A DNA stretch of 63,093 nt, the filler included, from Octopus bimaculoides (lineage: Eukaryota), in assembly GCF_001194135.2 (NCBI RefSeq). It is 10 parts of 9 records of this genome, joined end to end, with 100 filler letters (N's around TTAATTAATTAA, not from the genome) between each part and the next. Parts side by side here need not be neighbours in the genome. Positions count along the whole stretch, not along the records: positions 47,172 to 52,714 come from NC_069008.1; 9 more parts are not named here. The stretch is one strand, 5' to 3'. The notes beneath the pieces were generated by a model, which was given only the letters and a program-made list of their open reading frames with translations, searched no databases and was not told the DNA's origin. The position numbers and the translations under genes are program-made. Positions 1 to 63,093 of this stretch are shown here, in pieces (within the stretch, counting starts at the first letter, position 1; each line of letters starts with the position of its first letter).

Positions 1-24437: not shown

Positions 24438-25723
24438 GTGAATGCAACTAATTGCTTTTATCCCCTAAGAAATATTAGTGATCCAACAAATAAGATTAAT
24501 TAAAATATGTAAGTAAAAATTATTCTTAGAATCAAGCAAAAATTTTATCAGCTTATACCTATATGAGTATGCGAAATTGTATATATGAAATTTTGTTTAA
24601 ATATATTCGTTTTGTTACATGATTTACCCCTACATACGTCAAAGTTTGAGACGTTTTCATTTCTAAGTAATACCATGACTTATGAACCGTTTTATATATC
24701 TCTGCTTACATAAATATTAGAGATACTTGAGAAATGTGTCTGTGTAAATGGAAGCCATCTTTTAGTCATGCGCTAAGAACCTGAGTAAATCTCTTCCTGT
24801 AAAAAGAAACAATTTTCTTCTTTTTTTCAGTAAAAAAAAAACGAAAAAGAAGCCATCTTTTATATCATATACATTAACATTAAAAGTTTCACAAAATCAA
24901 AAAAAATATCTTCGTGGGAAACATTATTTTACAAAATAAATCTCCTTATACGCATAACGGTTTAACATAAAATGTCTACTTAAATTAACAATACCTACTT
25001 AAAGCTCAACTTAAATTCTCAAACACAACATGAAGTAAATTAGAAATACATCATGCTCCCTATAGATGCAGGGAAATGTAGGAATAAAAGACAAATTATA
25101 CGATGATTTTCCCAATTTTACGATTCAATCGTCCCTGGAAACATACAAATTGAGGAATTCAGTTCTTCAACAAAATTACTATTGAATTTTACTTCAAAGG
25201 TAACCGCCAAATTACCATTCTTTTATAATAACCAAACAAAGCTTAGCGTAATTCAGTGCCCCCTCCTTAATCACAATAAACAATAAAATTTGTTGATTTA
25301 TAATAAATGCTTATGCAGAGAGTATAGTTCTGTAGGAAACAGCAATGTGTTTTAAACATTTATATAAGTATCTTGCCTTCGAGACACGCTTTGAGGTTTC
25401 TATTCTGGTTGCAAGTTAGCGTTATCTTAAATGAATAAGTAACACACACACACACACGGTGGTTGTCGACTATTTAAGCAGAGTCACATACACGCACGGA
25501 CATACGTAATACATACACACACATGCATACATAAATAAATTCTGTTGTGGGGTTTGTGGGGAGGTGAGATATGTAAATACTGAGAGATTCAAAACGAAAA
25601 AGAGTACTTTGGCGCTAGATCCCGTTATAAATTACTAGATGAGTACTGCACGATTAATTACTTCGGATCTCAGAGAATCAGAATATGAAAAGAACGTCGT
25701 AATTAACACACGCATATACACCC

Positions 25724-25795
<72 letters not shown>

Positions 25796-25796
25796 G

Positions 25797-25843
<47 letters not shown>

Positions 25844-26334
25844 GAAGACGTGTGTGTGTTTGTAAATTCTGCAACGTATATGGCGTAATTTTTGTTACAG
25901 ACACCCTAGACTTCTTATTCCTATCATTCACGGATGATACTTTCTAACTAAAGCTCCAGCTTCTAACTTTTCTCATTTCAGTATTTCATTGAAATTTTCC
26001 ATCAAATCCTAAAATCTATTCCATTGATAGAATCTTCACAAAAACTCCATGACACCATGTTGATAGAAGGTGTTGGAAAATTCGTTCAACGGAGCTCAAC
26101 CAGCATTGCACATTATACTCATCCACTTATTCGGTTCACTATGGTATAATCACACGTTCTATTGTGGGCTTTACCATCTCTGATATTCCATAGGCACAAG
26201 AAACATTGTAATTTAAGTAGCTCAACATTAAACCAAGAAGCAGTAATACTGGTTTATCATCTTTAAAAATACTCAATAATTATCCTTTTCCTTCTCATTG
26301 GATGGCACCTAACAGTAGTGCAATAGAAGTTAAG

Positions 26335-26366
<32 letters not shown>

Positions 26367-26574
26367 NNNNNNNNNNNNNNNNNNNNNNNNNNNNNNNNNN
26401 NNNNNNNNNNNNNNNNNNNNNNNNNNNNNNNNNNNNNNNNNNNNNNNNNNNNNNNNNNNNNNNNNNNNNNNNNNNNNNNNNNNNNNNNNNNNNNNNNNNN
26501 NNNNNNNNNNNNNNNNNNNNNNNNNNNNNNNNNNNNNNNNNNNNNNNNNNNNNNNNNNNATATATATATATATA

Positions 26575-26920
26575 TAAGACACTGGAGGCGGGGCCTCTTC
26601 ACGTCTGGTAGCGCATTCGACCCAGAAAGTCCCTGAATAACGATTGTTTAAGGATGATGAATGGAATATGCACGTTCCGCGGTAGGGGGAGAATTATTTA
26701 AACCCCAAAGGGTTTCTCTCAAAACATTGTTATGGTGCTCCCCACTACTCCTGCTCGTGATCAGAGATGTACATATCAGCCACTCAGGGACATGCTCAAC
26801 TGAATATGTTCAAGTAACAGACAAGCCTGTGACAGTCATGCAAATCTATATTATTGAGCAGAATATGTTTTGTAGCCCATCTTTTACACCAAGGCAAGCA
26901 GAAACATATTAACACTTGGA
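26575..26920. mobile_element. Unclassified interspersed-repeat-like segment
   Basis: GC-richer non-coding block that resembles, from memory only, a cephalopod retroposon terminal sequence; single copy in window. Confidence 0.35.
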
Positions 26921-27594
26921 ATGTATATGTATATGCACGAGATACGAGATCTAAGTATAACACATTTGATTTATTTTTTAATTGTAGCATCATATTATTT
27001 ACATAATTTCTACACATGTACTATTATGTTGGGCAGTAAATTTAATCGTTTGTTCAATTCATCTGCGAACTTCCTTTTATATTTAGAAGAGCATGCATAC
27101 ATATGGAAAGCAGGGAACTTAGAAGCAGTAATTATCTCTGAAAAGTTATTACATATCAATATTATATTCGCAAAAGGGTGTTCTGCAAGCGAAATATATA
27201 CTTAAATATATAATACTGATAAAATGTATTTTGTATAATCAACTCTCATAGTATGTAAAATATATAGAATATGTAATGAAGTAATTTTCATGATGCGGAT
27301 TTGGTTTTTGTATGAGATCATATTGCGCGAGATGTGTAAACCATGATTTGGGGGCTGACTCTACGTTTAAGAGGGTAAAAATGAGTTCTCAGATGTTGTT
27401 GTCTCTCCAAGTGAGAGCCAGTTGAATGCTTTGTTTCACTGCAAACTGTACTTTGTATACATGCTCGAGATTTGTACTGCAATATTTGCTGGGAAATCCA
27501 TTTTAAGATACACCTTTTACTTGTGGACAGACAAATAGAGAGACAGACACATAAGTTGCTAAATAGATAGATAGATAGACATACATACATACAT

Positions 27595-27671
<77 letters not shown>

Positions 27672-27796
27672 CAGACATACAGACAGACAGACAGACAGAC
27701 AGACAGGCAGACAGATAGACAGACAGATAGAGAGACAGACACATAAGTTGCTAAATAGATAGATAGACAGACATACAGACAGACAGACAGACAGGC

Positions 27797-27874
<78 letters not shown>

Positions 27875-27989
27875 GTAGCTAGGTAGGTAGCTAGGTAGGT
27901 AGCTAGGTAGGTCTGCTAAACTGGGAGCGTGACTACGTGACTTCTTAAAAGATGTCAGGCAATGTCAGGCAATTGTTACTTTCTCTTGG

Positions 27990-29110
27990 GAAGTACACAT
28001 TCTGAGTGCAGTCCTCCAGGGAACTCTCCTGAAGCAATTATTGTTAATACTAGCTCTCTTAAAAATGCTCAACGTCACGCAGACAGCTGCTATCACTATA
28101 CGCAGATGATAGGAAATTATCAAAGAAAATACAGAAACTTGGCGATGCGGCAAACCTGCAGTGGGACTAAATGCAGCATAGAAGTGGGCTGAACAAATAC
28201 AACATGCATCTTAATGTTAGAAAAATTCAAGCTATCAACTCAAAAATGCACTTTAGCCAGCATATAAACGACCTAAAGACAGAGAGAGAATTGGACATCA
28301 GTCTGAATAATGATCTCGCACTTCATGTGCACATTTTGTTCTTGTTTGTTCCTTCTAGAGCCATGCCCGGGTCATAAGGGTTTCCCGGTTTCAATGGCAT
28401 ATAGGTTCTCCACCTGGACGGGATGCCGGTCTGTTACAGGTGAGCTGCTAGATGCAGGAAGAAAGAAAGAAAGTTGTGGCGAAACATTCAACAACATTTC
28501 GCCACTACCTTCTGTCGGGGCCTCATAGAGCTTAGGTGTTTCGCTCATAGACACACACATCGCCCGGTCTGAGATTCGAATCCACGATCCTTCGACCGCG
28601 AGTCCGCTATCTAACCACTAGGCCATGTGCTTCTACTCATGCGCACATTACGAAAGTAAAATGGTAACAAAATGGTAGGATGGAGATTAAGTTCACTCCG
28701 AACAATAGAACATGAAGTTTTGTTGACCCTGTGGAAGACCTTTGTCCTCATCCACTGAACAACTGCTCTCTTAAAACTGCTTAGTGTCAAATTAAGAGCA
28801 GTGTTTGCAGTAATTCAATGCTACTACACTAAAAAGATTGCAACAGTTCAGTATACGGACTACCGGGTAAGGATAAAAATCAAAGACTTTACTCCCTGGA
28901 ACGAAGACGCGAGAAATCTACGATGACGATGGAAAATCCTGCTAGTACTGCTGCCGAACATTGTCATCAAAAGTTATACTAACACCCACGTTGAACACCA
29001 TTAAGTAGTACCAAAGATACTGTCCACGCCTTCCAAAATGAAGACCAGGTGCTGTAATTGCATGAGGTTCAAAGGCCCACGGATCTCAAATGCATTGCCA
29101 AAAGAATTAA
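27990..29110 (+). mobile_element. Decayed CR1/L2-type LINE ORF2 (RT C-terminal half), interrupted by a SINE
   Basis: LSAVLQGTLL, SLYADDRKL (YADD), ANLQWD, NMHLNVRK, VLLTLWKTFVL, LYSLERRRE, KGPRISNALPKELRNL across frameshifts. Confidence 0.8.
28336..28636 (-). mobile_element. tRNA-derived SINE (family E) with 13-bp target-site duplication
   Basis: RC head tggcctagtggttagatagcggactcgcggtcgaaggatcgtggattcgaatc; TSD tcatgtgcacatt (28323-28335) / tcatgcgcacatt (28637-28649). Confidence 0.85.
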
Positions 29111-29139
29111 GAAACCTACGTATGTAAACAACAAACAGA

Positions 29140-29260
29140 TGTATTAGTTTAACGCTCGGGAAGGTTAGATAGTCTTTTACATTTCGAGTCTACGCTCTTC
29201 AGCAGAAAGGAACAAGAGGAAATAAACAGAGAGAATAAAAGAAAAGAAAGCTTTAGTAGC
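29140..29260 (-). mobile_element. Fragment of the hammerhead-bearing repeat family also at 47172-47420
   Basis: RC cttt-CTGCTGA-a-gagcgtagactc-GAAA-tg-TA-aaag (29174-29208) followed by cttcccgagcgttaa as in the 47 kb copy. Confidence 0.65.
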
Positions 29261-29556
29261 TCGCGGTCAATATACATACATACATACGTACATACATGCA
29301 TACATACATACATGAAGCTGTTCCTGAAAAGAAGAAACAAAATATCGTCAAATTTAACATATTTAGCCCGAACACGTACGTATGTATGTATGTATGTATG
29401 TATGTATGTATGTATGTATGTATGTATGTATGCATGTATGAATGTATGTATGTATGTACGTACGTATGTAGGTATGTATGTATGTATGTATGTACGTACG
29501 TATGTATGTATGTATGTATGTATGTATTTATGTGTGTATGCAAGTATGTATGTATA

Positions 29557-30395
29557 CAGCATGTTTTGGGCTAAATTTGACGATATTTTATGTCCCCTTT
29601 TTCAGAAAAAGGTTCATGTATTCGTGAACTGCCAATGGCGTGGCAGAGTATTAAGATTGTATATGCTGTTGAGGGAAGTTAACTAACATGGAAGATTGGA
29701 AGCCCACTGAATACTGGAAAACAGTTACGTGAGTCATGATGATTCGCACCAGTTCACAAAATGCGGCATCAAGACTGTGAACACTGCAAAGGCTGTAAGA
29801 TGAGACATGGACATCTGCAACGGAGACTGCAAGCGATCAACAGGGTGTTTTTTATGTACTTCCATTAAGAGTGATATCATGCCACGACACATAGTTAAAC
29901 AGGGCCATAGGCGCAGCTCACATGGTTTATTGTGAAACTGCTGGAGACCATGGACAAACTCTGGCTGGAGAGGATTGCTACTAGAAGACCATATAAGTGG
30001 CTACAGTATTTGGCATCTGGAAAGTGTTAAATGTGTTATCGGAGAATTTCTACGATTTCACCAGCGCCAGTTTCTGGCCTCTGTCGTCCCATGAGTTACT
30101 ATATGCGTGACACGAGTGAGAAAGACCCTGAATACTTTGCCTGTAACAAGACCAAGTTGGTGACCAAAAGCAATAAAGTGCTCGGCGATCGTCCCAGGGT
30201 CGGTGTGTAACGCATGCGCCACGTTACAGAGCCTCCTCAAGGTCGTGGTGAAAGGTGATATTGGCTAGGTTACGAAAACTGTTATCTCCTAGCCATAATC
30301 ATAAATTTAGATTATTATTATATATACATTTTAATTTTGGATACAATATTCTGTCTTTTTCCCTTCTATGCAAATTTGAACCCGAACACCCTCTG
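29557..30395 (+). mobile_element. Internally deleted IS630-Tc1-mariner (maT/mariner-like) transposon
   Basis: TA then TIR cagcatgttttgggctaaatttgac; relics VKLLET..LWLERIA.RRPY.W, LSENFYDFTSASFWP, CNACATLQSLLKVVVKGDIG*; right TIR aaatttgaacccgaacaccctctg. Confidence 0.8.
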
Positions 30396-31959
30396 TGTGT
30401 ATATATATATATGTGTTTATATATATATATATATATATATATATNNNNNNNNNNCGTCCCAGGGTCGGTGTGTAACGCATGCGCCACGTTACAGAGCCTC
30501 CTCAAGGTCGTGGTGAAAGGTGATATTGGCTAGGTTACGAAAACTGTTATCTCCTAGCCATAATCATAAATTTAGATTATTATTATATATACATTTTAAT
30601 TTTGGATACAATATTCTGTCTTTTTCCCTTCTATGCAAATTTGAACCCGAACACCCTCTGTGTGTATATATATATATACATATGTAGTTACATAGGAAAT
30701 GTATCCCCCACCTATAATTTTGGCATTTCGATTCTTTTACTCTCCTCCGCTCACCACAATGTATACACACACATATCCATTTGCATGTGTGTGTACGTGT
30801 GTATATGCGCGCGAGTGTGTGTGTATGCATGCAAAAACCGTAAATTTCAATTTTAAAACCATTATTATAAGGGCGTCTATATTCCTAATGCATCCCAAAT
30901 TCCTATTAAATATTTTGACATTATTTATGGAAAAGAATTTTCATTTTTGTTTTATTTCTTTATCAATAAATTATGACATGGGAAAATTAGATCCAACTTT
31001 TATTTAGAAGTTGTATTATTAAACATATATAAATATACAGATAACCGAATATGATCTTATGTATCTGTTTGGTTATATATTGGATTGTCACATAAGTTCC
31101 TTCGTTTTCTCCCCACATCAAACTTCGTTCTTCCCAATGTTATTAGAATTAACACGAAAATTCATTTATCGTTTTACATTTATTGCTTATTTTTAGGGTT
31201 ATTGTTCAAACTCTGCCAACGTCAAATTCTCTCAACTTATAGCGATCACTAAAATAAACACCATTACAGTATTGGTAGATCAAGCAGGGTAAACTAGCAC
31301 TTAGTTACTCTCAGAATGTTGTAGGCAGTGACTAGAGGTTATTGACAAAGTGCAACGAAACAGAAATGTATCGGGATTCCACGCTATCCGCTGCTGGGAG
31401 GACGTTCGCCTGCCCTTAATATATATATAAAATCTTTAAACACGGTGCGTCCGTAGTTGATATCGCCGTGTGAATACTGCAGCAGAAAAAGGATTACTGA
31501 AATTATTTAGCATCGACAGTAAAGACAGACAGTTTGAAATAAGCAAAATAATATGTAAGAAAAAAAATATTAATTTCACAGAATAATTAAGAGAAATATA
31601 TACAGTAAATGAATAAATTGTGAAGATGAACAAACGAACAGTATATAGAGAAAAGTTCAGCACAAAGAAGAAGAAATGTATTAAAAATATACCGTAATAG
31701 AAGATGTGCAAATGAGAGAAAGAAGAAAAGGAAACACAAAGATGTAAGCAAAAAATATTTCAGAAAATATAATTAAATCTACGTAGAAAGTTGTTTGGTA
31801 ATAGCTAAAGTATAGGTTAGTTTTCGATAATGGAGTTTGAAATGTAGGAATGCACGACAACTTTGGATAAGGTTCGTTATGTGTCAGCCCAATCAGTATC
31901 TCTTTTTATGAATCCGGTAACTTTTATTTATCGGATGTTTCCAAAACATGCTTACACAT

Positions 31960-32124
31960 GATCATATGTACAGATTGGCGGTGTGGTAAGTAGCTTGCCA
32001 CCTCACCACGTGGTTCCGGGTAGTGGAATCTTGGTGGGGTGTTTTCTTACTATATTCTCGGGCCGACCAAACTTTTGTAAGTAGACTTGCTAGAAAAAAA
32101 TGAAAAAAAGCCCGCCGTGTGCGT

Positions 32125-32161
<37 letters not shown>

Positions 32162-32170
32162 AAGACAGAC

Positions 32171-32203
<33 letters not shown>

Positions 32204-32650
32204 CTTTTCTACTGAAGGCACAAGGCCCGAATTTTGGGGGATGGGGGCCAGACAATTAGATGGACGCCAGTATGCAATTGGTACTTAATTTATCGACCGC
32301 GAAAGGATGCAAGTCAAAGTCGACCTCGGCGGAATTTGAACTCAGAGCATAACGACAGATGAAACACCCCTAAGCATTTCGCCCGGCAAGCTAACGTTTC
32401 TGCCAGCTTGCGCCTTAGATAGATATAAATAAAGATATGAGCGCGTGTGTGCATGACTGTGGTTGCCCCCACCGCCACCTGACAAGTGGTGCTGGTTTGT
32501 TTTTACGTCCCCGTAACGTAGCGATTTGGCAAAAGAGTCGAATAAAATAAGTACGAATCTTTACAAAAGAAAGTACTGGGTTGCTTTGTTCAAGGCAGTG
32601 CTGCAGGTTGGCCGCAGTCTAATGACAAGTAAAAGATAATGAAATAAAAG
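31960..32650 (+). mobile_element. Composite SINE AB with a family C SINE (32205-32415, minus strand) nested in its central microsatellite
   Basis: Head 31975-32120, (GACA/GATA)n, family C copy, tail 32460-32650. Confidence 0.8.
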
Positions 32651-33909
32651 TTATATATAGATATATATATATATATATATGACAGCCTTAACTTACGAAT
32701 CAAACATATTGTCACCAAACCCTAAAGAACGGACGCAGCGGGGCACTTACAAAACTGTTTAAGCGCAAGGTCGTGACCATCCTCTGCCAACCAAATCGTA
32801 TTCAAGACAGATGCTAATCTGAGCCTGTTCCTCTCTATTAAAACAAATGGATTTTGGAACTCATGTTCTTTCTATCTCATCTCTTTTGGAACTACACGTC
32901 TTTTTATCTCAACTATTGAAAATGAGAGAAATCTGTGAAACCAGTTATCTTTGAATATTCAACGGTAAAAATCGAAAGGAATTTCAACGCATTTTCAACT
33001 GCTTTTGCGTGTGTGAGTGTGCGTGTTTGTGTGTGTGTACTTTTAGTAAATAATGCACAAGCACATATCTATATATTAATGCAATTGTACGTTCCTACCT
33101 ATCAACCTAACGAGTTGCCCTTTCTGTCAGGCTCCAGAAATTTTATTCGAGAAGTAGAAGGAAATATCTTATTTAACAGAAAGTTTACATCTATATGAAA
33201 GGAAAACGGTTCTTTCATTTAAATGAAATATCTAATTCAGAATATTATTTCGTTCACAAAAAAAAATAGAGTCAGCCATGATAGATATGAAGACGAAGGA
33301 ATGGATTTGCCACTGAAAAATACCTTTATATTATTAGAGGGAAATTTTTTCTTTGTTTTTTGTTCATTATGTTCTCATGGTTACTTGAATTTAACAGTCG
33401 GTGGTTGATGAAGAAAATAAATATGAAACCCGTTTCATTGGCGTTACGCGTATGTCACGAATGAACATATTTGGGTTGGTACGCTATTCAATGAACACGA
33501 AGCTTTCGTGTTACTTTTATTAGCGAAGGATGAAAGGCAAAGTCGATGAAAGGCGGAATTTGAACTCAGAACGTAAAGACAGATAAAATACCCCTAAGCA
33601 TTTCGCCCGGGGGGGGGGGGTTGTAATAATTACATATAATGGCCCATACATACATACATATTTTCTTACATGTGTGCATATATATATATTATTATTAGTA
33701 GTAGTAGTAGTAATAATATGACAACAAAAGAAAGTATGAGACCTCGATATGATGTAAATAGAGGAATTTATCTGTAATATATGTGACAATTATTCGCTGC
33801 CATAAGAAAACTCCGAGTTTCGGATGTCCGAGCGGAAATCTGCTCCGGCATCTCGTTAGTTATTAAGACAAACAAAAATGCAATGAAAGTAACCGTGAAA
33901 ATTTCTGTA

Positions 33910-33943
<34 letters not shown>

Positions 33944-34450
33944 GGGGGGGGTGTAGTTGTTTCAGCATATATATATGTATGTATTTGTATATGTATATAA
34001 AGTATAGTACAAGAATGTGCAATGAAGAAGCTGTAATCCAAATCACATTTGTCTCAGTGCATTAGTGTCTGTTTCTCCATATTATGCATCTTATTTTATA
34101 TATATTATGTAAATGTGCCTTGTAATCCCTTACCCTCGTGAGAATGACTTTAAGAACAATGTCCATTCCATCGTCTTGTATTAAAAACTCTTTTGTATCC
34201 GTTCTAAGTACAGTAACGGATTTCCAAATGTATATCCAGTACAAAGCGTATCCCTTCTGTATGATAGCATATGGTAGCCTACAACTATAGAGGAGATTTG
34301 AAATGCATCTTATAAGATTATTACCCAGATTATATTAAATATATGTGTATATGATCGTGAGAGTGGGTGTATTTATTTTTTCATCTATACTTTTGGGGGC
34401 TTTGGTGTTTAGAGGTATATTTGGTTACATACATACACACCTAAGTGAGC

Positions 34451-34496
<46 letters not shown>

Positions 34497-35464
34497 GTAC
34501 ATATATATTTAAATGAATATTGTGTCAGTCGTATCACCTCCCCCACCCTTTTACCACAACCGATACTCTTAAGTTCATTTCGGCATTCTTAACTCTAGCT
34601 GCATTACTGCACAAGCCTGGAGACAATATCAGTGAATTAAATGGGCAAGAGTTCAATACTAATCTTTGTGGACCCCGGAAGAATTACAGTTAATGTTGAC
34701 CAAGGCGGGATTTGAACTATGTATGTAATGATTTAAGTACTAAATGTTCTATGTATTACAAATTTATGCCTATCCACCACACCTGGCTTCACGTTTTATA
34801 GGAAGTTGATGTCATCAGTGAACACTACTACATACCCTTAAGCGTTGCAGGGTAGACGCGGAAAACATTTTATTGCATAGAATTATACTCAATTCTCAAA
34901 CCACATCCTCTTTGGCTACTGCGATTTCGTCCATATGCTTTTCAATAAAGCGAATTATGTGATTGTTATATATTCTTCAATGCGTTGTGAAGGGATATTC
35001 TACTCTAGAATTCTGCTCTACTACACTTTCGAGTGTAAGAAAGAGGAACACGTAATTTATAATTTTAGATTTGTTACAAGTGTATGACCTTTTCGCATTG
35101 TAATTAGAGGGATATGATTCGTATTTGAAGGCACACAGCAAGGCACTAGAATCATTTGCTTAGTGTTAAACACAAACAACCCACATTTTGATCGGAGTTA
35201 ATATGCTACTGTAATTGAAGTTTACTTTCCATAAAGTCTGAGCCGATTAATTAAAAGCCGAAACTTTAATCAGATAAATTTAGTTGTCTAAACTTCTGTA
35301 CGCATTTGTAGTCATCCGCAATATTTACAAATCAATATTATTTCATTTTATTACCAATATCATTTTGCAATTCGATAAGCAGTCAATAAACTATTAATAT
35401 ACGTAACTATTATTACTGCCTCACTGATTTAATGCTGTGAATTGTTAAAAGTAGTTTAATAACC

Positions 35465-35852
35465 ATGGTAGAACGTCTGATCATTCTGATCGTTTTGTTT
35501 TACTGCAATGGTTTCAATTCGTACGTTTACAAAAGTAATATGGAGTAGAGGAAACAGAAGTGTAGCCATGTAGCACGTAACACGATAGGGTTAATTCTGG
35601 TTAATTCTATGTAAGACTATATGCTCCAGTCATTCTCTTAGATAAATATAGTTTGAACAATTCTGAAGTGAATAAGAGTGTTTAAGAATGGATATCTGAC
35701 GAGATAGGAAATTTACTGATATTATCTTCAAGAACAATTTTCGAAGAATTGCAGAACAGGTCTATCATATCAAATCCTATTTTCATTTAATTTTATATAT
35801 CACTAATCTAATTTGTGTTTTCAGGATATACCACGTTCTTACTACATTGAAG
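35465..35852 (+). CDS. Candidate micro-exon gene for a small secreted protein (exons 35465-35534, 35642-35667, 35733-35759, 35825-35852; incomplete)
   Basis: accATGg start, hydrophobic MVERLIILIVLFYCNG, GT-AG introns of 107, 65 and 65 nt keep one open frame; last exon has cactaat branch, ttttcag acceptor and AAG/GTGAGT donor. No homology recognised. Confidence 0.35.
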
Positions 35853-36864
35853 GTGAGTGAAACCTAACGATGTCAAAACTGTAGACTCTTTTGGTCACTA
35901 ATTTTCGTAGTTGTGGCCATAATAAATTTTGTTTAGAAAAACTCTAGAAACATATTCTTTTGCAGACTTAAATAATTAAGACGCCCAAATGGTTTGTTAG
36001 AGGATTTCTTCTTTCTCAAAATGACTAAATTTCCATCATTAGAAAATTCAACTTGTATATTAATAGATGTATAAACAATCTAACTCAAAATACGATTTCC
36101 TCCCCAAAAATGAATCGGCGACTACAAATATAGTTTTAAACTGAATAGTTAGCCAATTATCTATAGATAAGATCAGGAACACAAACGTACATTTGATTTA
36201 GCGATAAAGTCTACTCGCGAATATTTTTAATTGCTAATTTACCGCGTTTCTCTGGATTTATTGGTATCACACAAACCTAGACACAATTATGATACATTTC
36301 TTACTGTAAATGGTGAGCGCTAACATCTCTTAAGATATCTTTCGACAACCTTACGTTCATAACACTACCCAAGCTGCGTCACAATTCCTCTCTTCAAAAT
36401 CCTTAAAATTCTTCATCCATGATATGATAATTGGGGCATCCTTTACAACAGTAATATAAATTTGGCATTCGAACACTAAGATATGTAAACCCATCCCAAA
36501 AATTGATGATTCAACTGGTTGATAATGATTCATTAAATAACACACTGTAGTCTATATTTCACATTCTTTCTATTTTTATCCACTTTATCCGTTATTACAA
36601 CATATCTCCTTTTCAAGTAGATATTAGAACCGTTTAAGCTACGTTCTATTTTCCGATATATTTCTGCTCCTCCCGTTAACCCTATAATACGTCAACTTCC
36701 AAATCCTACGCAAAAACTTCTCGTGAATCTTTTTTCGCTGAACTACATCAATAAAGGCCAGATCGTTTACTTTATTTTTCGTGAGGGACTCACTTACAGA
36801 GATTCAAAGTCATCAGCAAATGCAGCCCTCCAAGTAATCTCAGAAATATTAATTGTAAATTTTG

Positions 36865-37065
36865 ACACAAGGCCAGCAATTTTAGGGGAGGGATTAAATC
36901 GATTACATCGACTCCAGTGTCCAATTGATACTTATTTTATCTACCCCGAAAGGATGAAAGGCAAAGTCGACCTCGGCGGAATTTGAACTCCGAACATAAA
37001 TGAAGACGAAATGCGCTAAGCATTTAACCCGGTGTGTGCTAACAATTCTACCAGTTCGCCCCCTT
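36865..37065 (-). mobile_element. tRNA-derived SINE, family C
   Basis: ccccgaaaggatgaaaggcaaagtcgacctcggcggaatttgaactc. Confidence 0.85.
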
Positions 37066-40000
37066 AATAATGCCAGTAATATTGAAGCGTTATGGCCACA
37101 GTCCCTATCTTCGAACAGTCTTGTAGAGAAAAATTTATTTACTAGGATCATTGAACAAATACGAGTGCATGGGCTGTCTGTTCCATTGTCGTAGAATTTG
37201 AAACCTTAAAATTCTATTTCAAAATTTTGTGCCAAATTTGTTGTACTTTCCTCAAAATATTTGTCCATATTTTTGGGATGTGTAATGTTTATTACTGAAA
37301 ATATTAATGTGCAAATTATCAACATAAATTTTATATTTCGTTGAATGAATTTATCATTAAATATTACGTATGTAAGTTTTCTAATAAGTATTATATTTAC
37401 TAGATCTATACACTGTGCACGGAATGTTATTAGATTTGTTGCACACCGAGCTTCAATGTAGCACACCAATGCATCAGGTTTTAAATATTGCTTATCATTG
37501 GAAAACTAGTGTAGTTCTACATTACTATGCATATATATGTGTACAGTTGTGTGTGCGTGTTTCTTTTTTTTGTGCGTCTGTATAAATATATATATATTTT
37601 TTTATGTACGTGTATGCATATCAGTGTGTGTGTTGTGTGTTTGTGTGCGCGCGTTTGCCAGACGAATGTTCTGTAGTTATGTTTCGTAGCCACTCGAGTT
37701 TCCGAGTAGCTCTGAAATACTAATTCAACACAACTCCAGCAAGTTTTGAAATAAAGAAAAACTTATCATAAATTCAAATTCACAAAGTATACTCTATGAT
37801 ATAGATAGGATAGTGATTATTAGTAATACGTATGAAGGGTAACATAAACAATATGTGTGCCAGCATTTATGAGCGGGAGAGTGAAAATAGGTGAGAGGCG
37901 GTGCAAAAATGTATTTCGTTTATGAGAAGCTTTAAATAGCCAGAACATCTGTGTAATGAAAATATGGAAATAACAAAATATGTATTCATATACGTATATA
38001 TTTAGATATGTTTCATTATATAACTTTATAGAGCACAATGGATTGTAGAATTAAGAGATTATTGATTAAAATTTTAAATTTATTTAGTTATACACTGTTT
38101 CGCCCACATCCAAGTAGACTTTACATTCAATTCTTCCGATATGTACAAAACAAAATACCAACCAAATCCTGGAAGAGACATAATTAAATACTCTCTCGAA
38201 GGCGAACTCCATTATGACCACAGTTCAATGAACAAAACCAGTTGCAGGAATGAGTGGATAATGAATGTATGGGATTTGAAATTATTTGAATTCTTTTCTG
38301 CATAACCTGACATTAAAAAAAACAAAATTAAGAACGCTTAAGTTGCATTGAAGCCAGTTTAACTGACTTCTGGGAATGTAAGAACGAGTTAATGTGTGGA
38401 TATATGAGACTGTTTATGTAAATATGTCGGCAATCTTGTGCTGGACCTGCATATTGCTTTATCATACGCTCGAGTGCTTGTGTTTCTCTGTGTAAGGGAG
38501 GTTTTTTGCCGTAACTGTATTTCCAGTGGCGTGAATATTTATTTTCTTGGTGACTTGAATGGAATGATTTATAAATTTTAAATGTCCCAATAATTAACTG
38601 GATTTGAAGAATGTTAGTTAACTGATATTCTTCTCTCTGGGAAATCTTCAAATGCTTTTATGTAAATATTTTGTTATACAGATCAGTGCACATAGGACAA
38701 TAGACACAAATGAACATTCCGTATGGATTTGCACATGTATGTATGTGTGCACATGTTTATACATCTGTATATTATAGAATGTGAATGTGTAAGTGTGAGA
38801 AAATGCTGCTATATATATATATATATATAAATCCATACGTGTTTGTATGCACATATAATGGGCTGCAATTCTGGAATTATTTACGCATGTATGACTGCAC
38901 TTTACGTGTATATATTTATACATTCAGATGTGTCTTTACTAATGTAAATTGTTAACAAGTGTTAATATCATTCGAAACGGAGATTATTATAAATAATCTC
39001 TTCGTATTTCCCATATAACCGAAATCGTTAAATTAAACCGTTGTGAAGTACATTTAGAAAAAGATTTCCACTTGATGTGTTAATAAAGGCTTTGATTTTT
39101 ATATACACAAATATATATGTATATATCTTCAATTAGTTTAATAAAACCATTCCGTTGAGGGAATAAACGTGCGACGAGAAGACATAAATGGTGAGGACTT
39201 ACATAAAAGAATCAAAGAATGAGCGCTCAAAGAAACCAACAAAGCAAGCATTGTATTATATTTCCCATGACCAAGATAAACACTCTTAGGTGCTTCATTT
39301 TGTTGTTTTATTGTTTGACGAAAATTACCAAATGTGTATGCGTATGTGAGAAAGAGAGAAAGCGAGAGCGAAATAGAGAAGGCAGAAAGGCATTGCGATT
39401 GAAAGACAGAGAAGAAAGAAGAATCGAGAAAGAATGATTACATTTTATGTTATATTAGTGTTGATATAATAATGCTATAATATATCTACAAGCTGTGTCG
39501 TTTAAAGATTGAAACACCCCCTGTTTGATGTAATGAAAAAGGCTGTGTTTTCCGAATACTTTTAATGTTTCCATTGTAACGAATGTCCTACTGTGAAAGA
39601 AATTCCTTGTTCCATCTCTCTTGATATATGCCATTATTATTGTACAGTTCAGTGTTCAAAATGATGAAATAAAATCGTAAATGATGTCTTTTCAAAAAGT
39701 GATTTATTGTGTTCGATCAAAGATGCCTGATAGGCTTTTCGAAAGACTGCAGTATTTTCAGTAATATACAAATAGATAACATTTGAACAAAATGTGAGGC
39801 CAGACCATATTTCATGATTAAGGTAAGTTGTATGTTATATACAAAAATATATGTTGTAACAGAAGAAAAAAACGAGTGAGCAAGGTAAGAAGAGGATTGT
39901 TATCGTTGTTAGTTAGCAAAGGTTACATTTATAGAAAGATGTTCTTGCATGGTTAGATAATGTGCTCCTAGCGACGCAAAGTTTGAGTAATGTTGTATTG

Positions 40001-40342
40001 AAATGGTAAAGGTGTTAACAGTCACTAAAGGCGATTACAGGAGAGCAATGTGTGCTGCTAAGATTACTGTTAATGCAAATTATGACAGCTGATGTTCTGT
40101 AGAGGAGAAGATCTGATTAATCTTGTAATAAAGCCATACTGCTGGCTTGGCGAACCGGTCAACATTCTACCTGGACCGAATGCCAGATAGTCGCAGAAAA
40201 TTTATATATATGCACGTACACACACACACACACACACACACANNNNNNNNNNNNNNNNNNNNNNNNNNNNNNNNNNNNNNNNNNNNTTAATTAATTAANN
40301 NNNNNNNNNNNNNNNNNNNNNNNNNNNNNNNNNNNNNNNNNN

Positions 40343-40581
40343 AAGGTCTGCCAGGTTTTTCTCTCTCACCAAGGTCATCAGCTGTCGAACGCCGACGAAG
40401 GGAAATAACCCTGAAATCCGGATACGTTCGTGCTGCTGGCCGAGGTGAGAGGGATAACTCCCTTGGCAAACAGGACACAGTCGTGTGTCGATAAGCCAGC
40501 TGGAGGAGATGTCCTCCTGGGGCTAAAAGCAACAGTAACATCCACCCCTAGGGGTCAGCCACACTTAAGTGGCAATATACT
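40343..40581 (+). mobile_element. Hammerhead-bearing structured repeat, copy 2
   Basis: Closely similar to 18941-19177. Confidence 0.75.
40386..40430 (+). ncRNA. Type I hammerhead ribozyme-like motif (U4C), predicted cleavage after A40424
   Basis: cgaacg-CCGACGA-aggg(aaataa)ccct-GAAA-tccgga-TA-cgttcg; AUA triplet. Confidence 0.75.
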
Positions 40582-40583
40582 AC

Positions 40584-40636
<53 letters not shown>

Positions 40637-40834
40637 ATTATATATACATTTATAAACGCACGCTCGTATGCATTGCATATATGTACGAGGGTGAATCAGG
40701 ATTAATACTATTTTTATTTGCATTACTTACTGACTCACACTTGTAATTATGTATGTATGGATGGATGGATGTATATATGTGTGTATGAATGTATGCATTT
40801 ATGTTTATATGTATGTCTCTTCTGTTTTTTTTTT

Positions 40835-41170
40835 AACTATCATAAATATTCCACTGAGGAGGGAACCGGTTTCCAACAAAAATACAACGTTCCATCTCTG
40901 GAATGTAGTTAAGACAGACAATTTCATATTTGGAACTTGAGAAAAGTCTTTCATATTTTTACTGTTCCACTCACAAATTTCACTTGTAATGCACGAATTA
41001 TCCAGTCAATTTCTCTTTCTGGAAAACCCAGTTTATCCAGAATCTCCTTTAAGCATTTACTAACAAGACCTAGTTGTCCAATAATTATTGGGATGAATAT
41101 AACTTCATTGTCTGGATATAGAAGCTGGAGGTTTTGAAGCCATTGTCCATATATATCCTTGTCCATATAT
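40835..41170 (-). mobile_element. 3' end of a second RLE-type LINE family (5'-truncated)
   Basis: LQNLQLLYPD..IFIPIIIGQLGLVSKCL..LQVKFVSGTVKI*KTFLKF; short 3' UTR ending in an A-run. Confidence 0.75.
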
Positions 41171-42432
41171 ATTCTTTGTTTTTCAGATATATATATATAT
41201 ATATATATATATTTCGTCTACCGTTACGTTCTGAGTTCAAATTCCACCGAGGTCGACTTTGCATTTCATCCGTTCAGCTGACCTCTATGATGGTACGTAG
41301 CTTTGTTCTTCTGTTCCAAACAGCAATTTCCGGCCGGTTGTGTTTACATTTGACAGAAGTTTTCATGCGAATATTCCACCAATAATCGTTGAGTTGGTGT
41401 TTATGAATGTATTCCACAAGAGAGGGATTTTCTAAATTTATGTATGTATGCATGTATGTATGTATGCATGTATGTATGTATGCATGTATGAATGTATGTA
41501 TGCGTGTGCGTGTGTATGTGTGTGTGTGTGTGTGTTTGTATGTAATGAGTTGATACATCTCTAAGAGTGTCACATTTATTAAGCTAAAGACATTACTACG
41601 TTGGAGCAAAATGAATCAGTGCTTCTTTCTGTTTAAACCTTTGTATCTTGCCTCTTAGGTTTTTGACGGTGTCTATCTTCGTTTGACAAGGGAATAAAGC
41701 GATATTTTCAAAAACTTTCATAGTACGCGAATATATAAAAACATAAATTGCTAAAAACATAAATTACAACATTTATATACAATTAATAATGATTTGACCC
41801 CGAATCTTTTGGTATTATGCAAAATTATTATACAATGAACTGGCATCGAATAGAGGAAAATAATGTAGTTTTAATTTATGAGGGAATGCGATTGTTCAAG
41901 TAGGTATTTGCTAACTGTTATAACTTTCAGCAACTTTTCGTTTTGCTATTAGTTATGAAACTATAAGTGAAAGTTTGGTACATATTTCATATTAGGAAAG
42001 GAATTCTTGTTTCATTAAGGTGTTGGGTAGGAGACTACAGAAGGTGGAGTTGTATTGGCGGCATACATTGTTTTAGGAATATGGAGAATGAAGAAATTAA
42101 TTTATTATATTAGGCATGAAGAAAATAGAAAGAAGACGTGGGTAAAATGAAAAAGCTTAACAGTGGAAAACAAGGAAAGCAGTGGATAAAAAAAAACCCA
42201 GATTTTATCTTAAGAAATAAGAAAACGGGATAGATAAAATAGCCGCTAAGAGGATATGGGGAGAAATGGGTCTGGGAGAAAGTGAGGCATGTATGTAAAG
42301 AATATTTAGTGCATTAGTATCTATTACTAAAATGTACATGTACGATATATATTTATTTAAAAAAACTCCTTGATACATACACAGACTTATGCACACACTA
42401 ACACCTACATGTGTATATACATATATATGTAT

Positions 42433-42490
<58 letters not shown>

Positions 42491-42903
42491 GTATATATAT
42501 ATATAGCGACAGAGAGAGATACATATATACATACAGATGTAGATGCATACACTCACACACACACATACACACACACATATATATAGTACCATATAGACAC
42601 ATGCGAATAGGCACATACACCCATGCTCATGAATATATTAAGTAAAAAAAAAAAAATGACACAATTTTAAGTACAAATAAATATTATGCATGTATAATAA
42701 ATGAATATATTAAGCTTCATAAATAAATCATTTCATGTTGAGAACATTTCCATAGAAATATCTAATTATAATGTTATACATGCATAAATGTACTTAATAT
42801 ACCTCCCGAAAAAGTATTTATAAATATGTACATATTCACTCGCGCACACAAACACACATATATATGTAAACACATGGCTATGAACATACATACATACATA
42901 CAT

Positions 42904-43075
42904 ATGGCAGAATCGTTAGCACACTGGGCGAAATGCTAAGCAGTATTTCGTCTACCGTTACGTTCTGAGTTCAAATTCCACCGAGGTCGACTTTGCATTT
43001 CATCCGTTCAGCATCAATTAAATAAGTACCAGTTACGCACTGGGGTCGATGTAATCAGCTTAATGCCTTTGTCTG
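42904..43075 (+). mobile_element. tRNA-derived SINE, family C
   Basis: tggcagaatcgttagcacactgggcgaaatgc...gagttcaaattcc...aagtaccagtt...tggggtcgat. Confidence 0.85.
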
Positions 43076-43547
43076 TCCTTGTTTTCTCCTCAATGTTTAG
43101 CCCCGTGAGAAATAAAGAAATATACCTACGTACATACATACAAACATACAAATCTGCACATATACCTACATACAAGCCAAAATATTCTGTTCTTCATGTT
43201 GAAATTCCAATGAAGGTGCCCTGGTTATAGGTTAGAAACCGACTCTTGCTGTGCTGGCAAAAAAACTTGAAATAAAACTGAACAATGACATACATCCACA
43301 CATACATACTTATATATATATATATNNNNNNNNNNNNNNNNNNNNNNNNNNNNNNNNNNNNNNNNNNNNTTAATTAATTAANNNNNNNNNNNNNNNNNNN
43401 NNNNNNNNNNNNNNNNNNNNNNNNNCTTCCTTTCTGGGCTATTTGCCAGTCCTCTATCTATCTATCTAGATAGATAGCTAGCTAGCTAGCTATCTGTCTG
43501 TCTGTCTGTCTGTCTGTCTCTCAGTAAGTCAGTCAGTAAGTCAGTCA

Positions 43548-43604
<57 letters not shown>

Positions 43605-43819
43605 TCTATCCATCTAACCTTTATATATTATACACACATCTGGAGTTAAACTAGTAGTAACATGGAACAGCCACGTTGATGTGGTGATTAAATTTACTGA
43701 TACACATACACGCACACGCACACACACACACACACACACACACGTTGCTTATTTTTACTTTTATCGGTTTGAGTCCAAAGCTGCGGCCATGCTGGGACAC
43801 CAACGTTTTGCTACACTGT

Positions 43820-44010
43820 CATTATTGAGATCTTCCTCTGATGTGGCATTAGGTGAATAAGGGAGTTTGATGCCTCTGCTCTCATTTACGCCTCCTGCCG
43901 TGAGGTAGGCTCATCTGGTACTCTCAACAAGGAGAGATTCAGTTTTGTTTTGAAAACACCTACATCAACTTTTTGTAGGTCCCTCAGGCTCTTTGGGAGA
44001 AAATTAAAAA
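43820..44010 (-). mobile_element. CR1/L2-type LINE C-terminal fragment
   Basis: PKSLRDL..VDVGVFKTKLNLSLLRVPDEPTSRQEA*MRAEASNSL. Confidence 0.75.
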
Positions 44011-45449
44011 AAAAAAAAACTCTCGTCTCTTGAAACACGGGCTGTCGCAGTAACTAGCTCTGAAACGTGACGGCAGTGTTGGGATCTTTGTCATTGTGCA
44101 GTGGCGACTCGTTCTGACATTTGTGTAGCTTTCGATGCCAAAATTTGGTACAATCCTTTCCAAGATCTTCCAGATGTATATTACTGCATATCACTCCCCA
44201 CTTCACTCCAAGATGTAGAGTTTTAGCAGTTTCAGCCTTTCCCATTAGCTGAGCGGTTGCAATAAAACGATCTTCTTTGTGTAGCTTCACTGGATTGCTT
44301 CAAGATCTCATAAGGCACAGACATACGTAACTATTAGGCACGGAGACCGATTCATCTGACATTTGGGCACAGGACCATCTTATTCCCCTACCCATCTATT
44401 ACATCAAAAGAGACAAACATGCAGGAAGCGGACTAAAATTGAGGTTTTAGCAAGATATCAGGGCACAATGAATGTGAAGATAGCAAGGTTGAAATTTATT
44501 AAAATGCTTATCTGAACAATGAAACATGAAGAAATAAAGAGTACATGTGAAGATACATGTGTATTCAGAATAAACAATAGAGGTATGCACCACACACTTC
44601 CTACATTCATTTGTTGTTAGTAACGTAATAAATTACAGTCCGTCTGAAGATAAATTTTGCAATTGGTATTAAGATCGTTTGAGCAATGTTGGCGGTATCT
44701 TCTCAATATTATGATGAGCCTCACAGCGGCGTTGGAAGGAATAGAAACTTAATCCGTCAAGGCGATCCCAGAAACGTCAAATTTCCTTACGCTGTTAATA
44801 ATACGTCTATTCATGCATTTGTTTATTGATCTAGTGTGTGTGTGTTATTAATGAAATAAATATTATATTCTTATATCAGTAATGTTATCAATTGGTCTCG
44901 TACCAAGTGTTTGGATAAACCTGGACCCTTATACATGCATGCATGCATACCTACCTATCTACCTACCTACCTACCTACCTACCTACCTACTTACCTATCT
45001 ACTTACCTACCTACCTACCTACCTACCTACCTACCAAACTACCTACCTACATATATACATACATGCATACATACATTTATGCTTATATACACGCATACAC
45101 ATAAACATATATGTGCGTATGCGTAAAGTGAGAGAGAAAAAAAGGAAGAAATAATACCAAGGAAAGAGAGATAAAGAGAAAGGAGCTGGGATAAAGTACT
45201 TTTCTACTTAGAATCAATTTCGGCTCATTTTCTGGACACCGTGGATTCACTCACATTTTCTATCTTCCTCTCGTTACATTCCTTTGCTTTCGTTATTCAC
45301 TTTTCTCTCTGGCTCTCCCCATCTCTCTCTTTCTGTATCTCTATCTATTTCTATCTGTCTCTCTTCCTATCTCTCTCTTTCTGTATCTCTATCTGTTTCT
45401 ATCTGTCTCTCTTCCTATCTGTCTCTCTTCCTCTCTCTCTCTCTCTCTC

Positions 45450-45562
45450 TCTTCTTCTTCTTCTTCTTCTTCTTCTTCTTCTTCTTCTTCTTCTTCTTCT
45501 TCTTCTTCTTCTTCTTCTTCTTCTTCTTCTTCTTCTTCTTCTTCTTCTTCTTCTTCTTCTTC
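45450..45562. repeat. (TTC)n microsatellite
   Basis: Direct read; source of spurious poly-L/F/E ORFs. Confidence 0.95.
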
Positions 45563-47171
45563 TCGGTCTCTCATTCACTTACTCTATCGATGTATTTTTC
45601 TCTTAGCCTTTTTGATGCTCTGCAAGGTCAGAATTCAACGTCCCTAACTTAATTGCTACCACCCCCTTTTCATCCATTTCTGTGCAGCTATATCATATTA
45701 TACAGCAACGTAAATTACTCAGGCTGAATTTGAGTTTTGAAGCGGCAACACGATAGGATTTTAGGTTGCCGACATCCCCTGTCGTCCTTCTCTTCCCTGC
45801 TAACAACTCTAATAACCAAACATAGATACCAAAACAACAACAACAGCAGCAAGAGTAACACCAGCCGTTTCTGCAACAATGACAACAACAACAACAACAG
45901 CGATAGCAGATGCTGCAGCAACAACCACAATAACAAGAACATTTCAGAAGTAATAATAATGATGATGGTGGTACCGATTAAAACGGTTATGTTGATGATA
46001 ATAACATCGAAACCAAAAGCGAAAGCAACAACAACAAAAAACGACCACTAAACAACCGAAGCAAACATACAAATAACCATAATCAATAAAACAACAACAT
46101 CATCAACAACAACAACAACAACAACAACAAAAGTAAATAAAACCCACCACACACATCTGAATAACCCGGCTGAGAGGTTTAGGAGCAAAAGGTAAATCTA
46201 TTCATATGAAAATCCTTTAATTTGATCCGAAGTTAATTTTTGACATAATAGTCATAGATTCCAAGAAACGTTAATTATCACCTTTTGGCCTTCTCCAATA
46301 ATGGTTAGTAGTCAGTTTTATCACAGTTTGCCAGTCACGATGTCGGCCCGTCTCGTTAGCCTCGTTTTCGTATAAGCAATCAGTGAAAAATGTCTGACTT
46401 AGGTTAATTTCACTATTGAAACTGTCATGGCGACAGTACAATAATTCAACTTGGAAAGATATCACTTTAAACTGATAGTCAGCGAGATGGATTTCATTAG
46501 CAAAACCGGCAATTCTCGCTGGACAATGGCCATTTAATAGAAATTGGTCTAAATGAATTCTGAAGTGTGTGTGTATTCGTTTATTTCGCATCGTTCTGTT
46601 TAGCTTTCGCTACTAACTCGGCTCTGAGGTGAGACAGTCTGGTCCTGCTAATCGTATGGTGGTGTGGTATGTGGTATTATGGAGGTGGTCTGGGTTGGTA
46701 TAGAGGTGGGGGGTTGTTAGGTATGAGGTAGTGAGGTGAGTATAGTACAACGAGGCCGTGGTTGCGTGTACCGATTGATGAGACTGAATATAGTGTGACT
46801 TGAGAATGGTGTGGCATTGCCTGGCTATATCACATTAGACGGTGTGAGGGAGTGAATGAGGTGAGTATGTGGGTAATATGAATCAAGTTTATATTTAACG
46901 GAAACGAAAACAAACAATGCAAAAACGAAGCGAAATATAGGAAACAAACGAATAAGAAATCTGATCGAGTATGTTTTACAATTTTAATAGGATTAATAGT
47001 TAAATATTTCCCATCGCGCCATCTAAGATCTCTTTTATGCGAGTGGGTGTGTGCATTTATGCACTTATATANNNNNNNNNNNNNNNNNNNNNNNNNNNNN
47101 NNNNNNNNNNNNNNNTTAATTAATTAANNNNNNNNNNNNNNNNNNNNNNNNNNNNNNNNNNNNNNNNNNNN

Positions 47172-47420
47172 AATAAGAATTTCTAACTTCCGGTCAGCCA
47201 TTGTTATGATCGGCCATTATTATGATTGACCGTTGACTGAACACTATTCAATTTTTTTTCTCCGTGTTTTTCTCCTTGTCTCCGTATTCTTTCTGTTGAA
47301 GAGCGTAGCTCGAAACGTCAAAGACTTTCCGTATTCCCGAGCGTCATACTAATATATACTTTTGTTATTTACACCACCTGTCCTCGTCTGTTGTTATTAT
47401 TTGTATATTCTCCCATATAT
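47172..47420 (+). mobile_element. Penelope-pLTR-like short repeat with hammerhead motif
   Basis: Shares the hammerhead and flanks with 29140-29260. Confidence 0.65.
47288..47324 (+). ncRNA. Minimal type I hammerhead-like motif (A6U), predicted cleavage after C47319
   Basis: tcttt-CTGTTGA-a-gagc(gta)gctc-GAAA-cg-TC-aaaga: 5-bp stem I, 4-bp stem II, ACGT stem III, GUC triplet. Confidence 0.65.
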
Positions 47421-47434
47421 ATATATATATATAT

Positions 47435-47600
47435 ACGACGGGCTTCTTTCAGTTTCCGTCTACTAAATCCACTCACAAGGTTTTGGTCGGCCCGTGGCAA
47501 TAGTAGAAGACACTTGGCCAAGGTGCCACGCAGTGGGACTGAACCCGGAACCATGTGGTTGGGAAGGAAGCTTCTTACCACACAGCCACTCCTGCGCCTC
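47435..47600 (-). mobile_element. SINE AB head and core
   Basis: RC ggcgcaggagtggctgtgtggtaagaagc...ggttcagtcccactgcgtggcaccttggccaagtgtcttc. Confidence 0.85.
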
Positions 47601-47707
47601 ATATCTTAATCAATGATTTAAATATTGGAAGAAAGCACACATAACTCATCTGCAATATTATTTTATCTAGTAGTAGTAGTAGTAGCAGCAGTAGCAGCAG
47701 TAGTAAC

Positions 47708-47741
<34 letters not shown>

Positions 47742-47818
47742 ACAATAGTAGTAGTAACAGTAGTAGTAGTTGTTGTTGTTGTTGTACTTGTTATTGATGT
47801 TGTTGTTGTTATTTTCAG

Positions 47819-47871
47819 GATACGGAGTCGCTGATTCCATGGCCATCTTCATCCGCCTGAGACAAAACTGA
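47819..47871 (+). CDS. Terminal coding exon (G)YGVADSMAIFIRLRQN* of an upstream paralogue of the secreted-protein gene
   Basis: ttattttcag acceptor, phase-1 start, stop 47869-47871, AATAAA at 47971-47976; ADxMAIF motif recalled as the C-terminus of the molluscan family matching exon 52366-52544 (inference, not searched). Confidence 0.6.
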
Positions 47872-47970
47872 CCAATCACAATTTATATCTAATGCACCTA
47901 CCGTTGTTGTTGAGCACCGTCCATTCCAAAATGACCACCACCACTGAGCACGTGTCAGCTATTGTCACCG

Positions 47971-47976
47971 AATAAA
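47971..47976 (+). terminator. Polyadenylation signal AATAAA
   Basis: 100 nt after the stop of the 47819-47871 exon. Confidence 0.45.
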
Positions 47977-47989
47977 GTTTCCACTTTAA

Positions 47990-48390
47990 CTACTCACATT
48001 TCTCCCCCGCCCCCACGCTCTCTCTCTCACTCCACCTTTCACTGTCACTGTCACTCCACCTCTCACTCTCACTTCACTCCCACCTCTCACTCTCACTCCA
48101 CCTCTCACTCTCACTCCACATCTCACTCTCACTCTCACTCAACATCTCACTCTCACTCCACCTATCACTCTCACTCTCACTCCACCTTTTACTTTCACTC
48201 CACCTTTCACTCTCACTCCACCTCTCACTCTCACTCTCACTCAACATCTCACTCTCACTCAACATCTCACTCTCACTCTCACTCCACCTTTTACTTTCAC
48301 TCCACCTTCACTCTCACTCCACCTCTCACTCTCACTCAACCAATCACTCTCACTCTCACTCTCACTCTCACTTCACTTCCACCTCCCTAA
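47990..48390. repeat. (CTCACT)-based minisatellite with ~18-bp higher-order unit
   Basis: cacctctcactctcactc repeated with variants. Confidence 0.9.
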
Positions 48391-48981
48391 CTAACAGGTG
48401 AACGAACAGGTAGATTATTATACAGATTTTAGTTCTAATTTTAATTTTAAACCCCTCTTTTTGTCTTCTCTTATATTCCTTTTTTTTTTAAATTAATTAT
48501 CTGTGAAAAGTCGTCGGATATTTATCTCAAAACCCGTCCTTTTGCACATAATTGAATTTCACGAATTTGGAGAGAAATCTTCAATGCATCTGTTAATGCA
48601 AAATGTTGCCATCGAAACAAAGTGCAGCAAGTTTTATCAACTTACCTCTACGCACTGCCGCAATATCTACAAAAAAATATTTCTTTCTGCATTTGGCATT
48701 TTAAAGAATCTTTAATGAATTTCTCAAACTGTCTTTAGAACACTGCTCTCTACATCCTAAAGACAAAGAGCACCGAGTCTTTCATTGTGGTCCTCAGATA
48801 ATTCTTTATCAGACCCAATTTACTCAATGACCTCTCTCTCTCTCTCTTGAACACTTTGTGACCATCAATCTCAAAATTATTTTAAGGGCTTCATTAATAC
48901 AAGGAAAGGGTTCATTCAGCAAGCCCTTCGTTATGGATTACTCCTACTCCTAGCGAGGTTGGCTTTAAACCATGTGACAGT

Positions 48982-49300
48982 GAAGATGCGTGGCTTAGCG
49001 GTTCGTGTATTTCGCTCATGAAAGTAAGGTCCAGAGTTCAATTCCCGTCACCGCATTGTGTCCTTGGACAAAACACTTTAATTCACGTTACTGCAGTTGA
49101 CTCAGTTGGCAGAAATGAGTAGTACCTGTAATTCACAAGGGGCCAGCCTTGTTATATTCTATGTCATGCTGAATCTCCCTCACAAATACGTTAATGGTAT
49201 GCATGTCTGTGGAGTACTCAACCACTTGCAAGTTAATTGCACGAACAGAGTGTTCCGTTGATCAGATCAGCTGGAACCGACTTAGTGCCAGTAAAAACCA
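48982..49300 (+). mobile_element. tRNA-derived SINE sharing the family D core but with a different tail
   Basis: tggcttagcgg...gagttcaattcc...tgtgtccttggacaaaacactttaattcacgttactgcagttgactcag. Confidence 0.75.
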
Positions 49301-49319
49301 CAAGATGACCTCCACTGGT

Positions 49320-49868
49320 ATTGTACCAAAGAAAGTAGTGGTTTTCTGATTGCAGCCCTCCCGTGAAATCTGGCTTTGTGCAGCTACTGGTGAACAGTTT
49401 TTGTGGAAACTGGGTTCTCAAAGTGGTCATTAAGCTCTGCAGTAATTTTGGGAGCTGTACTTTTGTGATCCTTACTAATAATTTGTGTAAGAGTCCAATG
49501 GTCCCTATCTGAAAGCTTTGGTTTTTTTTCGGAGTTTTTGTTTTGACGAGGAGATTTTTCCCTCTTTCTCAAAGGCTGTCATTACTTTCGAAACAGTATT
49601 TCTTGATACACCAAACATTTCAGCTGTTTTGGTTACGCTAGCACGTGTCATACGAGCACCAACAACTTGTCCTCTTTGAAAGTCCGATAGATCTGTCATT
49701 TTAATGAATTTTAATTACCTTTTTCTGGTGATATCTGAAAAGAAACAGCAATTTTAGCAAAACATATTAAGCAACACTAATTAAAAAACCAAAAAACATA
49801 AAAATAAACAAGCTTTTGGCGGTTTTATAGATATTTCAAAACTTTGATGCTATTTTGTCCAACCCCTG
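49320..49868 (-). mobile_element. Tc1-family transposon, 5' TIR and transposase N-terminus (3'-truncated)
   Basis: RC TA-caggggttggacaaaata TIR; MTDLSDFQRGQVVGAR..SVTKTAEMFGVSRNTVSKV, KLSDRD..LTQII..TAPKITAELN..PVSTKTV. Confidence 0.9.
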
Positions 49869-50492
49869 TATATGTGTGTGTATATATATATATATGGATT
49901 CTTAGACAACACAATACAGAACTATATAACCAACTATATACAACTATATACCACAACAACAACACCTCTACCACAATCACCATAACAACCACCACCACCA
50001 ACAACAACAACAACCACCACCAAAACAAGAGCAACAATACCCTATTGATCACACGCCTGTCTATCTACCCAGTACGTTTAATGAAACGTGCCTTGTTATA
50101 ATGAATTTATAATAAACCGAGGGTCCTTTTGTTTTCTGTTGGGAAACAATATTTGAAGTGGACAATCATCGGTGTGAATGGTATGAATACCAGCAACAAT
50201 TACTGGACAGTTGTGGACAGTTTTCATATCATTGGACGTTAGTTACAGCAGGAATCATTGCTGCTATCAGCGGACAGTCTGAGAACCTAAGCTCTGTCTT
50301 GGCATTCAAAGAGAGTGCTAACCTCTGTCGCAGTTTTGGAAGCAGGGGATAATATTGAGATTTTTAGGCAGTCTTTATATTTGCGGACATTACTATTAAA
50401 AGTGGACGGTTGTTCGAGCAGTGGACATTACTATTAAAAGTGGACGGTTGTTCGAGCAGTGGACATTACTGGACAGTAATAGGGGACAGTCC

Positions 50493-50556
50493 TGACGTCA
50501 GTAACTCGGTTGACCACGAAACACATAGGTGCTGCCTTTTTCGTCAACAAACAAAG
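50493..50556 (+). promoter_or_regulatory. Candidate promoter/non-coding first exon: perfect CRE (TGACGTCA 50493-50500) and donor AAG/GTAAGG at 50557
   Basis: Motifs read directly; would splice to the acceptor at 51691 ahead of the signal-peptide ATG (inference). Confidence 0.4.
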
Positions 50557-50669
50557 GTAAGGGCTGTTTCATAATCTCCCACTTACTTTGTGTGTGTGTG
50601 TGTGTGTATGTGTGTGTGAGTTCCTTTATATCCGTGTGTGTGTTTGTGCATGTGTAAGTGTTAGATTTG

Positions 50670-50965
50670 GGATTACGGTGAGGGGTTTAACTGATAAAAT
50701 GTTGGGTTCGCTCGCGATCATAAGATTATGGTTTCCGAATCGAGCAGTGCATTGTATCCTTGAGCAAGGTACTTCATTTCCACGTTACTTCACTCCACTC
50801 ACCTGGAAACTAATTACAAGTGATAACCAGAGGAATGTCCACCCCTGTGAAGGACTGGTGTCCTGTACAACAGGTAACCTTCACCGGGTAGTCTTCTAAT
50901 CTTGGTCACTTTTAAATGCTCCAGAAACCAGAAGAAGCTCCGGCCTCTTGGACCTGGAGGCTTCA
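50670..50965 (+). mobile_element. Old tRNA-derived SINE with conserved metazoan-type core and tail
   Basis: ttgtatccttgagcaaggtacttc...cactccactcacctg...cccctgtgaaggactggtgtcctgt...atgctccagaaaccagaagaagctccggcc. Confidence 0.65.
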
Positions 50966-51179
50966 GGCAGACTTTTACTGAAAACTTTATGGTGCCTCCA
51001 CCTGGAAAGACGAGAGAAAATATCTCTCTTTGTTTAGCCCTAGGCTGGCTGTGATTGAGCAGATCTATACTCGAAGCCATCTCGTCAGTTTATTCAGAAA
51101 TACGGTCGTCATGATGACATTATCTTTTGGTGATGTTTTTGTTGTTGCTGTCATCATTGGCGGCGTCTTCTTGTTTTGC

Positions 51180-51387
51180 ATCAGAGCAGGTCTGTAGTAC
51201 TTTGCTCCAAGACGTTCCAGCTGTGACCACCCCGTGGCTGTGTGCTTCGTAAGTCCCAATGCCAATGGTTATGTGATCCATATGCTTGGTGTACCCTTAT
51301 CAGACGGGTAGTCATGATGGCTGAACTGGGCTTCGTATATTTGTATCCCAGAGTCACTTTGATGGCATCCGCTGCTCTCTCTCACTC

Positions 51388-51424
<37 letters not shown>
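51180..51424 (+). mobile_element. Retroposon 3' end with (AAT)n tail
   Basis: GC-richer body ending gctctctctcactc followed by (AAT)n 51390-51423. Confidence 0.5.
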
Positions 51425-51703
51425 GAGCTAATTACACCAAGTTACAAAGGGGTCAGCGTCGGGATTCGGCCCTTTGAAGGATGTGTGACAGCAGAAACGC
51501 TACAATTTCACATATTGTGAGTGTGGCAAGCTGGTCCAACACTTGTAATTTATTTTTCTTGTTTTTTAAAATACATTTCATACACCTCTCTCTCTCTCTC
51601 TTTCTCTCTCACCATCTCTCCCTCTCTCTCTCTCACACACACACCCTCTGATGATCCTAAAACGAAAATGCTTCAATTTCGCCCATTCCAGTCAAAACCA
51701 AAA

Positions 51704-51869
51704 ATGCTGCTGCTGCTTCTAATCCTTGCAACGATCCTGACCGTTTCCTCGAATCAGGGATCTCCTGGAGCCTACTACAAATCTTTGGTCCCTGGTTACT
51801 CCTATGATTACGTTCGGACATCAACAGAAGAATTCTCCACAACAAGAAGTCTACTGGAATGTTCCGTCA
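51704..51869 (+). CDS. First coding exon of a secreted protein: signal peptide plus start of a PAN/apple-like segment (cut by gap)
   Basis: Acceptor cccattccag at 51691, aaaaATG, MLLLLLILATILTVSS then NQGSPGAYYKSLVPGYSYDYVRTSTEEFSTTRSLLECSV; PAN assignment rests only on the SLLEC pattern. Confidence 0.7.
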
Positions 51870-51885
51870 NNNNNNNNNNNNNNNT

Positions 51886-52140
51886 AGGATGTGTGCAGTG
51901 CCCAGTAGTGCAATTTTCTGTATGTTATATATATTTGTAAGTCCTGGTGTTTTTGTTATGTATTTGCCTGAATATTTTTTTATTATACCTAAGGCACCTA
52001 CTATGATAGGAATTGTTTCTGTTTTTAGATTCCACATTCGAGTTACCTCTATTTCCAGGTCTTTGTATTTTGAAAGTTTCTCCATTTCTTTTAGGGAAAT
52101 GTTGTCATCTGCTGGTATTGATACATCAATTAGAAAGCAT
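51886..52140 (-). mobile_element. R4/Dong-like LINE C-terminal fragment in an intron, 5' junction at (TAA)n
   Basis: CFLIDVSIPADDNISLKEMEKLSKYKDLEIEVTRMWNLKTETIPIIVGALG..ALLGTAHIL; abuts (TAT)n 52141-52195. Confidence 0.9.
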
Positions 52141-52148
52141 TATTATTA

Positions 52149-52196
<48 letters not shown>

Positions 52197-52365
52197 CTTG
52201 AACACTTACATTTATTAGTCTACAAGTATTTTTTACCTCTCTTTAATGATTATGTCTGGTCTATTAGCCTGGATCGTTCTGTCATTTTTTATCTTAAACG
52301 ACTGGTTCAGGATGTTGTTGTTGTTGTTATTATTATTATTGTTGTTGTTGTTGTTGTTATTACAG

Positions 52366-52544
52366 ACAGCGAATGGATTAAAACCTACGCCATATCAATG
52401 GGAGCAAATTCGTTAATCTATAATTCCATACTCAATATAGGAAGTCCTTCAACATGGAATGTGGACAAATGCATTGGTAGCTATTGTCCGAATTTTTTCC
52501 GACACCCTCTGCTTGATATGTGGAACAAACTTCCGATTGATGAG
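52366..52544 (+). CDS. Internal coding exon of the same secreted protein (uncharacterised molluscan-type extracellular domain)
   Basis: ttacag acceptor, GAG/GTATGT donor, 179 nt phase 1 to 0, stop-free: SEWIKTYAISMGANSLIYNSILNIGSPSTWNVDKCIGSYCPNFFRHPLLDMWNKLPIDE. Confidence 0.8.
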
Positions 52545-52844
52545 GTATGTATACACATATTCTAATGCTGTATATACTCTTGAAGAATGCCACAGTAAAT
52601 TTTCCTATTTTTGTATTTATTTTAATTATGATGCATAAATAGCTATTTTAATCCAATACCGTTAGTGATGTGTATGAGGGATTTCTATTCAGTCGGGTGA
52701 TTATTCGCAACACCNNNNNNNNNNNNNNNNNNNNNNNNNNNNNNNNNNNNNNNNNNNNTTAATTAATTAANNNNNNNNNNNNNNNNNNNNNNNNNNNNNN
52801 NNNNNNNNNNNNNNATATATATATATATATATATATATATACTA

Positions 52845-53075
52845 GCTAATGTGTGTGCTTGTGTTTGTCTCTCCATACCACATGACAGTCGGTGTTGATT
52901 TGTTTTACGTCACTTTTACATAACGGTTCGGCAAAAGAAACCGATAGAATAAATAGCAGACTTTTAAAAACTAAGTACTAAGGATCAATTTGTTAATCCG
53001 GAAAAAAAAGTTTCTTCAATGCGGTGTCCCAGCATGGCCGCACTATAATAATTGAAACAAATAAAAGAAGATACA
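52845..53075 (+). mobile_element. SINE AB 3' half
   Basis: cggttcggcaaaagaaaccgatagaata...ggtgtcccagcatggccgca. Confidence 0.75.
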
Positions 53076-53665
53076 AACAAATGACGTCACACAGTATAGC
53101 AAAAGCTACGCTTTACGTATGTCTTTCTATTCTTCTATTGTGGTGGAACATTAGTTTGCTCAAGAACTGCATTCAAAAAATGCGATTAACAAATTGTGTA
53201 CTGGGCCTTATATTCTTATATTCTTATATTCTTATCTGTATTATCTTTAATTTCAGCTTAGTTAATTAACGGACACGTTTATATACACTCTTCATATATA
53301 TACATAATATAAATTATCGCAAAACTATTTATACTATCAGACGACTCCTGTAAATAGTAATTTAGCCAATCCCTTTTGGAACAATACGGTTATGACGTAA
53401 TACGGTGAGAGGAATGTGTATGTGTGTTTGTGTGTGTGTGTGTGTGTGAGTGAGTGTGTGTTTGTGCTCGTATGAATATATATGTGTATACGTACATACA
53501 TAGGTACATACATATATACATACATACAGAAAGAGAGAGAAAGAGAGAGAGAGGCTTGAGCCTATTTGGGTCTACTTGTTGATCATTGTCAAGAGAAAGT
53601 TAAAAATAGAATTTAGCGCAGTTCAGCGAAAGAAATCGGCAAAATAATTTAGTACTAAACCAGTA

Positions 53666-53885
53666 CAGTAATCCCTCGACTATCGCGGGTATTACGTTCC
53701 TAAAACGCCGCGATGGGTGAAAATCCGCGAAGTAGAACCGGTACCCTACTGTGCTTTTCTTCATTGTTTTTATAATTTGTATATATTTATTTTATTATAA
53801 ATGCAAAACAACACCATGGAGGAATCGACATAAACTTAAATAATGAACCGTGATAGGTGAACCGCGAAATAGCGAGGGATTACTG
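53666..53885. mobile_element. 220-bp pogo/Tigger-type MITE
   Basis: TIRs cagtaatccctcgactatcgcgg and ccgcgaaatagcgagggattactg; TA on the left, CA on the right. Confidence 0.85.
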
Positions 53886-53902
53886 CACTGCGGGTGATTT
53901 GT

Positions 53903-54105
53903 TCTTTGATAACTTTGATAATTTTGAGAGGTTTCGGCCAGTATAGGCCCAGGCCATGTCTAACTGAATAGCATCACCTGGTGAAGTCTTTTAGTCGTAT
54001 ATGGGGAACTCTAGCGAAGAGTTATTATTGTTGGAGACATGTCCGGGTCTAGGAGGTTGGTTCGGGATTTTTTGAAGAAATTTGTCCAGTGAACTTTTGA
54101 ATTTT
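53903..54105 (-). mobile_element. CR1/L2-type LINE 3' end
   Basis: FKSSLDKFLQKIPNQPPRPG; terminal stem-loop ggcc-tatact-ggcc and tandem ttatcaaag tail. Confidence 0.75.
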
Positions 54106-54361
54106 NNNNNNNNNNNNNNNNNNNNNNNNNNNNNNNNNNNNNNNNNNNNNNNNNNNNNNNNNNNNNNNNNNNNNNNNNNNNNNNNNNNNNNNNNNNNNNN
54201 NNNNNNNNNNNNNNNNNNNNNNNNNNNNNNNNNNNNNNNNNNNNNNNNNNNNNNNNNNNNNNNNNNNNNNNNNNNNNNNNNNNNNNNNNNNNNNNNNNNN
54301 NNNNNNNNNNNNNNNNNNNNNNNNNNNNNNNNNNNNNNNNNNNNNNNNNNNNNNNNNNNNN

Positions 54362-55432
54362 NGATCTTTGCATTATTATTTTCGATGATGCCTTCAGGTT
54401 TGTGGTCGTACAAATTTTTTGCTCTGTCAAGTCCATACTTGTTGCAAAGTGTCCAATGGACAAGTCTTGCTATATTGTCGTAGCGTCTCATATTCCTTCT
54501 GGGCTAGTGGTGTACATTGGCTGGTAATATGCCATATGGTTTCACCATTTTGTCCACAGATTCTGCACTTATCACTTTCTGATGTGTTGTATATTCTGTA
54601 TTTTATGTAGTTTGTTCTTAGTGCTTGCTCTTGGGCAGCACAGATTAGAGCCTCCATTTCCGGTTTTAAATCACTTTTAGTCGTCCACATCTTTTTTCTC
54701 TGTTTGTCATATTTTCAACATTCCTATGAAATTGACCATGCATTCTTTTCAGTTTCATTCGTTTTCAATTTCTTGTACAGTACTTTATCTTTGCAGTCTT
54801 TCATCCTACACAAGCTTGACCTTCTTACTTCTAATAATAGTGGTTCTGTGGAATTTTTTTATATACCATGCTATGCTGTTTTCTTCTGCTCTAATACTGT
54901 GTTCGCATCCAATAAGTCCTCTTCCCACTCTTTTTCTTGGTACATACATTCTGTCTGTCACTTTCTGGATGAAGTGACCCATATCTAGTTAGCAACTTCT
55001 TTGTCTTTCTGTCTAAGCTGTTTAGTTCGTCTGCTGTCCATGCGAATACCCCTGCTCCATATCTAAGGAGTGAAACCGCCCAGGTGTTGATAGCTTCGAT
55101 CTTATTCCGTTCGTTTAATTTCAACTTAAGGATCAGTTTTAGTCTGCGCAAGTACTCCACCTTGAATTTTTCTGTCATTTCTTTCACCATCAATTTATCC
55201 ATTTCCAAAATCCCCAAGTAATTTATAACCCGTCTTTTCTGTCTGCTTTATAACCTCCTCTGACGGTATCGTTAGCTCGTCCATACATTTGACTTTGCCT
55301 TTCTTCAGGTCTAACATACCACACTTTTTCAGTCCGAATTCCATTCTGATATCAGCTCTGATAGTATACACCGTATCAACTGACTTGGGATTCATCTTTA
55401 CCATAAAGTTTGAGGTCATCCATCAATAACAA
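54362..55432 (-). mobile_element. 5'-truncated R4/Dong-like LINE relic
   Basis: LMDDLKLYGK, MEFGLKKCG, AINTWAVSLLRYGAG, EALICAAQEQALRTN, CRICGQNGETIWHITSQC, DNIARLVHW; frameshifted. Confidence 0.9.
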
Positions 55433-56584
55433 ATATATATATATATCCTTTACCAGTCAACAAAGTTAAGTGAACTTAACTACCTACAAAATTAATAGCA
55501 CAACTGCAAAGAATTATCTGCGTATAACAACACCTCGAAAAAGTTGTATTACATTGTAATAATAAAACAAGAGCACCCAGAGAGCACAAACCTCCGCCAA
55601 GGCAACACCAACATCCTCTCAACGATTAGCCGGAAATGATTTTTAAAATGAGAATATCTGAAATAAACTCGACTTCTCTCACAAACGAGAATACAAAAAA
55701 ATGAACCCGACCGCTCTTAAAAATTAAGNNNNNNNNNNNNNNNNNNNNNNNNNNNNNNNNNNNNNNNNNNNNNNNNNNNNNNNNNNNNNNNNNNNNNNNN
55801 NNNNNNNNNNNNNNNNNNNNNNNNNNNNNNNNNNNNNNNNNNNNNNNNNNNNNNNNNNNNNNNNNNNNNNNNNNNNNNNNNNNNNNNNNNNNNNNNNNNN
55901 NNNNNNNNNNNNNNNNNNNNNNNNNNNNNNNNNNNNNNNNNNNNNNNNNNNNNNNNNNNNNNNNNNNNNNNNNNNNNNNNNNNNNNNNNNNNNNNNNNNN
56001 NNNNNNNNNNNNNNNNNNNNNNNNNNNNNNNNNNNNNNNNNNNNNNNNNNNNNNNNNNNNNNNNNNNNNNNNNNNNNNNNNNNNNNNNNNNNNNNNNNNN
56101 NNNNNNNNNNNNNNNNNNNNNNNNNNNNNNNNNNNNNNNNNNNNNNNNNNNNNNNNNNNNNNNNNNNNNNNNNNNNNNNNNNNNNNNNNNNNNNNNNNNN
56201 NNNNNNNNNNNNNNNNNNNNNNNNNNNNNNNNNNNNNNNNNNNNNNNNNNNNNNNNNNNNNNNNNNNNNNNNNNNNNNNNNNNNNNNNNNNNNNNNNNNN
56301 NNNNNNNNNNNNNNNNNNNNNNNNNNNNNNNNNNNNNNNNNNNNNNNNNNNNNNNNNNNNNNNNNNNNNNNNNNNNNNNNNNNNNNNNNNNNNNNNNNNN
56401 NNNNNNNNNNNNNNNNNNNNNNNNNNNNNNNNNNNNNNNNNNNNNNNNNNNNNNNNNNNNNNNNNNNNNNNNNNNNNNNNNNNNNNNNNNNNNNNNNNNN
56501 NNNNNNNNNNNNNNNNNNNNNNNNNNNNNNNNNNNNNNNNNNNNNNNNNNNNNNNNNNNNNNNNNNNNNNNNNNNNNNAGGTTT

Positions 56585-56690
56585 TGGGTGGCTCGAAACT
56601 ACAGTAGAAGACGCTTGCCCAAGATGCCACGCTCTGTGACTGAACCCGGAATCAGGTGGCTGGTAAGCAAGCTTCTTACCACACAGCCAC
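56585..56690 (-). mobile_element. SINE AB head fragment
   Basis: ttgcccaagatgccacgc...actgaacccggaatc...agcaagcttcttaccacacagcca. Confidence 0.75.
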
Positions 56691-56949
56691 GTCAGCAGCT
56701 ACATATTTCAATGGTTTCATTAATTTTTTTGGCATCGAAGAACTTCAATACAAAAATCTCTATTAACTAACCTTATAGTACTTGATCAACTTCTGGCAGT
56801 TTACATTTTATTTTGATTTGATGTACTCAGACAATGAAAACATGAATAGTTGTAGTTTTGCGAACTTCAATAAAAATCAATTCAAAAGCTTTGATACAAA
56901 GTCACAAAACGCTAGGAAGACGCACGTTCTTAATTACATTACAACTAGC

Positions 56950-57150
56950 AAAGATGGCGAACTGCCAGAATCACTAGCACAACGGGCAAAATGCCTAGTG
57001 GTGTTTCATCCGTCTTTACATTCTCAGTTCAAATGTCCCTGGGGTCGACTTTGCTTCCATTTTTTTTTAGGTGCCAGTTGAGCGTTGGGGTTGATGTGAT
57101 CAACTTGCTCCTCCACCGAAATTGCTGGCCTTGTGCCAAAATTTGAAACA
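56950..57150 (+). mobile_element. tRNA-derived SINE, family C (diverged)
   Basis: ggcgaactgccagaatc...gggcaaaatgc...cagttcaaatg...ggggtcgactttgc...aaattgctggccttgtgcc. Confidence 0.75.
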
Positions 57151-57464
57151 TATTATTACTAGCATACGTGTGTCCTAAAAAATGCTAATGATAGAAAAAT
57201 GGAGCATCAAAACTACGGGAGAAACTAACGATAAGTGTCAGCAATCGAGTAAATATATTTACATGCAAAGAATTGAAGAACTTGAACAATCAGTTGTTCT
57301 TGTAATGATTCTGTTGAAGATATTATTACCCACATAATGTGTGTGTATGTGCGTGTATATATATNNNNNNNNNNNNNNNNNNNNNNNNNNNNNNNNNNNN
57401 NNNNNNNNTTAATTAATTAANNNNNNNNNNNNNNNNNNNNNNNNNNNNNNNNNNNNNNNNNNNN

Positions 57465-57497
<33 letters not shown>

Positions 57498-59465
57498 CGT
57501 ATGTATGCATATATAGGTGTGTGTGCGTACGTGTCTGCATGAACCTACACATTTCAATTGGACGCGTGCTCGCATATTTTTGGTTGATTCCTATTTTAAT
57601 TTGCATCATCGCGTGCGCTTCTATTTACGTATTTACATAAGATTTAACTAAATTAAGCTCAATGTTAAAAAAGTTTGTTAGCTTTGCGAGATTAAATTTA
57701 CAATAACCATTCCTATGTAATTCTGTCACAAAACGTATGTGAGCGCATATGTGCGTACCGGAGTGTTTGTGTATGCGTGTTTGTGCATGTGTTTGAAAGC
57801 ATGTGAATATGTGTGTGCAAGCGCATACGTGTGAATGTGTACATGAATACGAAATATATTGATAATTTTCAACTGAACTCATTCAAGGATATAAAAATGA
57901 TATTATGTTAGCCCCCTCACCGCTTCACCATCACCACCACCACGAGAGTTTCAAACTTAATAAATTTGTCATACAAATTGGTAGACGTATACTTGCAAAC
58001 GATTGTGCCAGAAGCGAAGGCAAAATAGCAGAACAACTTTATAACACCCACAGGGATTTCAATATGAAAATGATTGCGAGCACAAAACATACTCCAGGTT
58101 CTAATATAATATACACAGCCTAATTTACGCATAATGGTCGTGTTCCTTTTGTAAAATTGTGCATGAACATATATGTGCGTCTGTATGTGTCTATATATAC
58201 ATAAAAGTGTATATACGTATATATATNNNNNNNNNNNNNNNNNNNNNNNNNNNNNNNNNNNNNNNNNNNNNNNNNNNNNNNNNNNNNNNNNNNNNNNNNN
58301 NNNNNNNNNNNNNNNNNNNNNNNNNNNNNNNNNNNNNNNNNNNNNNNNNNNNNNNNNNNNNNNNNNNNNNNNNNNNNNNNNNNNNNNNNNNNNNNNNNNN
58401 NNNNNNNNNNNNNNNNNNNNNNNNNNNNNNNNNNNNNNNNNNNNNNNNNNNNNNNNNNNNNNNNNNNNNNNNNNNNNNNNNNNNNNNNNNNNNNNNNNNN
58501 NNNNNNNNNNNNNNNNNNNNNNNNNNNNNNNNNNNNNNNNNNNNNNNNNNNNNNNNNNNNNNNNNNNNNNNNNNNNNNNNNNNNNNNNNNNNNNNNNNNN
58601 NNNNNNNNNNNNNNNNNNNNNNNNNNNNATGACTTACTACAAATATCTCATACAAATATATCTGCAGAAATAAACTTTGTGCCATTTAGGGAAAGTATAA
58701 GAAGGCTTTTGAGATTTAGCCAGCTTTAGAAATACTAGTCGAGCAACTGAAAAATGATTTTGTTTCTGTGATTAGCATCATGTTATTTTTCCGTACGTTA
58801 CATTTCGATTTTGCATAATTACGACTGTTTGCTTCAAAATCCTTTGTCATTTACTAGAGGTCTTTTCACCATATCTTTCTGGCACGAGCCATAGTTTCAA
58901 TGATTTTATACAGTATATTCAACTCTACACTTAGATAATATCTTAATCTCAGGGTTGAAGTCCTCGTAGATTCCTTATAAAGCATTCCAATAATTATAAT
59001 AATCTAAGCGTTAGTCGTTTTAGTAAATTTACCTCAACGTTCAGAATCCATACGTTCAATATTTTGACGGGAGGTGCGATGCGGTGTTGCAAATGTTGAC
59101 ACTATTTTTATGCAGCCTTTGACTTGGTTATATGATTTTAATAAGCATGTAACCCTATAAAGGGTCTCATATAATGTCAACGTTATGATGATCCAAAGAA
59201 TATTGGTAGAATGCAGGATAAAGATAGATATTCGTATATTCGTTCACTTGAGAGTAAATTACTCTCTCTCACTAACTAGCAATCACAATTTCTCTCTCTT
59301 TCTCCCTCTCTTTCTCCTTATTTATCTATCTATAAATGCATANNNNNNNNNNNNNNNNNNNNNNNNNNNNNNNNNNNNNNNNNNNNTTAATTAATTAANN
59401 NNNNNNNNNNNNNNNNNNNNNNNNNNNNNNNNNNNNNNNNNNATTTTATATATTATAGTCGTAGA

Positions 59466-59770
59466 AGTGGCACCTTGGGCACGTGTCTTCTACTATAGCC
59501 TCGGGCCGATCAAAGCCTTGTGAGTGGATTTGGTTGACGGAAACTGAAAGAAGCCCGTCGTATATATGTATATATGTGTGTTTGTGTGTCTGTGTTTGTC
59601 CCCCCAGCATCGCTTGACAACCGATGCTGGTGTGTTTACGTCCCCGTAACTTAGCGGTTCGGCAAAAAGAACCGATAGAATAAGTACAAGGCTAACAAAG
59701 AATAAGTCCTGGGGTCGACTAAAGGTGGTGCTCCAGCATGGCCGCAGTCAAATGACTGAGACAAGTTAGA
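59466..59770 (+). mobile_element. Composite SINE AB, 5'-truncated
   Basis: ggcaccttgggcacgtgtcttc...gaaagaagcccgtcg-(TA/TG)n-...cgtaacttagcggttcggc...ccagcatggccgcagtc. Confidence 0.9.
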
Positions 59771-60059
59771 GTTAAAGGGTTATTGCACTGACTAACAACG
59801 TGGGGGAGATTTTGCCATTGTTTCTAGCACGTGCGGCGACCACCTTCGTTTCTTAGTTTAATTGACATACTAATTTGTCTTGAACACCACATTAATGACT
59901 GACAAAATTATTTCATTAAATTCTTCACTGTTTTCAAAACTTAATTAAATACAGAGGTCCCGATCTATCTACGTAACGATCTAAAAGGGAGAATTAGTTT
60001 TAGGGTTACACATCCACACAGCGTACATTTAAAATGTTTTGTATGTAACACCTGTACTT

Positions 60060-60200
60060 ATGTAGTACCGTTAAGGGATCTCTGTATTTAAGTAGTACCG
60101 AAATTTGTCCAGAATTCGGTTCGAAGGTGATGGGATGTTTTTCTTCTTTGATCTGCTTTGGGACAATGTTAAATAGAGCAGCACCTGTTGAAAGGGACAA
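60060..60200 (-). mobile_element. CR1/L2-type LINE C-terminal relic
   Basis: GAALFNIVPKQIKEEKHPITF then, after a frameshift, RILDKF. Confidence 0.55.
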
Positions 60201-60426
60201 TAATTGTTTTGCAGTTTTATGTACGTGTTGTGACCCTGAATTGTGTGTAATAGACACATGCATTCATTTGCTCACGCGCACTCGCATTTTTTGTAGAATC
60301 ACCCACTCACAACTAGCTAGCGCGGGTGCGCGTTCGGGACCACTCTGCTTTAGTAGTACCATGTATATATATATATATATTTGTTTTGCAAGATTTTTGA
60401 TGTGAAATCGTGTGTTGAAACAGATG

Positions 60427-60631
60427 TTGTTGTACTTGGGGACGGTCATATTGCCAGTTTAGCCAATAAAAACACACGCACTGTATATTTGGTGTTAATT
60501 TGCTTCAGCTTTATATTACATTAATCTTTAAGATTAATGTAATATAAAGCTGAAGCAAATTAACACCAAATATACAGTGCGTGTGTTTTTATTGGCTAAA
60601 CTGGCAATAAGACCATCCCCAAGTACAACAA
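60427..60631. repeat. Near-perfect 205-bp palindrome (102-bp arms, 1-nt centre at 60529, 2 mismatches)
   Basis: Arms read as exact reverse complements except two distal positions; right arm ends at (AT)n and a gap. Confidence 0.95.
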
Positions 60632-61625
60632 TATATATATANNNNNNNNNNNNNNNNNNNNNNNNNNNNNNNNNNNNNNNNNNNNNNNNNNNNNNNNNNN
60701 NNNNNNNNNNNNNNNNNNNNNNNNNNNNNNNNNNNNNNNNNNNNNNNNNNNNNNNNNNNNNNNNNNNNNNNNNNNNNNNNNNNNNNNNNNNNNNNNNNNN
60801 NNNNNNNNNNNNNNNNNNNNNNNNNNNNNNNNNNNNNNNNNNNNNNNNNNNNNNNNNNNNNNNNNNNNNNNNNNNNNNNNNNNNNNNNNNNNNNNNNNNN
60901 NNNNNNNNNNNNNNNNNNNNNNNNNNNNNNNNNNNNNNNNNNNNNNNNNNNNNNNNNNNNNNNNNNNNNNNNNNNNNNNNNNNNNNNNNNNNNNNNNNNN
61001 NNNNNNNNNNNNNNNNNNNNNNNNNNNNNNNNNNNNNNNNNNNNNNNNNNNNNNNNNNNNNNNNNNNNNNNNNNNNNNNNNNNNNNNNNNNNNNNNNNNN
61101 NNNNNNNNNNNNNNNNNNNNNNNNNNNNNNNNNNNNNNNNNNNNNNNNNNNNNNNNNNNNNNNNNNNNNNNNNNNNNNNNNNNNNNNNNNNNNNNNNNNN
61201 NNNNNNNNNNNNNNNNNNNNNNNNNNNNNNNNNNNNNNNNNNNNNNNNNNNNNNNNNNNNNNNNNNNNNNNNNNNNNNNNNNNNNNNNNNNNNNNNNNNN
61301 NNNNNNNNNNNNNNNNNNNNNNNNNNNNNNNNNNNNNNNNNNNNNNNNNNNNNNNNNNNNNNNNNNNNNNNNNNNNNNNNNNNNNNNNNNNNNNNNNNNN
61401 NNNNNNNNNNNNNNNNNNNNNNNNNNNNNNNNNNNNNNNNNNNNNNNNNNNNNNNNNNNNNNNNNNNNNNNNNNNNNNNNNNNNNNNNNNNNNNNNNNNN
61501 NNNNNNNNNNNNNNNNNNNNNNNNNNNNNNNNNNNNNNNNNNNNNNNNNNNNNNNNNNNNNNNNNNNNNNNNNNNNNNNNNNNNNNNNNNNNNNNNNNNN
61601 NNNNNNNNNNNNNNNNNNNNNNGTC

Positions 61626-61797
61626 TGGGTACATGGAGTAAATAAAATCATGACCATAAACAGTTAAATATAAGAAATAATAATTTCTTAAAGTATGCGT
61701 TAATCCCCATGTGGGTACATGGAATAAATAAAATCATAACATAACAATTAAATATAAGAGATAATAATTTCTTAAAGTATGTGTTAATCCCCATGTA
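61626..61797. repeat. 86-bp tandem duplication, two diverged copies
   Basis: tgggtacatgga...ttaatccccatg at 61626 and 61712. Confidence 0.9.
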
Positions 61798-62204
61798 CTT
61801 TTGACTCGCGGTTAGGGTTATATATGTATTTGTGTGTATGTGTATATTTGTTTTGTGTGTAAATGTGTATGTGTATACACGTTTATGTATATGTATGCTT
61901 GTAATAATGGTCTTTCATCTCCTTGAAGCACATGCTGCTATCAAACGTTTAAAATATCTCCTGATTTATAAATAAAAGAAAGAAAAGGAAAAACAAAAGC
62001 AAACACTTCTCCCCTCATCCCTCGCTGTGTCGCCTCTTATCTATGTTGGCTGCTCCTTTTCTTTTTGGGTCATTCTTAATTGGCGATTGGCACAGTGGAA
62101 ATTGCTTCCACTTCAATGCTACATTGCCTTCTTGCCACGTAGCTCAATCTGGAAATGTAGTGTTTGCCCACAAACAGCTGCGATTTTGCAGAGAATTTAC
62201 CTTC

Positions 62205-62580
62205 CTTCTCAGCTTTTGGTCGTCGGACCGTGGTCATGCTGGGGCATTCGTCGTCATGAAGTGTTTCATTGAACAGATCGACCAGGACTTTTTTTTAAAA
62301 CCTTTTTAAAAGCCTGGTACGTATGTATCGATTGCTTTTTGCCGAGCTTAACTTACGGGGACGTAAACAAACGAACACCAGTTGTCAAGCGGTGATGGAG
62401 ACACTCACACACACACACATGTTGGGCTTCCACACAGTTTCCATCTACCAAATCTGTTCACAAGGCATTGGTCGGCCGAGAACTATCGTAGAAGATAATA
62501 TATGCCCAAAGTACTGCGCAGCGGGACTGAACCCAGAAACCACCTGGTTGCAAAGTGAGTTGCTTAACCACACAGCCGTA
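62205..62580 (-). mobile_element. Composite SINE AB
   Basis: Tail (62205-62400), (CA)n and head (62420-62580) in reverse orientation. Confidence 0.8.
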
Positions 62581-62997
62581 TCAGTGATATTAACAAACTA
62601 ATTAATGGAAATAATTGAAGTTATCAAAAATAGAAAGAGGGCATTTCGAAAATTCATTCCGTCAGTTGTAAATTGCTAATTAAGGATCGGCTGGCATTTG
62701 TAATTATAATTAACGAACAACTCTGCCTGAGAGGATGCATTTTGAAGCTCGCAGTGGAACTAGTGTAGACCTTTCAGACCGTGGTGTGTCCCCATCAAAT
62801 ATGGAGTGCGTGGTGAAACCGCCAAGGTGAACTTTGGCAAGTCATGCAGCTTAACTATGAGAACAAGTAACACATAGGCAGTCATTGATGTAAGGTAGTT
62901 TTTTTTTCCTGTACTTTTGGATATTTGCTTTATGTAATTTCTTTCACCATCTCCTTATATGTTTGCTTGTCTATCTCTCTCTCTATATTTCTCCATG

Positions 62998-63071
<74 letters not shown>

Positions 63072-63093
63072 GGGACAAAATCCAAAATTACAG

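What the first reader, a model, noticed from the sequence alone, without database searches (positions are those of the whole stretch)
47819..52544. Hidden tandem array of a secreted-protein family missed by the ORF track
Seen within one contig: a terminal exon (G)YGVADSMAIFIRLRQN* with polyA signal, then 3.8 kb later a new signal-peptide exon; after a short gap, a clean 179-nt exon with W and C residues. Inference from recalled motifs (W..Y/F, C-x-C..RHP.LD.W, ADxMAIF): both genes belong to one poorly characterised molluscan extracellular family, some with PAN/apple N-termini, in tail-to-head tandem duplication. Function unknown; tandem secreted families are candidates for gland, mucus, skin or immune roles.
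Basis: partly seen in the sequence, partly recalled or inferred. Interest (0 to 1): 0.7.

Follow-up and report, generated by a model that had tools for sequence, protein, structure and literature searches.

The report
Tandem octopus secreted-protein genes, one unannotated
This stretch of Octopus bimaculoides chromosome holds the last exon of one annotated gene and the first two exons of an unannotated, about 97% identical neighbour, both from an octopus-only family of small secreted proteins of unknown function; it is an ordinary gene-family locus, with one mildly interesting uncharacterised protein domain.

Summary
The piece is 100% identical to Octopus bimaculoides chromosome CM046628.1, about 16.893-16.899 Mb.

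- **Gene A.** Exon 47819-47871 (GYGVADSMAIFIRLRQN*) is the annotated last exon of LOC106881875.
- **Gene B.** 3.8 kb downstream on the same strand, a second copy starts. Exon 1 (ATG 51704, signal peptide) is cut by the N gap. Exon 2 is 52366-52544 (179 nt). A matching terminal exon lies beyond the next gap.
- **Similarity and annotation.** Gene B is about 97% identical to gene A over the segments compared (parts of the adjacent introns are lower, about 90%). It is absent from the gene calls for that record.
- **The 15-N gap is not continuous.** It hides about 44 codons of exon 1 plus the donor. The sequence after it is an interspersed repeat.

The family has about 70 clusters. All named ones come from Octopus species and Argonauta, and all are labelled "uncharacterized". 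Members are about 290 aa, built as signal peptide, then a PAN/apple-fold domain, then a roughly 185-aa Cys/Trp-rich domain. That C-terminal domain has no Pfam, PDB-sequence or Foldseek match. Copies are scattered over at least 3.4 Mb of one chromosome, in mixed orientation.

Function is inferred only: a secreted binding protein. This is a new member of a database-known, unstudied family. Interest is low to moderate.

The parts
47819..47871 (+). Last coding exon (exon 5, phase 1) of gene A, which is RefSeq LOC106881875. It encodes (G)YGVADSMAIFIRLRQN and a TGA stop.
   Evidence: Translation. tblastn of P0063 is 100% at L002 16828-16878, which equals window 47818-47868. Acceptor TTTTCAG|GA.
47872..47995 (+). 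3' UTR of gene A, with the polyadenylation signal AATAAA at 47971-47976. The end coordinate is approximate.
   Evidence: The 3' UTR is 96.6% identical to the sequence after gene B's terminal exon and 86.7% identical to the O. sinensis orthologue.
50290..50556 (+). Conserved upstream module of gene B: probably a promoter plus a non-coding leader exon ending at the donor CAAAG|GTAAGG (50556|50557). It holds a cluster of GGAC[AG][GT]T motifs and a TGACGTCA at 50493. This role is inferred, not shown.
   Evidence: The module lies upstream, on the same strand, of three paralogues. It is 91% identical to the O. sinensis orthologous position, more than the coding exons.
51692..51869 (+). Exon 1 of gene B, truncated by the assembly gap. 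The likely start is ATG 51704, giving the signal peptide MLLLLLILATILTVSS and then the first third of the PAN-like domain (...PGYSYDYVRTSTEEFSTTRSLLECSV). An in-frame alternative ATG lies at 51668.
   Evidence: ATG 51668 is GTG plus an indel in O. sinensis.
51870..51884 (.). Assembly gap. It hides at least about 132 nt of exon 1 (about 44 codons: ...ALNSQSEFF.YNKVS..CKNYSPK...YYR), the exon 1 donor, and the start of intron 1.
   Evidence: Exon 1 is 333 nt in P0001 and P0019. No continuation is found after the gap.
51885..52140 (-). Interspersed repeat copy inside intron 1 of gene B. It is the likely cause of the assembly break.
   Evidence: 97% identical to two copies in L004. The minus-strand ORF at 51867-52085 has no Pfam match.
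52366..52544 (+). Exon 2 of gene B (179 nt, phase 1 in, phase 0 out). It is the start of the C-terminal domain and carries the motif C-x-G-x-[FY]-C-P-N-F-F-R-H-P-x-L-D-x-W.
   Evidence: It is 97.8% identical at the nucleotide level to exon 2 of gene A.

Best explanation
The piece is an intergenic junction inside a tandem gene cluster on Octopus bimaculoides chromosome CM046628.1.

**What is shown.** The left end carries the last exon and 3' UTR of the annotated gene LOC106881875 (gene A). About 3.8 kb downstream, on the same strand, begins a very recent duplicate (gene B). Gene B is 96-98% identical to gene A in the exons, the start of intron 2 and the 3' UTR. The piece holds gene B's truncated exon 1 and its exon 2. 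Exons 3-4 lie in the next assembly gap, and a matching terminal exon lies beyond it. Gene B is not in the gene calls of that record.

**The family.** Both genes belong to an octopod-restricted, rapidly diversifying family of about 290-aa proteins with five coding exons. The architecture is a cleavable signal peptide, then an approximately 85-aa PAN/apple-fold domain, then an approximately 185-aa beta-rich Cys/Trp domain. That C-terminal domain has no detectable relative in Pfam, in PDB sequences or in PDB and BFVD structures.

**Inferred mechanism (not shown).**
- Each gene is transcribed from a conserved upstream module with a short non-coding leader exon.
- The product enters the secretory pathway and is released as a soluble, disulfide-stabilised extracellular protein.
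- It acts by binding a protein or glycan ligand, with the PAN/apple module as one binding surface. The many diverged copies would supply different specificities, as in other tandemly expanded recognition or secretion-product families.

I put about 0.9 on the gene and family identification and about 0.35 on the binding-protein function. The confidence value given for this explanation refers to the gene and family identification.
For: Identity of the piece: 5543/5543 match to L002 16182-21724.

Gene A exons and the terminal exon. Gene B exons 1, 2 and 5.

A versus B identity: 97.8% in exon 2, 97.3% in the first 110 nt of intron 2, 96.2% in exon 5 and 96.6% in the 3' UTR.

Family membership: E = 4e-30 for exon 2. 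There are 54 to 70 family clusters, all of the named ones from octopods and all uncharacterised. The three peptides map to homologous positions.

Gene structure: five coding exons with the same boundaries in P0001, P0019 and P0021.

Protein structure: pLDDT is 84.9 for the full-length model and 85.6 for the C-terminal domain. The N-terminal domain matches the HGF N/PAN domain at probability 1.0, TM 0.64 and rmsd 3.1. Toxoplasma MIC4 apple gives E = 0.048, and PAN_1/PAN_3 give sub-threshold hits. Nothing matches the C-terminal domain.

Cluster extent: family genes lie at 13.45, 13.63, 14.44, 14.96 and 16.88 Mb of one chromosome, with family neighbours beside them.

Upstream module.
Against: No transcript or expression evidence was available, so splice junctions, the start codon and the expression of gene B are all inferred.

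Exons 3-4 of gene B are hidden in a 2.1-kb N run, so its integrity cannot be checked.

The function rests only on domain architecture. A PAN fold does not specify a ligand, and the larger domain gives no clue.

The exhaustive search used only the 59-aa exon, and the profile search is limited by its word index. More distant relatives outside octopods could have been missed.
Confidence: 0.85

Rival explanations
1. Gene B is not a separate locus. It is an assembly artefact: an uncollapsed haplotype or a mis-scaffolded contig of LOC106881875 placed next to itself.
For: The region is riddled with N runs: 9579 of 26881 bases in L002. The two copies are about 97% identical. Gene B is not annotated.
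Against: Gene A's terminal exon and gene B's exon 1 lie on one uninterrupted stretch of sequence, 47172-51869. Divergence of 2-4%, plus different flanking repeats and limited homology outside the exons, is much more than I would expect between alleles. From memory, and not checked here, heterozygosity in this species is reported as low. The two copies also have different stop codons, TGA and TAA.
Confidence: 0.08
2. Gene B is a decaying pseudogene copy rather than a working gene.
For: It is not in the gene calls. Exons 3-4 cannot be seen. Young tandem duplicates often decay.
Against: Every visible part is intact: open frames, canonical AG/GT sites, a conserved start ATG, an intact stop, and its own copy of the conserved upstream module.
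Confidence: 0.15
3. The signal-peptide exon and the 179-nt exon belong to different gene copies, because the 15-N gap hides much more than part of an exon, perhaps a whole further copy.
For: The gap length is only an estimate. The right flank is a repeat, which is a typical scaffold-join site.
Against: The order exon 1, exon 2, (gap), exon 5 matches a single gene with intron sizes seen in paralogues, where intron 1 is 0.7-3.9 kb. This is the most economical reading.
Confidence: 0.1
4. The C-terminal domain is a very diverged member of a known beta-sandwich or lectin-type fold (fibrinogen-related, galectin-like), so the protein is a conventional lectin.
For: The full-length model gave weak Foldseek rows to fibrinogen-like domains at probability 0.3-0.44. 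The C-terminal model gave rows to congerin and galectin at probability 0.1 or less.
Against: All of these have rmsd of about 11 A, TM of 0.31 or less and E above 0.07. With the C-terminal domain alone, no fibrinogen-like hit remains in the top 50. There is no sequence match to either family.
Confidence: 0.15

Closest known systems
RefSeq 'uncharacterized protein' family of Octopus bimaculoides, O. sinensis and O. vulgaris and Argonauta hians (for example LOC106881875, LOC106873068, LOC128251093, LOC118768521; UniRef A0A0L8H6T8 'Apple domain-containing protein')
   Same: Same sequence family, same five-exon structure and same chromosome cluster. The upstream exon in the window IS the last exon of LOC106881875. 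The downstream copy is 98% identical to it over the 49 aligned residues of exon 2.
   Different: The downstream copy has no gene model in the record examined. The RefSeq model of LOC106881875 is itself N-terminally truncated (it starts MSYYRS) because its exon 1 lies in a gap.
PAN/apple domain proteins (HGF/plasminogen N domain, plasma prekallikrein/factor XI apple domains, apicomplexan MIC4/AMA1, nematode PAN proteins)
   Same: The N-terminal domain of about 85 aa is predicted to adopt the PAN fold. It is extracellular, disulfide-containing and used as a binding module.
   Different: It is below the Pfam thresholds. Only two cysteines are conserved in the octopod members. It is a single PAN domain followed by an unrelated domain, with no kringle, protease or other known partner domain.
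Tandemly expanded, lineage-restricted secreted gene families of invertebrates (for example mollusc FREPs or C-type lectin expansions)
   Same: Many diverged copies in chromosomal clusters. Products are small, secreted and cysteine-containing. Recent duplication is evident.
   Different: No sequence or fold relationship to those families was detected. No evidence here of immune or any other expression.

Membership tests
Octopod PAN + C-terminal-domain family (LOC106881875/LOC106873068-like) | Significant sequence similarity of the C-terminal-domain start, including the motif C-x-G-x-[FY]-C-P-N-F-F-R-H-P-x-L-D-x-W | tested here: met
   Exon 2 gives E = 4e-30 at 88% identity to P0001. It is 98% identical to P0052 over 49 aa.
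Octopod PAN + C-terminal-domain family (LOC106881875/LOC106873068-like) | C-terminal motif [AG]-D-[SA]-[MIL]-A-I-F-I at the extreme end, encoded by a separate short last exon | tested here: met
   47819-47871 is 100% identical to the C-termini of P0021, P0024 and P0052. D, A, I, F and I are invariant or nearly invariant columns.
Octopod PAN + C-terminal-domain family (LOC106881875/LOC106873068-like) | N-terminal signal peptide followed by the P-G-Y-[ST]-Y motif and the first conserved Cys | tested here: met
   MLLLLLILATILTVSS...LVPGYSYDY...LLEC aligns at 57-70% identity to family N-termini. The signal peptide was judged by eye; no predictor was run.
Octopod PAN + C-terminal-domain family (LOC106881875/LOC106873068-like) | Five coding exons with conserved boundaries and phases | tested here: inconclusive
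   Boundaries and phases match for exon 2 and exon 5. The end of exon 1 and exons 3-4 of the downstream copy are in gaps.
PAN/apple domain (Pfam PF00024 PAN_1, PF08277 PAN_3) | Score above the Pfam gathering threshold | tested here: not met
   The best E-values are 0.0052 and 0.0055, in 3 of 27 members each, below the cut-off (21.4 bits for PAN_1). The window's exon 1 fragment gives nothing.
PAN/apple domain (Pfam PF00024 PAN_1, PF08277 PAN_3) | PAN fold: a beta-sheet packed on a central helix | tested here: met
   This was tested on the related full-length protein P0021, not on the window's gene. Foldseek gives probability 1.0, TM 0.64 (normalised by target length) and rmsd 3.1 A over 85 columns to HGF N domain 3hmr, and it also matches the AMA1 and NK1 PAN domains.
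PAN/apple domain (Pfam PF00024 PAN_1, PF08277 PAN_3) | Conserved core cysteine pattern (two or three disulfides) | tested here: inconclusive
   Only two Cys are conserved in the N-domain of octopod members. The distant member P0018 has five. In the window only the first Cys is visible before the gap.
Fibrinogen-related domain | Significant sequence or structural match of the C-terminal domain | tested here: not met
   No Pfam hit. Foldseek probability is 0.44 or less at rmsd of about 11 A with the full model. No fibrinogen-like hit appears in the top 50 rows with the C-terminal model.

The most novel reading that the evidence does not exclude
The approximately 185-aa C-terminal domain (W-I-K...C-x-G-x-[FY]-C-P-N-F-F-R-H-P...W-F-S...S-P-W-x-D-L...C...G-W...C...Y-S...A-D-S-M-A-I-F-I) is a genuinely new, octopod-born protein domain or fold. 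Fused to a PAN module and amplified into dozens of copies on one chromosome, it would underlie an octopod-specific extracellular function, such as a skin, sucker, mucus or egg secretion, or self/non-self recognition. The copies would share a promoter and leader-exon module that is more conserved than the proteins themselves.
Probability: 0.25. Interest if true: 0.55.

Novelty: new member of a known kind. Interest (0 to 1): 0.3.

Why it matters
For annotation, the locus shows that one RefSeq model (LOC106881875) is truncated and that a near-identical neighbour is missing. Both faults come from assembly gaps.

For biology, the family is one of the taxon-restricted, tandemly expanded secreted families of octopods. 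Nothing on it was found in the literature searches made here. Its larger domain gave a confident predicted structure with no match in PDB or BFVD. If expression turns out to be tissue-specific, it would be a tractable example of lineage-specific gene birth and expansion in cephalopods. As it stands, it is an ordinary multigene locus.

Tried and rejected
- **Pfam.** Scans of the window peptides and of 27 family members found nothing above threshold.
- **Word-indexed search** with the 59-aa exon found nothing, because the query is too short for the index. The exhaustive HMMER search was needed.
- **PDB sequence searches** with a single protein and with a profile gave only a marginal MIC4 apple hit.
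- **Foldseek** of the C-terminal domain against PDB and BFVD gave no hit better than E = 0.64. The fibrinogen-like and galectin-like readings were rejected for that reason.
- **Rfam and tRNA scans** of the piece found nothing relevant.
- **Literature searches** for LOC identifiers, UniProt accessions, 'octopus' with 'apple domain', the SRA run, and octopus-specific secreted genes found nothing on this family.
- **Reading across the 15-N gap in frame** (ORF 51521-51940) was rejected, because the post-gap sequence is a repeat.
- **Look-ups.** Those for P0052 and P0029 found no record. The O. sinensis P0022 locus returned no DNA because the gene's recorded range was too long.
- **Source organisms** of P0018 (Logan run SRR24189498) and P0017 (assembly GCA_054771915.1) could not be identified.


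Full report
**What the sequence is.** The piece (window 47172-52714) is AT-rich eukaryotic DNA full of microsatellites and repeat copies. It is 100% identical over all 5543 positions, N included, to L002 16182-21724. That is Octopus bimaculoides assembly GCA_001194135.2, chromosome CM046628.1, at about 16,892,978-16,898,520. In that record the piece is a contig island between two N runs (L002 14571-16181 and 21725-23853).

**Checking the observation.**
- The terminal exon follows the acceptor TTTTCAG (AG at 47817-47818) and runs 47819-47871. With the split codon it reads GYGVADSMAIFIRLRQN*, and AATAAA lies at 47971.
- The signal-peptide exon holds ATG 51704 (MLLLLLILATILTVSSNQGSPGAYYKSLVPGYSYDYVRTSTEEFSTTRSLLECSV) and runs into the gap at 51870.
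- The third exon is 52366-52544, exactly 179 nt. It lies between TTACAG| and |GTATGT and encodes (N)SEWIKTYAISMGANSLIYNSILNIGSPSTWNVDKCIGSYCPNFFRHPLLDMWNKLPIDE.

**The gap.** The 15 N at 51870-51884 do not join continuous sequence.
- In paralogues, exon 1 is 333 nt, or 111 codons plus one base. The window shows only the part up to about family codon 67.
- No family-like coding sequence follows the gap in any frame.
- The 256 nt after the gap are an interspersed repeat, 97% identical to two copies in L004, about 2.4 Mb away.

So the gap hides at least about 132 nt of exon 1, its donor and part of intron 1. The in-frame continuation listed by the ORF tool is accidental.

**Are the peptides real genes of one family?** Yes.
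- Pfam has nothing for them, and the word-indexed search was blind to the short query.
- An exhaustive HMMER search of 1.84 billion representatives found 18 proteins at E ≤ 0.001. Fifteen of them are family members, with a best E of 4e-30 at 88% identity. The other three are unrelated fn3-repeat or DUF5651 proteins.
- Searches with a full-length member and then with a 27-sequence profile gave 54 and 70 clusters.
- Every named hit comes from O. bimaculoides, O. sinensis, O. vulgaris or Argonauta hians, and every one is 'uncharacterized' or 'hypothetical'. One UniRef entry is called 'Apple domain-containing protein'.
- One further member is a transcript from an unidentified SRA run. Another is in an unidentified genome assembly.
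- The three window peptides align to the N-terminus, residues about 100-170, and the last 17 residues of the same proteins.

**Which genes.** tblastn on L002 resolves the locus.
- *Gene A* is RefSeq LOC106881875 (P0063, XP_014787877.1, 203 aa). It has the tail of exon 1 right after a gap, exon 2 at 11659-11837, exon 3 at 12523-12726, exon 4 at 14329-14493 and exon 5 at 16829-16881. That exon 5 is the window's terminal exon.
- The RefSeq model starts at MSYYRS only because the rest of exon 1 is in the gap L002 7732-9972.
- *Gene B* is the window's downstream gene. It has exon 1 (cut by the 15-N gap), exon 2, a 2.1-kb N run where exons 3-4 should lie, and a terminal exon at L002 24449-24501 (GYGVADSMAIFIRLKQN*, stop TAA).
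- Gene B is not among the called genes of that record.
- A and B are 97.8% identical in exon 2, 97.3% in the first 110 nt of intron 2, 96.2% in exon 5 and 96.6% in the 3' UTR. The last 151 nt of intron 4 are only 89.8% identical. Beyond these blocks no homology between the two regions was detected.
- The closest O. sinensis gene (P0021, L008) is only 80-87% identical at the nucleotide level. The A/B duplication is therefore younger than the species split.
- Gene A's last exon and gene B's first exon lie on uninterrupted sequence, so the tail-to-head arrangement is directly seen.

**The wider cluster.** Family genes were located on the same 18.6-Mb chromosome at 13.45, 13.63, 14.44, 14.96 and 16.88 Mb. 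In three loci examined by tblastn a further family gene or exon lies within 10 kb, on the opposite strand. The O. sinensis and O. vulgaris members likewise sit mostly on one large contig each, with runs of consecutive LOC numbers. It is a dispersed cluster of mixed orientation rather than a uniform array.

**The protein.**
- The alignment shows a hydrophobic N-terminal signal sequence. The N-domain carries P-G-Y-S-Y and two conserved Cys. The C-terminal domain has invariant Trp, Arg, Lys, Phe, Gly, Cys, Pro, Tyr, Ser and Asp positions and two probable disulfides.
- AlphaFold2 models are confident: pLDDT 84.9 and pTM 0.80 for P0021, and pLDDT 85.6 and pTM 0.82 for the C-terminal domain of gene A's product.
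- The N-domain matches PAN/apple domains (HGF N domain, NK1, AMA1) at probability about 1.0 and rmsd about 3.1 A over 85 columns. Sub-threshold PAN_1/PAN_3 hits and a marginal MIC4 hit agree with this.
- The C-terminal domain matches nothing in Pfam, in PDB by sequence or profile, or by Foldseek against PDB and BFVD, where the best E is 0.64.
- The weak fibrinogen-like rows from the full-length model (probability 0.44 or less, rmsd about 11 A) disappear when the domain is searched alone, so I reject them.

**Start codon and promoter (inferred).**
- An in-frame ATG at 51668 would add MLQFRPFQSKPK. In O. sinensis that codon is GTG and a 4-nt indel breaks the frame, whereas CCCATTCCAG|TCAAAACCAAAAATG is conserved.
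- About 1.1-1.4 kb upstream lies a module (50290-50556) that recurs upstream, on the same strand, of three paralogues.
- The core of that module (window 50421-50620, extending just past the donor) is 91% identical to the O. sinensis orthologous position, which is more than the coding exons.
- It ends in a conserved CAAAG|GTAAGG donor. It also contains TGACGTCA and eleven GGAC[AG][GT]T motifs. There are 13 such motifs in the piece against 1.9 expected, but the pattern was chosen after seeing the sequence.

Only transcript data can settle this.

**Function.** Nothing was found in the literature. From the architecture I infer a soluble secreted binding protein. The PAN domain is a known protein- or carbohydrate-binding module (established knowledge of the HGF, prekallikrein and MIC4 families). 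Copy-number expansion and divergence, at 40-88% identity among paralogues, would diversify specificity. This is an inference held at about 0.35. No tissue, ligand or phenotype is known.

**Verdict.** Two corrections apply: the family is octopod-restricted as far as it can be detected, and only the downstream copy is unannotated. This is a new member of a database-known but unstudied family. Interest is low to moderate and rests mainly on the orphan C-terminal domain.

Noticed in passing
window 50205-50556 (+): An upstream module carries eleven same-strand GGAC[AG][GT]T motifs, a perfect 38-bp x 2.3 tandem repeat (50385-50470), TGACGTCA at 50493 and a conserved GT donor at 50557. It recurs upstream of paralogues. 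It is 91% conserved with O. sinensis, more than the coding sequence. A second, inverted copy lies in the O. sinensis locus (L008 800-600).
   Followed up: partly
window 51668-51703: The in-frame upstream ATG (MLQFRPFQSKPK) matches the M-[FY]-Q-F N-terminus annotated in paralogues such as P0001. In the O. sinensis orthologue it is GTG plus a 4-nt indel. Start-codon usage may therefore differ between subfamilies.
   Followed up: partly
window 51885-52140 (-): An interspersed repeat sits directly after the gap, 97% identical to two copies in L004. Its 72-aa minus-strand ORF (MEKLSKYKDLEIEVTRMWNL...IPIIVGALG...) has no Pfam match. From memory it resembles a motif seen in invertebrate retroelement ORFs; this was not tested.
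   Followed up: partly
window 49384-49699 (-): Two adjacent ORFs form a decayed Tc1/mariner-type transposase N-terminus (HTH_23 E = 1e-6; HTH_Tnp_Tc3_2 weak).
   Followed up: partly
window 47414-47600 and 49119-49278: Short interspersed repeats occur in many copies (78-95% identity) across all fetched octopus loci, on both strands. ARAGORN finds no tRNA in them.
   Followed up: partly
window 48013-48385: A CTCACT-based satellite (period 6/42, about 370 nt) starts about 40 nt after gene A's poly(A) signal.
   Followed up: no
L002 9973-10018 and 12523-12726: The RefSeq LOC106881875 model starts at an internal Met (MSYYRS) because exon 1 lies in an assembly gap. Its exon 3 carries a 12-residue insertion (SLSYGQSTPWND) that looks like a local duplication of the SPWNDL motif and is absent from other members.
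   Followed up: partly
L002 5180-4950 (-), with a module fragment at 6486-6421 (-): A further family exon 3 lies on the opposite strand upstream of gene A, with a fragment of the upstream module on its own 5' side. There is no gene call there, so this may be another unannotated copy broken by gaps.
   Followed up: no
proteins P0051 (446 aa) and P0036 (450 aa), O. vulgaris: These models contain two family N-termini (P0051 residues 4-55 and 258-307). They are probably fusions of adjacent tandem genes. The UniRef names 'C-type lectin domain-containing' and 'ADP-ribosyl cyclase' attached to family members look like naming artefacts.
   Followed up: no
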